Positions 1 through 64,000 of a stretch of 64,000 nucleotides of DNA are shown one piece after another. How positions within the stretch are numbered: the stretch's first letter is position 1; each line of letters starts with the position of its first letter. The translations under genes were made by a program, and so were the position numbers. The notes beneath the pieces are model-generated. The model ran no database searches and was not told the DNA's origin. It worked only from the letters and a program-made list of their open reading frames with translations. The stretch is from Actinomycetota bacterium (lineage in GTDB: Bacteria; Actinomycetota; UBA4738; HRBIN12). The stretch covers positions 18,697 through 82,696 of the forward strand of contig DASTHN010000069.1 in NCBI GenBank assembly GCA_035718185.1. The letters are read 5' to 3'.

Positions 1-1001
1 AACATCGCGACCGAGTACGCGCGCATCCCTGCGGCAGTGAACATGAACCCGAGCTGGCTCACGGTCGAGTACGCGAGCACCCGTTTGATGTCGTCCTGCC
101 CGAGCGCCGACAGCGCCGCGTACAGGGCCGTGACCACCCCGACCACCAGGACCACCACCAGCGCCACCCCGGAGATCTCGAAGAACAGATGCGTGCGGAC
201 CACCAGGTAGACGCCCGCCGTGACCATCGTCGCCGCGTGGATCAGGGCCGAGACCGGCGTCGGCCCCTCCATCGCGTCGGGGAGCCAGACGTGAAGCGGC
301 ACCTGCGCCGACTTCCCGATCGCGCCCGCGAACAGGAGCAGCGCGATCACCGTGAACACCCCCGAGGGCTGCACCGCCTCGATCGCCGGGTCGAGCACGA
401 CCGAGAAGTCCAGCGACCCCAGGCGCAGGAACACGAGCGCGATCCCGACCAGCATGAACGTGTCGCCGATCCGGGTGGTCACGAATGCCTTCTTCGCCGC
501 GTTCGCGGCCGCCGGGCGGTCGAACCAGAACCCGATCAGCAGGTACGAGCACAGACCGACGCCCTCCCACCCGACGTACAGGAGGAGCAGGTTCTCGGCC
601 AGGACGAGCACGAGCATGAAGGAGACGAACAGGTTGAGGTACGCGAAGAAGCGGCCCAAGCGCGGGTCACCCTCCATGTAGCCGATCGCGTACAGGTGGA
701 TCAGGGTCCCGACGATCGTCACGACCAGGATCATCAGCACCGAGAGCTGGTCCACCCGAAGGTCCGCCGCCGCCGAGAACGCGCCCACGCGGATCCAGTC
801 GTACAGGTGGACGATCGTGGTCCGCTCCTCGGCCGGGTGCGCCAGCACGTCGAGGCCGACACCGACGGCCACCACGGCCGCCGCCGCGACCGAGAGCGTG
901 GCGAGCCACCCCGCGGCGCGCCCGAGCCGCCGACCGGCGAACAGGTCGACGATGAACCCCAGGAACGGGAGCGCGGGGACGAGCCAGACGGCCTCGGTCA
1001 T
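1..1001 (-). CDS. nuoL: NADH-quinone oxidoreductase subunit L, 5' part only (gene runs off the left edge)
   Basis: Absent from the ORF track because no stop lies inside the window. The reverse strand from ATG 1001..999 reads MTEAVWLVPALPFLGFIVDLFAGRRLG...LYVGWEGVGLCSYLLIGFWF...HVWLPDAMEGPTPVSALIHAATMV (ND5/NuoL signatures). It starts 4 nt after the nuoK stop. Confidence 0.9.
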   Translation of the reverse strand, partial: MTEAVWLVPALPFLGFIVDLFAGRRLGRAAGWLATLSVAAAAVVAVGVGLDVLAHPAEERTTIVHLYDWIRVGAFSAAADLRVDQLSVLMILVVTIVGTLIHLYAIGYMEGDPRLGRFFAYLNLFVSFMLVLVLAENLLLLYVGWEGVGLCSYLLIGFWFDRPAAANAAKKAFVTTRIGDTFMLVGIALVFLRLGSLDFSVVLDPAIEAVQPSGVFTVIALLLFAGAIGKSAQVPLHVWLPDAMEGPTPVSALIHAATMVTAGVYLVVRTHLFFEISGVALVVVLVVGVVTALYAALSALGQDDIKRVLAYSTVSQLGFMFTAAGMRAYSVAM

Positions 1002-1005
1002 CGGC

Positions 1006-1311
1006 TCACCACCGCAGGACCGCCAGGTCGTCGACGTTCGCCGTCCGCCGGCGACGGAAGACGTAGACGATGATCGCCAGACCCACGACGACCTCGGCCG
1101 CCGCGACGACCATCGAGAAGAAGGTGAGCACCTGCCCCGTCAGGTTCCCGTGCAGCCGTGAGAAGGCCACGAGCGCCAGGTTGACGCCGTTCAGCTGCAG
1201 CTCGACGGACATGAAGATCACGAGCGCGTTCCGACGCACCATCACGCCAACCGTGCCGATCGTGAACAGCGCGGCCGAGACGACGAGGAAGTAGGCGATC
1301 GGGGTGCTCAC
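1006..1311 (-). CDS. nuoK: NADH-quinone oxidoreductase subunit K
   Basis: Last 101 codons of ORF 1006..1620: [23 protein letters not shown]...[17 protein letters not shown]. The GTG start overlaps the nuoJ stop (GTGA). Confidence 0.9.
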
Positions 1312-1889
1312 GACGCCACCTCCGACCGCTCGGGCTCGGCCACCCGCTCCTGCCCGGCGCGGCTGATCGCACGGCGGTGCCGGGCCGCGAGCATCATCGC
1401 GGCGATCGCGGCGACGATCAGCAGGACCGAGGTGGCCTCGAACGGGAAGAAGTAGTCGCGGAACAGCGTGCGCGCGAGCGCCTCCGTGTTCCCGCCGCGG
1501 TTCACGGTCTCGGCGAACGCCACCGGGCCCTTCGTCGCGAACCCCACCCCGGCGCGGATCGCGGCGACCAGCTCGACGAACACCCCGATGCCGATGACGA
1601 TCGCCGCCGGCCGCTGCCACGGGATGCGCTCGGTGAGGACCTCGTCCCGGTCGACGCCGAGCAGCATGATCACGAACAGGAACAGGACCATGATCGCGCC
1701 CGCGTAGACGATGATCTGGACCGCGAACAGGAAGGGCGCCTCGAGGACCAGGTAGAAGACCGCGATCGTGAAGAAGTTCACGATCAGGAATAGGGCGGCG
1801 TGCACCGCGTTGCGCTGCAGTAGCATCGCGATCGCCGACCCGATCGAGATCGGGGCGAAGACCCAGAACACGATCTGGTCCGCGCTCAC
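1308..1889 (-). CDS. nuoJ: NADH-quinone oxidoreductase subunit J
   Basis: ORF 1308..2000 trimmed to GTG 1889 ([36 protein letters not shown]...). ND6-like multi-TM protein in canonical nuo order. Confidence 0.85.
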
Positions 1890-1917
1890 GCCCCGCCTCC
1901 CGTCCGAGCCACCACGT

Positions 1918-2418
1918 CTACCCCTCGCGGTCCACCGGATCGGTCCCCAGCGCCGGCGGCGGCTCGAGCAGCCGTTCCTTCGTCCAGATGGCGTCCTCAC
2001 GCGACGTGAAGGACATCTCGTAGTAGCTCGTCAGCGTGAGGGCCCGGGTCGGGCAGGCCTCGACGCACAGCCCGCACATGATGCAGCGCAGGTAGTTGAT
2101 CTGATAGTCCTTCGCGTACCGCTCGCCCGGACTCGAGGGGTGCTCGGGATCGTTGTCCTCACCCTCGACCCAGATCGCGTCGGCCGGGCAGGCGTACGCG
2201 CACAGCTCGCACCCGATGCACTTCTCCAGACCGTTCTCGTGCCGGTTCAGGAGGTGGCGGCCGATGTGCGAACGAGGCGGCGGCGGCGTGATGACCGTCG
2301 GGTACTCCTCGGTCACGTCCTTGCGGAAGACCTGCTTGAAGATCGTCCCCATCCCCCGCACGACGGCGCCGACGGCCGACCCGAGGTCCGTGCGGGTCTC
2401 GTCCGAGCGCTCGCTCAC
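1918..2418 (-). CDS. nuoI: NADH-quinone oxidoreductase subunit I (2x[4Fe-4S])
   Basis: C-terminal part of ORF 1918..4245. Two CxxCxxCxxxCP motifs ([24 protein letters not shown]). The GTG start overlaps the nuoH stop. Confidence 0.9.
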
Positions 2419-3536
2419 GGCCGCACCTCCTCCGAGGACCGTCGTGGCGCGAGCAGCGGCCACACGAGCGTGAGTGCGACCAGGATGCCGAGCACGACCG
2501 CGGTGCCGATGACGACCTCCCGGCGCCCGTAGACGTCGGGCAGCACGACGATCGCGCCGGTCACGAGCACCCACAGCAGTCCGAACGGGATCAGGAGCTT
2601 CCAGCCGAACGCCATGAGCCGGTCGTATCGGACACGAGGCAGCGTCGCGCGCACCCACACGTACAGGTAGACGACGAGGAAGACCTTGACCAGGAACCAC
2701 AGGAGCGGCCAGAGCCAGGGCAGGAACTCGGGCGCGGGACCCCGCCACCCGCCCAGGAACAGCGTGACCGCCACGGCGGCGACGGTGACGACGTTGAGGT
2801 ACTCGCCCAGGTAGAACAGGGCGAAGCGGATGCCCGAGTATTCGGTGTGGAACCCGGCGACCAGCTCCGACTCGGCCTCGGGCAGGTCGAACGGCGGACG
2901 GTTGGTCTCGGCCAGACCGGCGATCAGGAAGATCAGGAAGGCGGGGAACTGCGGGATCACGTTCCACACGCGGTCCTGCGACGCCACGATCTGGGACATC
3001 TGGAGGCTGTCCGAGTACATCAGCACGGCGACCAGGGCGAGCCCCATCCCGACCTCGTAGCTGATCATCTGGGCCGAGGACCGGATCGCCCCGAGCAGCG
3101 GGTAGTTCGAGCCGCTCGACCAGCCGCCGAGCACGATCCCGTAGATCATCAGCGAGCTCATCGCCAGGATCCACAGGATCCCGATGTTCAGGTCGGCGAG
3201 CTGGAACGGCACCTCGCGGCCGAACAACGTCACGCCGGTGCCGAACGGGATCACCGCGAAGGCCAGGAACGCCGGCAGCATCGAGATCACCGGCGCGATC
3301 AGGTACACGGGCCGGTCCGCGAGGGTCGGCGTGATGCCCTCCTTGAAGAACAGCTTGATGCCGTCGGCGAGCGTGATGAGGATGCCGCGCGGACCCGCAC
3401 GCATCGGGCCCTTCCGGGTCTGCATGTCGGCGATCACCTTGCGCTCGACCCAGATCAGCAGCAGCACCATGATCAGGAGCGCGAGGAACACGACGGCGAC
3501 CCGCGCCACGACCAGCACCCAGTCGAGCCAGTCCAT
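2415..3536 (-). CDS. nuoH: NADH-quinone oxidoreductase subunit H
   Basis: [10 protein letters not shown]...[37 protein letters not shown]..., ND1-like. The ATG overlaps the nuoG stop (ATGA). Confidence 0.9.
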
Positions 3537-5992
3537 CAGCCGCCGCCTCCGTCGGCCGCCGCCCCTGTGTCGGCGACCTGGGCTGCGTCGGACACGGCGA
3601 CGGCGACCATCGCGGGCCGCTCGATCTCCACCGCCGCGGTGAACCGGCCGGCGAGCAGCGTGTTCGCGGCCAGACCCGGCTGGTTGAACGGGACGAAGAC
3701 CGCGCCCTGGGCCACGTCCTCGGTGACCCGGACCGGGACGACGGCCTCGCCGGCCCCCGTGCGGAGGCGGACCGGCCCCCCGTCCTCGAGCCCGCGCTTC
3801 GCGGCGTCCTCGGGGTGGACCTCGGCGAACGGCGGGTCCTCGAGGGCGGCCTTGACCTCGGCGGCGCGGTCGGACAGCCGTCCCTCGTCCACGAGGAGCG
3901 GATACGTGAACAGCGTGAGCTCCTCGATCCACTGGGGGGTGCCACCCCCGGCCCACGCGGTCGAGCGCCGCGGACGCCCCCGCGGCTCCAGCAGCCCGGA
4001 CATCTCCTCCTGCAGCTCCTCGATCGGCCCGAAGCCCAGGTCGCCGCCCATCGCCCGCGCCAGGCCCGCGAGGATCTCCCAGTCCGGGCGCGACAGGCCC
4101 TGCGGCCCTCGGACCGGGCGCATCCGCTGCGACCGGCCCTCCCAGGTGGTGACGTGCCCGTCGCGCTCGAACGTCGCCGCGGCCGGCAGGAACGCGTCGG
4201 CGTACGGCTCGAGCTCCCCCAGCTCCAGGGACTGGACCACCGCATAGCGGGCGTTCTGGAGCGCGCGACGCGCCAGCCCGGCGTCCGGGACGTCCCGCAG
4301 CGGGTCGAGGCCGATCAGGAACAGGACGTCGACCTGCCGCTCGGCCGCGGCCTCGAGGATCTCCATCGACGTGCGTCCCGGCTCCGTGGGCAGCGGCCCC
4401 CAGACCGCCTCGACCTCCCCGCGCTCGGCGTCGTCGGTCACGCGGCGTCCTCCCGGCAGGAGGGCCGGGTGGACCCCCGCGCGCAGGGCGCCGCGATCGC
4501 CCGCCCGACGCGACAGGAGCCCGAAGCGCGCGCCGTGACGCCCGGCGAGCCCGAGCGCCACGTCGGCGGCGAGCGGGTGCTCGGCGAGCCCGGGCCCGGC
4601 GAGCACGACCGCCTCCTCACCCGCCTCGGCCAGGGCCGCCGCGATCCGATCCTCGATCCGATCGCCGCCGGCGGCGTCGTGGATCCGTGCGAGCGCCGAG
4701 GCCTCCTGGCCCGGCCTGACGAGCACGTGCTCGGCAACGTCGTGCAGGCGGGTGCGGCGCGGGTGGACGACGAAGACCTTCGCACCGCGTCGCGCCGCCT
4801 TGCGGATCCGCAGGTGGAGGATGGGGAGCTCCTGCTCGGCGTCGAGGCCGACCACGAGGATCGTCCTCGCGCGCTCGACGTCGCGGTAGGTCACGGACAT
4901 CGGGACCGCCGCCGCGAGCTGCTCGGCCACGCCCCCGTGGAACGCGCGCCGGTGGTCGAGGTCGTTCGTCCCCATCACGGTGCGCGTCAGCTTCGACAAC
5001 GCGTACGCGTCCTCGTCGGTCAGCCGCCCGCCGGTCAGGAAGGCCACGCGGGCATCCCGGCACCACGAGGCCACCGTCGACAGCGCCTCGTCGAACGAGA
5101 CCGGCTCGAGCCCGCGGTCGCGCACGAGCGGGGTCGTCAACCGATCCGGGGCGTCGGCGAACCGGTGGGCGAAGCGTCCCTTGTCACACAGCCATGCGTC
5201 GTTCACGTCCAGGTTGTCGCGTGCGAGGACGCGGACGACCTCGCCCCGCCGCAGGTCGACCGTCACGTTGCAGCCGGCCGCGCAGTGCGAGCACACCGAG
5301 TCCGCCCTCGACAGGTCGAACGGGCGCGCCACGAACCGGTACGACGTCGCCGTCAGCGCGCCGACCGGGCAGATCTGGATCGTGTTCCCGCTGAACGGCG
5401 AGCGGAAGTCCTCGCCCGCCGCGATCGAGACGCGCTCGCCCGCGCCGCGGGCGAAGAGCTCGATGAAGCGGTCGCCGCTGATCTCGTCGCAGAACCGCGT
5501 GCACCGAGCGCACAGCACGCACCGCTCACGGTCGAGCGCCACCGCCGCCGACAGGAGGATCGGCTTCTCGTAGGTGCGCTTCGGCTCGATGTACCGGCTC
5601 TCGCCCGGGCCGAACGTCATCGTCTGGTCCTGGAGCGGGCACTCGCCGCCGCGATCGCAGATCGGGCAGTCGAGCGGGTGGTTGATCAGCAGGAACTCCA
5701 GGTTGGCCACCTGGGCCCTATGCGCAGGCTCGGACCGGTTCTGCGTGTAGACGACCATGCCGGGGGCGACGGTCGTCGTGCAGGAGGTGAAGAGCTTGCG
5801 CTGGCCCTCGATCTCGACGTAGCACTGCCGACACGCGCCGAGCGGCTCGAGGAACGGGTGGTCGCAGAACCGGGGGATCTGGATGCCGAGCTGCTCCGCC
5901 GCGCGGATGATGAGCGTCCCGGCCGGGACGGTGACCTCCTTGCCGTCGATCGTCAGGGTGACCGTGTCGACGGCCGAGCGCGGGGCGCTCAC
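3536..5992 (-). CDS. nuoG: NADH-quinone oxidoreductase subunit G (818 aa)
   Basis: [63 protein letters not shown]..., then Fe-S Cys clusters and a molybdopterin-oxidoreductase-like domain. The GTG start overlaps the nuoF stop. Confidence 0.9.
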
Positions 5993-7365
5993 CGGAGCAC
6001 CTCCCCGAGGTCGACGAGCGCCGGCTCCGAGGGCTCGGGTCCCGACGACCCGGTCTCGTCGGGACCGCGCTCGGGCTCCACGGCACCGGGGCCTATCCCG
6101 GTGAACGGACAGCGGTGCTCGGCGACGTGCCGCTCGTACTCCTCGCGGAAGTACCGCAGGCTCGACTGGATCGGGCTCGCCGCCGCGTCCGCGAGCGCGC
6201 AGAACGCCTTGAACAGCATGTTGTCGGCGGTGTCGAGGAGCAGTTCCAGGTCCTGCGGGCGCCCGTACCCGTTCTCGATCCGTGCGAGCACCCGGCTCAC
6301 CCACCACGTGCCCTCGCGGCACGGCGTGCACTTGCCGCACGACTCGTGCGCGTAGAACTGGAGCATCCGGCGCGTGGCCTCGACGATGCAGTCCGTCTCG
6401 TCCATCACCATCACCGCGCCGGTCCCGAGCAGCGACCCGGCCGCCTGCACGGCCTCGAAGTCGAGCTCGACGTCCCGGTGCTCCGCCGTGAGCAAGGGCG
6501 TCGAGGACCCGCCGGGGGTCCACGCCTTCAGCGCGCGGCCGCCGAGGACCCCGCCCGCGTGCTCCTCGAGCAGGACGCGGAACGGCGTGCCCATCGGCAG
6601 CTCGTAGTTCCCGGGCCGCTCGACCTTGCCCGAGATCGAGAAGATCTTGGTCCCCGGCGACTTCTCGGGACCGATCGCCGCGAACCACGCCGCCCCCCGG
6701 CGCAGGATATGCGGCACGAAGCAGAGCGTCTCGACGTTGTTGATGAGGGTCGGGCTCTCGTACAGGCCCTCGACCGCCGGGAAGGGGGGTCGCAGACGCG
6801 GCTGGCCGCGGAACCCCTCGAGCGAGGAGAGCAGCGCCGTCTCCTCGCCACAGATGTACGCGCCGGCGCCCCGGTGGAGGACGACCTCCAGGTTGTACCC
6901 GGAGCCGAGGACGTCTGGACCGAGGAACCCCTTGCCGTAGGCCTCGGCGATCGCGCGCTGCAAGACCGTGCCCGGCCACAGGAACTCGCCGCGACAGTAG
7001 ATGAACGCCGTGTGGCTCTGGACCGCGTACGCCGCGATCGCCAGGCCCTCGAGCAGCTGGTGCGGCTCGCGCTCGATCAGCTCGCGGTTGTTGTACGTCC
7101 CCGGCTCGGACTCGTCGAAATTGCAGACGACGTAGGTGGGCTTGCCGGTGTTCTGCGGGACGAACGACCACTTCACGCCGGTCGGGAAGCCGGCGCCGCC
7201 ACGGCCGCGGAGGCCCGAGGCCTTCAGCTCGTCGATGACCTCCGCGGGCGTCATCCCGAGCGCCCGGCGCAGCCCCTCGTAGCCGCCGCCGGCGAGGTAC
7301 CCATCGACGGTGATGACCCCGGGGTCGCCCCAGTGCGCGGTCACGATCCGTGCCGACTGGCTCAC
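5989..7365 (-). CDS. nuoF: NADH-quinone oxidoreductase subunit F
   Basis: GRGGAGFPTGVKWSF (FMN/NADH site) and ESCGKCTPCREG (4Fe-4S) motifs. Carries a Pro/Glu-rich C-terminal tail. Confidence 0.92.
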   Translation of the reverse strand: MSQSARIVTAHWGDPGVITVDGYLAGGGYEGLRRALGMTPAEVIDELKASGLRGRGGAGFPTGVKWSFVPQNTGKPTYVVCNFDESEPGTYNNRELIEREPHQLLEGLAIAAYAVQSHTAFIYCRGEFLWPGTVLQRAIAEAYGKGFLGPDVLGSGYNLEVVLHRGAGAYICGEETALLSSLEGFRGQPRLRPPFPAVEGLYESPTLINNVETLCFVPHILRRGAAWFAAIGPEKSPGTKIFSISGKVERPGNYELPMGTPFRVLLEEHAGGVLGGRALKAWTPGGSSTPLLTAEHRDVELDFEAVQAAGSLLGTGAVMVMDETDCIVEATRRMLQFYAHESCGKCTPCREGTWWVSRVLARIENGYGRPQDLELLLDTADNMLFKAFCALADAAASPIQSSLRYFREEYERHVAEHRCPFTGIGPGAVEPERGPDETGSSGPEPSEPALVDLGEVLR

Positions 7366-7931
7366 GTCGGATCCTCCAGCCCGGCGAGGATGCGCGACGC
7401 GTGCCGGAAGTCACGTGGCGCGACGCCCCTCGAGGGCTCGGGCACCTCGCCCCGTCGGAGCGCGGACACGAGCTCCCGCGCCCGCTCGGGCGTGACACGG
7501 TCGTGGTTCGCGAAATCGACCTGGACGACGGGCGCGGCGTCGCAGGCGCCGAGGCACTCCTCCTCGTGCACCGTGACGGCGCCGTCCTTCGAGACCTCGG
7601 CGTCCGGGGGTAGATCGGCGGCCTCGCGCGCGGCCGTGTGGACCTCGTGCCCGCCTCGGAGCGCGCAGGACAGGTTGGTGCAGACGTTCACGACGTGGAC
7701 GCCGGTGGGGCGGAGCCGGATCATCGTGTAGAACGTGGCGACGGCCTCGACCTCGGCGGCACGCAGGCCGAGGATCTCGGCCACCTCCCGGAGCCCGTCC
7801 TCGGTCACGCTCCCCTCGACCGACTGCACCAGGTACAGCAGCGGCAGGATCGCGGAGCGCTCCCGCCCGGCGGGGTACCGGGCCTTCATCGCCTCCGCCT
7901 GCTCGCGCAGCTCCGGCGTGAGCACGGCCAT
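7362..7931 (-). CDS. nuoE: NADH-quinone oxidoreductase subunit E (2Fe-2S)
   Basis: [20 protein letters not shown]..., with Cys motifs VCTNLSC and ECLGACDAAP. The ATG overlaps the nuoD stop. Confidence 0.9.
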   Translation of the reverse strand: MAVLTPELREQAEAMKARYPAGRERSAILPLLYLVQSVEGSVTEDGLREVAEILGLRAAEVEAVATFYTMIRLRPTGVHVVNVCTNLSCALRGGHEVHTAAREAADLPPDAEVSKDGAVTVHEEECLGACDAAPVVQVDFANHDRVTPERARELVSALRRGEVPEPSRGVAPRDFRHASRILAGLEDPT

Positions 7932-9208
7932 CACCGGTCCACCCCGCCCATGACCGGATCCAGGCTCGCGATGACCGCGATCGCGTCGGCGACCAGTCCG
8001 CCCTTGACCATGGCCGGGACCGCCTGCAGGTTGACGAACGACGGGTCCCGGATCCGGACGCGGTAGGGCCGGTGCTCGCCGTCGGATACCACGTACAGGC
8101 CCAGCTCCCCTCGGGGAGACTCCACGGGCTGGTAGACCTCTCCCGCCGGGACCTCCACGCCCTCGGTGACCATCTTGAAGTGATGGATGAGGGCCTCCAT
8201 CGACTCCTCCATGATGTGGCGGACGTACGCGGGCGAGTTCCCGATGCCGTCCGGGCCGACCTCGAGGCGCGAGGGCCACGCGACCTTCGGGTCGTCCACC
8301 ATCACCGGACCCGGCTCGCGCAGCCGGTCCAGGCATTGCTCGACGATCCGCATCGACTCGCGCATCTCGTCGAGGCGGATCGCGTACCGCGCGTAACAGT
8401 CGGCCGAGTCGCGGGTGATGACGTCGAACTCGTACGTCTCGTAGCCCGAGTAGGGCTCGTCGCGACGGACGTCCAGGGGAACGCCGGCCGCCCGGAGCGT
8501 GGGTCCGGTGACGCCGAGCGCGATCGCCTCCTCCGCCGAGAGGATCCCGACCCCGGCGTTGCGCTGGATCCAGATCGGGTTGCTGGACAGCAGGCTCTCG
8601 TACTCGCGGATCCGCCCGGGCATCATGTCGAGGAAGTCCTCGATGGCGTCGGTCGCGCCGTCGGGCAGATCCATCACCACGCCGCCGATCCGGATGTACG
8701 CGTGGTTCATCCGAAGACCGGTGGCCATCTCGAAGATGTCCAGGATGACCTCGCGCTCGCGGAAGCCGAAGAGCATGACCGACACCGCCCCGAGCTCCAT
8801 CCCGCTCGTCGCGAGCCACACGAGGTGCGAGGCGATCCGGTTGAGCTCGCAGAACAGCACCCGCAGCACCTGCGCCCGCGGCGGCGCCTCGATCCCGAGG
8901 AGGCGCTCGACGGCCAGCGCGTACGCGAGCTCGTTGAAGAACGGGGAGAGGTAGTCGGCGCGGGTGACGAACGTGACGCCCTGCTGCCACGTCCGGTACT
9001 CCATGTTCTTCTCGATGCCGGTGTGCAGGTAGCCGACGATCGGCTCGCAGCGGACCACCGTCTCGCCGTCGAGCTCCAGCAACAGCCGCAGCACGCCGTG
9101 GGTCGAGGGGTGCTGCGGCCCCATGTTGATGACCATGGTCTCCTGGCGCAGCTCCGCCGTGGACAGCGGGTCGATCGGGTCCACGTCCCGCTCCGTGTCG
9201 AAGCTCAC
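7931..9208 (-). CDS. nuoD: NADH-quinone oxidoreductase subunit D
   Basis: [21 protein letters not shown]..., 49-kDa subunit signature. The GTG start overlaps the nuoC stop. Confidence 0.92.
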
Positions 9209-9708
9209 GGCGAGACCCTCCGGTCGATCGGCGGGATGAACGCCCCCCGGTACCGCGTGTTCACGCCGCCCATCTCCTCGGTCTTGCGCAGCGGGTGGCC
9301 CTCCCAGCCCTCGGGGAGCATGATCCGGCGCAGGTTCGGGTGACCCTCGAAGAGCACCCCGTAGAAGTCGAACGTCTCGCGCTCGTGCCAGTCCGCGGTC
9401 GGGTACAGCCCGACCGCCGACGGCAGCCGCGCGTCCTCTGCCGCGAGGCCGACCTTCAGGCGCAGCCGGTGGTGGAAGGACGTCGACGCCAGCTCGTACA
9501 CGACCCAGTACCGGGGCGTCCGGTCCGGCCAGTCGGTGGCGGTGACGCTCGCGAGGAGGTCGAACGCGAGCTCGGGGTCCGAGCGCAGCCACCCGAGCAC
9601 CTCCAGGAGGTGGTCGCGATCGACCACCGCGGCCACCTCGCCGCGCGCGACGACCAGATCGGGCAGCCGCGGGCGGACGCGCTCGGCCAGCTCGCCCGCG
9701 GGGATCAC
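9205..9708 (-). CDS. nuoC: NADH-quinone oxidoreductase subunit C
   Basis: ...[28 protein letters not shown]..., 30-kDa subunit signature. The GTG start overlaps the nuoB stop. Confidence 0.88.
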
Positions 9709-10223
9709 CGGAACCGCCCCTCCGTGCGCACCTGCTCCTGGAGCTTGAGGATGCCGAACATCAGCATCTCGGGGCGCGGCGGGCACCCGGGCACGTACAC
9801 GTCCACCGGCACGATCGTGTCGACGCCCTGCACGACTGCGTAGTTCGTGAACATCCCGCCGGCCGAGGCGCACACGCCCATCGAGATGACCCATTTCGGC
9901 TCGGGCATCTGGTCGTAGATCCGGCGGAGGACCGGCGCCATCTTCTGCGAGACGCGACCGGCGACGATCATCAGGTCCGACTGCCGCGGCGATGCGCGGA
10001 ACAGCTCCATCCCCCACCGGGACAGGTCGTAGTGCCCGGCGCCCGCGGACATCATCTCGATGGCGCAGCACGCCAGTCCGAACGTCGCCGGCCACATCGA
10101 CTGCTTCCGCGCCCAGCTCACGGCCCGGTCGAGCGAGGTCAGCAGGATCCCGCGCCGGACCTCCTCCTCGGTCTCCTCCTTCGTCCTGCCGGTCCGGAAG
10201 CCCTCGACGCGCTCAACCGGCAC
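9705..10223 (-). CDS. nuoB: NADH-quinone oxidoreductase subunit B
   Basis: [18 protein letters not shown] and PGCPPRPE motifs of the N2 cluster subunit. Confidence 0.92.
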
Positions 10224-10650
10224 GGGCGACCTCCGCCTCCGGCTGCGGGATCTCGAGCGGGGGAGCGAGCGGGGCCCGCTCGGCGGCCCAGTCCAGACCC
10301 CCCGAACGCCAGACGTAGACGTACGCCACGAAGACGAGGGCGATGAAGATCGCCATCTCGACCAGGCCGAACAGGCCGAGCCGGCGGAAGCCGACGGCCC
10401 ACGGGAACAGGAAGATCGTCTCGATGTCGAAGATGATGAACAGCATCGCGACGACGTAGAACTTCACGCTGAACCGCTCGCCCTTCGGCAGACGCTCCGG
10501 CTCGATCCCGCACTCGTAGGGCGAGAGCTTGGCGGGCGTCGGTCGGTTCGGGCGCAGCAGCCTCGACGCTGTGAGCGAGGCGATCGCGAACACGAGCGCG
10601 AGCGCGGCCAGCACCACGATCGGGAGGTAGTCGCTCAGCACCGGGCGCAT
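10213..10650 (-). CDS. nuoA: NADH-quinone oxidoreductase subunit A
   Basis: 3-TM protein with the PYECGIEP motif. First structural gene of the nuo cluster. Confidence 0.9.
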
Positions 10651-10668
10651 CCTACTTCCACGGCATCC

Positions 10669-11925
10669 TCACGGGACCGGCGCCAGCCGCTCCAGCGCGT
10701 GCAGCGCGCGGTCCTGCGCACCGCCCTCGCGTCCGTCCGTCAGGTTCGCGAGCACCCGCATCGCCATGCGCATCGACGGCCCGTTCGGCACCAGGTACCG
10801 CGTGGAGGCCTGCATGATCCGCGGATGCCCGATCGCGCGCGCGAACCATGTCCCCCACCAGAAGTAGCGGGCGTAGCGCTCGCGCAGGACGCTCGGGTAC
10901 ATCTGGGCGATCCCGGGGCGACCCCGGACCAGCGCCTCGTACGTCAGGTCGGCCGCCACCTCGGCCGACTCCATCGCGTACGCGATGCCCTCGCCGTTGA
11001 ACGGGTTGATGAGGCCGGCGGCGTCGCCGATCAGCAGCATCCCCGGCACGGCGGCCGGGCGGCGCGAGCCGCCCATGGGCAGCGGTCCGGACAGCACACG
11101 TCCGACCGCCGTCTCCTCCGACACCCCCCAGGCCGGGGGGAGCATCTGCGCGAAGGCGGCGAACAGCCGCTGGGCCGAGACGTCCCGGAACCCGGCGAAG
11201 GTGTTGAGCAGCCCGGCCCCCAGGTTCACGGTGCCGTCCGGCAGCGGGAACAGCCAGCCGTAGCCGGGCAGGATCGTGTCGCCCTCCCACAGGTCGAGCC
11301 ACGACTCGAACCATGGACCCGGGTGGCGCTCGATCCGGTAGTAGCGTCGCGCGGCGATCCCGAGCGGCCGGGTGTCGTCGCGCCGGACACCCGCCTGCGC
11401 CGAGAGCCTGGACGCGGCCCCGTCGGCCGCGATCACCACGCGGGCGCGCACCTCGAACGGCTCCCCATTGCGGTCCTCGGCGTCGCGGGCGAGCACGCCG
11501 ACCACCCACCCCTCCTCGAGGATCGGCGAGAGCGCCTCGGTCAGCTCCAGGAGGCGGGCGCCGGCCGCCTGGGCGCGGCGGGCGAGGAGCTCGTCGAGGT
11601 CCATCCTCGTCGCGACCAGACCGTACCCGGGGAAGTCGCGCAGCTCGGGCCAGCGGAGGTCGATCGTCGTCGTGCGGGAGTAGACGCGCAGGCCCACGAC
11701 GCGCTCGAACATCGGATCGTCGGGGTCGACCCCCATCCGCAGGAGCGAGCGGACGCTCCGTGGGGTGAGGCCGTCGCCGCAGACCTTCTCACGCGGGAAC
11801 GAGGCCTTCTCCAGGACCGTGACGTCGATCCCGTGCCGGGCGAGGTGATAGGCGGCGGCCGAACCGCCCGGACCGGCGCCGACCACGAGCACGTCGGTCT
11901 CGATGGCTCTCGTCGAGTCAGGCAC
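10669..11925 (-). CDS. geranylgeranyl reductase family flavoprotein (menaquinone-tail saturase-like)
   Basis: GTG start. VLVVGAGPGGSAAAYHLARHG FAD fold and REKVCGDGL motif. Length and C-terminus are typical of the family. Only 18 nt upstream of nuoA on the same strand. Confidence 0.85.
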   Translation of the reverse strand: MPDSTRAIETDVLVVGAGPGGSAAAYHLARHGIDVTVLEKASFPREKVCGDGLTPRSVRSLLRMGVDPDDPMFERVVGLRVYSRTTTIDLRWPELRDFPGYGLVATRMDLDELLARRAQAAGARLLELTEALSPILEEGWVVGVLARDAEDRNGEPFEVRARVVIAADGAASRLSAQAGVRRDDTRPLGIAARRYYRIERHPGPWFESWLDLWEGDTILPGYGWLFPLPDGTVNLGAGLLNTFAGFRDVSAQRLFAAFAQMLPPAWGVSEETAVGRVLSGPLPMGGSRRPAAVPGMLLIGDAAGLINPFNGEGIAYAMESAEVAADLTYEALVRGRPGIAQMYPSVLRERYARYFWWGTWFARAIGHPRIMQASTRYLVPNGPSMRMAMRVLANLTDGREGGAQDRALHALERLAPVP

Positions 11926-11949
11926 CGTCCCCCACCATGTCGTCGGCGC

Positions 11950-11967
11950 TTGTGAACCGCTTCACAA
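11950..11967. promoter_or_regulatory. Rex operator (ROP), perfect inverted repeat TTGTGAA-CCGC-TTCACAA
   Basis: Read directly: ttgtgaaccgcttcacaa, 25 nt upstream of the GTG of the reductase-nuo operon. A TACCAT -10-like hexamer lies just upstream of it on the minus strand. A rex gene is present in the window. Confidence 0.8.
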
Positions 11968-12044
11968 GCGATGGTACCCGCACTCGGCGGGAATCACGAA
12001 CGGTACGGTGCGAGCCACTGCCATGCAACCGCTCGAGCGCCGCC

Positions 12045-12470
12045 TCAGCCTCGCGCGTGGTCCCAGGCGAGGGCCCGCTCGGGCACGAGTCGAAGGAACG
12101 CGAGCCCGCGGATCTCCTCGGCGAAGCGCTCGAACCCATCCGACGACAGGAGCGGGCGGTACTTCTCGTGCCACGCTGAGATCGGCCCGCGCATCGACGG
12201 GTGCTCGGCCGGCAGGGGCTCGGCCGCGCCCTCGAGCACGACACCGGCGATCTCGGTCCAGCTCCGCCCGACGTCGATCGTGATCGAGACCCGTGGATCG
12301 GCCTGGACGTTCCGCCACGTCCGGCTCTCGCGGCGGGTCGAGACGTACAGGGCGTCCTCGAGCCACACGAACCACAGCGGAACGACGTGCGGCGACCCGC
12401 CGGGCGACACCGTCGCCACGGACACGACGGGCAGGGCGCCGAACAGCTTGCGCGCGGTCGCGAGCTCCAT
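12045..12470 (-). CDS. pyridoxamine 5'-phosphate oxidase (PPOX/FMN-binding split-barrel) family protein
   Basis: MELATARKLFGALPVVSVATVSPGGSPHVVPLWFVWLEDALYVST..., typical PPOX-class fold sequence. ORF 12045..12665 trimmed to the ATG at 12470. Confidence 0.7.
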   Translation of the reverse strand: MELATARKLFGALPVVSVATVSPGGSPHVVPLWFVWLEDALYVSTRRESRTWRNVQADPRVSITIDVGRSWTEIAGVVLEGAAEPLPAEHPSMRGPISAWHEKYRPLLSSDGFERFAEEIRGLAFLRLVPERALAWDHARG

Positions 12471-12471
12471 C

Positions 12472-13353
12472 TCAGCGCTCCCCGAGGCGCATCGCCTGGG
12501 CGACGCGACGCAGCGCGACGGCCGCCACGGGCTCCAGCCGCGCTCCCTCCAGGGCCGCGACCGCCTCCGCGACCAGCACCCCGACACGGTCGGCCGCGCC
12601 GACCGGCGCCTCATGGTCCAGCACGTCGTCGCGGAGCTGGAACGCCTCGCCCGCGGGACGCCCATAGGCGAGGAGCCTGGCCTCCAGCTCCCCGGGCGCC
12701 CCGGCGAGGGCCGCCCCGATCAGCAGGGGCCCCTCCACCGTGTACGAGCCGGTCTTGAGCTCGGCCACATGCTCGGCGGACGCGAGGTCACGCCGCGGGG
12801 CCCCGAGGAGGTCCAGGTATTGCCCGGCCGCCATCTCCAGGCGCATCCGGTCGAACCGGGTCGATGCCTCCTCGAGCCGCCCGGGCGGGAACCCCGAGGT
12901 CCGGAACATCGCCTCGGCCAGCACCGCGGCCAGGTCGCCGACGAGCACCGCCACCGAGCGTCCGCGCAGGCCCGACACGCCGGGGAACGCTCGCGAGAAC
13001 CGGACGTGCGTCGTCTCGACCCCGCGACGCTCGGTGGCCTCGTCCATGACGTCGTCGTGCACGAGCGCGAACGTGTGCAGCAGCTCCAGCGCGGCGGCCG
13101 CGCGCACGATCGGATCACCCTCCGCCCCGCCGGTCGCCCGGTACCCCAGATAGCAGAAGGCCGGTCTCAGGCGCTTGCCGCCAGCCCCGAGCAGGCGCTG
13201 GAGCTCCTCGACCAGCACCGCCGCCGAGGGGTCGAGCGCCGCGAGCTCGTCCCGGCGCGCCCGGAGCTCCGACGTGAGCACGCCGTCGACGCGCGAGCGC
13301 ACCGCCTCCACGATCGGCGGTGCGAGGTCCGTCCAGCCGGCCGCCGAGTCCAC
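12472..13353 (-). CDS. polyprenyl diphosphate synthase (trans-isoprenyl diphosphate synthase)
   Basis: Two Asp-rich motifs, LVHDDVMD and FQLRDDVLD. The GTG start at 13353 is the only start codon upstream of the domain. Confidence 0.85.
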   Translation of the reverse strand: MDSAAGWTDLAPPIVEAVRSRVDGVLTSELRARRDELAALDPSAAVLVEELQRLLGAGGKRLRPAFCYLGYRATGGAEGDPIVRAAAALELLHTFALVHDDVMDEATERRGVETTHVRFSRAFPGVSGLRGRSVAVLVGDLAAVLAEAMFRTSGFPPGRLEEASTRFDRMRLEMAAGQYLDLLGAPRRDLASAEHVAELKTGSYTVEGPLLIGAALAGAPGELEARLLAYGRPAGEAFQLRDDVLDHEAPVGAADRVGVLVAEAVAALEGARLEPVAAVALRRVAQAMRLGER

Positions 13354-13365
13354 GGGCGCAGTATC

Positions 13366-13385
13366 GCAGCCACGGCCGTGGCTGC
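13366..13385. promoter_or_regulatory. 20-bp perfect palindrome GCAGCCACGG/CCGTGGCTGC in a divergent promoter region
   Basis: Read directly. It occupies a third of the 66-nt gap between the polyprenyl synthase and ctaA-ctaB starts. Confidence 0.45.
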
Positions 13386-13419
13386 TATCGTTCTGCGAAC
13401 GTTCCGGCCCACCCACCGC

Positions 13420-15234
13420 ATGACCCGCTTCCAGAAACTGGCGCTCGCGACCGCGGCCACCACCGTCGTGCTGTTCGCCGTGGGCGGACTCGTCCGAGGG
13501 ACCGGGTCCGGGCTCGGGTGCTCGACGTGGCCGGCGTGCGAGCCCGGCGCCCTGTTCCCGAGCGGAACGGTCCACTCGATCATCGAGTTCTCGCATCGCG
13601 CGCTCGCGTTCGTCGTGATCGTGCTCACGCTCTCGTGTGCCCTCGTGGCGTGGCTCGACCGCCGTCGCGAGCCCGGGCTGCTGTGGCCGGCGCTCGTGTC
13701 GTTCCCGCTCGTGATGGCGCAGGCGGCGCTCGGCGGCGTGGTCGTCGCGACCGAGCTGAACCCCTGGTGGGTGACCGCGCACTTCGTCGCCGCGCTCGCC
13801 CTGATCGCCGATGTGATCGTGATGGCTGCGTGGGCGCTCGTTCCCGCGGTCCGCGCGGCACGGTGGCGTGGGTTCCCCCTCCTCACGCTAGCGACGACCG
13901 GGTTCACCGCCGCGCTGCTCCTCGTGGGGACGTACATCCGCGCCAAGGGTCCCGCGTACGGGATCGCCTTCCAGGACTGGCCGCTCATGGACGGCCGGCT
14001 GGTGCCCACGCTCGGCGGCGTCCGCACGCCGATGTTCCTCCACCGGGTGCTCGCGCTGACCTCGTTCCTGCTGGTCCTGTGGACGGCGATCCGGGCCCGG
14101 ACGATCCGGCCGCGCTCCCGGCCGATCGTCGTCCTGTCGACGACCGCGCTCGCCCTGTTCGCCGCGCAGATCATGGTCGGTGCGGCGAACGTCTGGACGA
14201 GGCTCCGGCCGTGGGCGGTGGTGCTCCACGTGACGTTCGCCGTCCTGGTGTGGGCGGCCCTCGTCGCCCTCGCGGCCGTCGCCCGACGGCTCGGCGCCAC
14301 GACGCCGAGGCCGGAGGAGGCGCTCGCCCGCACGAACGGTCACAAGCGCTCCTTCCGGCAGACGGCCACCGCCTACGTCCAGCTCACCAAGCCCCGGATC
14401 ATCGTCTTGCTCCTGATCACGACCGTGCCGGCGATGATGCTCGCCGGGGGCGGGCTGCCGTCGCTCGGTCTGGTACTCGCGACCCTCGGCGGCGGGACGA
14501 TCGCAGCCGGGTCGGCGAACGCGATCAACTGCTACCTCGACCGCGACATCGACGAGGTGATGCGGCGCACGCGGAGGCGTCCCCTGCCGGCGCACCAGGT
14601 GGAACCCGAGCGGGCGCTGGCGTTCGGCTTCGTCCTCGGCGTCATCTCGTACGTGTTCCTGTCGGTGACCGTGAACGTGCTCGCGGCGTCGCTCGCGCTC
14701 TCGGCGATCGCCTTCTACGTGTTCGTCTACACGATGTGGCTCAAGCGCACGAGCACGCAGAACATCGTGATCGGCGGCGCCGCGGGCGCGGTGCCGGCGC
14801 TCGTCGGCTGGGCCGCGGTGACCGGGGCCGTCGCCCCGCCCGCGTGGATCCTGTTCGCCATCGTGTTCGTGTGGACGCCGCCCCACTTCTGGGCGCTCGC
14901 GATGCGGTACGCGGGCGACTACGCGGCGGCCGGGGTGCCGATGCTCCCGGTCGTCCGCGGCGAGGGCGAGACGCGGCGCCAGATCCTCCTGTACTCGCTC
15001 GCGCTGTTCGGGACCACCCTGCTGCTCGTGCCCGTCGGCGACATGGGCGCGATCTACACGGCCACGGCGATCGCGCTCGGCGGCGCGTTCGTCTGGCGCG
15101 CGCTCCGGCTGTGGCGCTCGAGCGCCCCCGCCGAGTCGATGCGGCTGTTCCGGTACTCGATCGTCTACCTGGGGCTGCTGTTCGCGGCGGTGGCGGTGGA
15201 CACCCTGCTGCCCCTCGGCCGACCGCTCGCCTGA
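13420..15234 (+). CDS. ctaA/ctaB: fused heme A synthase (CtaA/COX15) - protoheme IX farnesyltransferase (CtaB/COX10)
   Basis: The N-terminal half has the CtaA pattern (GSGLGCSTWPAC, 8 TM with conserved His). The C-terminal half is UbiA-type (NCYLDRDIDEVMRRTRRRPL, WTPPHFWALA). One uninterrupted frame of 604 aa from the ATG at 13420. Confidence 0.88.
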   Translation: MTRFQKLALATAATTVVLFAVGGLVRGTGSGLGCSTWPACEPGALFPSGTVHSIIEFSHRALAFVVIVLTLSCALVAWLDRRREPGLLWPALVSFPLVMAQAALGGVVVATELNPWWVTAHFVAALALIADVIVMAAWALVPAVRAARWRGFPLLTLATTGFTAALLLVGTYIRAKGPAYGIAFQDWPLMDGRLVPTLGGVRTPMFLHRVLALTSFLLVLWTAIRARTIRPRSRPIVVLSTTALALFAAQIMVGAANVWTRLRPWAVVLHVTFAVLVWAALVALAAVARRLGATTPRPEEALARTNGHKRSFRQTATAYVQLTKPRIIVLLLITTVPAMMLAGGGLPSLGLVLATLGGGTIAAGSANAINCYLDRDIDEVMRRTRRRPLPAHQVEPERALAFGFVLGVISYVFLSVTVNVLAASLALSAIAFYVFVYTMWLKRTSTQNIVIGGAAGAVPALVGWAAVTGAVAPPAWILFAIVFVWTPPHFWALAMRYAGDYAAAGVPMLPVVRGEGETRRQILLYSLALFGTTLLLVPVGDMGAIYTATAIALGGAFVWRALRLWRSSAPAESMRLFRYSIVYLGLLFAAVAVDTLLPLGRPLA

Positions 15235-15258
15235 CCGCCGCCCCACGCCTGGTCGGGC

Positions 15259-15774
15259 TCAGCCGACCGAGGCTCGTCTGATCAACGACCGCAGCGTCCC
15301 GGCGTCGAGCGCCCCGACCGCCCGGAAGCGGAGCTCGCCCGACCCGTCGACGACGACGGTCGCCGGCAGGTACGGCACGCCGAACCGGTAGGCAAGGGCG
15401 CCCGAGGGGTCCTCGAGACTCGGATACGCGACCTCGAACTCGTTCAGGTAGGCGCGGGCGGCCGCGGCGTCGTCGCGGTAGTTAACGCCGACGAACACCG
15501 CGCCATCCTCGCCCTGCTCGGCCGCCACCAACGACAGGGCGGGTTGCTCCTCGCGACAGGGCCCGCACCACGTCGCCCAGAAGTTCACGACGAGGACGCG
15601 CCCGGCGTGGTCGGTGGGCGCGAGGTGGCCGCCCTGCAGCGTGGTGCCCGAGAGCGCCGGCGCCCGCCCCGAGACCTCGGAGATGCCGGCCGGGCCGTCG
15701 GCCGCGCCGCTCGAACAGGCGACGAGCGCGAGGGATGCGGCGACGACAGCGAGGACCCGCTTCATGGCGCCCAT
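15259..15774 (-). CDS. TlpA/ResA-like thiol-disulfide oxidoreductase lipoprotein
   Basis: Lipobox LALVAC. Thioredoxin motif FWATWCGPC. Last gene of the oxidase block. Confidence 0.85.
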   Translation of the reverse strand: MGAMKRVLAVVAASLALVACSSGAADGPAGISEVSGRAPALSGTTLQGGHLAPTDHAGRVLVVNFWATWCGPCREEQPALSLVAAEQGEDGAVFVGVNYRDDAAAARAYLNEFEVAYPSLEDPSGALAYRFGVPYLPATVVVDGSGELRFRAVGALDAGTLRSLIRRASVG

Positions 15775-15804
15775 GCTCTCACCCGGCCACGCGAGGGCCG
15801 TCGG

Positions 15805-17100
15805 TCACTCGACCGCGACGACCCCGTTCATGTTCGGGTGGATCACGCAGGAGAAGTAGTAGCTGCCCGCCTCGAGCGCCGGGATCTGGTAGTCGGCCTC
15901 ACCCGGGCCCGTGACGAGGTCGCCCTCGAACAGCGTCTGGGTCTTGCTCTCATCCGTCGCGATCGAGATGTTGTGCTGCACCCCGGCGTCCTGGTTCATG
16001 AAGTGGATCGTGGAGGGCTGGCCGGCCGGCAGGGCGATCTCGGCGGTGTCGAAGGCGATCCCCTGCGCGGTCACCGTGGTGGTCGCCCCGCCCCCGGCTT
16101 CGCCGCCGGTCGGCCCGCTGACCGGACCGGTCTGGGGCGGCTGCCCGCCGCCGCCGCCTCCGCCCCCACCGCCGCCGCCCCCGCCGCCGACCACGACGGT
16201 GCCGCTCATGGTCGGATGGACGTCGCAGTGGAAGTAGTACTCGCCCGCCGGCAGCGGCGGGATCTGGTATTCGACCTTCCCCGGACCGGTAACGAGCTCG
16301 CCCTGGAACAGGACCTTGGCCAGCGTGTCGTCCTCGAAGATCGCGATGTTGTGCTGGACGCCGGCGTCGCGATTGTCGAAGACGATCGTCGACGCCGTGT
16401 CCGCGGGCAGCTCGATGGTGTCGGTGTCGAAGGCGATGTTCTGCGCCGCGACCTGGATCGACGGTCCGCCGCCGCCTCCGCCGCCACCGCCACCGCCCTC
16501 GACGGCCTCGATGGTCCCGGTCATGGTCGGATGCACCACGCAGTTGAACGCGTACGTCCCGGGATCGAGCGCGGGCACGTCGTACGTGAACTTCGCCGGG
16601 CCGGTCACCAGGTCACCCTGGAACGTCGGCGTCCCCGAGGGATCCGGTCCCGGGAAGATCTGGACGTTGTGCTGGACGCCGGCGTCCTGGTTGTCCAGGA
16701 CGATCTGGAACGGCTGGCCCGCCGGCACGGTCACGGACGTCGGGTCGAAGGCCAGGTTGACGGCCACGATCGTGATCGCCTGGGACGGGCCTTCTCCCCC
16801 GCCACCCTCCGCGCCGGTCTCGAGCGACGCGACGGCGATGCCGCCGGCCACCATCGCGACGCCGGCGACCGCGCCGACCATCCCCGCGAGGCTGGACATG
16901 CGGACGTACTGCCGGCCCGCGACGACCGCGGAGACCACCACGATCGCGAGCGCCACCAGGAGCGCCGTCGCCGTCGCCGCGTTGTGCGGGATCGCCAGCA
17001 GGATGCGCGAGAACCCGAACAGCACGCCCACGATGATCACGAGGATCCCGACCGGAAGCACGATCGGCAGGACGAGCCGGTCCCGGGTCGACCGCCTCAC
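15805..17100 (-). CDS. membrane-anchored protein with three tandem type-1 copper (cupredoxin) domains joined by poly-Gly linkers
   Basis: Three N-terminal TM helices, then three repeats each carrying GVQHN...C-x2-H-P-x-M (NCVVHPTM, HCDVHPTM, SCVIHPNM). Confidence 0.85.
   Translation of the reverse strand: MRRSTRDRLVLPIVLPVGILVIIVGVLFGFSRILLAIPHNAATATALLVALAIVVVSAVVAGRQYVRMSSLAGMVGAVAGVAMVAGGIAVASLETGAEGGGGEGPSQAITIVAVNLAFDPTSVTVPAGQPFQIVLDNQDAGVQHNVQIFPGPDPSGTPTFQGDLVTGPAKFTYDVPALDPGTYAFNCVVHPTMTGTIEAVEGGGGGGGGGGGPSIQVAAQNIAFDTDTIELPADTASTIVFDNRDAGVQHNIAIFEDDTLAKVLFQGELVTGPGKVEYQIPPLPAGEYYFHCDVHPTMSGTVVVGGGGGGGGGGGGGGGQPPQTGPVSGPTGGEAGGGATTTVTAQGIAFDTAEIALPAGQPSTIHFMNQDAGVQHNISIATDESKTQTLFEGDLVTGPGEADYQIPALEAGSYYFSCVIHPNMNGVVAVE
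16144..16188 (-). repeat. run of 15 consecutive Gly codons (GGN)15, linker 2 of the cupredoxin protein
   Basis: Read directly from the DNA (ccgccgcc... on the plus strand). In frame inside CDS 15805..17100. Confidence 0.9.
16465..16497 (-). repeat. run of 11 consecutive Gly codons, linker 1 of the cupredoxin protein
   Basis: Read directly from the DNA. In frame inside CDS 15805..17100. Confidence 0.9.
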
Positions 17101-17930
17101 GACTTCATCAGCCCCGTTCGCACGTCGTGCTCCAGACCCGACATCCCCACGGTGTCGAACCCGTCACGCGAGTCCCGCGCGTACCACCGGAACCAGATCG
17201 TGACGATGAACCCCCACAGGATCAGCCCGCCGCCGAGCTTCATCAGCAGACCGGCGATCAGCTGGTCCTCGAGCGCGCCGATGCCCCAGATGCGGGGGAA
17301 GGTCGCGTACACCGCGTAGAGCGGGCTGTGCCCGAAGGTGAGGAAGGACGCCGGGATCGTGGGCGCGAGCGACTGGAAGAACAGGTACATCATCTGGCCG
17401 GGCGGCGAGAGGGAGGGCAGCTCCGGCAGCGGCGACATGACCGGCCACCACATCACGATGCCCGACCCGACGACGAGCACGTGGAGGCAGAAATGGAGGA
17501 GCTCGGAACCGACCGAGGCCTCGACGACGGCGGGCCAGTGCGTGAATAGCAGCACGCCGTTGAAGAGCAGGAGCGCCACGAGCGGCCGCACGAGGAAACG
17601 GAACACCGCGGCGGCCGGCCGTACGCGCAGGAACCCGCGCCACATCCACGTCGGGATGCCGGCGATCAGGAGCGGCGGCGCCACGAGCGTGTAGACCATG
17701 TGCTGGAGCATGTGCACGGCGTAGAGGCGCTCCTCGGCCAGGTCGTGGATCGGCCACGTCGAGACGACGAACAGCGCCAGCATCCCGATCGAGAACAACA
17801 CCGTCCGGCGGGTGGCGCCATCCGCCCCCGACGGATCGCCCTCGTGGTGGTTGCTCACCGCGACGAGGTACGCGGCCCAGAGCCCTCCGAGGAGCACCGC
17901 GACGTCGGGGTGAACGTGGAACGCCGGCAT
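17097..17930 (-). CDS. ctaG: cytochrome c oxidase assembly factor CtaG (caa3/Bacillus type)
   Basis: Multi-TM protein with HMLQHMVYTLVAPPLLIAGIP, a motif I recall as typical of the Caa3_CtaG family. The ATG at 17930 lies 2 nt after the ctaF stop. Confidence 0.78.
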   Translation of the reverse strand: MPAFHVHPDVAVLLGGLWAAYLVAVSNHHEGDPSGADGATRRTVLFSIGMLALFVVSTWPIHDLAEERLYAVHMLQHMVYTLVAPPLLIAGIPTWMWRGFLRVRPAAAVFRFLVRPLVALLLFNGVLLFTHWPAVVEASVGSELLHFCLHVLVVGSGIVMWWPVMSPLPELPSLSPPGQMMYLFFQSLAPTIPASFLTFGHSPLYAVYATFPRIWGIGALEDQLIAGLLMKLGGGLILWGFIVTIWFRWYARDSRDGFDTVGMSGLEHDVRTGLMKS

Positions 17931-17932
17931 CG

Positions 17933-18277
17933 TCACCCCGAGAACGTCCGGAACATCAGCAGGACCGCGATGAACAGGGTCAGCGCGCCGGCGATCCCCA
18001 GGAGGAAGAACCGCGCGTACGTGCGGCTGTCGAACCGCAGGTGCATGAACCACAGGACGACGAGCGAGAACTTGATCACCGCGAACAGGAACAGGAGCGG
18101 GATCAGCAGGCCGTGCTCGTGGACCCAGTCGAGGTAGTAGATCGCCACCTCGGCCGCGGTCACGAGCGCGAGCACGACGGCGATGCGGACGTACTCCCTC
18201 GGGCTCGGATGCCGAGCCCACCGACCGCCCCCCCGAGGCGCGGTCGCGACCTCGTGCTCGGCCCCCGCGCTTCCCAC
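17933..18277 (-). CDS. ctaF: cytochrome c oxidase subunit IV (CtaF-like, 3 TM)
   Basis: C-terminal ~100 aa of ORF 17933..18826 form 3 TM helices with ...VVLWFMHLRF.... The start is uncertain (GTG at 18277, 18286 or 18289, after a GGAGG). Confidence 0.65.
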   Translation of the reverse strand: MGSAGAEHEVATAPRGGGRWARHPSPREYVRIAVVLALVTAAEVAIYYLDWVHEHGLLIPLLFLFAVIKFSLVVLWFMHLRFDSRTYARFFLLGIAGALTLFIAVLLMFRTFSG

Positions 18278-18294
18278 CCCTTCCACCACGCCTC

Positions 18295-18909
18295 CTACCG
18301 TCCGGTCGGGATCAGGTACACGATCGTGAAGATCACGATCCACACGATGTCGACGAAGTGCCAGTAGAGCCCGACGAGCTCGACCGTAAGGGAGTCCCGT
18401 TGGGTGATCCGCCCGCCGAACGACATCGCGAACAGCGACAGCAGCATCAGGATGCCGATCGCGACGTGCGTCCCGTGGAACCCGGTGAGCACGTAGAACG
18501 TGGTGCCGAACAGGTTCGTCGTGAGCTTCAGGCCCTCGTCGTAGAACGTCGTGAACTCGTACACCTGGCCGCCGACGAACGTCATCCCGAGCATGGCGGT
18601 CGCCAGCAGCCACAGCCGCATCCGCGGCAGATCCCCACGCTGCACCGCCGCGAGCGCCAGCACCATCGTGAGCGAGCTGGCGAGCAGCACGAACGACGAC
18701 ACGGACGTGTACGGGATGTCGAACACGTCGTTCGGGTACGGCCCCACGACGCTCCGTCCCCGGTACACCACGTAGCTCGTGATCAGCGCGCCGAAGAGCA
18801 GCACGTCCGAGGCCAGGAAGATCCACATCGCGAGCTTCGTGTTCGGCAGACCCGTGCTCGTGGCCTCGTGCTCGCTCTCGAAGGCGTGGGCGGCGGCGGA
18901 CTCCTGCAT
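18295..18909 (-). CDS. ctaE: cytochrome c oxidase subunit III
   Basis: MQESAAAHAFESEHE...LAMWIFLASDVLLFGALI...FYVLTGFHGTHVAIG...YWHFVDIVWI. Confidence 0.9.
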   Translation of the reverse strand: MQESAAAHAFESEHEATSTGLPNTKLAMWIFLASDVLLFGALITSYVVYRGRSVVGPYPNDVFDIPYTSVSSFVLLASSLTMVLALAAVQRGDLPRMRLWLLATAMLGMTFVGGQVYEFTTFYDEGLKLTTNLFGTTFYVLTGFHGTHVAIGILMLLSLFAMSFGGRITQRDSLTVELVGLYWHFVDIVWIVIFTIVYLIPTGR

Positions 18910-18917
18910 GCGCGCTC

Positions 18918-20795
18918 CTACTCCGCCGAGGGCTCCAGGGCCCATCCGTAGAACCCCGCGAGCATCACGACCGCGCCCACGGCTGCGATCAGCCACGAGA
19001 AGATCACGCCGTACCCGAGCACGAACAGACCGACCGAGGCGACGAGCGGGTAGTACGAGGGCGACGGCATGTGGATCGCGTGGCCGCCTCCGTGACCAGC
19101 CTCCTCCTCGGCCGCGACGCCCGACCCGCCGGCGGGAACGGGGACGACCGTCCCGCCCTCCGTCTCGGCGTACTTGCGGTGCCAGGCCTCGTCGAGCGCG
19201 TGGACCGTCGGGATCTCATCGAAGTTGTGCTCGGGCGGCGGCGACGTCGTGAGCCACTCGAGCGTCCGGGCGTCCCAGGGGTCCGACTCCTCCCCTCGCG
19301 GCTTCCGGTGCGTCACCGCGACGTTCACGAGGAACACCAGCACCGAGGTCGCGATCGTGAACGCACCGATCGTCGAGACAAGGTTGTAGAACGTCAGCCC
19401 GAGCTCGGCGGGGTAGGTCTGGATCCGCCGCGGCATCCCCTGCAGACCGAGGATGTGCATCGGTCCGAACGTGAGGTTGAAGCCCACGAGCATGGTCCAG
19501 AAGGTGACCTTGCCGAGCGTCTCGCTCAGCCGCCGGCCGAAGATCTTGGGCCACCAGTAGTGCAGGCCCCCGAAGAGCCCGAAGATGGCGCCGCCGAACA
19601 GCACGTAGTGGAAGTGGGCGACGACGTAGTACGTGTCGGTCTGCTGGTAGTCCGACGGCACGACCGAGTGCGTCACGCCCGAGAGCCCCCCGATGATGAA
19701 CATCGAGACGAACCCGATCGAGAACAGCATCGGGGTGGGGAAGGTCAGGTCACCCTTCCACATCGTGCCGAGCCAGTTGAAGATCTTCACCCCCGTCGGC
19801 ACGGCGATGATGATCGTCGAGATGCCGAACGCGGTGTTCGCGATGGGTCCCAGTCCGACGGCGTACATGTGATGCACCCACACGCCGAACCCGATGAACC
19901 CGATCGCGATGCCGCTGAACACCACGAACTGGTATCCGAACAGCGGCTTGCGGCTGAACACCGGCAGGATCTCCGAGACGATGCCCATCGCCGGAAGGAC
20001 CAGGATGTAGACCTCGGGGTGGCCGAACAGCCAGAACAGGTGCTGCCACAGCACCGGGTCCCCCCCGGCGGCGGCGTCGAAGAAGTGCGTGCCGAACCGC
20101 TTGTCGAACAGCAGCTCGAACAGGGCGACCGAGATGACCGGCAGCGAGAACGCCAGCAGGAACTGGACGACCAGGCTCATCCACACGAAGACGGGCATCC
20201 GGAACAGCGTCATCCCCGGCGCACGCATGTTCAGGATCGTCACGGCCAGGTTCACGGCCGATACCGTGGAGGCGACGCCGGTCATCAGCAGGCCGATCGC
20301 GTAGAAGGTCATGCCGCGCGTCGGGTCCAGGACGGCGTTCGGGGCGTACCCGAACCACCCGCCGTTCGGCGCGCCGCCCAGGAACCAGCTGGAGTACACG
20401 AAGATGCCCCCCGCCAGGAACGCCCAGTAGCTGAAGGCGTTCAACCGCGGGAAGGCCACGTCCCTGGCGCCGATCATCAACGGCACCAGGTAGTTGATGA
20501 ACGCCGCCGAGAGCGGCATCACGACCAGGAACACCATCGTGACGCCGTGCATCGTGAAGACCTCGTTGTAGACCGAGGGCGACAGCAGCTCCTGGTTCGG
20601 CTGCGCGAGCTGGAGGCGGATCAGGAGCGCCTCGGATCCGCCGACGATGAAGAACGCGAAGGCCGTGACCCCGTAGAGGATCCCGATCTTCTTGTGGTCG
20701 ACGGTCGTCAGCCAGCTCCAGAACCCCGTCGTCGCGACGGGTCGTCGGAAGAGACCGCGGGTCGCTCCGTCGCGCGGGACGCTCACGCTCGCCAT
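18918..20795 (-). CDS. ctaD: cytochrome c oxidase subunit I (with a 2-TM C-terminal extension)
   Basis: WLTTVDHKKIGILYG..., WFGYAPN, HHMYAVG and VAHFHYV motifs. GGAGGA Shine-Dalgarno sequence before the ATG at 20795. Confidence 0.93.
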   Translation of the reverse strand: MASVSVPRDGATRGLFRRPVATTGFWSWLTTVDHKKIGILYGVTAFAFFIVGGSEALLIRLQLAQPNQELLSPSVYNEVFTMHGVTMVFLVVMPLSAAFINYLVPLMIGARDVAFPRLNAFSYWAFLAGGIFVYSSWFLGGAPNGGWFGYAPNAVLDPTRGMTFYAIGLLMTGVASTVSAVNLAVTILNMRAPGMTLFRMPVFVWMSLVVQFLLAFSLPVISVALFELLFDKRFGTHFFDAAAGGDPVLWQHLFWLFGHPEVYILVLPAMGIVSEILPVFSRKPLFGYQFVVFSGIAIGFIGFGVWVHHMYAVGLGPIANTAFGISTIIIAVPTGVKIFNWLGTMWKGDLTFPTPMLFSIGFVSMFIIGGLSGVTHSVVPSDYQQTDTYYVVAHFHYVLFGGAIFGLFGGLHYWWPKIFGRRLSETLGKVTFWTMLVGFNLTFGPMHILGLQGMPRRIQTYPAELGLTFYNLVSTIGAFTIATSVLVFLVNVAVTHRKPRGEESDPWDARTLEWLTTSPPPEHNFDEIPTVHALDEAWHRKYAETEGGTVVPVPAGGSGVAAEEEAGHGGGHAIHMPSPSYYPLVASVGLFVLGYGVIFSWLIAAVGAVVMLAGFYGWALEPSAE

Positions 20796-20814
20796 GGGTG
20801 TCCTCCGTCCTCCG

Positions 20815-21930
20815 TCACGTCAGGCTCTGCAGGTAGGCGACGAGTGCGTCGATCTCGTCCTTGGTGAGGCCGTAGTCGGGCATCCACGAGCCTTCCTTCA
20901 CCGCCGCCGGGTTGTCGAGCCACCTGGCCAGCTGGTCCGCATGGTCGTTCGGCAACCAGCAACCGGCGAAGCACTCGCGGCTGGCGAAGTGGGTCAGGTT
21001 CGGGCCGCCGTTCGCCACGACCGGGTTCCCGTTCGCGTCCTCGAGCCCCTGGATCGCATGGCAGGCGATGCACTGCCCGTTCAGGAACAGGTCCATGCCG
21101 GTGGCCGCGAGCGAGCCCGGGTCGGGGGTGACGGCGTCGGCCTGCTGGTTCCGTACCCACGCCTCGTAGTCGCTCGGCGAGTGCGCGACCACCGCGAACT
21201 TCATGTACGCGTGGGACAGGCCACAGAACTCCTTGCACTGTCCCGAGTACCGGCCGGGATGGTCCGCCTCGATCACGAGCGTGTTCGCCTGGCCCGGCAC
21301 CACGTCCTGCGTGCCGGCCAGCTCAGGGACCCAGAACGAGTGGATGACGCCGTCCCCGATCGCGGCGGGTTGAGCGCCGTCCGGCGGGCCGGGCTGGCAA
21401 TCCGACGGTGTCGGCTTGTCCTCGTACCCGAGGCCGACCGAACAGAGCGTCAGGACGACCGGCCGTCCGGTCGGGATGTGGAGCTCGTTCGCCGTGGTGA
21501 TGCCCTCCTTCGGGTAGTCGAACTCCCACCACCACTGATGTCCCAACACGTTGACCTCGAGCGTGTTGCCCTGCGGCTCCCGCGCCAGGTCGAAGATCGT
21601 CGTCACCGTCGGGACCGCGACGCCGGCGAGGATCAGCGCCGGAAGGATCGTCCACGCGATCTCGAGCCGGTTGTTGCCGTGGATCTGCGCCGGCATCTGC
21701 GCCGGGCGGTTCTTCCGTCTCCGGTACCGGATCACGAAGACGAGCAAGAGCCCCTCGACGAGGACGAAGACCGCGACCGCGATCCAGAAGACCGGGACGA
21801 ACAGGTTGTAGATCTTGTCCGCGTACGGACCCTGCGGGTTCAGCGAGTCCTGCGGCGCGTTCGTCGCGCACGCGGCGGCGATCACGGCCAGGCCGGCGAG
21901 GGGCCAAACCCACCGTTTCCGGGTACGCAT
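20815..21930 (-). CDS. ctaC: cytochrome c oxidase subunit II with a C-terminal cytochrome c domain (caa3-type)
   Basis: CuA site HSFWVPE...CKEFCGLSHAYM, followed by the heme c motif CIACH. Lipobox AAAC near the N-terminus. Confidence 0.9.
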   Translation of the reverse strand: MRTRKRWVWPLAGLAVIAAACATNAPQDSLNPQGPYADKIYNLFVPVFWIAVAVFVLVEGLLLVFVIRYRRRKNRPAQMPAQIHGNNRLEIAWTILPALILAGVAVPTVTTIFDLAREPQGNTLEVNVLGHQWWWEFDYPKEGITTANELHIPTGRPVVLTLCSVGLGYEDKPTPSDCQPGPPDGAQPAAIGDGVIHSFWVPELAGTQDVVPGQANTLVIEADHPGRYSGQCKEFCGLSHAYMKFAVVAHSPSDYEAWVRNQQADAVTPDPGSLAATGMDLFLNGQCIACHAIQGLEDANGNPVVANGGPNLTHFASRECFAGCWLPNDHADQLARWLDNPAAVKEGSWMPDYGLTKDEIDALVAYLQSLT

Positions 21931-22018
21931 GTCGTCCCTACTCCTCACGGGCTCGCCTCCGTCGGGCACGGAAGCTGTGGGACGATAGCACGGCCTCCCC
22001 GAGCGGTTGCAAGCGGCG

Positions 22019-22960
22019 TCACGTCGCGTACGAGTGGAGACCCACGATCCACAGGTTGACGGCGTAGTACGTCACGAGCAGCGACGCGAACCCGACGAGC
22101 GCGACGATCGCCGCCCGCCGCCCCTTCCATCCCGACGTCGCGCGCGCGTGCAGGTACCCGGCGAAGACGACCCATGTGATGAAGGACCAGGTCTCCTTGG
22201 GGTCCCATCCCCAGTACCGCCCCCACGCGCTCTCTGCCCAGATCGCTCCGGTGATGATGCCGAATGTCCAGATCGGGAAGCCGAACGCGATCATCCGGTA
22301 GGCGAGCCGATCCAGGGTCGAGGACGGCGGGAGCCACCCGCGGCGAGCGGGGGAGACGGCCGCCGGTGGCTCGTCGGCACCACCCTCGAAGTGCGGCGGC
22401 GCGTCGTCGAGGCTCACCGCGCCGCCCATGATCGGGGGCGAGCCCGGCGGCAGCCGCCGCTCCCGCCGCTCCTTCACGAGGTACAGGACGGTGAGCACGC
22501 CCCCGAGCGCGAGCAGCGACGAGCTCACGATCATCGAGCTCACGTGGACCTGCCGCCAGTAGGAGTTCAGCGCCGGGATCAGCGGGGCCGGGCCCACGTA
22601 GAGGAACAACACGGCGACCGCCATCGTGATGACGGCGAATCCAAGGACGAAGCCGCCGACGGTCCGGACGCGCGCGAGCCCCTCGACGAACACGAGGTAC
22701 GCGAGCACGACGAGGAACGAGAGCAGGAGGGAGTACTCGTACATGTTGCCGAGCGGGATCCGTTCGGCGGCGACGCCCCTGCCCACGATCGAGAGCAGAT
22801 GCGCGGCGAGCCCGAGACCCGTGGCCGCCACGGACACGGCCCACACCGTCTTCCTGCGGAACGCGAGGAAGTGGAACGCTGCGAGCATGCCGAACAGGTA
22901 CGCGAAGAACGCCACGGTGAACGCTCCCGTGGACAGCTCCGCCCACGTCTGCGTGCTCAC
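22019..22960 (-). CDS. ccsA: cytochrome c biogenesis protein CcsA/ResC (System II)
   Basis: Trp-rich heme-handling motif WGRYWGWDPKETW in a multi-TM protein. Confidence 0.9.
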   Translation of the reverse strand: MSTQTWAELSTGAFTVAFFAYLFGMLAAFHFLAFRRKTVWAVSVAATGLGLAAHLLSIVGRGVAAERIPLGNMYEYSLLLSFLVVLAYLVFVEGLARVRTVGGFVLGFAVITMAVAVLFLYVGPAPLIPALNSYWRQVHVSSMIVSSSLLALGGVLTVLYLVKERRERRLPPGSPPIMGGAVSLDDAPPHFEGGADEPPAAVSPARRGWLPPSSTLDRLAYRMIAFGFPIWTFGIITGAIWAESAWGRYWGWDPKETWSFITWVVFAGYLHARATSGWKGRRAAIVALVGFASLLVTYYAVNLWIVGLHSYAT

Positions 22961-24489
22961 GACCCCACCCTTTCCTCCGGGACCCGCCGCAGATCGCGCA
23001 CGAGTCGCGAGAACTCATCCTCGAACTGGCTCCGCCGCTGGAGCGCGAATCCTCCCACCTTCAGGAGCGTGCCCGCCCCGTCCGCCTCGGCCGTCACCCA
23101 GAGCTTCCGCCGCGACGTGTACAGGGCCGGCAGCAGTCCGAGGAGGATGAGGATAGCGGCCGCGAGCACGATCCACAGGCCCCGATCCCGACTCACCGTG
23201 AGGACCGTGTACTGACGAAGGTCGGGGAACGAGATCGTGAGGCCGCGTCCCAGGTCCACCGTCTCGCCCGCGCCGAGCACCCCCGTGTCGAGCGGGCGCA
23301 TGGCCGCGGTGTCCAGGACCCCGGCGCTCTGCACCAGCTCCGCACGCAGGTCACCCTCGAACGCCTCCCACGTCATCACCGGGGCGTACTCGACGAGCAT
23401 GGGCATCGCCTCCCCGGTCTCCAGCAGCGCCAGCAGGCCGCGGCGGTCCGGCCACAGCTCGAGGCGGATCCCGACCTGCGGCTGGAGCGACGGCAGCTTC
23501 ACGACGCAGTTCCAGGGGATCTGCAGCTGGCTCAGGCCCTCCGGGGAGCCATCCTGCTGGCAGACCACCGGGCCGTCGAAGATCGGCTCGCCATCCTGCT
23601 CGACGCGGATCACCGGTGCCCATCCGTACCCGAACTGGTAGAACTTCACGCCCTCGGCCTCGGCGGGGTGGTTCACGCGGATGGCGACCCGGTCGAGCTC
23701 TCTGCCCTCTGCGTCGAGGAGCGTCGCGTGCGTCACGAAGTCGCTCGGCTGCCCGGACGCCCGGTACGTCGCCCGGAAGTCGTCGACGTGAACCCGCACG
23801 CCCGAGTGGTCCTCGCCGAAGAACCGGCCCTCGCGGACCGTCCCGTCGTAGTTCGCGTGGGTCTCGGTCCACGTCTGGCCCTCGACGATCACCGCCTGGC
23901 CGCTGAAGCCGGTCCCCCGCCCCCAGACGATCCCGACCAGCAGCACCAGGAAGGCGACGTGGAACAGCAGGCTGCCTCCCTCGCGCCCGAGCCCCTTGTC
24001 GGCGGCGAGGGCCCGCGCTCCGTTCGGGCGGCTCACGCGGAACAGCCGCCGCCGGAGCAGCGTCCGGGCACGCCCGAGTGCCTGCTCGGGCGGGTCCGTC
24101 ACGGCGAGCTCGGCGTAGTGGCGCATCGCGTCGAGCTCGCGGGCCAGCGCCGGCCGCGTCCGCAGGTTGCGGACGAACGCTCGCGCCCGAGGCACGAGAC
24201 ACGCCACGAGCGACACGAGCAGCAACGAGTAGATCATCGTGAACCACCACGATCCGTACACGTCGAACAGGCCGAGCTGATCGAAGATGCGCGCGCGGAG
24301 CGGGTGGTCACGGAACGTCGCGGCGATGCGGGCGTCGGCAACACCCACCTGCGGCACGAGCGAGCCCGCGACGGCCGCGAGCGCTAGGAGCAGGAGCAGC
24401 ACGAGCGCGGTGCGCATCGAGCGGAGCGATCTCCACACGAGGGCCACGGACCGGCGGAGCGAGGACGAGGGAGCGGTGGGCGGGGACAT
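22957..24489 (-). CDS. resB: cytochrome c biogenesis protein ResB/Ccs1 (System II)
   Basis: N-terminal TM helices with ...FDVYGSWWFTMIY..., a large extracytoplasmic domain and a C-terminal TM. Overlaps the ccsA start by 4 nt. Confidence 0.88.
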   Translation of the reverse strand: MSPPTAPSSSLRRSVALVWRSLRSMRTALVLLLLLALAAVAGSLVPQVGVADARIAATFRDHPLRARIFDQLGLFDVYGSWWFTMIYSLLLVSLVACLVPRARAFVRNLRTRPALARELDAMRHYAELAVTDPPEQALGRARTLLRRRLFRVSRPNGARALAADKGLGREGGSLLFHVAFLVLLVGIVWGRGTGFSGQAVIVEGQTWTETHANYDGTVREGRFFGEDHSGVRVHVDDFRATYRASGQPSDFVTHATLLDAEGRELDRVAIRVNHPAEAEGVKFYQFGYGWAPVIRVEQDGEPIFDGPVVCQQDGSPEGLSQLQIPWNCVVKLPSLQPQVGIRLELWPDRRGLLALLETGEAMPMLVEYAPVMTWEAFEGDLRAELVQSAGVLDTAAMRPLDTGVLGAGETVDLGRGLTISFPDLRQYTVLTVSRDRGLWIVLAAAILILLGLLPALYTSRRKLWVTAEADGAGTLLKVGGFALQRRSQFEDEFSRLVRDLRRVPEERVGS

Positions 24490-24533
24490 CCGGAGACGAC
24501 GATCCTAGCGGGAAGGGCTCGCGATCGCCCGCG

Positions 24534-25295
24534 TCAGATCGGTGGGCTGAAGTTGGAGATGGCCCGCAGGATCGGCCCGATCAGGCTGGTCCACGTGTTC
24601 GTGAACACGAGGATCCCGATCGCGATCATGATCGCGCCGGACACCCCCGCGAACCAGTGGTAGTTCCGTTTCACGAACGCCAGGGCGCGCATCAGGCGTC
24701 GGATGCCCACGCCCACCAGGAGGAACGGCAGCCCGAGCCCCATGGAGTACATGAACAGCAGGAACGCGCCGCGCGCCGAGCCGCCCTGGGCCGCGGCGAT
24801 CGCGAGGACGCCGGCCAGGACCGGTCCGATGCAGGGCGTCCACCCGGCCCCGAAGGCCACCCCGAGCGGGAACGCCCACGCGGGCCCCGGCTTGACCTTG
24901 GCGAGCAGCGGCCGGCGCTCCATGAACAGGCCCGGCGCGCCCCATCGGAGCGCCTCGAGCAGCATGAGCACCCCGAAGGCCACGATGATCAGCCCCGAGA
25001 TCCGGATCCCGAGCGGGGACCGAAGGATCTCGGTCATCGTCGCGGTGAAGGCGCCCAGGGCCGTGAACACGGCGGCGAACCCGCCGATGAACAGCAGGAT
25101 CGGCACGATGGGCCGCCGCTGGTCGACGCCCTCGATCGCGGCCGCGTCGCCCCCGGCGACGAAGGAAAGGTACCCCGGTACCAGCGGGAACACGCACGGC
25201 GACGCGAACGACACGACCCCGGCCGCGAACGCGAGCGCGGGCGCCCACCATGACGCCAGGCCCTCCTCGACGAACCCCGCGAGCACGGCACGCAT
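24534..25295 (-). CDS. ccdA: cytochrome c biogenesis thiol-reductant transporter CcdA
   Basis: Two conserved membrane Cys motifs (FASPCVFPLVPGY, GWTPCIGPVLAG). ORF 24534..25406 trimmed to the ATG at 25295. Confidence 0.88.
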   Translation of the reverse strand: MRAVLAGFVEEGLASWWAPALAFAAGVVSFASPCVFPLVPGYLSFVAGGDAAAIEGVDQRRPIVPILLFIGGFAAVFTALGAFTATMTEILRSPLGIRISGLIIVAFGVLMLLEALRWGAPGLFMERRPLLAKVKPGPAWAFPLGVAFGAGWTPCIGPVLAGVLAIAAAQGGSARGAFLLFMYSMGLGLPFLLVGVGIRRLMRALAFVKRNYHWFAGVSGAIMIAIGILVFTNTWTSLIGPILRAISNFSPPI

Positions 25296-25374
25296 CCGAG
25301 CCAAGTGTAGGGGCGAACCTCGACGCGAGCGGGGTTGCGGGCACGCGTGCATCCTTGGCATAGTGTCCGCCGGC

Positions 25375-25392
25375 TCGTGAACGCCTTCACAA
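25375..25392. promoter_or_regulatory. Rex operator-like inverted repeat TCGTGAA-CGCC-TTCACAA (1 mismatch to TTGTGAA-N4-TTCACAA)
   Basis: Read directly in the 196-nt divergent region between ccdA (the oxidase block) and the Rieske/cyt b operon. Confidence 0.65.
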
Positions 25393-25437
25393 AGGTGAGG
25401 GTGCACGCGTCAGGCGGGGGATCCGACGGACCGCGGC

Positions 25438-25443
25438 TATAAT
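25438..25443 (+). promoter_or_regulatory. candidate -10 box, perfect TATAAT
   Basis: ggcTATAATcgc lies 49 nt upstream of the first ATG of the Rieske/cyt b operon. This is a striking AT hexamer in a ~70% GC background. No convincing -35 was found. Confidence 0.4.
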
Positions 25444-25491
25444 CGCCGCGCCGCGAGCGGGGATCGGTTCGAGCGTGAGGATGAGGTCCGC

Positions 25492-25863
25492 ATGAGTGAA
25501 CGGCTCCAGCAGGCCAAGCAGCGTGCCGAGTCGTTCGTGCGGGACTTCGAGTGGTCCTGGACGACCGCGGTCGCGGTCTCCATCGGATTCGTGTTCTTCC
25601 TGCTCATCACCGCGGTCGTCATCCCCTCGTTCTGGATGTACTTCGCCGAACAGAAGCTCGGATGGGGCGGGCCGACGGACCTCGAGGCGTTCCTGCAGAG
25701 CCCGATCAGCCAGGAGGGCGCGCTGCAGCTGCGGGACGCCATCGCGATGGGACTCGCCACCGGTCCGATCATCACGGCGATGGTCCTCGCGGTGCTCCTG
25801 CAGAACTGGCGCAAGAAGCTCCGCGGCGGCTCGGCCGACCGGCCGACGGGTGGGTACCGCTGA
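25492..25863 (+). CDS. small 2-TM membrane protein, unknown function (first gene of the Rieske/cyt b operon)
   Basis: ORF track 123 aa. Two hydrophobic helices (AVAVSIGFVFFLLITAVVIPSFW, GPIITAMVLAVLLQNW). GAGG-rich Shine-Dalgarno sequence. Its stop overlaps the ferredoxin ATG (ATGA). Confidence 0.75.
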   Translation: MSERLQQAKQRAESFVRDFEWSWTTAVAVSIGFVFFLLITAVVIPSFWMYFAEQKLGWGGPTDLEAFLQSPISQEGALQLRDAIAMGLATGPIITAMVLAVLLQNWRKKLRGGSADRPTGGYR

Positions 25864-26258
25864 TGCCCTTCACGAAGACCGAGGTCGACGTGCACACCGA
25901 CTACGTGGTCGAGGCGGTGGATGCCGCCTGGCTCGCGCAGGGCGTGCGCTCGCCGAAGCACCTGATGCTCGACCCGGACAACTGCATCCTGTGCCGGGCG
26001 TGTGAGGACGTCTGTCCCTGGAACTGCATCTACATGATGTCGACCGGGATCGTCGAGGGCGCGCGGGACGACGCCGTCGAGGCGGAGGTGGGCAACGCGT
26101 ACGCGGTGTTCGTCGTCGACGACAACGCGTGCACGCGCTGCTCCGTCTGTGTCGATCGCTGCCCCACCGACACGCTGTACTATGCGCGGCTGCCGGAAGA
26201 CGTCGGCGGCCGGCGCACGATGGCCTCCGTGCCGGCCTCGCAGAAGGCCGAGGAGTAG
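25863..26258 (+). CDS. 2x[4Fe-4S] ferredoxin-type protein
   Basis: CILCRACEDVCP and CTRCSVCVDRCP motifs. 131 aa with no TM helix. High GC3. Confidence 0.85.
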   Translation: MPFTKTEVDVHTDYVVEAVDAAWLAQGVRSPKHLMLDPDNCILCRACEDVCPWNCIYMMSTGIVEGARDDAVEAEVGNAYAVFVVDDNACTRCSVCVDRCPTDTLYYARLPEDVGGRRTMASVPASQKAEE

Positions 26259-26285
26259 GACCGAGGGGACGAGGGGAAGAACCGG

Positions 26286-27056
26286 GTGAAGCTGAAGCCG
26301 CCGTCGCCGGGAGCCGTCCTCGACCGCGTCCGCGACACCGAGGTCTGGAAGTCGATCTTCCGGCCCGGCTCGATCTTCCGCAGGGGCTACAAGGACACGT
26401 CCCGGGACCGGGCGCTCTCGACGATGAACAACGTCCTGTACCACCTCCACCCTGTCAAGATGAAGCGGCACGGCCTGAAGCTGACCTACACCTTCTGTCT
26501 GGGTGGCCTCTCGTTCTTCCTGTTCATCCTGCTGACGGTCACCGGCATCTTCCTGATGTTCTTCTACCGCCCGATGGCCGAGCTGGGCTCCGCGCAGGCG
26601 TATACGGACATGCAGAGCATCCGCACGTCCGTGTTCTTCGGCGACCTGGTGCGGAACCTCCACCGGTGGGGGGCTCACCTCATGGTGCTGTCCGTCACGC
26701 TGCATATGGCTCGCGTCTTCTACACGGGCGCCTACAAGCCGCCGCGCGAGTTCAACTGGGTCGTGGGCGTGGTGTTGCTGTTCCTCACCCTCGGCCTGTC
26801 GTTCACCGGCTACCTCCTCCCGTGGGATCAGCTCGCGATCTGGGCCGTGACCGTCGGGACCTCGCTCGGTGGGTACGCGCCGTTCATCGCGAAACAGGCG
26901 AACTTCCTGCTGTTGGGCGGGGTGGTGGTCGGACCGGAGACGCTGCTGCGTTGGTACGTGCTCCACGTCCTCGCGCTGCCGTTCGTGCTCGTGCTCTTCC
27001 TCGCGGTGCACTTCTGGCGGATCCGCAAGGACGGCGGCATCTCCGGACCCCTGTAG
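26286..27056 (+). CDS. qcrB: cytochrome b6-type subunit (N-terminal half of a split cytochrome b)
   Basis: Heme His pairs ([31 protein letters not shown]), PWDQ motif, FCLGG Cys. Ends ...GGISGPL, like plastid/cyanobacterial b6. GTG start. Confidence 0.9.
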
Positions 27057-27073
27057 GCCAGACGAGGAGACAG

Positions 27074-27943
27074 ATGGCGCGCGAGGACACACCGCTCGAC
27101 CAGGAGACGTTCGATCGGACGCTCGAGGCCGAGCTGGCCAAGGGCACCGACCGCCGGGTCGCCGAGGGCCGCGCCCGTTCCGCCGCGGTCCGTGCCCATC
27201 GCGTGATGACCGGAGAGGGCGGGGCACCAGCTCCGGCAGCCGCAGCGCCCGCCGAGCCGGCGGCCGAGACCCCCGCGCCCGCAGCCGCGCCTGCACCTGC
27301 ACCGACACCGACCGCGGCCCCCGCTCCGGCGGCAGCCCCAGCACCGGCCGCGGCCCCCGCTCCGGCGGCTGCCGCGTCGGCGGTCGCCGCGCCGGCGCGG
27401 GAGGCTCCGGCGCCCACGGGGAACGTCCCCGAGCCGAAGCGCGGCGCGCCCGAGAAGCACCGGCTCCTCGCGCTCGTCCCGCCCGAGGGCATCCAGCGCG
27501 TCGAGCGCGAGCAGGGCGATCGGATCAACGTCTGGCCGCACCTGCTGATCGAGGAGTTCATCGCGCTCCTGGTCCTCTCTGCGGGGATGGTGATCTTCGC
27601 GACCTTCGTGAACGCTCCGCTGCGCGAACTCGCCGACCCGAACCTGACGCCGAACCCCTCGAAGGCACCCTGGTACTTCCTCGGCCTGCAGGAGCTCCTC
27701 CGCTACTTCCACCCGATGGTGGCGGGCATCGTCATCCCGACGTTCATCCTCGTGGGCCTGGCGGCGATCCCCTACATCGACCGCAACCCCAGCACGAAGC
27801 CCGGGGATCGCAAGGTCGCGATCACGCTGTTCACGATGCTGTTCATGTTCGGCGCGACCCTGACGATCATCGGATCCTTCTTCCGCGGCACCGGCTACAA
27901 CTGGGTGTGGCCGTGGGCGCAGGGGGTGTTCTTCGAACTATGA
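27074..27943 (+). CDS. subunit IV-type protein (C-terminal half of a split cytochrome b) with a ~150-aa Ala/Pro-rich N-terminal extension
   Basis: APWYFLGLQELLRYF (PEWY-box equivalent) and 3 TM helices. The ATG at 27074 follows GAGGAGAC. Confidence 0.85.
   Translation: MAREDTPLDQETFDRTLEAELAKGTDRRVAEGRARSAAVRAHRVMTGEGGAPAPAAAAPAEPAAETPAPAAAPAPAPTPTAAPAPAAAPAPAAAPAPAAAASAVAAPAREAPAPTGNVPEPKRGAPEKHRLLALVPPEGIQRVEREQGDRINVWPHLLIEEFIALLVLSAGMVIFATFVNAPLRELADPNLTPNPSKAPWYFLGLQELLRYFHPMVAGIVIPTFILVGLAAIPYIDRNPSTKPGDRKVAITLFTMLFMFGATLTIIGSFFRGTGYNWVWPWAQGVFFEL
27224..27418 (+). repeat. low-complexity Ala/Pro-coding tract containing a 22-bp perfect direct repeat
   Basis: CCGCGGCCCCCGCTCCGGCGGC occurs at 27312..27333 and 27348..27369 (36-nt period), encoding (AAPAPA)n. 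Confidence 0.85.
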
Positions 27944-28665
27944 CCCCTGTCCTCGCCGTCTCCAGCGGCGTCATCGCGGCGATCGTGGCCGTGGTGGTGA
28001 TCGACCTGTTCGCGATCGTGTTCGGCCTGTCGTTCGTTCGCGCCCGCCGTGCGGAGCGGGACGCCGAGGCCGGCCTGCCGGTCGCCGAGGTGACGAAGAC
28101 CTCCAAGCCCGTCTCGCGACGTGACTTCTTCCGCCGGTCCCTCGTCGCGTCGCTCCTGGTGTTCGCCGCGCAGTTCGGTGGCATGACGATCGCCTTCCTG
28201 TGGCCCGCCCTGAAGGGCGGCTTCGGCTCGGTCATCAACGCGGGCAAGATCGAGGACATCAAGGCCTCCATCGCGGCCGACGACGAGCCCTACTACTACG
28301 GCGCCGGTCGCTTCTACATCGTGGCGTACCAGGGCAAGGCCGCCGGCGACGTCAACTACGAGGCCGAGGGCGTCGCGGCGCAGGGCATCATGCCGCTGTA
28401 CCAGCGGTGCGTGCACCTTGGATGCCGGGTGCCTTTCTGCAAGCAGTCCCAGTGGTTCGAGTGCCCATGCCACGGATCGAAGTACAACACCGCCGGCGAG
28501 TACACCCTCGGGCCGGCGCCGCGCGGGCTCGACCGGTTCTCCGTCCAGATCACCGATGCCGGCGACGTCATGGTGGACACGTCCGCCGTCATCCTGGGAC
28601 CGCCGCGCGGGACGGACACCCTGCGCAAGCCCCGATCCGGACCCTTCTGCGTGGCGCCGGGCTGA
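27940..28665 (+). CDS. qcrA: Rieske 2Fe-2S subunit
   Basis: CVHLGC and CPCHGS boxes. Twin-arginine-like SRRDFFRRS. ATGA overlap with the upstream gene. Confidence 0.92.
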   Translation: MTPVLAVSSGVIAAIVAVVVIDLFAIVFGLSFVRARRAERDAEAGLPVAEVTKTSKPVSRRDFFRRSLVASLLVFAAQFGGMTIAFLWPALKGGFGSVINAGKIEDIKASIAADDEPYYYGAGRFYIVAYQGKAAGDVNYEAEGVAAQGIMPLYQRCVHLGCRVPFCKQSQWFECPCHGSKYNTAGEYTLGPAPRGLDRFSVQITDAGDVMVDTSAVILGPPRGTDTLRKPRSGPFCVAPG

Positions 28666-29417
28666 TGCTGGCCCTCACCTCCACCCAGGGCATCATCATC
28701 GCCGGCGTCGGCGTCGCGCTCATCATCGTGGGCGGCGCCGTGGTGGCGGCTCGTGGCCGGCGCCGCGTCGAGACACCCGATATCCCGAACGCGATGCGCC
28801 CCGGACCGTCGGATCCCGACCTGGAGACGCCGCTGCTGCAGAAGCTGCAGGGGTGGGGCGTGCTCCTCGTCGTGTTCTTCATGGTGTGGATCCCGGCCAC
28901 CTGGATCTTCGAGCCCGGCCGGAACCTCTCGCAGGAGGAGCGCCTGCTCGAGGACTCGGTCGGACGGGGCGATGCAGCGGTGCAGGCCTTCACCGAGGAG
29001 AACCAGGGCGGCGTCGGGTGCGTCCGCTGCCACGGCAGCGAGCTGAAGGGCGGCCAGATCCTCGGCGCGGCGACGGGCGACGGCGTCCAGCCCGTCATCA
29101 ACACCCCGAACCTCACCACCGTCTGCGGCGGCCCGTTCACCGGGCACCCGCTGATCTATGGGCTGAAGGACATCTACACCACGATCGAGCAGGGCCGGAA
29201 CCTCATGCCCTCGTGGAGCATCAAGTACGCCGGCGCGCTCACCGACCAGCGCATCAACGACATCGTGAACTACATCGTGTCGATCCAGGACGAGACGCAG
29301 GTCCCGTTCGACAAGAACCTCTGTGTCAACCCGGAGGCGCAGACGGCAGCCGTCGACCAGTTCCTCGACGGTGACCTGTCGAAGAAGCCCTCCCCGACCT
29401 CCAACGTCCAGCTGTGA
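28665..29417 (+). CDS. membrane-anchored monoheme cytochrome c
   Basis: N-terminal TM helices, then the heme motif CVRCH. ATGA overlap with the Rieske stop. Confidence 0.85.
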   Translation: MLALTSTQGIIIAGVGVALIIVGGAVVAARGRRRVETPDIPNAMRPGPSDPDLETPLLQKLQGWGVLLVVFFMVWIPATWIFEPGRNLSQEERLLEDSVGRGDAAVQAFTEENQGGVGCVRCHGSELKGGQILGAATGDGVQPVINTPNLTTVCGGPFTGHPLIYGLKDIYTTIEQGRNLMPSWSIKYAGALTDQRINDIVNYIVSIQDETQVPFDKNLCVNPEAQTAAVDQFLDGDLSKKPSPTSNVQL

Positions 29418-30160
29418 TCGCCGCCGACACCTGCCTGGGCTTCGACGTCGCCTGCGACACGCTGGTCAAGGGCGGCCTATCGGTGGTCATGGGGTTCGTC
29501 CTGTTCCTCGGGTCGGTCCTGCTGCTGGTCTCGGCGGTGTTCGGGCGCAGGATGGGGTACCTGGTGGTCGCGACGGCGTTCTTCGGGTGGATGCTCCTGC
29601 TCTCGGCGCTGTGGACGTTCGGTTTCTGGTCCCAGGGCACCGAGACGCCGACGAACCTCGGACCGCGCGGCGTCGAGCCCGCGTGGGTCGTCGAGGCTGC
29701 CGGCACACAGCCCGAGGCGCCGACCGAGGTGTTCTCGACGTACCCCGACCCTCCCGAGTGGCGGGAGCCGGGGACGAACGAGGCCGACAGCAGCTCCGTG
29801 CAGTCGGTGCAGGGCGCCGTGCAGTCATACCTGGCGCACCAGTTCAACGAGGAGCAGGGGCTCACCGAGTTCGCGCCGGGCGCGGCGCAGACGACCGACT
29901 TCACGGTGCAGGAGATCCGATTCGCGACCGATGGGGATGCGTCGCTCGCCGGGGCCGAGGCCTTCTACAACGGCGGCGGGCCCGTGCTCACCGTCTACCT
30001 CCGGCACGACAGCGGCAGCGTGCCGGTGTACTCATGGTTGTTCATGATCGGGTCGGCGATCGGCCTTGCGGTCCATCTGCCGCTGCTCGACCGCGCCGAG
30101 CGCAAACGCAAGGACGTCCTGACCGGCGGCACCCCGCCGCCCTGGTACGGACCCGCCTAG
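29414..30160 (+). CDS. integral membrane protein of unknown function, operon member
   Basis: ORF track 248 aa. The GTG start overlaps the upstream stop. About 3 TM helices flank a soluble acidic domain. Confidence 0.75.
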   Translation: MIAADTCLGFDVACDTLVKGGLSVVMGFVLFLGSVLLLVSAVFGRRMGYLVVATAFFGWMLLLSALWTFGFWSQGTETPTNLGPRGVEPAWVVEAAGTQPEAPTEVFSTYPDPPEWREPGTNEADSSSVQSVQGAVQSYLAHQFNEEQGLTEFAPGAAQTTDFTVQEIRFATDGDASLAGAEAFYNGGGPVLTVYLRHDSGSVPVYSWLFMIGSAIGLAVHLPLLDRAERKRKDVLTGGTPPPWYGPA

Positions 30161-30166
30161 GAGGAG

Positions 30167-30286
30167 ATGGACGTGCTGGCCGAGACCGTCGTTCCGCTCA
30201 TCGAAGAGGGCAGCGTCCAGTGGATCCTGTTCAGCGTGATGGTGATCGCCGTCTTCATCACGCTGTGGATCACGATCGCCCGCTGA
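30167..30286 (+). CDS. 39-aa single-TM micro-protein (MDVLAETVVPLIEEGSVQWILFSVMVIAVFITLWITIAR)
   Basis: Below the ORF-track size cut-off and found by eye. GGAGGAG sits immediately before the ATG, 6 nt after the upstream stop. Strong GC3 bias. Confidence 0.6.
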   Translation: MDVLAETVVPLIEEGSVQWILFSVMVIAVFITLWITIAR

Positions 30287-30295
30287 GCCTGGCGC

Positions 30296-30979
30296 TCACA
30301 CCTGTGCCAGGTCGGCCACCGACCGCCCGCGTCGCTTGACCTCCGCGAGGGTCGCCTGCCGCTGCTCGTAGTACGTGAGGATCTGCAGCTCGATCGCCAG
30401 GTCGACCTTGCGGACCGAGACGCCGCGCGGGACCGTGAGCATGGCCGGCGCGAAGTTGAGGATCGAGCGGATCCCCGCCGCCACCATCGCCTCGGCCACC
30501 TCCTGCGCCGTCGCCGCCGGCGTGGCGATCACCCCGATCGCCGCCCGGTCCTCGCGAACGATGTCCGGAAGGTCCTCGATCGAGCGGATCGAGAGCCCGT
30601 CGATCGAGTTCCCGATCTTCGCAGGGTCGTTGTCGACCAGGGCCACCGTGCGGAACCCCCGCTCGACGAACCCCCGGTAGTTGGCCAGCGCCTGCCCGAG
30701 GTTCCCGATCCCGGCGATCACGATCGGCCACGCCTGCGTGAGCCCGAGCTCGCGCCGGACCTGGTGGATCAGGTACGCGACGTCATAGCCGACCCCCCGC
30801 GTGCCGTACGAGCCCAGGTGGGAAAGGTCCTTGCGCACCTTGGCCGAGTTGAACCCGGTGGCCTCCGCGAGCGTCTCGGACGACACCGTCGAGGTCCCGC
30901 CCTCCGCCATCTCCACGAGCGCTCGCAGGTACAGGGGCAGACGCCCCACGGTGGCCTCGGGGATGGGGCGGTCGCTCAC
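30296..30979 (-). CDS. rex: redox-sensing transcriptional repressor Rex
   Basis: VGRLPLYLRAL..., a winged-helix N-terminus plus a Rossmann GIGNLGQAL motif. GTG start at 30979. Confidence 0.9.
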   Translation of the reverse strand: MSDRPIPEATVGRLPLYLRALVEMAEGGTSTVSSETLAEATGFNSAKVRKDLSHLGSYGTRGVGYDVAYLIHQVRRELGLTQAWPIVIAGIGNLGQALANYRGFVERGFRTVALVDNDPAKIGNSIDGLSIRSIEDLPDIVREDRAAIGVIATPAATAQEVAEAMVAAGIRSILNFAPAMLTVPRGVSVRKVDLAIELQILTYYEQRQATLAEVKRRGRSVADLAQV

Positions 30980-31043
30980 GCGCGTAGCGTAGCGCGTGGG
31001 CGCCGTCCGTTCACGAATGCGCAAGCGCCGGACCGGGGCCCGA

Positions 31044-31280
31044 TCAGCGTCCCACCGCTGCCGCGAACGCGCGTGGATCCACGCGGATCTCGACGGCCTC
31101 GCACCCGTCCACGAGCACGACCGGGATCCGGATCCCGTACTCCAGCTCGAGGGCGTCGTCGCCCGAGATGTCGACCTCTTCGAACGCGAACGGCGTTCGA
31201 GTCCGCTCGAGCTCGATCACCTCGCGCGCCTCGTCGCACAGGCCGCAGCCCGGCCGCGAGTAGAGCATCACGGAGACCAT
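31044..31280 (-). CDS. glutaredoxin-like small thioredoxin-fold protein
   Basis: 78 aa with a YSRPGCGLCDEA active-site-like motif. Directly upstream of rex on the same strand. Confidence 0.75.
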   Translation of the reverse strand: MVSVMLYSRPGCGLCDEAREVIELERTRTPFAFEEVDISGDDALELEYGIRIPVVLVDGCEAVEIRVDPRAFAAAVGR

Positions 31281-31318
31281 CGGGCGGCCATGGTAGTCGC
31301 GTCTGCTACAACGGGAGC

Positions 31319-31891
31319 GTGCAGGACGGGGACCGGGTCGACCTCGAGCTCCATCGGCACCTCTCCGCGGGTGACCGCGCGGCGTTCGAGGAGCTCTTCC
31401 GCCGGTACGCGGGTGCGGCGTACGGCCTGGCTCGGCGTGTCACGGCGCAGGAGGCCCTGGCTCAGGAGGTCGTGCAGGATGCGTTCCTGGCCCTGTGGCG
31501 GGCGCCCGAGGCCTACGACCCCTCGCGCGGCACCTTCCGCGCGTTCTTCCTCTCGCTCGTCCACCATCGGGCGGTCGACACCGTCCGGCGCGAGGACCGG
31601 CTCCGCAAACGGACGGAGCGCGCCTCGAACCTCGAGCCCGTCGTCGGCGAAGATGTAGCGGAGGGCGTCGTGCGGGAGAACGATCTCGACCTGCGACGCA
31701 AGGAGGTCCTCGAGGCGCTCCGGACGCTGCCGCCCGAGCAGCGACAGGTGCTCGAGATGGCGTACTTCGGAGGCTCGACCCAGGCGGGGATCGCGGAGGA
31801 GCTCGGCATCCCGCTCGGGACCGTGAAGACCAGGACCCTCGCTGCGATGCGAAAGCTCCGGCGGGCGCTCGAACGGGAGGACGAGAGGTGA
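31319..31891 (+). CDS. ECF-type RNA polymerase sigma factor
   Basis: Region 2 (FEELFRRYAGAAYGLARRV...QDAFLALW) and region 4 (QRQVLEMAYFGGSTQAGIAEELGIPLGTVKTR). GTG start. Confidence 0.85.
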   Translation: MQDGDRVDLELHRHLSAGDRAAFEELFRRYAGAAYGLARRVTAQEALAQEVVQDAFLALWRAPEAYDPSRGTFRAFFLSLVHHRAVDTVRREDRLRKRTERASNLEPVVGEDVAEGVVRENDLDLRRKEVLEALRTLPPEQRQVLEMAYFGGSTQAGIAEELGIPLGTVKTRTLAAMRKLRRALEREDER

Positions 31892-32619
31892 CGGACGAGC
31901 ACGAGCGGAACCTCGAGCTCCTCGCGGGGTACGCGTTGATCGCCCTCGAGGGGTCCGATGCCGAGGAGGCCGATCGGCTCCTGTCCGATCACGTCCCGTG
32001 GTGCATCACCTGCCGGGCCGCGCTTGCCGACTTCCGGGACCTGACCGGCGACCTCGGGCTCGCCGCTACCCCCGCCGATCCACCGGATCTCGTGCTCGCG
32101 CGGATCCGGCGCGGGATCGAGGACGTTCCGGTCCGGCGAAGACGCGGTGTCGGGATGGTCGCCCTCGTCGCAAGCGTCGCGGCGCTCCTCGGCATGGCCG
32201 GCTTCTCGCTCTCCCTCGGCGGGCGGGCGACCAGGGCGGAGGCCGAGCGCGGCACCGCGCTCGAGGTCCTGAACGCGATGCGGCAACCGGGGGCGGACCC
32301 GGTCGCCCTCGAGGCGTCGTCCGAGGGGACGGTCGGCCAGCTCGTCGAGATCTCGGGGCCGGGGCTCGAGCACATGTACCTCTACGGGGACGAGGTGCCC
32401 GAGCCCGCCGAGGGCAACGGGTTCCAGCTGTGGCTCGGCAACGGAGGCATCTTCGATCCGGTCGGCGAACCCTTCCTCCCGAGGGCCGGCGTCGTCCTGC
32501 TCCGGCTGACCATCGACCCGTCGCGGTACGACGAGATCCTCATCACCGAGGAGCCCCTCGGCGTCGAGCCCGAGGAGCCCACGGTCGGCGACGGACACAG
32601 CTGGCGCGCGTCGATCTGA
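31888..32619 (+). CDS. zinc-binding anti-sigma factor with an RskA-like extracytoplasmic domain
   Basis: H-x3-C-x2-C motif (HVPWCITC), a central TM helix and a C-terminal RskA-like domain. GTGA overlap with the sigma gene. Confidence 0.75.
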   Translation: MTDEHERNLELLAGYALIALEGSDAEEADRLLSDHVPWCITCRAALADFRDLTGDLGLAATPADPPDLVLARIRRGIEDVPVRRRRGVGMVALVASVAALLGMAGFSLSLGGRATRAEAERGTALEVLNAMRQPGADPVALEASSEGTVGQLVEISGPGLEHMYLYGDEVPEPAEGNGFQLWLGNGGIFDPVGEPFLPRAGVVLLRLTIDPSRYDEILITEEPLGVEPEEPTVGDGHSWRASI

Positions 32620-32639
32620 AGCCCGAGGTCCGCGGTGGC

Positions 32640-33380
32640 TCACGCCGGAGGTTCGGCGGAGGTGAGGCGCGGCTCCGGCGACACGGCCGCCCGCCGGGTG
32701 GCACGCAGGAACCCCCAGAACATGACCGAGATCCCGGTCGCGAGCGTGAGCGAGAAGCCGACCACGTTGCCGCTCAGGGCGAAGGCCGAGCCGGCTGCGA
32801 CGACGGTCGCGCCGATCGCGATCGCCAGGGTGCCGAGGAACCGGTCGCGGAGCTCCGGATGCCTCCGCATCCGCCACGCCGACCACAGCGTCCCCCCGAC
32901 GAGGAACGCGTACGCCGGGAACGCGTAGAGCCGCGCCAGGTCCAGCGCGAGCGTGTCGCCGCTCCACGCGTCGGCACCCCGCGGGAGGTCGGCGACGAGC
33001 GCGGACGTGTCCAGGGGCGCCGTCCGGATCCGCGCCACCGCGAACGCGGTCGCGAACACCAGCAGCACGAGGGCCGGGATCCACACGCGCCGGTCCCGCA
33101 CCAGCAGCAGGAGCTCTCCCGCCGCCAGGTAGGGCACGTTCAGCACGGCCCCGAAGAGCCAGTACAGGCGGTACTCGCCCGCCGTCCACGCATCGAGCAC
33201 GCCGAGGAACAGCGCGAACGACGCCACGGCGTACATCAGGAGCGCGAGCGCCCACAGCAGCTCCGCGGGTCGCCGACGCCCCAGCGAGCGCCGGCCGAGG
33301 GCGCCGGCGAACGCGAGCGCGACCATCGACGCAGCCAGCGGGACGACCCACATGTCGCCGAGCATAGCCCCAGGTCCCAC
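32640..33380 (-). CDS. polytopic membrane protein, unknown function
   Basis: ORF track 246 aa with about 6-7 hydrophobic helices. The start is ambiguous (GTG 33380, ATG 33365 or ATG 33353). Confidence 0.65.
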   Translation of the reverse strand: MGPGAMLGDMWVVPLAASMVALAFAGALGRRSLGRRRPAELLWALALLMYAVASFALFLGVLDAWTAGEYRLYWLFGAVLNVPYLAAGELLLLVRDRRVWIPALVLLVFATAFAVARIRTAPLDTSALVADLPRGADAWSGDTLALDLARLYAFPAYAFLVGGTLWSAWRMRRHPELRDRFLGTLAIAIGATVVAAGSAFALSGNVVGFSLTLATGISVMFWGFLRATRRAAVSPEPRLTSAEPPA

Positions 33381-33413
33381 CGGTGGCGCGGGCTCGGCCG
33401 GTACGATGGCCGC

Positions 33414-34220
33414 ATGGCTGACCTTCCCGGCCCGCGCCTCGCGTGCTCGACCGCATCGATCCTGTCACGGTCCCTGCGCTCGAGCTTCGCGCTGCTCGCC
33501 GACGCGGGGTTCACGGGGGTCGAGATCATGGTCACGAAGGACCCGGCGACCCAGGAACCCGAGACGATCCTCGAGCTCGCCGACGAGTACGGGATGCGGA
33601 TCGACGCGGTCCACGCGCCCTTCCTGCTGGTCACGCGGACCGTCTGGGGCACCGACCCCACCGGGAAGATCGTCCGGGCGACGCGGCTGGCCGAGGAGGT
33701 GGGAGCGCCGATCGTGGTCGTGCACCCCGCCTACCGCTGGCAGACGGGCTACCGGCGATGGCTGGACGAGGAGCTGCCCACGCTGGAGAGCACCGCGGAC
33801 GTCCGCGTCGCCGTGGAGAACATGTTCCCGGTGCGCGTCCGGGGCCGCACGGTCGCGGCGTTCCACGCCTCGCGGTCGCTCGAGGACCTCGAGGGCTTCC
33901 CCGACGTGGTCTTGGACACCAGCCACGCGGCGGTGGCACGCCTGGATCCGGTGGATGCCGCCCGGCGGCTGGCCCCCCGTCTCCGGCATATCCACCTCTC
34001 GAACAACGCCGGGAGGGGATGGGACTCCCACCTGCCGGTCGACGAGGGCGTGCTCGAGCTCGACCGGTTCCTCGACGCCCTGAGCGCGGATGGCTTCGGC
34101 GGCACGGTGTCGCTCGAGCTCGACCTGCGCCGGCACGGCGACGACGAGGGTGCGCTCCGGAAGGCACTCGAGAGGAACCGCGCCTTCTGCGAATCGAACC
34201 TGGCGCTCCGGGACGTCTGA
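33414..34220 (+). CDS. sugar phosphate isomerase/epimerase (xylose isomerase-like TIM barrel) family protein
   Basis: AGFTGVEI...VHAPF...VVVHP...ENM...HLSN... pattern, typical of the AP_endonuc_2 fold. Confidence 0.7.
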   Translation: MADLPGPRLACSTASILSRSLRSSFALLADAGFTGVEIMVTKDPATQEPETILELADEYGMRIDAVHAPFLLVTRTVWGTDPTGKIVRATRLAEEVGAPIVVVHPAYRWQTGYRRWLDEELPTLESTADVRVAVENMFPVRVRGRTVAAFHASRSLEDLEGFPDVVLDTSHAAVARLDPVDAARRLAPRLRHIHLSNNAGRGWDSHLPVDEGVLELDRFLDALSADGFGGTVSLELDLRRHGDDEGALRKALERNRAFCESNLALRDV

Positions 34221-34323
34221 CCCGTCACACCTCTGCCCTCCCGAGGCATAAGGTTGCCGAGAGAGGGAACGGATCGCCCACTTCGGCCGTCCAACGAACA
34301 GGTTCTCTCGAGGGGGGTGTGCT

Positions 34324-36069
34324 ATGTCCGTACCACGCTCCACCGCGCGACGCCGGCTGACAGCGCTCGCCGGCGTCACGTCCGTTCTGCTGCTCGCAAC
34401 GATGCTCGCGGCGGGCCCCGCGCCCGCCCAGGTAGCGTGCGACACGACCACCATCGACGTCGTCCCGCAGAGCAGCCTCACGCCGGGAACGATCGGCGAC
34501 GGGATCACCACGCTCGAGCAGAACACGCCGGCGCCGTTCGACTTCGAGGTCGTGGGGACGATCCCCGACGGCTTCATGCTCGGCCTCGACGCCATCGTGA
34601 TCCACATCACGGGACCCCAGGCGTTCCTCGACGAGACGGGCGGCATCTTCTTCGGGATGTCCGGCTCGCCGGCGTACGTCGGGGGCGACCTGGCCGGCGC
34701 GGTGTCGGGGGTCTTCTACGACGACGCGACCTTCGGGGTGCTCACGCCGGCCGAGGCCATGCTCGGCGTGATGGACGCCGCCCAGCCACCCGCGGCGGTG
34801 GCGCAGAAGATCGTCCCCACCGACGCCATCCGCAGGGCGATGGCCCGGATCCAGGGCGAGTCGGTCTCCAGCGTGACCGGCTCGTTCCAGCAGCTGCCGA
34901 CGCCGCTCGGCGTCTCCGGCCTCACCCGGAGGCAGGCGGCGGAGCTCCAGGCCCGCCTGGATGAGCGGGGGGAGAGCTTCCATGTCTATCGGGCGGCCTC
35001 CGCGAGCACGACGGCGGCCCTGGACCCGACACCGTTCGACCCGGGTGAGACGCTCGGCGCGGCCATCGCGTACGGAGACGCTTCCTACTACGCGACCGGC
35101 ACGGCGACCTTCACCTGCGGCGACTACGTCGCGGCGTTCGGCCACCCGTTCTTCTACGACGCCCCCGGCGAGATCTCGCTCGGCCTGTCGGGCGCCGAGG
35201 GACTCATGGTGCTGAAGCCGACCGGGTATCCCGGGTATCGGTACGCGCTCCTGACCGAGCCGCGGGGCACGATCGTCCAGGATCGGTTCGCCGGCATCGT
35301 CGGCGTCGTCGGCGTGGCTCCGCCGTCGGTCCCGATCACGAGCGACCTCGACAACCTGGACGAGGGCACCTCGAGGCTGGGTACGACCGAGGCGATCCAC
35401 ACGTGGGGCTGGTGGCTCGAGGAGATCGTCTGGGGTCACCTGTGGGCGAACTTCGCCGCGACCTTCGGCCACTACGGCGGCGGGACGTCGCAGCTCGATT
35501 GGACCCTGACGGGCCACACGGCCGCCGGGCCGTTCACCGTCTCGGACTTCTCGTTGGCGTCCTCGCCGTGGGACGTGACGGACTCGATGTGGCCGCTGAT
35601 CAACGCGATCGACGCCTTGCAGTTCAACGAGTTCGAGGAGGTCACGTTCGACGGCGTCGCGACGACGGGCTGGGTGACGAAGGACCGGCTGGAGGGCACG
35701 ATCGGCCAGGTCATGCTCTCGAGCACCTCGTTCCCCACACCGAAGGCGACGAACGTCATCCGGGCCGCACCCGGTGACACCGTCACGATCCAGATCACCT
35801 TCGACATGCTGGAGGGCGGCCAGGAGGTCGTGACCGCCTCGCTGACCGTTCCGAAGAAGGCCTCCAGGGAGATCGAGATCAAGATGCGCGGCGGCCGCGA
35901 CCGGTCCCGCTACTGGGACGCCGGCTCGTTCGACGAGCTGCTCGACCTCCTCGTCTCGAGGGAGCACGCGAGCGACCTGGTGGTCACCGGGGTCCGGCCG
36001 ACCCAGCGGCTGCCGCAGGCCTTCGTCGTGGGCGGCAGGGATCGGTTCGTCGTGCGCACGAGGTGGTAG
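34324..36069 (+). CDS. secreted SpoIVB-like (peptidase S55) serine protease homologue
   Basis: Signal peptide (...MLAAGPAPAQV). LDETGGIFFGMSGSPAYVGGDLAGAV matches my recollection of the SpoIVB catalytic Ser region. A later ATGTATFTCGDYVAAFGHPF resembles the His region. Confidence 0.7.
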   Translation: MSVPRSTARRRLTALAGVTSVLLLATMLAAGPAPAQVACDTTTIDVVPQSSLTPGTIGDGITTLEQNTPAPFDFEVVGTIPDGFMLGLDAIVIHITGPQAFLDETGGIFFGMSGSPAYVGGDLAGAVSGVFYDDATFGVLTPAEAMLGVMDAAQPPAAVAQKIVPTDAIRRAMARIQGESVSSVTGSFQQLPTPLGVSGLTRRQAAELQARLDERGESFHVYRAASASTTAALDPTPFDPGETLGAAIAYGDASYYATGTATFTCGDYVAAFGHPFFYDAPGEISLGLSGAEGLMVLKPTGYPGYRYALLTEPRGTIVQDRFAGIVGVVGVAPPSVPITSDLDNLDEGTSRLGTTEAIHTWGWWLEEIVWGHLWANFAATFGHYGGGTSQLDWTLTGHTAAGPFTVSDFSLASSPWDVTDSMWPLINAIDALQFNEFEEVTFDGVATTGWVTKDRLEGTIGQVMLSSTSFPTPKATNVIRAAPGDTVTIQITFDMLEGGQEVVTASLTVPKKASREIEIKMRGGRDRSRYWDAGSFDELLDLLVSREHASDLVVTGVRPTQRLPQAFVVGGRDRFVVRTRW

Positions 36070-36090
36070 CCAACCACTCGCCGCAGGATC

Positions 36091-36118
36091 GAGGGGGCCG
36101 GGATCTCCCGGCCCCCTC
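36091..36118 (+). terminator. GC-rich hairpin GAGGGGGCCGGGA-tc-TCCCGGCCCCCTC after the protease gene
   Basis: 13-bp perfect inverted repeat, 22 nt after the stop. No U-tract follows. Confidence 0.5.
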
Positions 36119-36159
36119 AGACGTCCGGTCGCAACAGGGGTCCTGCTAGCCTCGGGACC

Positions 36160-36309
36160 GTGCGCCCGTTCACGAAGATCACGCTCATCGTGCTGTTCGC
36201 GCTCCTCGCGATCGCGGCGATCGCGCAGTTCACGATGGGCGGACCCGACATCCCGTACGACGGCCCGGTCCCCGGAACACCCCTGCCCTCGCTCTCGGCG
36301 ACGCCGTAG
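36160..36309 (+). CDS. 49-aa putative membrane micro-protein (VRPFTKITLIVLFALLAIAAIAQFTMGGPDIPYDGPVPGTPLPSLSATP)
   Basis: Found by eye. Very high GC3 on the plus strand, with a TM-like N-terminus. Weak Shine-Dalgarno sequence. Confidence 0.4.
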   Translation: MRPFTKITLIVLFALLAIAAIAQFTMGGPDIPYDGPVPGTPLPSLSATP

Positions 36310-36327
36310 GCGACCCGTCCGGTCGCC

Positions 36328-37116
36328 TCAGTCGGCGAGGACCACCGGGTCACCCACCGACAGGCCCAGCAGCTGGGCCGCGCTCCCGTGGTTCACCACG
36401 AGCGCGACGTAGCCTTCCGAGTCCACGATGGCGCCGCAGGCGCCGTACGGCACCTCGGCGAACGTCGCGACCCTCGGCACGTCGCGAGCGCCGATCGCGA
36501 GATCGGGCCCCAGACCGGCGGCCTCGAGCTCGACGGCGGTGACGTTCAGCTGCACGTTGCCGAACCCGTCCACGGCGACCACCCGGGCCCCGACCGAGCC
36601 CGGGGTGACCATGGGCGCCGGCAGGTCCACGACGTGCAGCTCCTCGAGCCCGACGGGCGGGCCCAGGTCCTCCAGGGCGAGTCCGGCGGACAGGTGGGCG
36701 GCGGCCGGGGCGAACACGTCACGGCCGTGGAACGTCCGCGACACCGGATGCAGGAGCACCTCCGGCGCCGAGACCTCCACGGCGCGCTCGGCGCCCCCGA
36801 GCTCGGCCCACGTCATCGAGAGGAGTCCGTTGTCGGGCCCGACGAGCGAAGCACCGGCGCGCGTCTCGACGGCGATCGGCCGCCGCTCGGAGCCGACGCC
36901 CGGGTCGACGACGGCGAGATAGACCGCGTCGTCGGGCATGAACCTCGTCGAGCGTGCGAGCGCGATCGCGCCGCCCAACACGTCCTGACGGACGATCTGG
37001 TGCGTGAGGTCGATCACCCGAGCGTCGGGCGCGATCCGCGCGATCACCCCCTGACAGACGCCGACGAAGCCGTCGGCCAGCCCGTAGTCCGTCAGGAAGA
37101 CGATCGTCCGGCTCAT
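36328..37116 (-). CDS. SAM-dependent chlorinase/fluorinase family protein (DUF62, SAM hydroxide adenosyltransferase-like)
   Basis: FLTDYGLADGFVG, VVDPGVGS, GPDNGLL and TFHGRDVFAPAAA motifs. Confidence 0.82.
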   Translation of the reverse strand: MSRTIVFLTDYGLADGFVGVCQGVIARIAPDARVIDLTHQIVRQDVLGGAIALARSTRFMPDDAVYLAVVDPGVGSERRPIAVETRAGASLVGPDNGLLSMTWAELGGAERAVEVSAPEVLLHPVSRTFHGRDVFAPAAAHLSAGLALEDLGPPVGLEELHVVDLPAPMVTPGSVGARVVAVDGFGNVQLNVTAVELEAAGLGPDLAIGARDVPRVATFAEVPYGACGAIVDSEGYVALVVNHGSAAQLLGLSVGDPVVLAD

Positions 37117-37877
37117 GCGCCGAGGTACTGCTCGAGGTACGTGAGGATGAGGTTCCGGGCGCGCCCCGACTGGTTCCCGTCGAGGATGTCGGTGCCGTGG
37201 TCGTCGGTCGTGAGGATCTCGACACGCTTGGGTGGTGGGGAGCTCGCGTAGAGCGTCTGCGCGTCGTCCGGCGCCGACCCATCCCCGTTGCCGGCGATGA
37301 ACAGCTTCGCTGCCATCACCTTCGTCAGGACCTCCGGCGTCAAGTCCATCCCCTCGAACGACGCGGGTGCCGAGAGCGTCACGACCACGTCGGCGTCGAC
37401 CCCGTCCTCCGCGGCGGCGACGAGGGAGGCCGTCCCGCCCATGCTCGCTCCGATCAGCGCGACCTGCGTTGCCCCACGCGAGCGGATGAAGTCGACCGCG
37501 CCGACGACATCACGCCAGATCTCTCCGAGGTCCCGCTCCCCCTGCGAGCACCCCCCGACCGCGCCGGGACAGTAGCCACGGAAGTCGTACGTGAGCACGA
37601 GGTAGCCCTCGTCGACCAGATCCTGGGCGAAGTCCCACCAGGACGTCTGGTCCGAGGGCCGCATGTGCGAGAGCACCACCCCGACCGCCCCCCGGCCGAA
37701 CAGGCGTCCCTCGAGCGCAACGCCGTCGGCCGAGTCGAACGTGACGGCCTCCGAGCCCACCGGGACCTTCGTAAGGGATGGCTCGTCCTGGCCGCACGAG
37801 ACCGCGAGCGCCGCGAGGACAAGGAGCACCGCGAGCGCTCGGGCGGGGCCGGTCGCGTCTCGCCCCGTCACGCGCAT
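37113..37877 (-). CDS. alpha/beta hydrolase lipoprotein
   Basis: Lipobox LAVSC and nucleophile elbow GASMGG. Confidence 0.75.
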   Translation of the reverse strand: MRVTGRDATGPARALAVLLVLAALAVSCGQDEPSLTKVPVGSEAVTFDSADGVALEGRLFGRGAVGVVLSHMRPSDQTSWWDFAQDLVDEGYLVLTYDFRGYCPGAVGGCSQGERDLGEIWRDVVGAVDFIRSRGATQVALIGASMGGTASLVAAAEDGVDADVVVTLSAPASFEGMDLTPEVLTKVMAAKLFIAGNGDGSAPDDAQTLYASSPPPKRVEILTTDDHGTDILDGNQSGRARNLILTYLEQYLGA

Positions 37878-37895
37878 CGGACGAGGCTCCGCGTG

Positions 37896-37997
37896 CTACC
37901 GACCCTGCTGCCGGCGCTGCCAGCGGGTCTTCTTCAGCAGCTTCTTGTGCTTCTTCTTCCGCATCTTCTTGCGGCGCTTCTTGATCAGCGACGGCAA
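37896..37997 (-). CDS. 30S ribosomal protein bS22 (33 aa, TTG start)
   Basis: Found by eye: (M)PSLIKKRRKKMRKKKHKKLLKKTRWQRRQQGR. It aligns residue-for-residue with the mycobacterial bS22 pattern ..IKKRRKRMxKKKHRKLLRRTRxQRR... An in-frame TAG five codons upstream leaves TTG as the only possible start. Confidence 0.8.
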   Translation of the reverse strand: MPSLIKKRRKKMRKKKHKKLLKKTRWQRRQQGR

Positions 37998-38023
37998 GCG
38001 GCGTCCCTTCTGCTATCCCTCAG

Positions 38024-38914
38024 TCATCCCGAACCGAACAGGTTCCGGAGGTCCACGCGCTTGGCGCGGTAGCCCTCCTCCAGGCGAACGGACCCCAGTC
38101 TAAGCGCCTTCGGGCCGGTTGCCACCGGCGAGATCAGGCGGAGGATGCCCTCCTCGGCCACGTGCTCCAGGTACCCGAGCCCCAGGTAGCCACCCGCTCC
38201 GTCGGACAGCCCGACGAGCAGGTGGTCGAGCTGGGCCAGGTCGAAGAGGGGCGGCAACGCCGGCATGAACACCGTCGGCTTGACGCGGAACCGGTGGAGT
38301 TCCTCCCCGAAGTACCGGGCCATGGTGCGCTCCCGGTTCTCGGCCCGCTGCTCGACGGTGGTCGGGACGACGCCGGGATGCACGCCGAGCGGAACCACCT
38401 CGGTCGCGAAGAACCGCTGGATCACCCCGAGGAGCGGCAGCAGCTCCTCGCCCCGCTGGAGGCCCACGACCAGGTCCGGCCGGAGCATCTCCACCTTGTG
38501 GTACTTCAGGATCTGGGCGTGGACGCCCGAGACCAGGCCGCTCGAGTCCATGACCACGAAGTCGGCGCCGGCCTCCTTCGCCTGCCGGAACAGGCTGGCG
38601 ACGCCGGTGACGACCTGGAGCAGATGACCCTCCGGCGAGGTCGAGCCGACGAACCACAGCCCGTCCTCCTGCGCCATCGCGGCCGGCTCCAGGTCCTGGG
38701 GCCCCTGGATCATCTTCAGCGTCACGGTCGCGGGCGGCCCGACGGTCTTCTGCCCGACGTCGGCGTCAAGGAACGCCGACGGGCGGCCCGCGGCGACCGC
38801 GGTCTCGAGAAGCACGCGGGACAGCGTGCTCTTCCCCGTGTCGAGCCCGCCGAACAGGAGGACGGTGTGTTTGGTCCGCACCGCCTCCTCGACGAGCGCT
38901 TCGTGCTCGTTCAC
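38024..38914 (-). CDS. Clp1/Grc3-family P-loop polynucleotide 5'-kinase homologue
   Basis: Walker A GGLDTGKST and Clp1-type Walker B FLDADVGQ, then VVMDSSG. The preferred GTG start at 38914 follows GGAGG. An alternative ATG lies at 38953. Confidence 0.7.
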   Translation of the reverse strand: MNEHEALVEEAVRTKHTVLLFGGLDTGKSTLSRVLLETAVAAGRPSAFLDADVGQKTVGPPATVTLKMIQGPQDLEPAAMAQEDGLWFVGSTSPEGHLLQVVTGVASLFRQAKEAGADFVVMDSSGLVSGVHAQILKYHKVEMLRPDLVVGLQRGEELLPLLGVIQRFFATEVVPLGVHPGVVPTTVEQRAENRERTMARYFGEELHRFRVKPTVFMPALPPLFDLAQLDHLLVGLSDGAGGYLGLGYLEHVAEEGILRLISPVATGPKALRLGSVRLEEGYRAKRVDLRNLFGSG

Positions 38915-39025
38915 CCTCGCCTCCGGTGTCGTCCTCCCGGAGGCCCGTCTCACGCGAGTTGGACTATCCCGGCGTGGGACCCTCCCGTCCCCGGTGCCGA
39001 CGTCCGGACAGGGTCATCTCAGGCA

Positions 39026-39042
39026 GGGGGTCACGGACCCCC
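39026..39042 (-). terminator. hairpin GGGGGTC-ACG-GACCCCC downstream of the 39138 gene
   Basis: 7-bp perfect stem in a 223-nt intergenic gap. No U-tract. Confidence 0.3.
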
Positions 39043-39137
39043 GTCGCGCGTTCGAACCGAGCCTCGATGGAAGGTGTGGTCGTCAACGTGACGCCTATCC
39101 TACGGCGGGGCGGGTCTTCCCGCTCCGTCCGAGCGCT

Positions 39138-39980
39138 TCAGGGGAATCGCCCCGCGATCGCCTGCAGGCACGGCCAGTAGTCCTCCGGCCGCACGTTGTC
39201 GTCCATCACGATCACGGTGTCCGTGCGCCCCTGCGCCCGGGCGACGAGCAGGGCCGGATCGTTGATGTCGGCGATCGAGACCGTGGGCACGCCCCGCTCG
39301 ATCGCGGCGCCGGCGAACCCGTGGTCGGCGAAGACCAGGTTGGGCCGCTGCTCGGCGAGCATCCGCGCCATCGGCTCGCCGCTGTGCGTGTGCTTCATCG
39401 AGGCGCCGTCCGTGAGCATCGCGACACCCTCGAGGTAGCGGATCTCCCAGCGATGATGCCGTCCCGGCTCTCGCCAGGGCGCGGCCTCGAACGGCTGGAG
39501 CAGCTTCACGCCTCGGGCGCGGAGCTGCCGCCCGACCTCGATGTACAGATGCGCGAGGCCGGTCGGGTGCCCCGTCGCGAGGATGACGCTCCCACCGGTC
39601 CGGACCACGGAGGCAAGCGCATCGCCGACGGCCTCGCAGGCGTCGAGCACCAGGTCCGGATCGACCGGCACGGGACCGGTCCGCCACTCCGGGTGGGACG
39701 TGAAGCCGGACGCCCGCCCGACGATCTGGAGGACCCGGTCCACCGACATCGTGCCCGCGAGTCCCGTCATGCCGAACTGCTTGTCAGGGTCGCCCTCGAT
39801 CAGCAGACGGGCGTTCCGCCGGACGTTGTCCATGGCGTGACTGACCTCCGGGCCGGCGATGCGGCCCTCGAGGAGCCCTCGACGGAGCTCGCCCCGGGGA
39901 TACGAGCGCGGCTCCCACCGGTCGTCGATGTGCGGCAGCTGTGCCGCGTGCTGTGCGGTAACGTCCATCGGACCACTCAT
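39138..39980 (-). CDS. conserved hypothetical protein (function not recognised)
   Basis: C-terminal 280 aa of ORF 39138..40421, starting at the ATG at 39980. Coding-like GC3. No motif I can name with confidence. Confidence 0.7.
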   Translation of the reverse strand: MSGPMDVTAQHAAQLPHIDDRWEPRSYPRGELRRGLLEGRIAGPEVSHAMDNVRRNARLLIEGDPDKQFGMTGLAGTMSVDRVLQIVGRASGFTSHPEWRTGPVPVDPDLVLDACEAVGDALASVVRTGGSVILATGHPTGLAHLYIEVGRQLRARGVKLLQPFEAAPWREPGRHHRWEIRYLEGVAMLTDGASMKHTHSGEPMARMLAEQRPNLVFADHGFAGAAIERGVPTVSIADINDPALLVARAQGRTDTVIVMDDNVRPEDYWPCLQAIAGRFP

Positions 39981-39996
39981 CGTACGGGAGCCCGAC

Positions 39997-40773
39997 GTGT
40001 ACGAACTTCCGCTCACCGGCCAGGTCGGGATCGTCACCGGCGCCGGCCGCGGGATCGGCCGCGCGATCGCGCTCGCGCTCGCGCGGGCGGGCGCCGACGT
40101 CGCGGTCGCTGCGCGCACCGTCACGGAGCTCGAGACCGCTGCCGAGGAGATCCGGGCGCTCGGACGCCGGGCGGTCGTCGCGCCGACCGACGTGACCGAC
40201 GAGCAAGCGGTCCGCGCGCTCGTGCGGACGGCCGTCGCCGAGCTCGGCCGACTCGACATGTTGGTGAACAACGCCGGCGTCGCGCCGTTCGTGGAGACGT
40301 TCATGGACACCCGGCCCGACGGCTTCGACAAGTACTTCCGAGCGAACTTCGCGTCCGTCGTGTTCGGCATGCGGGCGGCCGGTGCGGTGCTGCTCGAAGG
40401 GGGCTCGGGGTGCGTGCTCAACCTGGCCTCGATCGACGGTTACATGGCCGAGGCCGGCCTGGCCTACTACAACGCCGCGAAGGCCGCGGTGATCAGCCTG
40501 ACGAAGACCACCGCGCTCGAGTGGGCGCCGCGCGGAGTAAGGGTGAACGCGATCGCCCCGGGCTGGATCGACACACCGATGAACCAGCCGGAGCGCGACG
40601 ACCCCGAGGCCGAGGCCCGGATCCTCGCGCAGATCCCTATGGGCCGTTGGGGCCGCCCCGAGGAGATCGCCGCGGCTGCGGTGTTCCTGTGCTCGCCGGC
40701 CGCCTCGTTCATCACCGGCGAGGTGCTCGTGGTCGACGGCGGCCAGACCGTCACGAGCGCTCGCGAGGCATGA
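39997..40773 (+). CDS. short-chain dehydrogenase/reductase (SDR)
   Basis: TGAGRGIGRA, NNAG and YxxxK (YYNAAKAA) motifs. The GTG start follows GGGAG. Confidence 0.85.
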   Translation: MYELPLTGQVGIVTGAGRGIGRAIALALARAGADVAVAARTVTELETAAEEIRALGRRAVVAPTDVTDEQAVRALVRTAVAELGRLDMLVNNAGVAPFVETFMDTRPDGFDKYFRANFASVVFGMRAAGAVLLEGGSGCVLNLASIDGYMAEAGLAYYNAAKAAVISLTKTTALEWAPRGVRVNAIAPGWIDTPMNQPERDDPEAEARILAQIPMGRWGRPEEIAAAAVFLCSPAASFITGEVLVVDGGQTVTSAREA

Positions 40774-41585
40774 GCGTGGACCTGCGCGGCGCCGTCGCCG
40801 TCGTAACGGGCGCCTCCTCCGGCATCGGCGAGAGCACGGCGCTGCTCCTCGCGAGGTCCGGGGCCAGGGTCGTGCTCGCGGCCCGCCGGTTAGAGCGGCT
40901 CGAGGCGGTGGCCGAGCGGATCGGCGCCCACGGCGGGGAGGCGCTCCCGGTGCGCTGCGACGTCGCCGACCCCGCGGACCTCGCCGAGCTCGTCGAGCGG
41001 ACCGACGAAGCGTACGGGCGGTGCGACGTGCTGGTCAACAACGCCGGGATCCCGGGCGGCGGCCCGTTCCGCTCGCTCCCGCCCGCGCGGATCGAGCGCG
41101 TCGTGCGCGTGAACCTCCTCGGGGTGATGCTCGGCACCCGCGCCTTCCTGCCGATGATGCTGCAGGAGCGGCACGGCCACATCGTGAACGTCGCCTCGCT
41201 GGCCGGCCGGTACGCGACCCCGGGGTCCGCGGTCTACGGCGCGTCGAAACACGCGGTCGTCGCGTTCGGGGAGTCGCTGTACTACGAGCTGAAGCCGCTC
41301 GGCATCCTCGTCACCACCGTGAACCCGGGCTTCACCCGGACCGAGGGCTTCCCGCAGGACGACATCCCCCGGCCCTTCGTGATGCGTCGCGAGCACGTCG
41401 CACGGGTCATCGTCGACGTCGTGCGGCGCGGACGCGCTCCCGAGGTCTCGATCCCGCGCCCGCTCGCCGTGCCGCAGGCCTTCCGGGTCCTCACCCCGCC
41501 GCTGTACCGCTGGGGCGTCGACCGTGTGACGCGGCGGGGACAGGGCATGCAGGACCCGGGTCGCGGCCCGATGCCGCCGGACTGA
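40770..41585 (+). CDS. short-chain dehydrogenase/reductase (SDR)
   Basis: TGASSGIG, NNAG and YGASKHA motifs. ATGA overlap with the upstream SDR. Confidence 0.85.
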   Translation: MSVDLRGAVAVVTGASSGIGESTALLLARSGARVVLAARRLERLEAVAERIGAHGGEALPVRCDVADPADLAELVERTDEAYGRCDVLVNNAGIPGGGPFRSLPPARIERVVRVNLLGVMLGTRAFLPMMLQERHGHIVNVASLAGRYATPGSAVYGASKHAVVAFGESLYYELKPLGILVTTVNPGFTRTEGFPQDDIPRPFVMRREHVARVIVDVVRRGRAPEVSIPRPLAVPQAFRVLTPPLYRWGVDRVTRRGQGMQDPGRGPMPPD

Positions 41586-41590
41586 TCGAC

Positions 41591-43009
41591 TCAGCGCAAC
41601 GGGTCGCCGAGCCGGTGGACCTTCAGCATGTTCGTGTGGGCCTTGCCGGCGGGCATCGAAGCCGCCATGACCACGGAACGACCCTCTCCGACGACGCCGC
41701 TCGTACGAAGCCCGTCCGTCATGAGGGCGATCATCGCGTCGGTGTCGGCCGGCGGCTCGACCGGGAGCGCGCGCACGCCCCACCGGATGGAGAGCGAGCG
41801 ACGGATCCTCGGGTCGGGCACGAAGGCGTAGATCGGGACGCCCGGCCGCTCGACCGAGAGCAGCGCCGCCGTCCGGCCGGTCGTCGTGTAGCAGGCGATG
41901 GCGACGACCGCCGGATCGTCCTCCGCGATCTGCGCGGCGGCGTGGGCGACGGCGGCGGCCTCGTCCGCATGCGGAGGCGCCGGACCCGCGGCCCGGAAGC
42001 CTCCCGCCCGCTGCTCCGCGACGGCGGCGATCCGCTCGGCCGCGGCCGCGGCCGCAACCGGGTACTCGCCGATCGCGGTCTCGCCCGAGAGCATGATCGC
42101 GTCGGCGCCGTCGAGCACCGCGTTCGCGACGTCGCTCGCCTCGGCCCGCGTCGGCCGCGGCGCGTGGATCATCGACTCGAGCATCTGCGTGGCGACGATC
42201 GCCGGGCGTCCGACGGCGCGGGCGCTCCGGAGAAGCTCCTTCTGCAGGACGGGGATCTCCTCCATCGGCAGCTCGACGCCCAGGTCACCCCGGGCCACCA
42301 TGATCGCGTCCGCCTGCGCGAGGATCGCGTCGATGCTCTCGACGGCCGGTCGCGTCTCGATCTTCGCCACGATCGGCACCTCGCGCCAGCCCATGAGCGC
42401 GCGCAGGCCGATCACGTCGGCGGCGCTCCGGACGAAGGACTGGGCGACCAGGTCCACGCCCATGTCGAGCGCGGTCGTGAGGGACGCTCGGTCGCGCTCG
42501 GTGATCGCCGGTAGCGAGAGCCGCTCGGCGGGGACGTTCACGCCCGCGCCCGAGCGCACCGAGCCCGACCTGACGACGTCGGTGACCACCTCCGCGCCCA
42601 CCTGACGGACGCACAGCTCGACGGCGCCGTCGGCGAGCAGGATCCGGTCGCCCGCCTGGACGTCCCGACCGAGTCCGGCGTACGTCGTCGACGCTCCCGT
42701 CGCGTCCCCCGGCGCTCCGTCGGCGCGGAGCACGAAGGTCGAGCCCGCCTCCAGCCGCACCGGCTCCTGGCCCAGCTCCCCGAGGCGGATCTTCGGCCCC
42801 GGCAGATCGGCCATCACCGCGGGTTCGGTGCCCGAGTCCTCGGCGGCCGCGCGGACCGTCGCCACGAGCGCGGCGTGCTCCTCGGCGTCACCGTGCGAGA
42901 GGTTCACGCGGAAGACGTCGGTCCCTGCACCGATCAGATCCATCACGGCGGCGCGGTCGGCGGTGGCCGGGCCCAGCGTGCAGACGAGCTTCGCGCGGCG
43001 AGGGCTCAC
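41591..43009 (-). CDS. pyk: pyruvate kinase
   Basis: KLVCTLGPA, FRVNLSHG, IVAKIE, MVARGDLGVE and ATQMLESM motifs. The GTG start overlaps the upstream stop. Confidence 0.92.
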   Translation of the reverse strand: MSPRRAKLVCTLGPATADRAAVMDLIGAGTDVFRVNLSHGDAEEHAALVATVRAAAEDSGTEPAVMADLPGPKIRLGELGQEPVRLEAGSTFVLRADGAPGDATGASTTYAGLGRDVQAGDRILLADGAVELCVRQVGAEVVTDVVRSGSVRSGAGVNVPAERLSLPAITERDRASLTTALDMGVDLVAQSFVRSAADVIGLRALMGWREVPIVAKIETRPAVESIDAILAQADAIMVARGDLGVELPMEEIPVLQKELLRSARAVGRPAIVATQMLESMIHAPRPTRAEASDVANAVLDGADAIMLSGETAIGEYPVAAAAAAERIAAVAEQRAGGFRAAGPAPPHADEAAAVAHAAAQIAEDDPAVVAIACYTTTGRTAALLSVERPGVPIYAFVPDPRIRRSLSIRWGVRALPVEPPADTDAMIALMTDGLRTSGVVGEGRSVVMAASMPAGKAHTNMLKVHRLGDPLR

Positions 43010-44154
43010 GGCTCCAGCCCGAGCGCCGGGAACAGCGTCTGCCGGACCAGGTCGATGACCCCCCTGGTCTCCGTGTCCTCCCCGAGAGATGGCAGGGGCT
43101 CCTCGCTGAACGTCGCCGGCACCTCGCCGCGGAGCTGGAACTCGACCTGCTCGAGCCAGGACTCCGGCAGGTGATCGGGGAGCTCCGCGTCCGCCATCTC
43201 GGCGAAGTACATCGTCCAGGCGCGCGGCACCACCCTCGCCCACTGGTACCCGCCCCCGCCGGTGGCGACCCACCGCCCGTCTGTCACCTCGTGCGCGAGC
43301 CCATGGAGCACCTTCGCGGCCTCCCGATAGGACCGCGTGGTCAGCCGGAGGTGGGCGAGCGGGTCGGTCGCGTGCGTGTCGCACCCCAGCTGCGTCACGA
43401 GCACGTCGGGCTTCCAGCGCCGGACGAGCGGCGGGACGACCTCGCGGAAGGCCTCGAGCCAGGCGTCGTCGCCCGTGCCGGGGTGCAGCGGCACGTTCAC
43501 CTTCGTGCCCTCGGCCTCGCCCTCGCCTCGCTCGCTCACGAACCCGGTGCCGGGGAACAGGTACTCGCCCGATTCGTGGATCGAGATCGTGAGCACCCGG
43601 GGGTCCGTGTAGAAGATCTCCTGCACACCGTCGCCGTGATGCACATCGACGTCGACGTACGCGACGCGCTCGACGCCGCGGCCCAGCATCCACGCGATGA
43701 CGGCCGCCGGGTCGTCGTAGACGCAGAACCCGGACGCCCGGTCGGGCATCGCGTGGTGCAGGCCACCCGACGCGTTGAACGCATGCGCGACATCGCCGTC
43801 GAGGACGGCTTCGGCCGCGGCGATCGTCCCCCCGACGACGATGGCGGCGGCCTCGTGCATGTTCGGGAACACGGGGTTGTCGCCCGGGCCGTACCCGTAC
43901 CGGCCCCACGGACCGTCCTCGCCGTGTCCGGCGCGGCGGGTGGCGTCGACGTACTCCGGCGTGTGGACCAGCAGGATCTCCTCGTCTGTCGCCGACCGTC
44001 CGGGTTGGATGGCGACGGACGGTAGCTCGAGCAGACCGCAGGCGCGGATCAGGTCCCAGGTGAACAGCACGCGCTCGGGGCGGAAGGGGTGCTGCGGCCC
44101 GAGGTCGTAGCTCCGAGCCTCGGGTGCGAGGATCAGCCCCGCGCGTCCGCTCAC
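43006..44154 (-). CDS. histone deacetylase-family amidohydrolase (AcuC / acetylpolyamine deacetylase-like)
   Basis: GGLHHAMPDRASGFCVYDD, DVDVHHGDG and GGGGY motifs. Confidence 0.85.
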   Translation of the reverse strand: MSGRAGLILAPEARSYDLGPQHPFRPERVLFTWDLIRACGLLELPSVAIQPGRSATDEEILLVHTPEYVDATRRAGHGEDGPWGRYGYGPGDNPVFPNMHEAAAIVVGGTIAAAEAVLDGDVAHAFNASGGLHHAMPDRASGFCVYDDPAAVIAWMLGRGVERVAYVDVDVHHGDGVQEIFYTDPRVLTISIHESGEYLFPGTGFVSERGEGEAEGTKVNVPLHPGTGDDAWLEAFREVVPPLVRRWKPDVLVTQLGCDTHATDPLAHLRLTTRSYREAAKVLHGLAHEVTDGRWVATGGGGYQWARVVPRAWTMYFAEMADAELPDHLPESWLEQVEFQLRGEVPATFSEEPLPSLGEDTETRGVIDLVRQTLFPALGLEP

Positions 44155-44158
44155 GCCC

Positions 44159-45472
44159 TCATCCCAGCGCCGCGGCGATGGCCTCGCACGTGGTCCGCAC
44201 GGCGAACGCCCGCTCGTCGTCGGACAGGATGAACGGGGCTCCGAACATCACGAGGTCCCCGTCCCTGCCGTCGACGTGCCCGGTGCTCGAGTACAGCAGG
44301 AGCCCGCGCTCGCGGGCCGCCGTCACGATGCGCTCGGTCACCTTCTCCGAGCGCGGGAACGGGGCCTTCGTCTCGCGGTCGGCGACCGGCTCGATGCCCA
44401 CCATGAGACCGATGCCGCGGACGTCGCCGACGTTCGGGTGGTCCCCGAGCTCGGCAGAGAGCTCCTTCAGCAGCAGCTCGCCCTTCGTCCGGCTGGCCTC
44501 GACCAGGTCGCCCTCGCGCAGGCGGCGAAGCGTCGCGTGGGCGACGGCCGCGCCGACGCCGTTATGCGACCACGTGAATCCGTGGACGAACCCCTTCGGC
44601 TTGACGGTCTCGTACACCTCGGCGCTCGCGGCGGCGAAGCCGAACGGCCAGTACCCGCTGGTCGAGCCCTTGCCGGCGGTCAGGATGTCGGGCCGCACGC
44701 CCCAGTGATCCAGCCCGAACCAGCGGCCGGTGCGGCCGAACCCCGTCATGACCTCGTCGGCGATCAGGAGCACGCCGTGCCGGCGGCAGACCTCGGCGAC
44801 GACCGGCCAGTAGTCGTCGGTCGGCACCGTCGCCGCGAGCGTGGCACCACCGACCGGCTCGGCGATGAAGGCGGCGACGTTCTCGGGCCCGATCTCGAAG
44901 ATCAGCGTCTCGAGCGCGTCGGCGTAGCGGGCACCGCAGTCGACCGGATGGTCCGGCATCGAGCACCGGTACTCGTAGGGGGTCTCGGTGTGACGGAAGC
45001 GACCGAGCCACGGCAGGTATGGGCCCTTCAGCGCATCCTTGCCGCCGACGTCCAGCGCCCCGAACGTGTTGCCGTGGTACGACTGCGTGCGGCCGATCAC
45101 GACGTGGCGCGTGTCCTCCCCGCGTGCGATCTGGTACGTGCGCGCGAGCTTCAGAGCGGTCTCGACCGCCTCGCTGCCGCCGGAGACCGGGTACAGCATC
45201 GCTCCGTCCATCGGCAGGACCGTCGCGACGTCATCCGCGTATGCCTCGAGCGCGTCGGTCGTGAACATCGTGCCGTGCACGTACTGGACCTTGCCGGCCT
45301 GCTCGGCCATCGCGGCCAGGAGCGTGGGATCGCCGTGCCCGACGTTCGAGACGACGGCGCCGCCCGCGCCATCCAGGTAGCGCTTGCCCTCGGTGTCGGT
45401 GATCCAGACGCCCTCCGCGCGAGCCGCGTGCGGCAGCTCCCTCGTGAGGACGCGGCGGAAGACGTGGGTCAT
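44159..45472 (-). CDS. class-III (omega) aminotransferase
   Basis: SGGSEAVETALKLAR, LIADEVMTGFGRTG and ILTAGKG (PLP Lys) motifs. Confidence 0.88.
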   Translation of the reverse strand: MTHVFRRVLTRELPHAARAEGVWITDTEGKRYLDGAGGAVVSNVGHGDPTLLAAMAEQAGKVQYVHGTMFTTDALEAYADDVATVLPMDGAMLYPVSGGSEAVETALKLARTYQIARGEDTRHVVIGRTQSYHGNTFGALDVGGKDALKGPYLPWLGRFRHTETPYEYRCSMPDHPVDCGARYADALETLIFEIGPENVAAFIAEPVGGATLAATVPTDDYWPVVAEVCRRHGVLLIADEVMTGFGRTGRWFGLDHWGVRPDILTAGKGSTSGYWPFGFAAASAEVYETVKPKGFVHGFTWSHNGVGAAVAHATLRRLREGDLVEASRTKGELLLKELSAELGDHPNVGDVRGIGLMVGIEPVADRETKAPFPRSEKVTERIVTAARERGLLLYSSTGHVDGRDGDLVMFGAPFILSDDERAFAVRTTCEAIAAALG

Positions 45473-45499
45473 GACTGGCTCCTCTCGTTCGACGTCACT

Positions 45500-46207
45500 C
45501 TACGGCGCGGCACGCAGCGGTCGCGGCTCGATCCTGGTCTCCGCGACGGCCTCCCCGGAGGCCTCGACGCGGTACGCGGCCGCGCCCTCACGCGAGCTCA
45601 CGACCTCGGCCAGCTCCGTGCCCTCGAAGTGCAGGGCGACCCGGTCGTCGGCGGCGTATCCGGGCGGCAGCCGGCGCTCCCTGGCGAAGCGGTGGTATGC
45701 GGGCCGTCGGTCGGGCTCGCCGTCGTAGTGCGGGCAGAACGATCCGGACAGCAGTCCCAGACCATCCCGCCACGGGACCAGCTCAGGGCTGAGCGAGTCG
45801 GTCACGCCGGCCTCGAACCAGCACAGGGCGCCGGCGCTGATCCCGGCGAGCACGACCCCGCGCTCCCATGCCTGTCGGAGTGTCTCGTCCAGGCCGTGGA
45901 GGCGCCAGATCGCGAGCATGTTCGCCGTGCTCCCGCCGCCGACGTACACCACGTCGTGGGAGCGGAGGATCTCCCCGATCGCGGGGTACGGGAGCTGGAA
46001 CAGCGAAAGGTGGCTCGGCTCGCACGGTCGCCGCGTGAACGCCGCGTAGAAGCGCTCGACGTACGAGGCGGCGTCACCGCTCGCCGTCGGGACGAAGACG
46101 ACGCGCGGTCGCTCCTTGCCGGTCAGCTCGAGGATGAAGTCGTCGAGCAGCGGGTCGTCGTCGCTGAACCCGCCGCCCCCCATCGCGACGATGTGCCGGT
46201 CGGCCAC
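45500..46207 (-). CDS. peptidase E / S51-family (type 1 glutamine amidotransferase-like) protein
   Basis: IVAMGGGGF...VFVPTAS...VVYVGGGSTANML...AGISAGA pattern. Confidence 0.72.
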   Translation of the reverse strand: MADRHIVAMGGGGFSDDDPLLDDFILELTGKERPRVVFVPTASGDAASYVERFYAAFTRRPCEPSHLSLFQLPYPAIGEILRSHDVVYVGGGSTANMLAIWRLHGLDETLRQAWERGVVLAGISAGALCWFEAGVTDSLSPELVPWRDGLGLLSGSFCPHYDGEPDRRPAYHRFARERRLPPGYAADDRVALHFEGTELAEVVSSREGAAAYRVEASGEAVAETRIEPRPLRAAP

Positions 46208-46216
46208 GCCGATCGC

Positions 46217-46996
46217 CTACTTCGTGTAGGTCCCGTCGGGGTCGAGCTCGTCCCGGATCAAGCGGAGCTCGTCCTGCGTTGGCGCCGGCGTCTGGCCGAG
46301 GTCGGGCGAGACCCGCGGGTCCCACCCCATGCTCTCGCGGACCTGGTCGAGCGTGACGCCCGGGTGCAACGTGAGCAGCGTCATCTCGCCGGTCGCCTCG
46401 TCGAAGCCATACGTGCCGAGGTCGGTCACCACGCTGGTCGGGCCGCTCCCCCACCAGCCACGTGCGCGATCGTGCTCGGGATCGCCCGAGTGTCCGGGCG
46501 AGGTCCGGAAGTGGAGCTTCTCGACGAAGGACCGCGGCGCCTGGCGCATGATCACCAGGATCTGCCGGGCGTGGATCGCGATCTCGCACGCGCCGCCCGA
46601 ACCCGGCAGCCGCACCTTCGGCTTCGCGTAGTCGCCGATGACGGTCGTGTTGAGGTTGCCGAACCTGTCGATCTGGGCGCCGCCCAGGAACGCCACGTCG
46701 ATCAGGCCGGCCTGCAGGTAGTAGGCGAACAGCTCGAACATCGACGTCACCGCGGTCGATCCCGACACGAGCGTGGGGTCGCCGATCGATAGCGGCAGGC
46801 GCTCGGGCCGGGCGCCGAACACGCCGGACTCGTACACGAGCTGCAGGTCGGGGGCGACCGTGCGCTGCGCGAGGTTGCACACGATGTTCGGCAGGCCCAC
46901 GCCGACGAAGCAGTTCTTCGCGCCGGCGAGGCCACGCGCCGAGGCCGCGATCATGATCTCGTTCTTCGAATAGCCGAGGTCCGCGGCGACGCTCAT
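46217..46996 (-). CDS. CoA-transferase subunit B
   Basis: ...VYESGVFG...GGAQIDRFGNLN...LPGSGGA... pattern. The ATG overlaps the subunit A stop. Confidence 0.82.
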   Translation of the reverse strand: MSVAADLGYSKNEIMIAASARGLAGAKNCFVGVGLPNIVCNLAQRTVAPDLQLVYESGVFGARPERLPLSIGDPTLVSGSTAVTSMFELFAYYLQAGLIDVAFLGGAQIDRFGNLNTTVIGDYAKPKVRLPGSGGACEIAIHARQILVIMRQAPRSFVEKLHFRTSPGHSGDPEHDRARGWWGSGPTSVVTDLGTYGFDEATGEMTLLTLHPGVTLDQVRESMGWDPRVSPDLGQTPAPTQDELRLIRDELDPDGTYTK

Positions 46997-47913
46997 GCGT
47001 ACCTCCCGTAGTCGACCTCGCCCGACATCGCGGGCTCGGGCTTCAGCGACTCCCAGTGGTCGGCGCCCATCTTCTCGAGGTAGTCGGCGTGGGTCTCCAG
47101 GTCGTAGACCCACTCCTTCAGCCACGCCTCGAAGGTCTCCGGCTCGCGCGCGATCTGGTCCCATTTCAGGTAGAAGGCGTTGTCGCGGTCGTAGTACCCC
47201 TGCGCGAACGAGGGATGGCAGCTGAACGGCTGCTCGACGACCGCGTCGACGACCACGCCGGGGATGATCGTGCGGTTCGGGTCGCGCCGGACCACGGACC
47301 CCTCCACGACCTCTTCGCACACGACGATCACGCGCTCGGCGGCGAACGCCGCCTCCTTCTGGCATCCGAGGAGCCCCCAGATCTGCGCGTCGCCGTCCTG
47401 CGTCGCCCGCTGGCACGCCACCACGGTGACGTCCGGCCTGAGCGGCGGCACGACCGCGACCTCGGTCGCATCCTCGTACGGCGAGACCATCGTCCTGATG
47501 TTCGGGTTCACGTTGGGGATGTCGCTCTCGTAGTACGAGCGGATCGGGAAGAACGGCAGGTTCGACGCCCCGGCGACGTACCGGCACACCATGCCGAAGT
47601 GCGAGTACTCCTCGATCTCGAGCGGCTCCGGGTCGTGGTCCTCGATCCGGCGACGGACCGCGTGGAGCGAACCCACGCCCGGGTTGCCGAGCCACGAGAA
47701 GATGAGCTTCCTCGCGACCCCCGCCCCGATCATCTGGTCGTAGATCACGTCCGGGGTCATGCGCGCCAGCGTCAGGTCGCGCCTGCGCTGCCGGATGATC
47801 TCGTGCCCGGCGGCGAAGCAGATCAGGTGCGTGAAGCCCTCGATCGCCACCGTGTCGCCGTCGCGGACCAACTCCGCGACGGCCTCCCTCATCGTCGTCA
47901 CCTTGCTACCCAT
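46993..47913 (-). CDS. CoA-transferase subunit A (glutaconate/3-oxoacid CoA-transferase family)
   Basis: MGSKVTTMREAVAELVRDGDTVAIEGF..., a family-typical N-terminus. The start was chosen at the second Met (47913). The ORF-track start is 47928. Confidence 0.8.
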   Translation of the reverse strand: MGSKVTTMREAVAELVRDGDTVAIEGFTHLICFAAGHEIIRQRRRDLTLARMTPDVIYDQMIGAGVARKLIFSWLGNPGVGSLHAVRRRIEDHDPEPLEIEEYSHFGMVCRYVAGASNLPFFPIRSYYESDIPNVNPNIRTMVSPYEDATEVAVVPPLRPDVTVVACQRATQDGDAQIWGLLGCQKEAAFAAERVIVVCEEVVEGSVVRRDPNRTIIPGVVVDAVVEQPFSCHPSFAQGYYDRDNAFYLKWDQIAREPETFEAWLKEWVYDLETHADYLEKMGADHWESLKPEPAMSGEVDYGRYA

Positions 47914-48283
47914 CGGGCGACCACCCATCCTCGGGACCCCGCAGGATGCAGAACTCGTTCCCCTCGGGGTCGCACATCACCGTCCAGAAGCTGCCATGCT
48001 CCTCGACGTACCGGTACACCGTCGCGCCGAGCGCTGCGACCCGTTCGACCTCCTCGGCCATCGAGACCGGAGGCCGCAGATCCAGGTGCACGCGGTTCTT
48101 CACCGCCTTGCCCTCGGGCACGATGAAGAAGGACAGGCGCCAGCCCTCGCCGGCCGGGTCGACGATCTCGGCGCCGTCCTCGTCGATGTCCGACAGCTCG
48201 TAGCCGAGCACCTCGGTCCAGAACTCCGCCAGCCGGCGCGGGTCCGCACAGTCGAACGTGAGCGCGTCGACCGTCGAGGCCAC
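47906..48283 (-). CDS. VOC/glyoxalase-fold family protein
   Basis: 125 aa with the FDCADPRRLAEFWTEVLGY...HLDL... pattern. Confidence 0.72.
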   Translation of the reverse strand: MASTVDALTFDCADPRRLAEFWTEVLGYELSDIDEDGAEIVDPAGEGWRLSFFIVPEGKAVKNRVHLDLRPPVSMAEEVERVAALGATVYRYVEEHGSFWTVMCDPEGNEFCILRGPEDGWSPDG

Positions 48284-48292
48284 CGGCCGCTC

Positions 48293-49579
48293 CTACCCCG
48301 CGACCTCGGCGACGGCCTCCTCCAGCACGTCGAGCGCGGTCTTGGCCTGGTCCTCGCGGAACACGAGCGGCGGCGCCATCCGGATCACGTCATCGCCGCA
48401 CCCGAGCGTGAGGAGTCCGCGCTTGAACGCGGCGTGCTCGACCGCCGTCCGTCGCGCCCCGTCGGCGAACTGGATGCCGATCATGAGGGCGAGCCCGCGG
48501 ACGTCGACGATGAGAGCCGGGAACCGGTCCTGGATGCCCCGCAGCCCCTCGAGCAGGACGCCGCCGACCTCCGCGGCGTTCTCCATCAGGCCATGCTCGA
48601 CCAGGTCGATCGTGGCGAGCGCCGCCGCGCACGATAGCGGGTTGCCGCCGTACGTCGATCCGTGCGCGCCGAGCTCCCATCCCATGAGGTGGTCGCGTGC
48701 GACGATCGCCCCGAGCGGCATGCCGCTCGCGATGCCCTTGCCCGAGAGCAGGATGTCGGGTTCCACGCCGAAGTGCTCGATCGCCCACATCTTCCCGGTG
48801 CGACCCATCCCGCTCTGGACCTCGTCGGCCACGAGGAGGATGCCGTGCTGGTCGCAGAGGTCCCGGAGGTAGCGCATCCAGCCGTCGGGCGGGATGACGT
48901 AGCCGCCCTCGCCCATGATCGGCTCGACGAAGATGGCGGCGACCTCGTCCGGGTAGACCATGTGCTTGAACAGCACCTTCTCCATGTACTCGAAGTCGCC
49001 GTAGATCGAGTGGTAGACGCTCGGCACCACCGGACCGAAGTGGGCCCGGTACTTCGCCTTGCTCGCCCCGAGGGAGATGGCCCCATACGACCGCCCGTGG
49101 AAGGCGCCGTAGAACGCGATCGCGTACTGCCGCTCGGTCGCGTACCTGGCGAGCTTCAGCGCTCCCTCGACGGCCTCGGTCCCCGAGTTCGTGAGGAACG
49201 ACCTCGCCGGCCCGCTCATGGGCGCGATCCGGTCCAGGACCTCGCACACGTCCGAGTAGATCGGCAGGTAGAAGTCGCTCGCCGAATAGTGGATCAGCTC
49301 GGCCGCCTGCCGCCGGATCGCCTCGACCACCGTCGGGTGGGCGTGCCCCGTGGAGGTGACGGCGATCCCGGCGTTCAGGTCCAGGAACCGGTTGCCGTCG
49401 ACGTCCTCGACGACCGAGCCCGCGCCGCGCCTGGGGACGAACTCGTACGCCCGGGGCAGCGAGGGGCTCGTGACCCTGCGGTCGCGCTCCACCCGCGCCC
49501 GGGCGTTCGGGCCCGGGATCTCCGTGGTCAGGTTCGGGGCTGTGGCGTTGGCCAGGTCCTCGTACGCGGGCGTGCTCAC
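48293..49579 (-). CDS. class-III aminotransferase (4-aminobutyrate/ornithine aminotransferase-like)
   Basis: NSGTEAVEGALKLAR, LVADEVQSGMGRTG and LLSGKGIASG motifs. The GTG start overlaps the upstream stop. Confidence 0.88.
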   Translation of the reverse strand: MSTPAYEDLANATAPNLTTEIPGPNARARVERDRRVTSPSLPRAYEFVPRRGAGSVVEDVDGNRFLDLNAGIAVTSTGHAHPTVVEAIRRQAAELIHYSASDFYLPIYSDVCEVLDRIAPMSGPARSFLTNSGTEAVEGALKLARYATERQYAIAFYGAFHGRSYGAISLGASKAKYRAHFGPVVPSVYHSIYGDFEYMEKVLFKHMVYPDEVAAIFVEPIMGEGGYVIPPDGWMRYLRDLCDQHGILLVADEVQSGMGRTGKMWAIEHFGVEPDILLSGKGIASGMPLGAIVARDHLMGWELGAHGSTYGGNPLSCAAALATIDLVEHGLMENAAEVGGVLLEGLRGIQDRFPALIVDVRGLALMIGIQFADGARRTAVEHAAFKRGLLTLGCGDDVIRMAPPLVFREDQAKTALDVLEEAVAEVAG

Positions 49580-51141
49580 TCCTCGATCACCGTCCTCGAC
49601 TGCTCCCGGAGGTACTGCTGGACGTAGTAGGGTCCCCCACCCGCCTTGCCGGTCGTGCCCGAGCCCTTCCAGCCGCCGAAGGGCTGGACCCCTGGCCAGG
49701 CGCCGGTCGTGGCGCCGGCGCGACGGTTCACGTAGACCACACCGGCCTCGATCGAGTTCAGCCACCGATCGATCTCGGCACGGTCCTCGCTGTAGAAGCC
49801 GGCCGTCAGGCCATACTCCGTGGCGTTCGACTTCGCGATCGCGTCGTCCAAGTCGTCGTAGGGTGCCACGACGACGAACGGAACGAACAGCTCCTTCCTC
49901 CAGATCCACGAGTCCTCGGGCACCTCGGCGATCGTCGGCTGGACGAAGTTGCCGGTCGCGAGCCCGTCGTCCGTGAGACGTTCGCCGCCCGTGACGATCG
50001 TGCCGTTCTTCTTCGCCTCGGCGGCCGCCTCCTCGAATGTCTCGATCGCGTGCTCATCGATGACCGGCCCGAGGTAGACGTCCTTCTCGAGCGGGTTGCC
50101 GATCTTGATCTTCTCGGTCTTCTCCTTCAGCAGCCGCACGAACTCTTCGTGCACGCTGCGGTGGACGTAGACCCGCGAGTTCGCCGAGCACTTCTGCCCG
50201 CCGAACCCGAACGCCGAGCGCATCACGCCGTCGGTCGCCTTGTCCAGATCGGCCTTGTCGCTCACGATCGTCGGGTTCTTGCCGCCCATCTCGCAGACGA
50301 CCGGCTTCGGGAAGTCCTTGGCGAAACCCTTGTAGATCCCCATCCCGACCTCGTACGACCCGGTGAAGGTGACCCCCGCGACGTCGGGGTGGTTCACGAT
50401 CTCGTCGCCGATGACGCTGCCGGGACCGGAGAGGTAGTGGAAGACGCCCTTCGGGACACCGGCCGCCATGTAGACCTCGTAGAGCTTCAGGCCGGTGAAC
50501 ACGCCGAGGTGGGCGGGCTTGAAGACCACGCAGTTCCCGGCCACGAGCGCGGCGCTCGACGGCCCTGCGGCAAGGGCCATCGGGAAGTTGAAGGGGCTGA
50601 TGACGGCCCACACGCCGAACGGCCGGAGTACGTCGTAGTACTCGCCGGGCGAGCCGAGCGACTGCATCGGCTTGCGGAAGCCGTCGTTGCGCTCGACCTC
50701 GTTCGCGTTCCAGCGGATCAGGTCGGCCGACTCCTCGACGTCGCCGAGCGCCTCCAGTCGGTTCTTGCCGACCTCCATCGCCATCAGGGCCGAGAGCTCG
50801 TTGCGCTGCTCGCTCATGATGTCGGCAGCCTTGCGCATGATCGCCACGCGCTCCTGCCATGGGCGGTTGGCCCACTCGGGGAAGGCCGCCTTGGCGGCGG
50901 CGACCGCGTCGCGCACGTCCTCCCGCGTCCCCTGCGCGAACTCGCCGATCACCCGGCCGTCGATCGGCGAGCGGACCTCCCTGTGGCCGCTGCCCTCGCG
51001 AGCCTCGCCGTTCACGTACAGCGGGTGCTTCTGGCCGAGCCACGAGGTGGCCACCTCGACGCCCTGATCGTAGAGCTTGTGCAGCTCCTCGTTGTCGGCC
51101 GACATGGTGGCGTAGGTGATGCGGAAGCCCTGCTCTGCCAT
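49576..51141 (-). CDS. pruA: L-glutamate gamma-semialdehyde (1-pyrroline-5-carboxylate) dehydrogenase
   Basis: ALDH catalytic EMGGKN and GQKCSA motifs. The C-terminus, NRRAGATTGAWPGVQPFGGWKGSGT, resembles the Thermus/Bacillus P5CDH tail. Confidence 0.82.
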   Translation of the reverse strand: MAEQGFRITYATMSADNEELHKLYDQGVEVATSWLGQKHPLYVNGEAREGSGHREVRSPIDGRVIGEFAQGTREDVRDAVAAAKAAFPEWANRPWQERVAIMRKAADIMSEQRNELSALMAMEVGKNRLEALGDVEESADLIRWNANEVERNDGFRKPMQSLGSPGEYYDVLRPFGVWAVISPFNFPMALAAGPSSAALVAGNCVVFKPAHLGVFTGLKLYEVYMAAGVPKGVFHYLSGPGSVIGDEIVNHPDVAGVTFTGSYEVGMGIYKGFAKDFPKPVVCEMGGKNPTIVSDKADLDKATDGVMRSAFGFGGQKCSANSRVYVHRSVHEEFVRLLKEKTEKIKIGNPLEKDVYLGPVIDEHAIETFEEAAAEAKKNGTIVTGGERLTDDGLATGNFVQPTIAEVPEDSWIWRKELFVPFVVVAPYDDLDDAIAKSNATEYGLTAGFYSEDRAEIDRWLNSIEAGVVYVNRRAGATTGAWPGVQPFGGWKGSGTTGKAGGGPYYVQQYLREQSRTVIEE

Positions 51142-51328
51142 GGTTGCCTCCCCTTCCCGAAAGAGCGCTCTGACCAGCCCTCATCGTAGCCGCGCCCCCC
51201 TCGTCTCCCCAAGTCGGACGGCCGGGGTGGGACCGGGCCGACCGACCCCCGGGGCCGGCCCCGAGCGCCGCGCCCGCCGCCCCGAGGCCCCCCTTGCGGG
51301 TCCGCGCAGGCGACCCGAGGTAACGCGC

Positions 51329-52024
51329 CTACGTCGAGGCTAGCGACGCGGCGAAGCCCACCACGGTCCACACCCCTGCCCACGACCCGCCGCGGTCGAA
51401 GGCGTACGGCATCAGCGAGTCCGTGAGCATCGCGAGCAGACCTCCGGCCGCGAGCGCGGCGGCCCGGTCCCCCGTAGCTCCCGACGTCTGTGCGACGGCG
51501 TACCCGAGACCGGCGGTCACTCCGCAGGCGACGACGACGGCCGCCCACATCCCGACCAGCTTCGTCCAGCGCCAGCCGGCTGCGGCGAGCTCGGCCGAGG
51601 GTGCGAGTGCCTGCGGGATGTTGGAGACGAAGACCGCGCCGAGGAACGCGAGGCTGATGGCCTGTCCGGACGCGATCTGGATGCCGAAGATGGCGGACTC
51701 GGGCACGCCGTCGACGACGGAACCGACCACGATGCCCAGGGGCGCCGGCCCGGAGCCCTCGCCACCGTCGAAACGCGTCTCCACGATGCGATCGCTCACG
51801 ACGAACACCGCGGCGCCGAGCAGGAGCCACAGGGCGAGCTCCCCGTGACCCAGCGTCTCGCTCTCGGGGATCAGGTCGAACGCGATCGCGGCCACGAGGG
51901 CGCCCGCCCCGAACCCGGCGAGCGCACCGATGACCTTCGTGGGAACGTGCACCCCGTACACGACGAGGCCGCTCAGGATCAGCGAGGACTGTGCGACCGC
52001 TCCGAGCAGGACGGCATCGATCAT
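51329..52024 (-). CDS. ZIP-family divalent metal transporter
   Basis: Multi-TM protein with VVDGVPES and ...FVSNIPQAL... patterns typical of ZupT-like proteins. Confidence 0.75.
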   Translation of the reverse strand: MIDAVLLGAVAQSSLILSGLVVYGVHVPTKVIGALAGFGAGALVAAIAFDLIPESETLGHGELALWLLLGAAVFVVSDRIVETRFDGGEGSGPAPLGIVVGSVVDGVPESAIFGIQIASGQAISLAFLGAVFVSNIPQALAPSAELAAAGWRWTKLVGMWAAVVVACGVTAGLGYAVAQTSGATGDRAAALAAGGLLAMLTDSLMPYAFDRGGSWAGVWTVVGFAASLAST

Positions 52025-52173
52025 CCGCTCACCCTAGCCGGACACCAGCGGTCGGGCGCGGACCTCGCGGGGTCCGGCATGCGGGACGCATCGACCGCAC
52101 CGGTCCCCGCCGCCAGCGGATCGCCCGCGGATATCGAGATTCGGGGGTCCCCCGGGCGTACCATCGGGTTCCC

Positions 52174-52986
52174 TTGAGGCTCGTGACCTACGACCGGAGG
52201 GGGCACCGGCGACTGGGGGCGCTCCTCGAGGATCGGGTCGTGGACCTGCCCGACCTTGTCGGGCACCCGGCGTACCCGACCACGATGGAACGCCTGGTCG
52301 TGAGCAACGGAGGCACCGTCTTCGACGTCGCCCGCGCCGCCCTCGAGCGCAAGGACGCCGACCTGGCCCTGGTCGAGCACGCGCGCCTGCTCGCTCCGCT
52401 GCTCCCCACGGCGCTCCGGTCGGCGGACGCGGACGAGGGCGCCAGGCCGGTCGCCGGCCCCGACGAGGACCTCGCCTGGCCCCCCGACGCCGGGTGGCTC
52501 GAGTTCCGTCCGAAGATCGCCGCGATCCTGCGCCGTCCGATCGGCGACCCGGTCGTCCGCGAAGACGTCCCGAGCGTGGTCTTCGGCTACACGCTCGTCG
52601 GGGACTTCCTCACGCACGCCGGCACCGGCGACCCGGCGCCCAGCACGAACGGCTCGCCGCTCGCGCTCGGCCCCTGCGTGGTCACTCCGGACGAGCTGGA
52701 CCCGCAGACCACGTACGTGACCGTCCGCGTGGACGGAAAGGAATGGGCGAAGGGCAACCTGAACGGGACGGCGCGGACGCTCCTCGCCGACGTCGCCGCG
52801 GCCTCGCGGCAGGAGCGGCTCGCGGCGGGCGAGGCGTTCGCCTCAGGGCCGTTCGAGTTGGAGCGCTTCGACCAGCGGCTGTGGCCCGGTGCCGAGGTCG
52901 AGGTCGAGGCCGAGGGCATCGGCGTGCTCCGGGTCCGCCTGGGTCGCCCCGATGCGCCGGGGCCGAGGGCGATCCCCGGCCCCTGA
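52174..52986 (+). CDS. fumarylacetoacetate hydrolase (FAH) family protein
   Basis: LRLVTYDRRG... N-terminal domain and C-terminal FAH-like ...GYTLVGDF...GTPLALGP.... The start is TTG 52174 or GTG 52183. Confidence 0.68.
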   Translation: MRLVTYDRRGHRRLGALLEDRVVDLPDLVGHPAYPTTMERLVVSNGGTVFDVARAALERKDADLALVEHARLLAPLLPTALRSADADEGARPVAGPDEDLAWPPDAGWLEFRPKIAAILRRPIGDPVVREDVPSVVFGYTLVGDFLTHAGTGDPAPSTNGSPLALGPCVVTPDELDPQTTYVTVRVDGKEWAKGNLNGTARTLLADVAAASRQERLAAGEAFASGPFELERFDQRLWPGAEVEVEAEGIGVLRVRLGRPDAPGPRAIPGP

Positions 52987-53002
52987 TCCCCGCCACCGGC
53001 GG

Positions 53003-53125
53003 TTACTTCTTCGCCGCCGCCTTCCGCTCGGCGGCGCGCTGCTCCGCCTTCCGCTTGTCGGCCTGCTTCTTCTTGCGCTCGCGGTCGTGCGCCCATCGCA
53101 CCCGCGCCCGGTCACCTCGTCCCAT
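53003..53125 (-). CDS. 40-aa highly basic micro-protein (MGRGDRARVRWAHDRERKKKQADKRKAEQRAAERKAAAKK)
   Basis: Found by eye. GAGGAGGA lies 8 nt before the ATG and 24 nt downstream of the proC stop. Good GC3. Confidence 0.6.
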   Translation of the reverse strand: MGRGDRARVRWAHDRERKKKQADKRKAEQRAAERKAAAKK

Positions 53126-53149
53126 CCGCTCGGTCCTCCTCGTCGTCCC

Positions 53150-53983
53150 CTACTCGCGCTCCTCGTCCTCGCCGCCCTGCGCGAGCTCGGCGCTCCGGTG
53201 CCGGGCGGCGTCGATCGCGTTCAGGAAGGCGGCACGAACACCGGCCTCCTCCAGGTGCCTGATCGCGGCGATCGTCGTTCCGCCGGGCGAGGTCACCATC
53301 TCGCGCAGCTCGACGGGGTGCTGGCCCGTGTCCCGCAGCATCTTCGCCGAGCCGAGCATCGTCTGGATGATGAGCTCGGTCGCGACGTCCCGGGACAGGC
53401 CGAGCAGGATACACGCCTCGATCATCGCCTCGGCGAGCAGGAAGAAGTACGCGGGACCCGAGCCGCTCGTGGCCGTGATCGCGTCCTGATGGGTCTCCTT
53501 CAGCCGGATCACCCTGCCGACGTATCCGAGCAGCTCCTCGGCCAGCTGGAGATGCTGCTCCTCCGCGTGCGAGCCGGCCGAGACGACAGACATCGCCTCG
53601 TCGACGAGCACCGCGACGTTCGACATCACGCGGACGACGGGGATCCCCGCGGGCAGGTGCCGCTCCACGAACGACGTCCGGATGCCGGCCGCGAAGCTGA
53701 TCACGGTCTGCCCCGGGTGGACCGAGCCTGCGATCTGGGCGAGCAGCGCCTCCATGTCCTGCGGCTTCACGATCAGGACGAGCGTCTCGGCCCAGTCGAC
53801 CGCCTCGGGGTTCGAGAGGCTGGCGGCCACGCCGTACCGGTCCTTCAGCTCCGCCGCGCGCTCGTCCCGCCTGCACGTCACCATGATCTCGTCGGCGCTC
53901 CGGCCGCCCGAGCGGATCAACCCCGAGACGAGCGCCTCGCCCATCCGCCCAGCGCCGAGGAACGCCACCTTGCGTCCGGTCAT
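53150..53983 (-). CDS. proC: pyrroline-5-carboxylate reductase
   Basis: VAFLGAGRMGEAL, ...KPQD..., SGSGPAYFF and TSPGGTT motifs. Confidence 0.92.
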   Translation of the reverse strand: MTGRKVAFLGAGRMGEALVSGLIRSGGRSADEIMVTCRRDERAAELKDRYGVAASLSNPEAVDWAETLVLIVKPQDMEALLAQIAGSVHPGQTVISFAAGIRTSFVERHLPAGIPVVRVMSNVAVLVDEAMSVVSAGSHAEEQHLQLAEELLGYVGRVIRLKETHQDAITATSGSGPAYFFLLAEAMIEACILLGLSRDVATELIIQTMLGSAKMLRDTGQHPVELREMVTSPGGTTIAAIRHLEEAGVRAAFLNAIDAARHRSAELAQGGEDEERE

Positions 53984-54014
53984 CCGCCTGGTCCCCCCGT
54001 GTGTGCCGTCAGCG

Positions 54015-54941
54015 TCAGCGCCCGAACCTCACCAGGTTCGAGGCGAAGAACCACATGTTCGCAGGGCGCTCGGCCATCCGTCGAGTCAGGTACGGGTACC
54101 ACTCCGTGCCATACGGCACGTACACCCGGACGGGGTAGCCCTCGTTCGCCAGGCGGTTCTGCAGATCGCGGCGGATCCCGTACAGCATCTGGAACTCGAC
54201 CCGGGTCCAGGGGATGGCTCGCCGCTCGACGAACGAGACCGTGCCGTCGAGGAGCGCCGGATCGTGCGTCGCGACGTGGACCACGTGCCCGCGCGCCAGC
54301 AGCGTCGCGGTGAGCTGCGCGAACGTCGTGTCGACCTCGCGACGGGTCGCGAAGGCGACCTCGGGCGGCTCCAGGTACGCGCCCTTCACGATCCGGATCA
54401 CGGAGCCATCGGGCAGCTCGTCGACGTCGCGCCCGGTCCGCCGCAGGCACGTCTGGAGCGCCACGCCCACGCGATCGTGGCGCTCACGCAGCTCACGGAA
54501 CACCCGGAGCGTCCGGTCCACGTACGCGCTCGACTCCATGTCGATCATCACGAGGGTTCCGATCTCGGCCGCGGCCTCGAGCACGCGCTCCATGTTCGCC
54601 ACGCACAGCTCGTGGGAGAAGTCCAGCCCGAGCTGGGTGAGCTTGACCGAGACGGTGAGGTCCAGGAACGGCTCCACGCGGATCCGGTCGAGCGCGCGAA
54701 CGTACGCCCCCACCGCTTCGACCGCGTGCTCCGGAGCGGTGACGTTCTCGCCCAGGTGATCCAGGATCGTCGAGATCTTCTGACCGTCGAGCGCCTTCGC
54801 CGCCCGGACCGCGTCGTCGAGATGCTCACCGGCCACGAACCGGGCGACCACCGGGCGGCCGAGACGTCCGGTGACGAGGCGCCGGAACCAGCCGGCCTCG
54901 GTCAGCCGCAGGACGGGTCCACGCAGGAGCGGGCCGTTCAC
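54015..54941 (-). CDS. proline dehydrogenase (monofunctional)
   Basis: ...SVKLTQLG...IDMESS...IRIVKGAY...FQMLYGIR...YVPYG..., the proline dehydrogenase barrel pattern. Confidence 0.88.
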   Translation of the reverse strand: MNGPLLRGPVLRLTEAGWFRRLVTGRLGRPVVARFVAGEHLDDAVRAAKALDGQKISTILDHLGENVTAPEHAVEAVGAYVRALDRIRVEPFLDLTVSVKLTQLGLDFSHELCVANMERVLEAAAEIGTLVMIDMESSAYVDRTLRVFRELRERHDRVGVALQTCLRRTGRDVDELPDGSVIRIVKGAYLEPPEVAFATRREVDTTFAQLTATLLARGHVVHVATHDPALLDGTVSFVERRAIPWTRVEFQMLYGIRRDLQNRLANEGYPVRVYVPYGTEWYPYLTRRMAERPANMWFFASNLVRFGR

Positions 54942-55001
54942 GATTGGACCGTAACAGGGAGGGCGCGACCCGGCCGGGTCGTTCGCCCGGCCGGGGACGG
55001 G

Positions 55002-55634
55002 TCAGCGGGCGGCGATCCCGGAACGCAGCACCTCGATGAATTCACGGATCCGTTCCTCGCGACGGTCCGCACGGAACGGCTTGCGGTGCACCAGACCCGG
55101 GTCGAGCTCCTCACTGCCGAGCACGTCCTGGAAGCGCTCGGCGAGCCAGTCGAGCATGGAGGAGATCATCTCGACGTCCACGTCGTCACGGACCTCGCCG
55201 CGTCGGACGCCGAACTCCACGAGCTCGAGCGTGCCGTACGGGTCCTCGGACCGCATGAACCGGTCGATCGGCCGGCGGAGTCCGAGCCCCGTGTCGTAGC
55301 GCCCGATCATCGCGACCCGGTTGGGGATCCAGGCCTCGTCGAGGAACTCCTCGGTCTCCTCGATCCAGTAGTCCAGCACCGCCCAGAAGCCCTGCTCGAC
55401 GACCTCGGCCGGGGCCTCCAGCCACGACGGCAGCTCCCGGACGGCCCGCTCGTACGCGGCGAGGAACAGACCCTCCTTGTTCCCGAAGTGGAGGAACACC
55501 GTGCCCTTGGCCACACCCACCTCGGCGGCGATGTCCTCGACTCGAGCGCCGCGGTACCCGTGCTCGGCGAAGTGGCGCATCGCCACCTCGACGATGAGGT
55601 CGCGCTTCGTGTGGTGATCGTCCGCGGTGGTCAC
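55002..55634 (-). CDS. TetR-family transcriptional regulator
   Basis: The HTH IVEVAMRHFAEHGYRGARVEDIAAEVGVAKGTVFLHF. GTG start at 55634. Confidence 0.85.
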   Translation of the reverse strand: MTTADDHHTKRDLIVEVAMRHFAEHGYRGARVEDIAAEVGVAKGTVFLHFGNKEGLFLAAYERAVRELPSWLEAPAEVVEQGFWAVLDYWIEETEEFLDEAWIPNRVAMIGRYDTGLGLRRPIDRFMRSEDPYGTLELVEFGVRRGEVRDDVDVEMISSMLDWLAERFQDVLGSEELDPGLVHRKPFRADRREERIREFIEVLRSGIAAR

Positions 55635-55748
55635 GTCCCGGAACCGTACCGGCTCTCGCGGCGGTGGAACAAGCGCCGATGACGGGGACGATCGCCGAGG
55701 CGGAGTGGGGCAAGGCCCGGAGCGGCAAGGCCGAGGAGCGGGCCTGGC

Positions 55749-56060
55749 AAGGAAGAACCCGAGGGACCTCGGGCTCACCGGGGGCCGAAGCCTCCGATCA
55801 CCCTCAGCCCCTCGGGCTCAGGTGCTCCGAGCAACCTCAGGCAGCTGTCTTGGTTTCCTGGCGGTAGACCCTTTCGTTGGGCTTTGGGGCCTTCCGAGCC
55901 TCCCCGCCCGCACAGCTAGTTGGCCTTCCCAACCGTACGACCAGGTGCGCCCAGTCGGCCTTACGGCTTTCCCAGGGGTCCCCGCTTCGGTTCCCTGACT
56001 CAGCCGCTCCGGCTGCTCGGAGCGATACGGAATGTATCCGCGGGACACTGGGGGGTCAAC
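55749..56060 (-). ncRNA. candidate structured non-coding RNA, class unknown (core helix 56024-56012 pairs with 55837-55825)
   Basis: Sits in a 550-nt gap with no credible ORF and visibly lower GC. It has a 13-bp long-range helix and GUAA and UUCG tetraloop hairpins. A terminal hairpin, CCCGAGG-tc-CCTCGGG, is followed by UUCUUCCUU. G.U pairs occur only if the minus strand is the RNA. Confidence 0.5.
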
Positions 56061-56183
56061 CCGACGAACCCGCAGGTAGAGGCATGAATGCGCAGGTAGC
56101 GGGCCCGGGATAAAGAGTGACAAGAACATGTCCGCGTCGTGAACACCAGCGTGCATCGCCCCGAGCCCCTTGCACTGCAGATG

Positions 56184-57494
56184 TTACGCCGGGACGACCC
56201 GGTTCGCGATCCGAGCCGGGTGCCCCGACGGACCTCCGTCCAGGAGCTCCCTGTACACGGCCAGGATCTCCTCGGCGGTCGCATCCCACGAGAACCGTTG
56301 CGAGTGCGCGACGCCGGCCTCGCCCAGCCGGCGAGCGCCCGCGCGGTCGCGCAGGACCTGGAGGATGCGCTCGGCATGGTCGGCGGGGTCGTGTCCCTCG
56401 ACGAGGTAGCCGGTCACGCCGTCATCCACGACGTACCGCAGGCCGCCGACCGCCGCGGCGATCACGGGCGTGCCGCAGGCCTGGGCCTCGAGCGCGACCA
56501 GCCCGAACGACTCCGAGCGCGACGGCATGAGGACGACCTCTGCTGCCGAGTAGAAGTCGGCGAGTCGGACCTGCGGCTGGGGCGGGAACAGCATCACGCG
56601 CTCCTCCACCCCGAGTGCCCCGGCCAGGTCCATGAGCCTGGCGATCTCGGCGCCGCCGGTGCCGCTCGGTCCGCCGACGATCGCGAGCACGACGTCGGCC
56701 GTGCCCTCGGGGTCCCGCGCGAGCGCCTCGGCCAGGGCCTGGACCGCGATGTCGGGTCCCTTGTGGGGCTGGAGGCGGCCGACGAACAGCAGCAGGCGGA
56801 CGTCGGCCATGTGCAGCTGGCTCGCGGCGGCGGGCCGCGAGCGCGGGAAGAACACGGCGTGATCGACCCCCGGCGGCACGAGCCGGACCCGCTCGGGGTC
56901 CGCGCCGTACAGACCGACCAGCTGGGCCGCCTCGGTCGGCGTCCCGGCCATGATCCGGTCGGCGCGCGCGACCACCGCTCCCTCGCCGGCCAGGCGCTCC
57001 CGCATCTCGGGGCGCTCCCCGCGCGCGAGCGAGTAGTTCTTCACCTTCCCGAGGGTGTGGAACGACGACACGAGCGGAACCCCCCACGCGTCCCCGGCCC
57101 GCGTCCCGATCAGACCCGAGAGCCAGTAGTGGGTGTGGACGAGGTCGTAGCCTCCCACCGCGCCGCATCGCCGCAGGACGCCCTCGAGGAACTCGGGGAC
57201 GTACGGCGCGAGCTCCTCCTTCGGGATCGGCGCCCGTGGTCCGGCGTTCACGTGGACCACCTGCGCCCCCGGCGCCAGCTCCTCGATCTCGGCGACCTCG
57301 GGCGCGCGACGGCGCGTGAACACGTCGACGTCGATCCCGCGGCGCGCGAGCTGCTCGGCCGCGGCTCGCACGTACACGTTCATGCCGCCCGAGTCACCGG
57401 TGCCCGGCTGGTCGAGCGGGGAGGTGTGCAGGCTCACGACGGCCACGCGGGGACGCGGACCGTTCGCGCTCGAGCCGTCGGGGTTCGTTACCAC
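56184..57494 (-). CDS. mshA: D-inositol-3-phosphate glycosyltransferase (mycothiol biosynthesis)
   Basis: VAVVSLHTSPLDQPGTGDSGGMNVYV, the hallmark MshA N-terminus. GT4 C-terminal E-x7-E region (PSRSESFGLVALEA). Confidence 0.88.
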   Translation of the reverse strand: MVTNPDGSSANGPRPRVAVVSLHTSPLDQPGTGDSGGMNVYVRAAAEQLARRGIDVDVFTRRRAPEVAEIEELAPGAQVVHVNAGPRAPIPKEELAPYVPEFLEGVLRRCGAVGGYDLVHTHYWLSGLIGTRAGDAWGVPLVSSFHTLGKVKNYSLARGERPEMRERLAGEGAVVARADRIMAGTPTEAAQLVGLYGADPERVRLVPPGVDHAVFFPRSRPAAASQLHMADVRLLLFVGRLQPHKGPDIAVQALAEALARDPEGTADVVLAIVGGPSGTGGAEIARLMDLAGALGVEERVMLFPPQPQVRLADFYSAAEVVLMPSRSESFGLVALEAQACGTPVIAAAVGGLRYVVDDGVTGYLVEGHDPADHAERILQVLRDRAGARRLGEAGVAHSQRFSWDATAEEILAVYRELLDGGPSGHPARIANRVVPA

Positions 57495-57539
57495 GGCACG
57501 AATGGTACGAAAGCCTCGGTGAACGACGGCCCGGCGTCC

Positions 57540-58547
57540 TCAGCGGGGCCGCAGGGAGAACGCCGCCACGACCTCACCCACGGGGCGACCGCCGCCAGTG
57601 ACCGGACGTCGCGCGTGCCGGCCGAGCCGTTCGAGCTGCGCGTCGTCGATCGCGCCGAGCCGCCAGAGCGCGTGGATCAGGGCCGGACCGCTCGCGCGCT
57701 CGCCGCCATCGGCCACCTTCACCGCGACCCCGAGCCCGAGCGCGGGGACCGCGGCGCAGTGGAGCGCCTCGGCGCCGACCTTCACGACCAACCCGGGGAC
57801 CTGCTCCATCACTGCCGTGTCGATCCGTCCGCGCCCCGCAACCAGGTACGGCTCGGCGCGCATCGCGTCGACGGCCCGCTCGACCGGCCGTCCGAGCCGG
57901 CCGAAGCGCTCGGGCGCGAGGAGACGCGCGTACAGGGTCGCCGCCGCAGCGAGCGGCACACCGTGGACGGGCACCCCGCATCCGTCCACGCCGATCCGGG
58001 GCCGCTCGACCCCGGTGCCGCGGCGCACGGCACGCAGGACCCTGCGCTGGAGCCGGTGCGACGGCCGCGGGTACGTCCGGATGTCCAGCCCGCCGAGCGC
58101 ACTCGCGACCGCCATCCCGGCGTGCTTGGCCGAGCAGTTGTGGAAGATCCGGCGCGGTCGGCCTGCCGCGAGCATCGCGCCGCGGTCGAGCGGTAACGCC
58201 GGCGGGCACCTGAGCGCCGAGACGCCCAGCCCCCCGCGATGCAGGACCGCACGAGCCGCCGCCACGTGCACGGGCTCCCCGTTGTGCGATCCGCAGAGCG
58301 CCGCGACCAGGCGGTCCGGGAGATCCTCGTCGAACAGCGACAGCGACACGGCGGCCTGCAGGGGCTTCGTCGCCGACCGGAGGAAGACGGGGTGGAACGG
58401 GTCGCCGAGCCGGGCCACGAGGCGACCCTCGGCGTCCGCCACCGCCACGTGGCCGAGGTGCACGGACTCCTCGAGCCCGGAACGGACCACCCGGACGATC
58501 GGCTCGGCCCTCGGCACGGCGACGAGACTATCGGTGCGGGCGCGCAC
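57540..58547 (-). CDS. asparaginase family protein (Rhizobium-type, Asparaginase_II)
   Basis: RSATKPLQA, CGSHNGE and NCSAKHAGM motifs. Confidence 0.78.
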   Translation of the reverse strand: MRARTDSLVAVPRAEPIVRVVRSGLEESVHLGHVAVADAEGRLVARLGDPFHPVFLRSATKPLQAAVSLSLFDEDLPDRLVAALCGSHNGEPVHVAAARAVLHRGGLGVSALRCPPALPLDRGAMLAAGRPRRIFHNCSAKHAGMAVASALGGLDIRTYPRPSHRLQRRVLRAVRRGTGVERPRIGVDGCGVPVHGVPLAAAATLYARLLAPERFGRLGRPVERAVDAMRAEPYLVAGRGRIDTAVMEQVPGLVVKVGAEALHCAAVPALGLGVAVKVADGGERASGPALIHALWRLGAIDDAQLERLGRHARRPVTGGGRPVGEVVAAFSLRPR

Positions 58548-58580
58548 GCGGCACGCGGCGATGCGAGCGGTGGGTTGGGA

Positions 58581-59354
58581 TCACCCCGCCCGGACGGAGC
58601 GCTCCTCGTCGTCCGCCGCGAGCTCGGGCGGGTCCTCGCGGATCATCTGCACGAACACGCGGACGACCTCGGGGTCGAACTGCGAGCCGGCCCCGCCCTG
58701 GATCTCGGCCAGGGCGCGCTCGACGCCCATGGCGCCGCGGTACGGCCGATCGCTCGTCATCGCGTCGAACGAGTCCGCGACCGAGAACACCCGGGCGGCG
58801 AGTGGGATCTGCTCACCGCGGAGACCGTCGGGGTACCCGTCGCCGTCGAACCGCTCGTGGTGATGGCGGACGAGCTCGACCGCCCCCTGCAGGAACGCGA
58901 TGGGGGCGACGATCTGGACCCCGACGAGCGGGTGGGTGCGCATGATCTCCCACTCCGCCGCCGAGAGCGGGCCGCGCTTGCACAGGATCTGCTCGGGGAT
59001 GCCGACCTTGCCGATGTCGTGGAGGAAGAACCCGTACCCCAGCTCCTCGGTGACCAGCTCCGGATCGACCCGCTCCGCGAGCGAGAGGCCGTAGGCCTGC
59101 GTCCGGTCCAGATGTCCGCGGGTCGTGGCGTCCTTCGCCTCGATCACCTGCGCGAGGCTCTTCATCGTCGCGAGATAGGTCTCCTGAAGACTGGCGAGGA
59201 CCCGTTCGAGCTCCGCGCTCCGGGCCCGCTCGAGCCGGTAGAGCTCGCCCAGCTCTCTGGCGAAGACGATCAGCTGTTCATGCACCGCGGGGAGCTCGGG
59301 GTCCGTCGGGGTCCCGGTCGCCAGGCCGAGGTCGGGTCCGTGCATCGCTGCCAC
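58581..59354 (-). CDS. HD-GYP domain protein (putative c-di-GMP phosphodiesterase)
   Basis: FLHDIGKVGIP, HHERFDGDGYPDGL and FDAMTSDRPYR motifs. Confidence 0.88.
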   Translation of the reverse strand: MAAMHGPDLGLATGTPTDPELPAVHEQLIVFARELGELYRLERARSAELERVLASLQETYLATMKSLAQVIEAKDATTRGHLDRTQAYGLSLAERVDPELVTEELGYGFFLHDIGKVGIPEQILCKRGPLSAAEWEIMRTHPLVGVQIVAPIAFLQGAVELVRHHHERFDGDGYPDGLRGEQIPLAARVFSVADSFDAMTSDRPYRGAMGVERALAEIQGGAGSQFDPEVVRVFVQMIREDPPELAADDEERSVRAG

Positions 59355-59509
59355 CTTCGGGTCGAGAACGCTCCGCGGGAAAGCCTACGTGAGCCACCCG
59401 ACGGTTCCATGGACATCCCGGCTCAAGATGCCCTCCGCCTCGCGCATCCCCCGTCGGACCGAGGGTGTGGGGCGGACGGGCCCGCGGCTGCCCCCGCCGG
59501 GCGATGGCC

Positions 59510-60034
59510 CTACGTCAGCGCCAGGGAGGGGTCCTCCCGGTACCGGCGCTTCAGCTCGTCCTGCAGCCGGTCCAGGATCTCGATGACCTCGGCGCGAGAC
59601 TGAGAGACCTCCTGCTCCTCTCGGACGAGGAGGTCGGCGACCTCTGCGAGTCGCTCGTCGTCGAGCTGCGCCGGATCGGAGATCGCGACGTCGGAGACCA
59701 GACGCTCGACCCGGCGGCGCGCCAGGAGCATCTCGTCCTCGGGCAGTCCGACCTTCACGGCCTCGCCGCGCGCCGGGCCCTGCACCTCACCGCCGAGGAT
59801 CGTCGCCATGCTCTCGACGAGCGACCCCTCCGCCATCCCGTCGCGGCGCTGGAGCTCGGCGCCCAGGATCTCGGCGCGGCCCTGGAGGAGGCGACGGAGG
59901 AACGACAGGTACTCGCGCTCGGCCAGACACTCGTCCCGGCGCCGGCGCAACTCCTCGAGTGGGAGGTCCTCCATGCCCTCGACGAACCCGGGCTGGCGGA
60001 TGTGGTCGATGCGACGATTGCCCTGATCGCTCAC
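59510..60034 (-). CDS. RsiG-like coiled-coil protein (putative c-di-GMP-binding anti-sigma factor)
   Basis: LPLEELRRRRDECLAEREYLSFLRRLLQGRAEIL closely resembles the RsiG helix-1 signature ...EADLSYVRRLLQGRIDIL as I recall it. A second helix reads EEQEVSQSRAEVIEILDRLQDEL. Confidence 0.6.
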   Translation of the reverse strand: MSDQGNRRIDHIRQPGFVEGMEDLPLEELRRRRDECLAEREYLSFLRRLLQGRAEILGAELQRRDGMAEGSLVESMATILGGEVQGPARGEAVKVGLPEDEMLLARRRVERLVSDVAISDPAQLDDERLAEVADLLVREEQEVSQSRAEVIEILDRLQDELKRRYREDPSLALT

Positions 60035-60096
60035 GCGGTCTCCTTCGGACCGAGAGGGTCGGGCGCATCGTATCGCGCTGCGAGAGGTCGGGCGTG

Positions 60097-61158
60097 TCAG
60101 CAGACCGCGAGGAGCATCTGGTACGGGTTGATCGCGGCGCCGCCGCCGGGGTGGTACTCGAAGTGCAGGTGGTTCGTCGACCCGGCGTTGCCCGTGCTCC
60201 CGACGTACCCGATGACGGTGCCGGCGCCAACGCTCCCGGACGCGCTGCTGTACCCGGAGAGGTGCGCGTAGAACGTGTAGGTGCCGCTCGGGGCCCGGAC
60301 GTAGGCCTGGATGCCCCCCGAGGAGCTCGAGCTGTGCGAGACCGTCCCCGGGTGGGCCGCCACGACCGGCGTGCCGGCGGGCGAGATCAGGTCGATGCCC
60401 TGATGCGTGTGCCCGACACGCGGCCAGCCGAACGAGTCCACGAACGAGTTCGGGCCCGCCACCGGGCAGACCTGGATCGGCGAGTTCGGGTCCGGGCTCT
60501 GCCCGAGGACCTGCAGCTGCTTCTGCTCGGACCGGTACTTCTCGGTCAGGCGCGCGACAAGGTCGTCGATCCGGGAGAACGCGTCCTGGATCCTCGCTCT
60601 CGCCGACTCGAGCTCGGCCGCCTGCTCCTGCTGGCGGGTCTCGAGCCGGAGCAGCTCGTCACGCTCGCGGAGGAGCTCCTCCTGCGCCACGTCCCGCTCG
60701 ACGATGAGGTCCGAGTCCGACTGGGTCATGCTGCCGAGGAACTCGAGACGGGCCGACAAATCGGCGAACGACTCCGACGACAGCAGCAGGTCGATCGTGC
60801 TGCCGGCCCCGGCCTGGAACGCGAACACGGCGCGGCGCTCGAGGCGTCGCTCGATCCGATCCACGCTCTCCTGCAGCCGCGCGATGCGGTCCTTCGTGAC
60901 CTCGACGTCGTGCCGCGTGAGCTCCAGGTCGCGCTCGGCGGCCTGCCACTCGGATGTCGCCGCGGCGAGCTGGTCCTGGATCCGCGCCAGGTCGCGCTTG
61001 GCCGCCTCGAGCTGCTCCTTGGTCCCGGCGGCGGCGGGCAGCGTCAGGGCCGAGCCGACGACGAGGAGCCCGGCCACCAGGGCCAGGGCGAGGGAAGACG
61101 TGCGGGGCCTCCTGGAAGCGGTCGTTCGGCCTCCTTCGGTCGTCCGGCGCCGCGTCAC
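60097..61158 (-). CDS. M23-family metallopeptidase with an N-terminal coiled coil
   Basis: Signal/TM segment and a long Gln/Glu/Arg-rich coiled coil. HTHQGIDL and HLHFE zinc motifs. Confidence 0.85.
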   Translation of the reverse strand: MTRRRTTEGGRTTASRRPRTSSLALALVAGLLVVGSALTLPAAAGTKEQLEAAKRDLARIQDQLAAATSEWQAAERDLELTRHDVEVTKDRIARLQESVDRIERRLERRAVFAFQAGAGSTIDLLLSSESFADLSARLEFLGSMTQSDSDLIVERDVAQEELLRERDELLRLETRQQEQAAELESARARIQDAFSRIDDLVARLTEKYRSEQKQLQVLGQSPDPNSPIQVCPVAGPNSFVDSFGWPRVGHTHQGIDLISPAGTPVVAAHPGTVSHSSSSSGGIQAYVRAPSGTYTFYAHLSGYSSASGSVGAGTVIGYVGSTGNAGSTNHLHFEYHPGGGAAINPYQMLLAVC

Positions 61159-61226
61159 AGGCCGTTCGGGAGGCTACCAGAGCCCCCTCGACCTGGGCAA
61201 ACGTCCTGCGCGGCCTCGGCCCCGCG

Positions 61227-62393
61227 CTACTCCTTCATCGCCGCGATCAGGATGTCCGCGACCTCGGGCCGGGAGAACTCGATCGGCGGCCGCTCCCCTG
61301 TGCGGAGCATCTCTCGCACCCGCGTGCCGGAGAGGGACACGCGCGTCTCCTCGCCGTGCGGGCAGGTCTTCGGGCTCGCCATGCCCTCGCACGCGTTGCA
61401 CCAGAACGAGTGCTCGAACCTCAGGGGCGTGATGCCGAGCTCCCCCGGCTCGAACTCCTCGAAGATCGCCTGGGCGTCGTACGTGCCGTAGTAGGTCCCG
61501 ACGCCAGCATGGTCGCGACCGACGATGAAGTGCGTGCACCCGTAGTTCTTCCGGCAGATCGCGTGCCAGATCGCCTCGCGGGGACCCGCGTAGCGCATCG
61601 CGGCCGGGAAGACGGTGATCATCGCCCGGTCCTTGGGGTAGTAGCCCGCGAACAGCGCCTCGTAACACTCCATGCGGACGTCGGCCGGGACGTCGTCGCC
61701 CTTCGTCGCGCCCATGAGCGGGTGGACGAGCAGCCCGTCGACGATCTCGAGGGCGCATTTCTGGATGTACTCGTGCGCGCGGTGGATCGGGTTGCGGGTC
61801 TGGAACCCCACCACGGTCCGCCAGCCGCGCTCGCGGAACGCGGCACGTGTCTGAGCGGGGGTCAGCCGGTACTCCAGGAAGTCGTCGTGCTCGGGCAGCC
61901 GGATCGCTCGCACCGGACCGGCCACGCAGAAATCGCCCGCCTCGTGGAGCGCCTTCACGCCCGGGTGATCGAGGTCCTCGGTCCGGAACACGCCGAGCGC
62001 CTCCTTCTGGCGATCGCGCTTGAAGACCTCGGTCACCTCGATGACCGCGATGGGGTCGGCCCCCTCCTCGGGGAGCAAGGCCACGGCCTCTGCGCCGCCG
62101 ATCCGCTTCACCTCCTCCTCGTCGAGCGACAGGGTGACGGGGATCGACCACGGCAGCCCGTCCTCCAGGTGCATCGTCTCCAGGATCGAGCGGTGGTCGC
62201 GCTCGCCCTGGAAGCCGGTGAGCGGCGAGAGCGCCCCGACCGTCAGCAGCTCCAGGTCCGAGAGCTCGCGCGGGTTGACGACGATCTTCGGCAGGTTCGC
62301 CGCGCGCTGGATGAGCGCCTCGGCCTCCGCGCCCTCGGCCAGCAGGTTCACGAGCGTCCCGCCGTGGGGCGCGATGGTGTCGTTCGTGGTCAT
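61227..62393 (-). CDS. sat: sulfate adenylyltransferase (ATP sulfurylase)
   Basis: [12 protein letters not shown] and GRDHAGVG motifs. ORF 61227..62489 trimmed to the ATG at 62393 ([12 protein letters not shown]). Confidence 0.9.
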
Positions 62394-62530
62394 GCCTCGA
62401 GTCCTTCCGTCGGGTTTCGCCGGGGGATGGCCCGGTGGGGTCCGACCCAGGATACCGATGCAGGAGGGTCGAGAACGCGCTCCGCGCACCCGCGGTATGC
62501 TGCGGGGACCTCGTCGAAGGGGCTTTCCCC

Positions 62531-63286
62531 ATGCACACCCTCATCTCCGATCCCGAGCTCCGCACGCTGAACGCGCGGCTCGAGACCGCCACGCCTCAGG
62601 AGATCGTGCGCTGGGCGCTGGAGGACTCCGGCATCGAGCGCATCGCGGTCGCGTCCGCCTTCCAGGCCGAGGGCACGTGCGTGATGCACATGGCCTCGCT
62701 CCTGCGCCCCGACATCGAGGTCCTGTTCCTCGAGACCGGGTTCCACTTCGCGGAGACCCTCGCGTTCAAGGAGCAGCTCGCCGAGCGCCTGGGGCTCACG
62801 ACCACGGACCTCGTCGGCGCGTTCACGGTCGAGCAACAGGAGGCGACCTTCGGCGAGCGCCTGTACGAGCGCGACCCGGGGCTCTGCTGCGACATCAACA
62901 AGGTGCGCCCGATGCTCGAGGCCCTGCAGAAGCTCGACGCGTGGGTCACGGCGTTCCGCCGGGATTCCTCGCCCACGAGAGCGACGGCGCCGATCCTGGA
63001 CCGCTACGAGCTGGAGCCCGGCCGATCGATGCTGAAGATCAACCCGGTGGCCAACTGGACGCGCCGCGACACCTGGACGTACCTGAAGGAGAACGACCTC
63101 CCGCACAATCCGTTGTACGACCTCGGGTACGCATCGATCGGCTGCGCGCCGTGCACGCGGATGCGCTTCGACGGCGAGCCCGAGCGCGCCGGTCGCTGGG
63201 CGGGGCTGTCCAGATGGGAGTGCGGGATCCACCAGCGGGAAGCCCGGACCGAGGTCGTGGACCTCTCGTCCGGCGAGACCTCCTAG
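62531..63286 (+). CDS. cysH: adenylylsulfate/phosphoadenylylsulfate reductase (Fe-S type)
   Basis: Cys pairs LCCDINKV and ECGIH..., plus IGCAPCT. ORF 62435..63286 trimmed to the ATG at 62531. Confidence 0.88.
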
Positions 63287-64000
63287 GCCACCACCCAGAG
63301 CGCGTCCCGCGCGAGCGTGACCTCCAGACGCGTGCGATCGCGGAGGACATCGCCGTCCACCTGGACGGGGAACGGCGTCTCGGAGGTGACGACGACGCGG
63401 CTCGCGTCGTGCCAGTAGTCGATGTCCCGCCCGTGGACGTGCCGCGCCGAGCCGAACACCTGCCACGCGATCCGAGGCACGCTCCGCCGGTTCAGCTTGC
63501 GGACCGAGAGGACGTCGAGGCCGCCGTCGAGAGACGCCTCCGGCGTCATCCGGATGCCCCGCTCCCGGTAGTAGGTGTACGGATCGGTCCTGCCCACCAT
63601 GACCGAGAGCGAGGGGACGACCTCCCGGTCGTCGACCTGCACGCCGAGATCGGGGCGCCGACCCGCGTAGCCGATCAGGAGCTCGCGGGCGACCGCGCGG
63701 AACGCGGCGCGATCGAACGTCGACTTCGTCTTCGGGAACTTCGCGTCCAGGCGACGCATCGCGGCGGCGTCCACCCCCGCCCCGCAGTTCACCGCGAAGT
63801 AGCGGCCGTCGGCCCGACCCAGGTGGAGCCGGAAGCTCGCGTCGTCGAGCGCCTTCGCGATGAGCACCCCCGTGGCCTCGACCGGATCGAGCGGCAGGTC
63901 GAGCGCTCGAACGAGGATGTTCGTCGCCCCGCCGGGGAGCGCCCCGAGCGCCGTCTCGGTCCCCGCGAGCGAGTTCACGACCTCGTTGATCGTGCCGTCG
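63283..64000 (-). CDS. diacylglycerol/lipid kinase family protein, C-terminal part (gene runs off the right edge)
   Basis: The reverse strand at the window edge reads ...DGTINEVVNSLAGTETALGALPGGATNILVRAL, the DAGK catalytic-domain signature. Confidence 0.8.
   Translation of the reverse strand, partial: DGTINEVVNSLAGTETALGALPGGATNILVRALDLPLDPVEATGVLIAKALDDASFRLHLGRADGRYFAVNCGAGVDAAAMRRLDAKFPKTKSTFDRAAFRAVARELLIGYAGRRPDLGVQVDDREVVPSLSVMVGRTDPYTYYRERGIRMTPEASLDGGLDVLSVRKLNRRSVPRIAWQVFGSARHVHGRDIDYWHDASRVVVTSETPFPVQVDGDVLRDRTRLEVTLARDALWVVA

Follow-up and report, generated by a model that had tools for sequence, protein, structure and literature searches.

The 64,000-nucleotide stretch of DNA analysed here (hereafter the window) comes from an uncultured soil member of the Actinomycetota and contains, at positions 25492-30286, a genuine and strongly conserved eight-gene operon of a cytochrome b6-type respiratory complex III. 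An ORF check found all eight genes on the plus strand at the coordinates first read from the sequence. The operon begins with g1 (25492-25863), encoding a 123-residue protein with two transmembrane (TM) helices, and fdx (25863-26258), whose 131-residue product has two CxxCxxCxxxCP motifs. These are followed by the genes for cytochrome b6 (26286-27056, 256 aa, GTG start), subunit IV (27074-27943, 289 aa, three TM helices), a Rieske protein (27940-28665, 241 aa), and a cytochrome c with one CxxCH motif and two N-terminal TM helices (28665-29417, 250 aa), and then by g7 (29414-30160, 248 aa, three TM helices) and g8 (30167-30286, 39 aa, one TM helix). The g1/fdx and Rieske/cytochrome c junctions overlap by 1 nt, the subunit IV/Rieske and cytochrome c/g7 junctions are ATGA and GTGA overlaps, respectively, and the remaining gaps are 27, 17, and 6 nt. 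Profile HMM searches against Pfam and NCBIfam assigned the Fer4, Cytochrome_B, Cytochrom_B_C, Rieske, and cytochrome c families, and no family was found for g1, g7, and g8. The ORFs, overlaps, and families agree with the Rieske/b6-type operon of coupled genes proposed in an earlier, sequence-only reading, but the four uncharacterised membrane proteins counted there reduce to these three genes.

Cytochrome b6 has four TM helices and four His haem ligands (Pfam Cytochrome_B, 6e-42). Aligned to solved b6 structures, the protein retains the four ligands as well as the C-terminal GISGPL, and its Cys71 (in FCLGG) aligns with Cys35, the attachment site of haem ci/cn; Cys71 is thus predicted to attach the same haem. 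A basic N-terminal extension of ~45-66 residues is predicted to lie on the cytoplasmic side. Subunit IV carries a long Ala/Pro-rich N-terminal extension, and its alignment to PetD structures places APWY at the Qo motif instead of PEWY, as in all clades examined. The acidic residue usually found at Qo is missing from APWY, the mark of a mechanistically distinct lineage, published but uncharacterised and known as the APWY clade or subfamily G, to which this b6 belongs. The Rieske [2Fe-2S] protein has an extra N-terminal TM helix followed by a twin-arginine anchor (SRRDFFRR), and its cluster motifs are CVHLGC...CPCHGSKY; its top NCBIfam match is the b6f-type Rieske. The S-Y signature in this motif is invariant and present in all clades, and a published rule predicts from it a potential above 260 mV. 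The cytochrome c is a membrane-anchored monohaem class I protein (CVRCH) whose two TM helices are joined by a conserved loop on the cytoplasmic side. With this set of subunits, the operon very probably encodes a functional complex III.

The core resembles several known complexes without matching any of them. It shares with the cyanobacterial and chloroplast b6f complexes the split b6 and subunit IV, the four His ligands, the Cys35 equivalent, the GISGPL C-terminus, the Rieske box CPCHGSxY, and the presence of small single-TM subunits. For b6f, a ferredoxin link is also a long-standing proposal, with Ferredoxin/FNR as the suggested donor to haem cn in cyclic electron flow. However, in addition to the APWY replacement, a class I cytochrome c takes the place of cytochrome f, the small subunits are not homologous to PetG/L/M/N, menaquinone presumably serves as the quinone, and the ferredoxin, at most a transient partner in b6f, is encoded in the operon. 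The Bacillus/Firmicutes QcrABC (b6c) complex with caa3 is likewise a Gram-positive respiratory b6-type system with the haem-ci cysteine and a membrane-bound cytochrome c, and in both systems a cytochrome c is fused to subunit II of the caa3 oxidase. In Bacillus, however, the gene order is Rieske-b6-subunit IV::cytochrome c fusion, the Qo motif is PDWY, the Rieske is of low potential, and the ferredoxin, g1, and g7 genes are absent. The QcrCAB (cytochrome bcc) complex of Mycobacterium and Corynebacterium shares the phylum, menaquinol oxidation, adjoining cta oxidase genes, the lack of a soluble cytochrome c, and a multi-TM Rieske, as well as the dihaem cytochrome c found in sister clades of our operon. 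Its QcrB is long, unsplit, lacks the haem-ci cysteine, and has another evolutionary origin (bc1_QcrB_actin scores 111 bits here against a cutoff of 500), and QcrCAB has no cytoplasmic-side Fe-S subunit. The b6 protein reaches 287.4 bits on the model of ExtP from the Geobacter extHIJKLMNOPQS cluster (cutoff 290), and hence its cytochrome b is closely related to that of the Rieske/cytochrome b core ExtOPQ. ExtQ is a related subunit IV-like protein, but its model gives only 59 bits here (cutoff 150), and the Geobacter cluster has multihaem cytochromes, a porin, and a rhodanese but no ferredoxin.

In 80 species-representative genomes, the order of all eight genes is identical wherever the contig is long enough, a conservation far beyond chance. 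Mean conservation is highest for b6 (0.93), with fdx second (0.86), followed by subunit IV (0.80), Rieske (0.74), g7 and g8 (0.68 each), and cytochrome c and g1 (0.66 each). The core order g1-fdx-b6-subunit IV-Rieske-cytochrome c-g7 also occurs in four more divergent clades, in which the ferredoxin is only ~36-49% identical and the cytochrome c orthologue is dihaem: Acidimicrobiia L082, P0146 (14/14 informative metagenome contigs), P0137, and P0128. The ferredoxin and extra membrane-protein genes are therefore not hitch-hikers but are kept beside b6/Rieske in five divergent clades, and the arrangement with its own ferredoxin is widespread in nature. The sequence-only reading had made its proposal depend on such conservation. 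Its claim of novelty stands in part: we found no description of the small-ferredoxin architecture in a literature search, but the split b6/subunit IV had already been published for deep-branching Actinobacteria.

The three proteins without a family differ in their distribution. The g1 protein ends in a basic cytoplasmic C-tail with the sequence GGYR, and its gene lies upstream of fdx in 79/79 usable loci. The g1 HMM matches the gene at this position in the four other clades (E 6.5e-15 to 2e-4). The g7 protein consists of a TM hairpin, an extracytoplasmic alpha/beta domain of ~130 residues, and a C-terminal TM helix with a conserved basic tail. All 120 of 120 g7 homologues are annotated as hypothetical, the AlphaFold2 model (pLDDT 77) gave no Foldseek hit in the PDB below E = 0.09, and the g7 HMM matches the downstream gene in the four other clades (E 1e-25 to 3.5e-12). 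Both g1 and g7 occur only alongside the small ferredoxin; g1 matches nothing in loci that carry a large oxidoreductase instead. The g8 peptide is confined to its own clade, with no detectable homologue in the others. Its reading frame shows coding-type variability (third > first > second codon position, 47 orthologues), and GGAGGAG precedes its start, with a Shine-Dalgarno-like sequence in 42/47 orthologues. We consider that g7 may be a conserved accessory subunit and g8 a clade-specific small subunit.

The operon is flanked by genes of redox regulation and aerobic respiration. A Rex operator (ROP-like palindrome TCGTGAACGCCTTCACAA, 25375-25392) with one mismatch to TTGTGAA-N4-TTCACAA lies in the divergent intergenic region between ccdA and g1. 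Three Rex-type sites are observed in the window against 0.01 expected, and 65/79 related genomes have an equivalent site 81-221 nt upstream of g1 and nowhere else in the 1.14 Mb of those loci. A TATAAT at 25438-25443 on the plus strand, 49 nt upstream of the g1 start, is a weak candidate for a -10 hexamer; it has no -35 match, and a consensus scan called no promoter. The rex gene itself (30296-31024, minus strand; Pfam Put_DNA-bind_N and CoA_binding) is convergent with the operon and is kept downstream of it in related genomes and in the P0137 clade. The rex product is likely the regulator of the operon, whose expression would then be under NADH/NAD+ control. Genes for caa3 oxidase and cytochrome c maturation adjoin the operon, nuo genes are also next door, and the genomes appear to be of an aerobic heterotroph type.

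The fdx product is a soluble, acidic 2x[4Fe-4S] ferredoxin (pI 4.4, net charge -11). It is extended at the N-terminus, 38 residues are inserted between its two cluster motifs, and sequence prediction found neither a TM helix nor a twin-arginine or other export signal. Its identity is 79-94% across the 80 genomes, all eight Cys ligands are kept across clades, and the N-terminal extension, outside the clusters, is likewise conserved. Long fdx "fusions" in the database proved to be frameshift artefacts, and no natural fusion with g1 or b6 was found there. One Acidimicrobiia MAG has a second, isolated fdx copy. Small, acidic, and soluble as free ferredoxins are, the protein could be a co-transcribed carrier or biogenesis factor instead of a subunit, serving another pathway or cofactor insertion (haem ci attachment, Rieske cluster), with g1, g7, and g8 as assembly factors. 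The adjoining cytochrome c maturation genes, which give the locus a mix of structural and biogenesis genes, and the isolated fdx copy fit this explanation, as does a crude analysis of fdx-b6 rate covariation, which gave no signal; the AlphaFold2 model of an fdx-b6 fusion, run without a b6 alignment, was uninformative on binding (pLDDT 58, pTM 0.32). However, fdx is more conserved than the catalytic Rieske and cytochrome c, including its non-cluster regions, its position directly upstream of b6 is fixed in five clades, and g1 and g7 match no Pfam family, including those of haem-ci maturation (CCB). We thus regard this explanation as improbable, all the more since the equivalent slot elsewhere holds a redox enzyme with a homologous C-terminal domain, which suggests a partner in electron transfer and not a chaperone.

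This enzyme belongs to a group of GltD-like FAD/NAD(P) oxidoreductases (555-616 aa, Fer4_20 and FAD/NAD(P) domains) linked to b6, whose C-terminal dicluster domains are the closest relatives of fdx outside its own family. The best single-domain scores are 44-61 bits for these domains versus at most 34 bits for polyferredoxin domains, and fdx is 37.5% identical over 80 aa to the C-terminal 2x[4Fe-4S] domain of a large oxidoreductase (E 3e-15). Five of the six large oxidoreductases examined lie in Rieske/cytochrome b clusters, and at two Chloroflexota-type loci (L099 and L100) the gene immediately precedes b6-subunit IV-Rieske-cytochrome c, in the fdx slot. Large NAD(P)/Fe-S oxidoreductases are known companions of subfamily-G cytochromes b, for example in anammox bacteria. 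Together with Kuste4569-4574 and Kustd1480-1485 of Kuenenia stuttgartiensis, the two loci represent the closest known systems, the NAD(P)-oxidoreductase Rieske/cytochrome b complexes. They share with our operon the b6 lineage with the CxGG haem-ci motif, APWY, the S-Y Rieske, the conserved b6 N-terminal extension, which is common to the oxidoreductase-type b6, and a gene for a cytoplasmic Fe-S protein adjoining the b6 genes. An Fe-S partner on the cytoplasmic side (n-side) is therefore not new for this b6 lineage, and only its small form appears undescribed. In contrast to these complexes, our operon lacks the FAD/NAD(P) and Fer4_20 domains, leaving just the two-cluster module, has g1 and g7, and uses as acceptor a simple cytochrome c with one or, in the sister clades, two haems, encoded beside an aa3-type oxidase, instead of multihaem/HAO-type proteins.

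Since the flavin/NAD(P) part of the relatives is missing and no flavoprotein partner is encoded within the window, the ferredoxin might be bound without carrying a through-flux, either as what structurally remains of a flavoprotein arm since lost or, in equilibrium with haem ci, as a redox buffer, safety valve, or sensor that limits semiquinone/ROS formation or gates activity. The tie of the operon to a redox-sensing regulator would suit this explanation. A vestige, however, should decay or vanish in some lineages, and no such case was seen among about 100 loci; the eight ligands and the surface regions are strongly constrained across clades ~60% diverged in sequence, and g1 and g7 are dedicated partners that co-evolved with the small form. 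Of the alternatives, this one seems to us the least probable.

In our preferred reading, the complex belongs to the APWY/subfamily G lineage and is a menaquinol:cytochrome c oxidoreductase of the b6c type, in which the ferredoxin is probably a permanently bound n-side subunit rather than a free carrier. It would correspond, as a separate protein, to the dicluster domain that lies next to the membrane in the Chloroflexota- and anammox-type oxidoreductases, and the complex to the NAD(P)-linked ones without their flavin. We infer physical binding on the cytoplasmic side, where the basic b6 extension (net +10) and the g1 tail (+5) may hold the ferredoxin (-11). Quinol would be oxidised at the Qo site formed by b6 and subunit IV, with the high-potential-type Rieske; the first electron would pass to the membrane-anchored cytochrome c and the neighbouring caa3 oxidase, and the second through haems bL and bH to the predicted covalently bound haem ci. 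The two [4Fe-4S] clusters would form a wire from the cytoplasmic surface to the haem bH/ci-quinone reduction site, analogous to the Fe-S chain that leads from haem cN in AlphaFold3 models of anammox complexes. We put the reading as a whole, with its fixed ferredoxin wire, at even chances. The ferredoxin-linked quinone/quinol reaction suggested in the sequence-only reading is plausible.

The direction of flow along this wire may be outward or inward. Actinomycetota use menaquinone, and the S-Y Rieske combined with this presumed quinone implies a low-potential b-haem chain, which by itself favours outward over inward flow. In the outward case, the strongly exergonic oxidation of menaquinol by the high-potential Rieske, cytochrome c, and O2 would drive the second electron across b haems of very low potential and then haem ci to the clusters. 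A ferredoxin-level reductant would thereby form in the cytoplasm, by a mechanism that mirrors, without flavin, the NAD(P)H production proposed for anammox Rieske/cytochrome b complexes. According to the anammox study, the pairing of menaquinone with a high-potential Rieske would place haem bP near -475 mV and permits reduction of a cytoplasmic-side Fe-S chain; the homology and shared slot of the ferredoxin with the Fe-S arm of that class and the distinct APWY lineage are consistent with such bifurcation. However, the two-residue prediction of the Rieske potential is rough, the anammox mechanism is itself unproven, and diverting the low-potential electron would forfeit the proton yield of the Q cycle, in aerobic heterotroph-type genomes with adjoining nuo and caa3 genes and no obvious need for a low-potential reductant from quinol. 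Outward flow appears unlikely, and we tentatively consider the inward direction somewhat more likely, though at less than even odds. In the inward case, low-potential cytoplasmic electrons, donated by reduced ferredoxin or by a flavoprotein able to detach, would pass through the clusters to menaquinone at Qi, and the complex would act as a ferredoxin-level:menaquinone reductase as well as a complex III.

The plus strand carries eight open reading frames from 25492 to 30286, and their third-position G+C content is high, as in the genuine genes of this DNA (about 70% G+C). The first, g1 (25492‒25863, 123 aa), has two transmembrane (TM) helices according to hydropathy. It is followed by fdx (25863‒26258), which encodes a 131-aa protein with matches to Fer4 families and no TM helix by hydropathy, and by the genes of cytochrome b6 (26286‒27056; Pfam Cytochrome_B, 6e-42; four TM helices) and subunit IV (27074‒27943; Pfam Cytochrom_B_C; three TM helices). 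The Rieske protein (27940‒28665) matches the Rieske profile, and hydropathy reveals an additional N-terminal helix together with a twin-arginine anchor. The cytochrome c (28665‒29417) matches a class I profile, has one CxxCH motif, and shows two N-terminal helices by hydropathy. The last two genes are g7 (29414‒30160, 248 aa), with a helical hairpin and a C-terminal helix, and g8 (30167‒30286, 39 aa), with one helix, both from hydropathy. The junctions consist of four overlaps (1 nt twice, ATGA once, and GTGA once) and three gaps of 27, 17, and 6 nt. The reading frames, third-position G+C, and junctions agree with the eight tightly coupled genes described in the sequence-only reading, and the profile search returned the identities given there to b6, subunit IV, the Rieske protein, cytochrome c, and the ferredoxin. 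No family was assigned to g1, g7, or g8 in the Pfam (E < 0.1) and NCBIfam profiles. A scan for consensus promoters and terminators within the operon gave nothing above background, which is weakly compatible with a single transcript.

The operon has the general features of Rieske/cytochrome b complexes: a four-His cytochrome b and an anchored Rieske protein with CxHxGC...CxCH boxes. In the alignment of b6 with solved b6 structures, the nearest of which are from chloroplasts and cyanobacteria, both His pairs (four haem ligands) are kept and the C-terminus is of the b6 type. Cys71 in the FC71LGG sequence occupies the position of the haem-ci Cys35 (FYC35IGG, 1q90), and the CLGG motif is invariant among 75 sequences; b6 thus contains a putative haem ci site. 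The separate four-helix b6 and three-helix subunit IV, together with the CxGG motif containing the Cys35 equivalent, correspond to the split b6f type. The quinol-oxidation (Qo) motif in subunit IV is APWY (SKAPWYF), where b6f has PEWY. The Rieske boxes, CVHLGC...CPCHGSKY, accompany the twin-arginine membrane anchor, and the CPCHGSKY box carries the S-Y signature, for which the published two-residue rule predicts a potential above 260 mV. The motif combination of APWY, a split b6 with CxGG, and a Mid+ to high-potential Rieske protein would place the operon in the APWY clade defined by Kao & Hunte 2014 (PMC4122944), which equals subfamily G of Dibrova et al. (PMC5600118). According to the former paper, no member of the clade was characterised, and its list already includes split cytochromes b of Rubrobacteridae and of one Acidimicrobidae strain (PMC4122944).

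Comparison with known complexes separates the operon from most of them. The cyanobacterial and chloroplast b6f proper has PEWY, cytochrome f, and PetG/L/M/N, whereas the operon has APWY and a class I c-type cytochrome. Neither Pet small subunits nor haem-ci maturation (CCB) proteins account for g1, g7, and g8, as no Pfam match was obtained at E < 0.1. The actinobacterial QcrCAB (bcc) has an unsplit long QcrB, a dihaem QcrC, and the order qcrC-A-B, while the operon has a split b, one CxxCH, and the order b6-subunit IV-Rieske-c; the NCBIfam model bc1_QcrB_actin scored 110.8 bits against a cutoff of 500. In Bacillus QcrABC (b6c), subunit IV is fused to cytochrome c, the order is Rieske-b6-subunit IV::c, and the motif is PDWY, unlike the unfused subunit IV and cytochrome c genes, different order, and APWY of the operon. 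The nearest curated model for b6 is Geobacter ExtP, with 287.4 bits against a cutoff of 290, and the ExtQ model scored 59.2 bits against a cutoff of 150. The Ext clusters have multihaem cytochromes and a porin in their context and lack a ferredoxin. Since ExtP and ExtQ stay below their cutoffs and none of the Ext gene context surrounds the operon, membership in this group was ruled out. The anammox-type complexes linked to NAD(P) oxidoreductases resemble the operon in having a cytoplasmic Fe-S gene with a homologous dicluster domain beside cytochrome b. However, their Fe-S subunit contains an FAD/NAD(P) domain and four Fe-S clusters, whereas fdx consists of Fer4 domains only, and no GltD-like sequence was found anywhere in the 64-kb window.

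This resemblance is also found in the relatives of fdx. Outside the family, the highest single-domain scores (44‒61 bits) belong to the 2x[4Fe-4S] domains at the C-terminus of 555‒616-aa proteins, clearly above those of polyferredoxin domains (≤34 bits). These large proteins have the architecture Fer4_20, FAD/NAD(P) (Pyr_redox_2), and dicluster domain, and five of the six whose gene context was inspected belong to Rieske/cytochrome b clusters. In two Chloroflexota-type loci, L099 (Candidatus Limnocylindrales, Chloroflexota) and L100, a 616-aa gene lies directly 5' of b6-subunit IV-Rieske-cytochrome c, the slot of the small ferredoxin, and fdx is homologous to the C-terminal domain of its product. 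The L099 b6 is 63% identical to that of the window, and the two operons have in common CLGG, APWY, the S-Y Rieske signature, and a conserved basic N-terminal extension of b6 that is missing in cyanobacterial b6. These contexts match the published picture, in which short subfamily-G cytochromes b are found together with large NAD(P)/Fe-S oxidoreductases, as is the case in anammox bacteria; in AlphaFold3 models of the anammox complexes, four Fe-S clusters lie between haem cN and FAD (PMC12954380). The window operon contains the two-cluster module only, plus g1 and g7, neither of which was found by HMM search in the oxidoreductase-type loci. The sixth large protein (L103 7001‒9094, 697 aa; rubredoxin, GltD-like, and dicluster domains) is not linked to cytochrome b and lies beside SUF Fe-S assembly genes, indicating that the class is not confined to Rieske/cytochrome b complexes. 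The N-terminal extension of the ferredoxin-type b6 (26286‒26480) has a six-residue insert, SIFRPG. As the b6 proteins of L099 and L100 lack it, the insert may help to determine the choice of partner.

A scan for fdx with one genome per species yielded 198 loci. The best 80 of these all come from MAGs of uncultured Actinomycetota (one carries the label Solirubrobacterales), and wherever the contig reaches, all eight genes occur in constant order with ccdA upstream and rex downstream. The mean column conservation is 0.93 for b6, 0.86 for fdx, 0.80 for subunit IV, 0.74 for the Rieske protein, 0.68 for both g7 and g8, and 0.66 for both cytochrome c and g1. The conservation of fdx thus exceeds that of two catalytic subunits, and it includes the 35-residue N-terminal extension and the C-terminal region. 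All eight cluster-ligand cysteines are conserved, and in all ferredoxin clades a ninth cysteine, at residue 55 (CPWNC55), is almost invariant. In sequence databases, fdx is represented by 1034 clusters for the window's clade and 2116 clusters for Acidimicrobiia, from soil and aquatic Actinomycetota. The family is compact at 50% clustering (78 representatives, E < 1e-10), and its divergent full-length groups have the N-terminal extension and an inter-motif insert in common. Apparent fusions of fdx to other genes (P0123, P0125, P0138, P0170, P0201, and others) proved to be frameshifted translations of high-GC DNA.

Four clades beyond that of the window retain the core of the operon. In the Acidimicrobiia locus L082, fdx, b6, subunit IV, and Rieske come after a gene for a 154-aa membrane protein and are followed by genes for a dihaem cytochrome c and for proteins of 265 and 71 aa, in this order. 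In the clade represented by P0146, which comprises soil metagenome contigs found with a single-protein query, b6 follows fdx in all 14 contigs that are long enough, and the longest contigs carry the whole core. The P0137 and P0128 clades have the core layout of the window, with rex again downstream in P0137. The cytochrome c is monohaem in the window's clade and dihaem in the four others. Since the g1 and g7 HMMs recognise flanking genes in all four clades and g8 homologues were found only within the window's clade, we consider g1-fdx-b6-subunit IV-Rieske-cytochrome c-g7 to be the conserved unit. The ferredoxin and the extra membrane genes that the sequence-only reading had assigned to the operon are therefore kept beside b6 and Rieske, in five clades for g1 and g7; for g8 this holds in the window's clade and fails in the other four. 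The length of subunit IV varies from 181 to 311 aa across clades because of a variable Ala/Pro-rich N-terminal region; in the window (~27200‒27480), a charged segment of ~45 residues precedes a long Ala/Pro-rich low-complexity linker, and the Acidimicrobiia N-terminus has repeated 'IP.HLL.RS..RR' motifs. An Acidimicrobiia MAG (GCA_027494165.1) contains a second 414-bp ferredoxin gene copy (L081 7999‒8412) on a separate contig in an unrelated context. It is 99.8% identical, with the identity stopping almost exactly at the gene boundaries, and represents either a true duplication or an artefact of assembly or binning.

The accessory proteins differ in character. g1 contains no Cys or His, and its conserved basic tail ends with a GGY[RK] motif common to two other clades. 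Its stop codon shares 1 nt with the fdx start, and the gene is confined to loci with the small ferredoxin; g1 is therefore a candidate membrane tether of fdx. The AlphaFold2 model of g7, of moderate confidence (pLDDT 77), contains a hairpin of helices and a C-terminal helix, and outside the cytoplasm a four-stranded sheet accompanied by a long helix; a fold search against the PDB gave no structural neighbour (best E 0.09, TM 0.14). At least 120 g7 homologues exist, every one annotated 'hypothetical' among the matches listed. Invariant residues of g7 include Cys7 and Cys14 at the extracytoplasmic N-terminus as well as His198; His221, within the last TM helix, is nearly so. These residues could form a disulfide or a ligand site; no cofactor motif was recognisable in g7. 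For g8, the codon-position pattern is of the coding type, and a Shine-Dalgarno-like sequence precedes 42 of the 47 orthologues.

Upstream of the operon and divergent from it are ccdA, resB, and resC (cytochrome c maturation), then ctaC, ctaD, and ctaE, with nuo genes farther upstream. Together with the rex gene downstream, these neighbours place the operon within a respiratory gene island. In Actinomycetia, qcrCAB lies beside the cta genes, roughly where this operon lies here. CtaC (20815‒21969, minus strand) combines COX2 with a C-terminal cytochrome c domain; the oxidase is therefore of the caa3 type, and its fused cytochrome c fits the monohaem cytochrome c here, as against the dihaem form in the sister clades. 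On the same side, a 431-aa protein (15805‒17100, minus strand) has three cupredoxin-like stretches and a plastocyanin/azurin-type domain and adjoins a ResA-like thioredoxin (15259‒15774, minus strand). Possible roles of the 431-aa protein are those of an alternative electron carrier based on copper or of a copper-handling protein for the oxidase.

The rex gene (30296‒31024, minus strand) encodes a Rex-family repressor and is convergent with the operon; a DUF836 glutaredoxin-like gene (31044‒31280, minus strand) is located immediately downstream of it on the same strand. About 100 nt upstream of g1 lies a Rex operator, TCGTGAACGCCTTCACAA (25375‒25392), with one mismatch to TTGTGAA-N4-TTCACAA. 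For this N4 pattern, three sites were observed in the window against 0.01 expected. One is a perfect operator, TTGTGAACCGCTTCACAA (11950‒11967), just upstream of a geranylgeranyl-reductase/MenJ-like gene (10669‒11925, minus strand) that precedes nuoA/nuoB, and the third (1766‒1783) is a weaker match. Of 79 related genomes, 65 have an equivalent site 5' of g1, with no other in the 1.14 Mb that those loci span, and the site was also found in the P0146 clade. The window thus contains both elements of a Rex regulon, a promoter-region operator and a rex gene, which indicates a predicted NADH/NAD+-responsive control, as expected of a respiratory operon. Since the perfect site is upstream of the MenJ-like and nuo genes, complex I and the b6 operon seem to share regulation by Rex.

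The main activity of the complex would be the oxidation of menaquinol, with electrons passing via cytochrome c to the caa3 oxidase. A cytoplasmic location is probable for fdx, since neither a TM helix nor an export signal is present and the domain homologous to it is part of an NAD(P) enzyme. The ferredoxin is acidic (net charge −11), the b6 extension carries +10 and the g1 tail +5, and the cytoplasmic segments of several subunits are unusually conserved. We infer from these charges and conserved segments a stable binding of fdx to the cytoplasmic (n) side, where its clusters would link the cytoplasm with haem bH/ci. An AlphaFold2 model of an fdx-linker-b6 read-through, with an alignment for the fdx part only, reached a pLDDT of 57.7 and a pTM of 0.32, and a crude analysis of rate covariation between fdx and b6 in 33 genomes with few substitutions showed no specific signal against control genes.

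Electrons could pass along these clusters in either direction. In inward flow, low-potential donors would reduce the Fe-S wire, and electrons would proceed through haem ci to menaquinone. We slightly favour this direction since it is thermodynamically downhill and agrees with the role long proposed for ferredoxin at b6f. In outward flow, bifurcation would instead drive the reduction of the fdx clusters. A high-potential Rieske signature in a phylum that uses menaquinone strengthens this alternative, and the same argument was published for anammox (PMC12954380). In its full form, complex III of abundant aerobic Actinomycetota (Acidimicrobiia and the window's soil clade) would be an electron-bifurcating menaquinol:cytochrome c/ferredoxin oxidoreductase, in which the high-potential Rieske protein drives the second electron uphill via haem ci onto a built-in two-cluster ferredoxin. 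We consider this form rather unlikely. If true, ferredoxin-level reductant would be made by the respiratory chain itself, in a minimal flavin-free version of a mechanism so far hypothesised only for anammox bacteria.

Thousands of database entries for these proteins are annotated as 'NuoI', 'PreA subunit', '4Fe-4S binding protein', or 'hypothetical'. Owing to such generic or wrong names for fdx, g1, and g7, metabolic reconstructions of these abundant bacteria miss them. The phylogenomic and full-text literature searched, which covers the field in part and thus leaves room for an earlier mention, does not mention the small ferredoxin or g1/g7 in such operons. The sequence-only reading had proposed an undescribed variant; this seems to stand for the ferredoxin-only form with its accessory genes, while an n-side Fe-S partner for this b6 lineage was already known. 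In the role of an aerobic complex III of Actinomycetota, a flavin-less form with only the ferredoxin and with accessory subunits of its own appears to be undescribed, and it is certainly uncharacterised.

Few energy converters are understood as well as the Rieske/cytochrome b complexes, whose n side is usually regarded as handling quinone alone. Here, a minimal two-cluster ferredoxin is genetically tied to a haem-ci-type b6 and two dedicated membrane proteins. This touches on the purpose of haem ci and whether ferredoxin feeds it, as proposed for cyclic flow in b6f, and on the exchange of electrons between Rieske/cytochrome b complexes and cytoplasmic carriers, as proposed for anammox. Given a cultivable carrier, the lineage may serve as a simple experimental system for both questions, in that the host is aerobic, the subunit small, and no flavoprotein present. 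In addition, the lineage suggests an evolutionary relation between the simple complexes and the large ones linked to NAD(P).

What the first reader, a model, noticed from the sequence alone, without database searches (positions are those of the whole stretch)
55749..56100. Unclassified, highly structured RNA candidate between mshA and the TetR-proline operon
The 550-nt gap (55635-56183) has no ORF with coding-like composition and is visibly less GC-rich than its surroundings. Read on the minus strand it shows the following:
- A 13-bp long-range helix, GCUCCGAGCAGCC (56024-56012) with GGUUGCUCGGAGC (55837-55825). It encloses ~175 nt.
- Nested helices AGCUGU/ACAGCU and AGCCGUA/UACGGUU.
- Hairpins capped by a GNRA loop (GCC-GUAA-GGC, 55968-55959) and a UUCG loop (GGC-UUCG-GCC, 55793-55784), plus GAUAC-AUUCC-GUAUC (56039-56025).
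- A terminal hairpin CCCGAGG-uc-CCUCGGG followed by UUCUUCCUU (55773-55749), which looks terminator-like.

Two of the helices contain G.U pairs that would be A.C mismatches on the plus strand, so the minus strand is the likely transcript. The 5' arm of the long helix can instead form a local hairpin (GCUCCG-agcagc-CGGAGC, 56024-56007). These mutually exclusive folds are of the kind used by riboswitches and attenuators.

I could not match the sequence to RNase P, tmRNA, SRP RNA, or the cobalamin, TPP, FMN, SAM, glycine, ydaO or ZTP consensus sequences as I remember them. A 6S/Ms1-like or novel RNA remains possible.
Basis: seen in the sequence. Interest (0 to 1): 0.65.

Follow-up and report, generated by a model that had tools for sequence, protein, structure and literature searches.

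The report
Abundant new structured small RNA gene
The gap after the mycothiol gene mshA holds a stand-alone gene for a tightly folded non-coding RNA from a family that I found in no RNA catalogue or paper; nearly every member of a group of uncultured soil actinobacteria carries it, and it is about as abundant in soil and freshwater RNA data as RNase P RNA of all bacteria together, yet its function is unknown.

Summary
The structured RNA on the minus strand is real, but it is not a riboswitch.

**What it is**
- It is an independent gene with a sigma-A-type promoter (TTGACC-17-TACATT, 56059-56031).
- The 5' end lies near 56024.
- A long 3' hairpin and a U-rich tail end near 55750.

**Evidence**
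- Covariation is strong: 33 of 86 pairs show compensatory changes, against 13.7 in shuffles.
- Rfam 15 has no match, including 6S and Ms1.
- The family occurs in 270 of 294 genomes of the class and in 107 of 109 high-quality ones. It nearly always follows mshA.
- Metatranscriptome contigs cover only about 56024-55823, at summed depths of one to two million. The flanking genes read about zero. The mature RNA is therefore probably the ~200-nt clamped domain.

- Not conserved: two nested helices, the local terminal hairpin and the GAUAC hairpin.

**Variants**
- Some genera keep the promoter, clamp and 3' hairpin but replace the core with six GCAA-capped hairpins.
- A second RNA with the same architecture lies elsewhere in this genome.

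**Function**
Best guess, about 30%: a protein-sequestering RNA that binds RNA polymerase, like 6S, Ms1 and CoRP.

The parts
56111..56126 (-). Upstream box TTCTTGTCACTCTTTA, about -102 to -87 from the start site. Probably a binding site for a transcription factor.
   Evidence: Near-invariant across relatives. The same box stands upstream of the sister RNA on contig C160 and of the short paralogues L076-L078.
56091..56099 (-). Box CTACCTGCG, copy 1.
   Evidence: Direct repeat with copy 2, 20 nt apart. Conserved as (C/T)(T/G)ACC(T/A)GC in relatives. It is inverted (CGCAGGTAG) in the short paralogues.
56071..56079 (-). Box CTACCTGCG, copy 2.
56031..56059 (-). Sigma-A-type promoter TTGACC, 17 nt, TACATT.
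   Evidence: It is the only promoter-like site in 55600-56250, against 0.0 expected from shuffles. TTGAC and TAnnnT are conserved in relatives.
55823..56024 (-). Abundant, probably mature RNA of about 200 nt. It is one long irregular hairpin (rod) closed by the P1 clamp.
   Evidence: RNA-run contigs cover only this span. One contig in X29 has cDNA ending at 56024 followed by CC and adaptor. Adaptor-joined ends lie at 55823 in 8 contigs of X25. 5' domain helices with compensatory changes.
56011..56023 (-). P1 clamp, 5' arm GCUCCGAGCAGCC.
   Evidence: Pairs with 55836-55824. 99.5% of cells are paired and 4 pairs show compensatory changes.
55824..55836 (-). P1 clamp, 3' arm GGUUGCUCGGAGC.
   Evidence: This arm is retained even in genera whose core is replaced.
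55958..55967 (-). GCC-GUAA-GGC candidate GNRA hairpin inside the invariant stretch CCCUGGGAAAGCCGUAAGG (55977-55959).
   Evidence: Invariant, so covariation says nothing. It competes with the pairing GGCC 55960-55957 / GGCC 55891-55888, whose pair 75:142 shows 10 double changes. The replaced cores consist of six GCC-GCAA-GGC hairpins.
55908..55940 (-). Apical hairpin UCGUACGGUUGG / CUAGCUGUGCGG with loop GAAGGCCAA (55928-55920).
   Evidence: Its alignment helix (columns 88-104 with 114-130, 16 pairs, which also includes the adjoining CCUG/CGGG stem) has 8 pairs with compensatory changes; one of them, 102:116, reads UA in 19 sequences, CG in 9 and AU in 1.
55870..55888 (-). Invariant 19-mer CCCAAAGCCCAACGAAAGG, partly unpaired.
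   Evidence: Identical in all 29 aligned relatives.
55755..55819 (-). 3' hairpin domain. It has an outer stem GAGCCCGAGGGGCU (55819-55806) / GGUCCCUCGGGUUC (55768-55755), a short middle stem (GGGU 55803-55800 / GCCC 55774-55771), and an inner 9-bp stem capped by UUCG (55789-55786).
   Evidence: Ten pairs show compensatory changes. It is the most widely conserved part by BLAST. Coverage in RNA runs is 60 to over 1000 times lower than on the 5' domain.
55750..55757 (-). U-rich tail UUCUUCCU, taken as the transcription stop.
   Evidence: Relatives have UUCUUUUU or UUCUUUUC at this place. The simple terminator scan did not flag the window's own copy.
56184..57494 (-). mshA (D-inositol-3-phosphate glycosyltransferase), the conserved upstream neighbour.
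   Evidence: TIGR03449 at 486 bits. It lies upstream on the same strand in 26 of 30 loci, and also in other families of the phylum.
55002..55634 (-). TetR-family regulator, the downstream neighbour. It is not part of the RNA.
   Evidence: PF00440. It lies downstream in only 16 of 30 loci.

Best explanation
**Shown**
- This is a stand-alone gene on the minus strand.
- RNA polymerase with the main sigma factor would start at about 56024, from a conserved TTGACC-17-TACATT promoter preceded by conserved boxes.
- Transcription would run about 275 nt and stop after a long conserved hairpin and a U-rich tail near 55750.
- The RNA that accumulates is the first ~200 nt. It is one long irregular hairpin whose 5' and 3' ends are clamped by a 13-bp helix. 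The 3' hairpin is largely missing from the steady-state pool.
- The family is nearly universal and, in most genomes, single-copy in a class of uncultured soil Actinomycetota. It is extremely abundant in environmental RNA.

**Inferred**
- The RNA works in trans as a stable protein-binding RNA that titrates a global factor.
- My single best guess is RNA polymerase, as for 6S RNA, Ms1 and CoRP, in a lineage where neither 6S nor Ms1 can be detected.

**Odds**
- Independent, processed, abundant structured RNA gene: about 0.95.
- Protein-binding RNA acting in trans: about 0.6.
- The partner is RNA polymerase: about 0.3.
For: **Gene structure**
- Promoter.
- Structure with 33 of 86 pairs compensated, against 13.7 +/- 2.0 in shuffles and at most 13 in slid controls.
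- Strand, from fold z-scores and G.U pairs.

**Distribution**
- Present in 56 of 61 relatives by BLAST at 72-96% identity, 270 of 294 genomes of the class, and 107 of 109 high-quality genomes.

**Abundance and ends**
- Summed contig depth is 2.35, 1.7 and 0.14 million in three RNA runs over about 55810-56020, with about zero on the neighbours.
- Depth is still about 1 million at 98% identity or more, with sharp edges at about 56024 and 55823.
- RNase P RNA of the same genome gives 0.77, 0.94 and 1.78 million at its universal core, but only 1e2 to 1e4 on lineage-specific parts.

**Room for an RNA polymerase binder**
- 6S (RF00013) passes the cut-off in 0 of 31 relatives, and Ms1 (RF02566) matches in 0 of 31.
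- The published record shows that actinobacterial lineages carry different, mutually unrecognisable, abundant RNA polymerase-binding RNAs: Ms1 (PMC9130861) and CoRP (PMC11077062).

**Shape**
- A rod of about 200 nt with internal loops, in the size range of 6S.

**Other partners excluded**
- Ro60 is absent in 31 of 31 relatives and CsrA in 30 of 31.
Against: - No test of binding was possible.
- The largest internal loop is only 10 + 6 nt, smaller than a 6S central bubble.
- Sequence conservation of loops and helices alike (a 19-nt invariant stretch) is far higher than is usual for 6S or Ms1.
- In genera g19 and g24 the rod is replaced by a bouquet of six GCAA-capped hairpins on the same chassis. 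That shape is hard to reconcile with open-promoter mimicry by the whole family.
- Ms1 synteny (HAD-IB hydrolase and oxidoreductase) is absent.
- The Rfam Ms1 model had no positive control among the 14 control genomes, so its silence is weak evidence.
- Contig depths sum related organisms and are poor measures of expression.
Confidence: 0.3

Rival explanations
1. It is the RNA part of a ribonucleoprotein, or a sponge or scaffold, for a protein other than RNA polymerase. One example would be an RNA-binding protein that recognises purine-flanked GCC-GYAA-GGC hairpins, present once in this RNA and six times in the variant cores.
For: - Loops and helices are both conserved very strongly, as in RNP RNAs.
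- The variant cores are six GCAA-capped hairpins with similar flanks.
- The motif AAAGCC occurs on both strands of the largest internal loop (sequence).
- Abundance is very high.
Against: - No candidate protein is linked by gene neighbourhood. The neighbours are mshA, a GNAT, TetR and proline genes.
- Ro60 and CsrA are absent.
- GNRA-capped hairpins are common stabilising elements in any GC-rich structured RNA.
Confidence: 0.3
2. It is a trans-acting base-pairing regulatory RNA whose conserved unpaired stretches, such as CCCAAAGCCCAACGAAAGG or the apical loop, pair with mRNAs.
For: - It has its own regulated-looking promoter with conserved upstream boxes.
- It has conserved single-stranded segments.
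Against: - Nearly the whole 200 nt is conserved, rather than a short seed.
- Abundance is orders of magnitude above mRNAs.
- The core can be swapped for unrelated hairpins.
- No target search was informative at this genome size (considered, not run).
Confidence: 0.1
3. It is a catalytic RNA or another self-contained structured RNA (a ribozyme or ligand sensor acting in trans) whose tertiary fold explains the invariant loops.
For: The pattern of invariant unpaired nucleotides with covarying helices resembles that of ribozymes and large riboswitches.
Against: - The core is dispensable in some genera.
- No known ribozyme family matches.
- Canonical RNase P RNA is present in 13 of 13 genomes.
Confidence: 0.08
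4. It is a riboswitch or attenuator leader that controls the downstream TetR-proline dehydrogenase-proC genes through mutually exclusive folds.
For: - CCGAG and CUCGG words recur in the clamp and in the 3' hairpin, so alternative pairings can be drawn (sequence).
- The RNA ends in a terminator-like hairpin just upstream of the TetR gene.
Against: - TetR follows in only 16 of 30 loci.
- The alternative 5' hairpin is no better than shuffles.
- Depth on the TetR gene is zero in three of the four RNA runs and no more than about 15 in the fourth (X27), while the RNA reaches up to about a million in X25 and X29 and about 10^4-10^5 in X38.
- The core is replaced in some genera.
- The sister RNA faces a convergent gene.
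Confidence: 0.03
5. It is a 3'-UTR-derived RNA cut out of the mshA transcript, which would explain the deeply conserved mshA linkage.
For: mshA lies upstream on the same strand in 26 of 30 loci, and also in other families of the phylum.
Against: - A conserved -35/-10 promoter sits at the right distance from the observed 5' end.
- There is no RNA coverage between mshA and 56024.
- In several loci another gene or 600-1200 nt separates mshA from the RNA.
Confidence: 0.03

Closest known systems
Ms1 RNA (Rfam RF02566; MTS2823 in M. tuberculosis, scr3559 in S. coelicolor), which binds the RNA polymerase core
   Same: - Actinobacterial, stand-alone and very abundant.
- A 200-300-nt rod-like fold with an extra 3' hairpin.
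- Found in a lineage without detectable 6S.
- Homologues in different orders are unrecognisable by sequence (PMC9130861).
   Different: - No match to RF02566 here or anywhere in 31 relatives.
- The neighbours are mshA and TetR, not a HAD-IB hydrolase and an oxidoreductase.
- Sequence conservation is much higher.
- Binding to polymerase is untested.
6S RNA (Rfam RF00013), which binds the sigma-70/sigma-A holoenzyme
   Same: - The mature size is about 200 nt.
- The ends are clamped in a closing stem.
- It has an irregular rod shape, very high abundance, and in most genomes a single copy that is near-universal in its lineage.
   Different: - No match to RF00013.
- The largest internal loop is 10 + 6 nt rather than a large central bubble.
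- The rod is replaced by a six-hairpin bouquet in some genera.
- Synthesis of pRNA is untestable here.
CoRP RNA of Corynebacterium (PMC11077062)
   Same: It is another lineage-specific, abundant actinobacterial RNA that binds RNA polymerase. It is also processed after transcription.
   Different: CoRP is 516 nt long, lies between tRNA genes, is cleaved into 318 + 198 nt, and has homologues only in Corynebacterium.
CsrB/RsmZ-type protein sponges and bacterial Y RNAs
   Same: - Repeated hairpin modules occur in the variant cores, as in Csr-type sponges.
- The 5'/3' stem is conserved while the inner module varies, as in Y RNAs.
   Different: CsrA is absent in 30 of 31 relatives and Ro60 (TROVE) in 31 of 31.

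Membership tests
6S RNA (RF00013) | Scores at or above the family covariance model's gathering score (46.4 bits) | tested here: not met
   No 6S hit in the window at gathering score or at E <= 10. No hit over the cut-off in 31 relatives.
6S RNA (RF00013) | Long closing stem, large central bubble and terminal stem (open-promoter mimic) | tested here: inconclusive
   Rod with a 13-bp closing stem, but the largest internal loop is 10 + 6 nt. Variant cores are multibranched.
6S RNA (RF00013) | Binds the sigma-A holoenzyme and templates pRNA | not testable with these tools
   Needs binding assays or small-RNA reads. Only assembled contigs were available.
Ms1 (RF02566) | Scores at or above the family model's gathering score (162 bits) | tested here: not met
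   No hit in the window. 0 of 31 relatives match at E <= 0.01. The search had no positive control.
Ms1 (RF02566) | Conserved neighbours: HAD-IB hydrolase/phosphoserine phosphatase and an oxidoreductase (PMC9130861) | tested here: not met
   The neighbours are mshA (TIGR03449) and TetR.
Ms1 (RF02566) | [quoted passage not shown] | not testable with these tools
   Experimental.
Riboswitch / transcription attenuator | Conserved association with a class of downstream genes that it controls | tested here: not met
   TetR is downstream in 16 of 30 loci. The sister RNA faces a convergent gene.
Riboswitch / transcription attenuator | Conserved ligand-binding core and conserved mutually exclusive pairings | tested here: not met
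   The core is replaced in g19 and g24. The alternative 5' hairpin is no better than shuffles.
Bacterial Y RNA | Ro60/Rsr (TROVE domain) protein encoded in the genome | tested here: not met
   PF05731 is absent in 31 of 31 genomes. The control genomes gave hits.
CsrB/RsmZ sponge | CsrA encoded in the genome | tested here: not met
   PF02599 is absent in 30 of 31 genomes.
RNase P RNA | It is the genome's only RNase P RNA, or it matches RF00010 | tested here: not met
   Canonical RF00010 RNA is present elsewhere in 13 of 13 genomes, including this one at C101:4126-4548.

The most novel reading that the evidence does not exclude
The RNA belongs to a previously undescribed class of modular 'chassis' RNAs. 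The fixed frame consists of conserved upstream boxes, a sigma-A promoter, a homologous 5'/3' clamp helix and a conserved 3' hairpin. This frame carries interchangeable inner modules: a 175-nt rod here, six GNRA hairpins in other genera, and a different 120-nt module in the sister RNA on contig C160. Together these RNAs would form a new, very abundant ribonucleoprotein system of uncultured soil Actinomycetota whose partner is neither RNA polymerase nor any known RNA-binding protein.
Probability: 0.3. Interest if true: 0.9.

Novelty: new variant of a known kind. Interest (0 to 1): 0.8.

Why it matters
- **Scale.** Soil Actinomycetota of this uncultured lineage are widespread. In the runs examined, their most abundant small RNA rivals RNase P RNA of the whole community, yet it has no name, no catalogued family and no known function.
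- **If it binds RNA polymerase.** It would be a fourth independent solution, after 6S, Ms1 and CoRP, to storing or silencing the enzyme. It would also be a direct read-out of dormancy in soil metatranscriptomes.
- **If it does not.** It marks an unknown ribonucleoprotein.
- **Practical use.** A covariance model for this family would remove a large block of unassigned reads from soil, sediment and freshwater RNA data.
- **Evolution.** The clamp-plus-variable-insert design is an unusual case of modular RNA evolution.

Tried and rejected
- **Rfam 15.** I scanned at gathering score over the whole window, and at E <= 10 over 1 kb and over the RNA alone. Only chance hits appeared: miRNAs, lncRNAs, and Guanidine-II at 20.5 bits across the mshA stop.
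- **RNase P idea.** A loose resemblance to the specificity domain, recalled from memory, was dropped. Canonical RNase P RNA is present in 13 of 13 genomes.
- **Other RNA classes.** Ms1, 6S, Y RNA and Csr sponge were each tested and not met.
- **Literature.** Word searches and searches with literal sequence strings found no description.
- **Genome collection scan.** It named only uncultured MAGs ('Actinomycetota bacterium', 'uncultured Actinomycetes bacterium', and one same-genus MAG labelled Solirubrobacterales).
- **Viral contigs.** One hit, which looks like an assembly chimera.
- **Terminator scan.** The simple scan did not flag the window's own tail.
- **mRNA target prediction.** Considered and not run, because chance matches would swamp it.
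- **6S/Ms1 versus this RNA across the phylum.** A complementary-distribution test was considered and not run, because both Rfam models are known to miss most actinobacterial homologues.

Full report
**The locus**

The finding lies in the 549-nt gap between two minus-strand genes.
- Upstream is mshA (56184-57494). It matches the equivalog model TIGR03449 at 486 bits, above its 462.5-bit cut-off.
- Downstream is a TetR-family regulator (55002-55634), followed by proline dehydrogenase and proC.
- The gap has 64-69% G+C, against 70-78% beside it.

**Is the structure there?**

- The minus strand of 55740-56110 folds at -192 kcal/mol, z = -4.1 against dinucleotide shuffles. None of 100 shuffles folds as well.
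- The plus strand is ordinary, z = +0.7.

**Conservation**

- BLAST of the region against 61 relatives finds it in 56. It is single-copy in most of them, at 72-96% nucleotide identity across eight families.
- That is a higher percent identity than the mshA protein beside it shows (64-87% amino-acid identity; a loose comparison, nucleotide against amino acid).
- A MAFFT alignment of 30 loci shows these features upstream of the RNA:
  - a near-invariant box TCTTGTCACTCTTT;
  - two CTACCTGCG-type boxes 20 nt apart;
  - TTGAC followed after 17-18 nt by TAnnnT.
- The promoter scan finds exactly one site in 55600-56250: TTGACC-17-TACATT at 56059-56031 on the minus strand. Shuffles give 0.0 expected.
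- The start site should therefore be near 56024, just before the 5' arm of the long helix.

**Structure by comparison**

I aligned 29 copies from the start to the U-tail (A1). RNAalifold gives two domains.
- The first is one long irregular hairpin closed by the 13-bp clamp.
- The second is a long 3' hairpin.

On this structure 98.3% of cells pair. Thirty-three of 86 pairs carry changes on both sides, against 13.7 +/- 2.0 in shuffles (0 of 500 as high) and at most 13 when partners are slid. About ten invariant G.U pairs would be A.C on the other strand, which fixes the minus strand as the transcript.

- The clamp and the UUCG hairpin hold.
- AGCCGUA/UACGGUU and AGCUGU/ACAGCU lose to pairings with real covariation. 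Pair 102:116 reads UA in 19 sequences, CG in 9 and AU in 1.
- The local terminal hairpin is broken in 18 of 29 relatives. The conserved pairing joins the first CCCGAGGGGC to GGUCCCUCGGG.
- The alternative 5' hairpin is no better than shuffles.
- GCC-GUAA-GGC never varies, so it stays open.
- GAUAC-AUUCC-GUAUC overlaps the -10 box and the start site.

**Known families**

- Rfam 15 gives nothing at gathering score for the whole window. At E <= 10 it gives nothing meaningful for 1 kb or for the RNA alone.
- Canonical RNase P RNA is present elsewhere in 13 of 13 genomes.
- 6S (RF00013) passes its cut-off in 0 of 31 relatives, and Ms1 (RF02566) matches in 0 of 31. The Ms1 search had no positive control.
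- Ms1's defining neighbours, a HAD-IB hydrolase and an oxidoreductase (PMC9130861), are not here.
- CoRP is a 516-nt RNA between tRNA genes in Corynebacterium (PMC11077062).
- Ro60 is absent in 31 of 31 relatives and CsrA in 30 of 31.
- Word searches and literal-sequence searches of the paper library found no description.

**Distribution**

- A covariance model (R1) finds the RNA in 270 of 294 genomes of the class, and in 107 of 109 high-quality ones.
- It finds the RNA in 45 of 401 genomes sampled across the phylum, covering 35 of 253 genera and including five other families.
- The named records that hold it are all uncultured MAGs, mostly from soil.
- mshA stays the upstream neighbour even in those other families.
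- TetR is downstream in only 16 of 30 loci.

**Expression**

Many soil, sediment, wetland and freshwater RNA runs hold the sequence. I laid contigs of three such runs on 55300-56600.
- Summed depths are 2.35, 1.7 and 0.14 million over about 55810-56020. mshA and tetR read essentially zero.
- At 98% identity or more the depth is still about 1 million in two runs. It falls to 14,000, then 670, then 0 beyond 55823, and to 0 beyond about 56030.
- One contig ends at 56024 followed by CC and the adaptor, as reverse transcriptase leaves at an RNA 5' end.
- Eight contigs in one run join the adaptor at 55823, one base after the clamp.
- As a yardstick, RNase P RNA of this genome gives 0.77, 0.94 and 1.78 million on its universally conserved core. 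That core collects contigs from many bacteria. Its lineage-specific parts give only 1e2 to 1e4.

Contig depths are crude and sum related organisms. The size of the contrast still makes the point. The species that accumulates is the ~200-nt clamped domain, and the 3' hairpin is mostly gone or not captured.

**Variants**

- In genera g19 and g24 the boxes, promoter, clamp arms and 3' hairpin are kept. The core is replaced by about 280 nt that fold into six hairpins, each capped GCC-GCAA-GGC.
- Genera g10 and g53 carry an additional short paralogue without the 3' hairpin. Its boxes are inverted.
- Family f18 has a 318-nt form with insertions.
- This same genome has a sister RNA on contig C160:
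  - it has the same TTTGTCACTCTTTC and GCTACCTGCG boxes and a TTGACA-17-TACTGT promoter;
  - it has a homologous clamp, GGUCCCAAGCGGCC/GGUCGCUUGGGGCC;
  - it has its own 16-bp 3' hairpin and a different inner module;
  - it is expressed, with its 5' end at the first base of the clamp;
  - it is found in 56 of 61 relatives and has no Rfam hit.

**What it does**

The gene, its structure, its strand, its probable processing and its abundance are shown. The function is inferred. I rank the readings as follows.
- **Cis-regulatory reading.** It fails on the variable downstream gene, the RNA's own promoter, the abundance contrast, the replaceable core and the sister RNA that faces a convergent gene.
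- **3'-UTR origin.** It fails on the promoter and on the coverage gap.
- **Simple base-pairing sRNA.** Conservation of almost every nucleotide argues against it and for a protein-bound or tertiary-folded RNA.
- **RNA polymerase binder.** This is the best precedent among known kinds. Actinobacterial lineages each have their own abundant, mutually unrecognisable polymerase binder, and this lineage shows neither 6S nor Ms1. I put it at about 30%. The small internal loops, and above all the six-hairpin variants, do not look like an open promoter.
- **Unknown protein partner recognising the GNRA hairpin module.** About equally likely.

**Earlier notes of this scan**

After I had reached the above, a sequence look-up showed that other agents had described the same family in five other genomes, with the same conclusions.
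- I took from them the Ms1 accession and the pointer to CoRP, and I tested both here.
- They are not independent evidence.
- As far as those notes show, the following are new: the sister RNA on C160, the shared upstream box at three further promoters (one leading to an OmpR-family regulator), and the exclusion of Ro60 and CsrA.

Noticed in passing
Outside the window: own genome contig C160, about 849 down to 640, minus strand (locus L214): A second small RNA with the same architecture. It has the TTTGTCACTCTTTC box, a GCTACCTGCG box, a TTGACA-17-TACTGT promoter, a homologous 14-bp clamp, a different ~120-nt core and a 16-bp 3' hairpin. It is expressed: exact contigs reach depth 343 and 37, and the 5' end is at G849. 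It has no Rfam hit and is found in 56 of 61 relatives. It lies after an FTR1 iron permease gene.
   Followed up: partly
Own genome C59:5177-5188 (+), C154:5597-5608 (-), C103:22265-22276 (+); loci L215-L217: The box TGTCAC(T/A)CTTT recurs at three more sites. Read on the other strand it sits 13-15 nt upstream of a TTGACG -35 of a sigma-A-type promoter. At C154 that promoter leads to an OmpR-family response regulator, whose best model is MtrA at 216 bits, below the 300-bit cut-off. This may be a shared regulator of both small RNAs.
   Followed up: partly
L082:1000-1120 (genus g19), upstream of that genome's copy of the RNA: Four tandem ~32-nt units, each containing GTCACAG(C/T)GCG. From memory, this resembles the MtrA recognition repeat of mycobacteria.
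   Followed up: no
L076-L078 (genera g10, g53): An extra, shorter paralogue of the RNA. It has the same core motifs and no 3' hairpin domain, the clamp is followed directly by a U-tract, and the CTACCTGCG boxes are in inverted orientation.
   Followed up: partly
L233 (IMGVR_UViG_3300024553_000086, 2437 nt): A 'viral' contig ends in a copy of the RNA core fused to AT-rich DNA. It looks like an assembly chimera caused by the RNA's abundance, not a phage copy.
   Followed up: partly
window 56160-56202 (+): A weak Guanidine-II (mini-ykkC) match of 20.5 bits, E = 0.13, below the 32-bit gathering score. It lies across the mshA stop codon on the opposite strand and is taken as chance.
   Followed up: no
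L086:1450-2555 and several other loci (L003, L008, L012 and others): In some relatives a GNAT acetyltransferase-like ORF, or 600-1200 nt of other sequence, sits between mshA and the RNA. The mshA-RNA order persists even across families of the phylum, and I have no explanation for that linkage.
   Followed up: no
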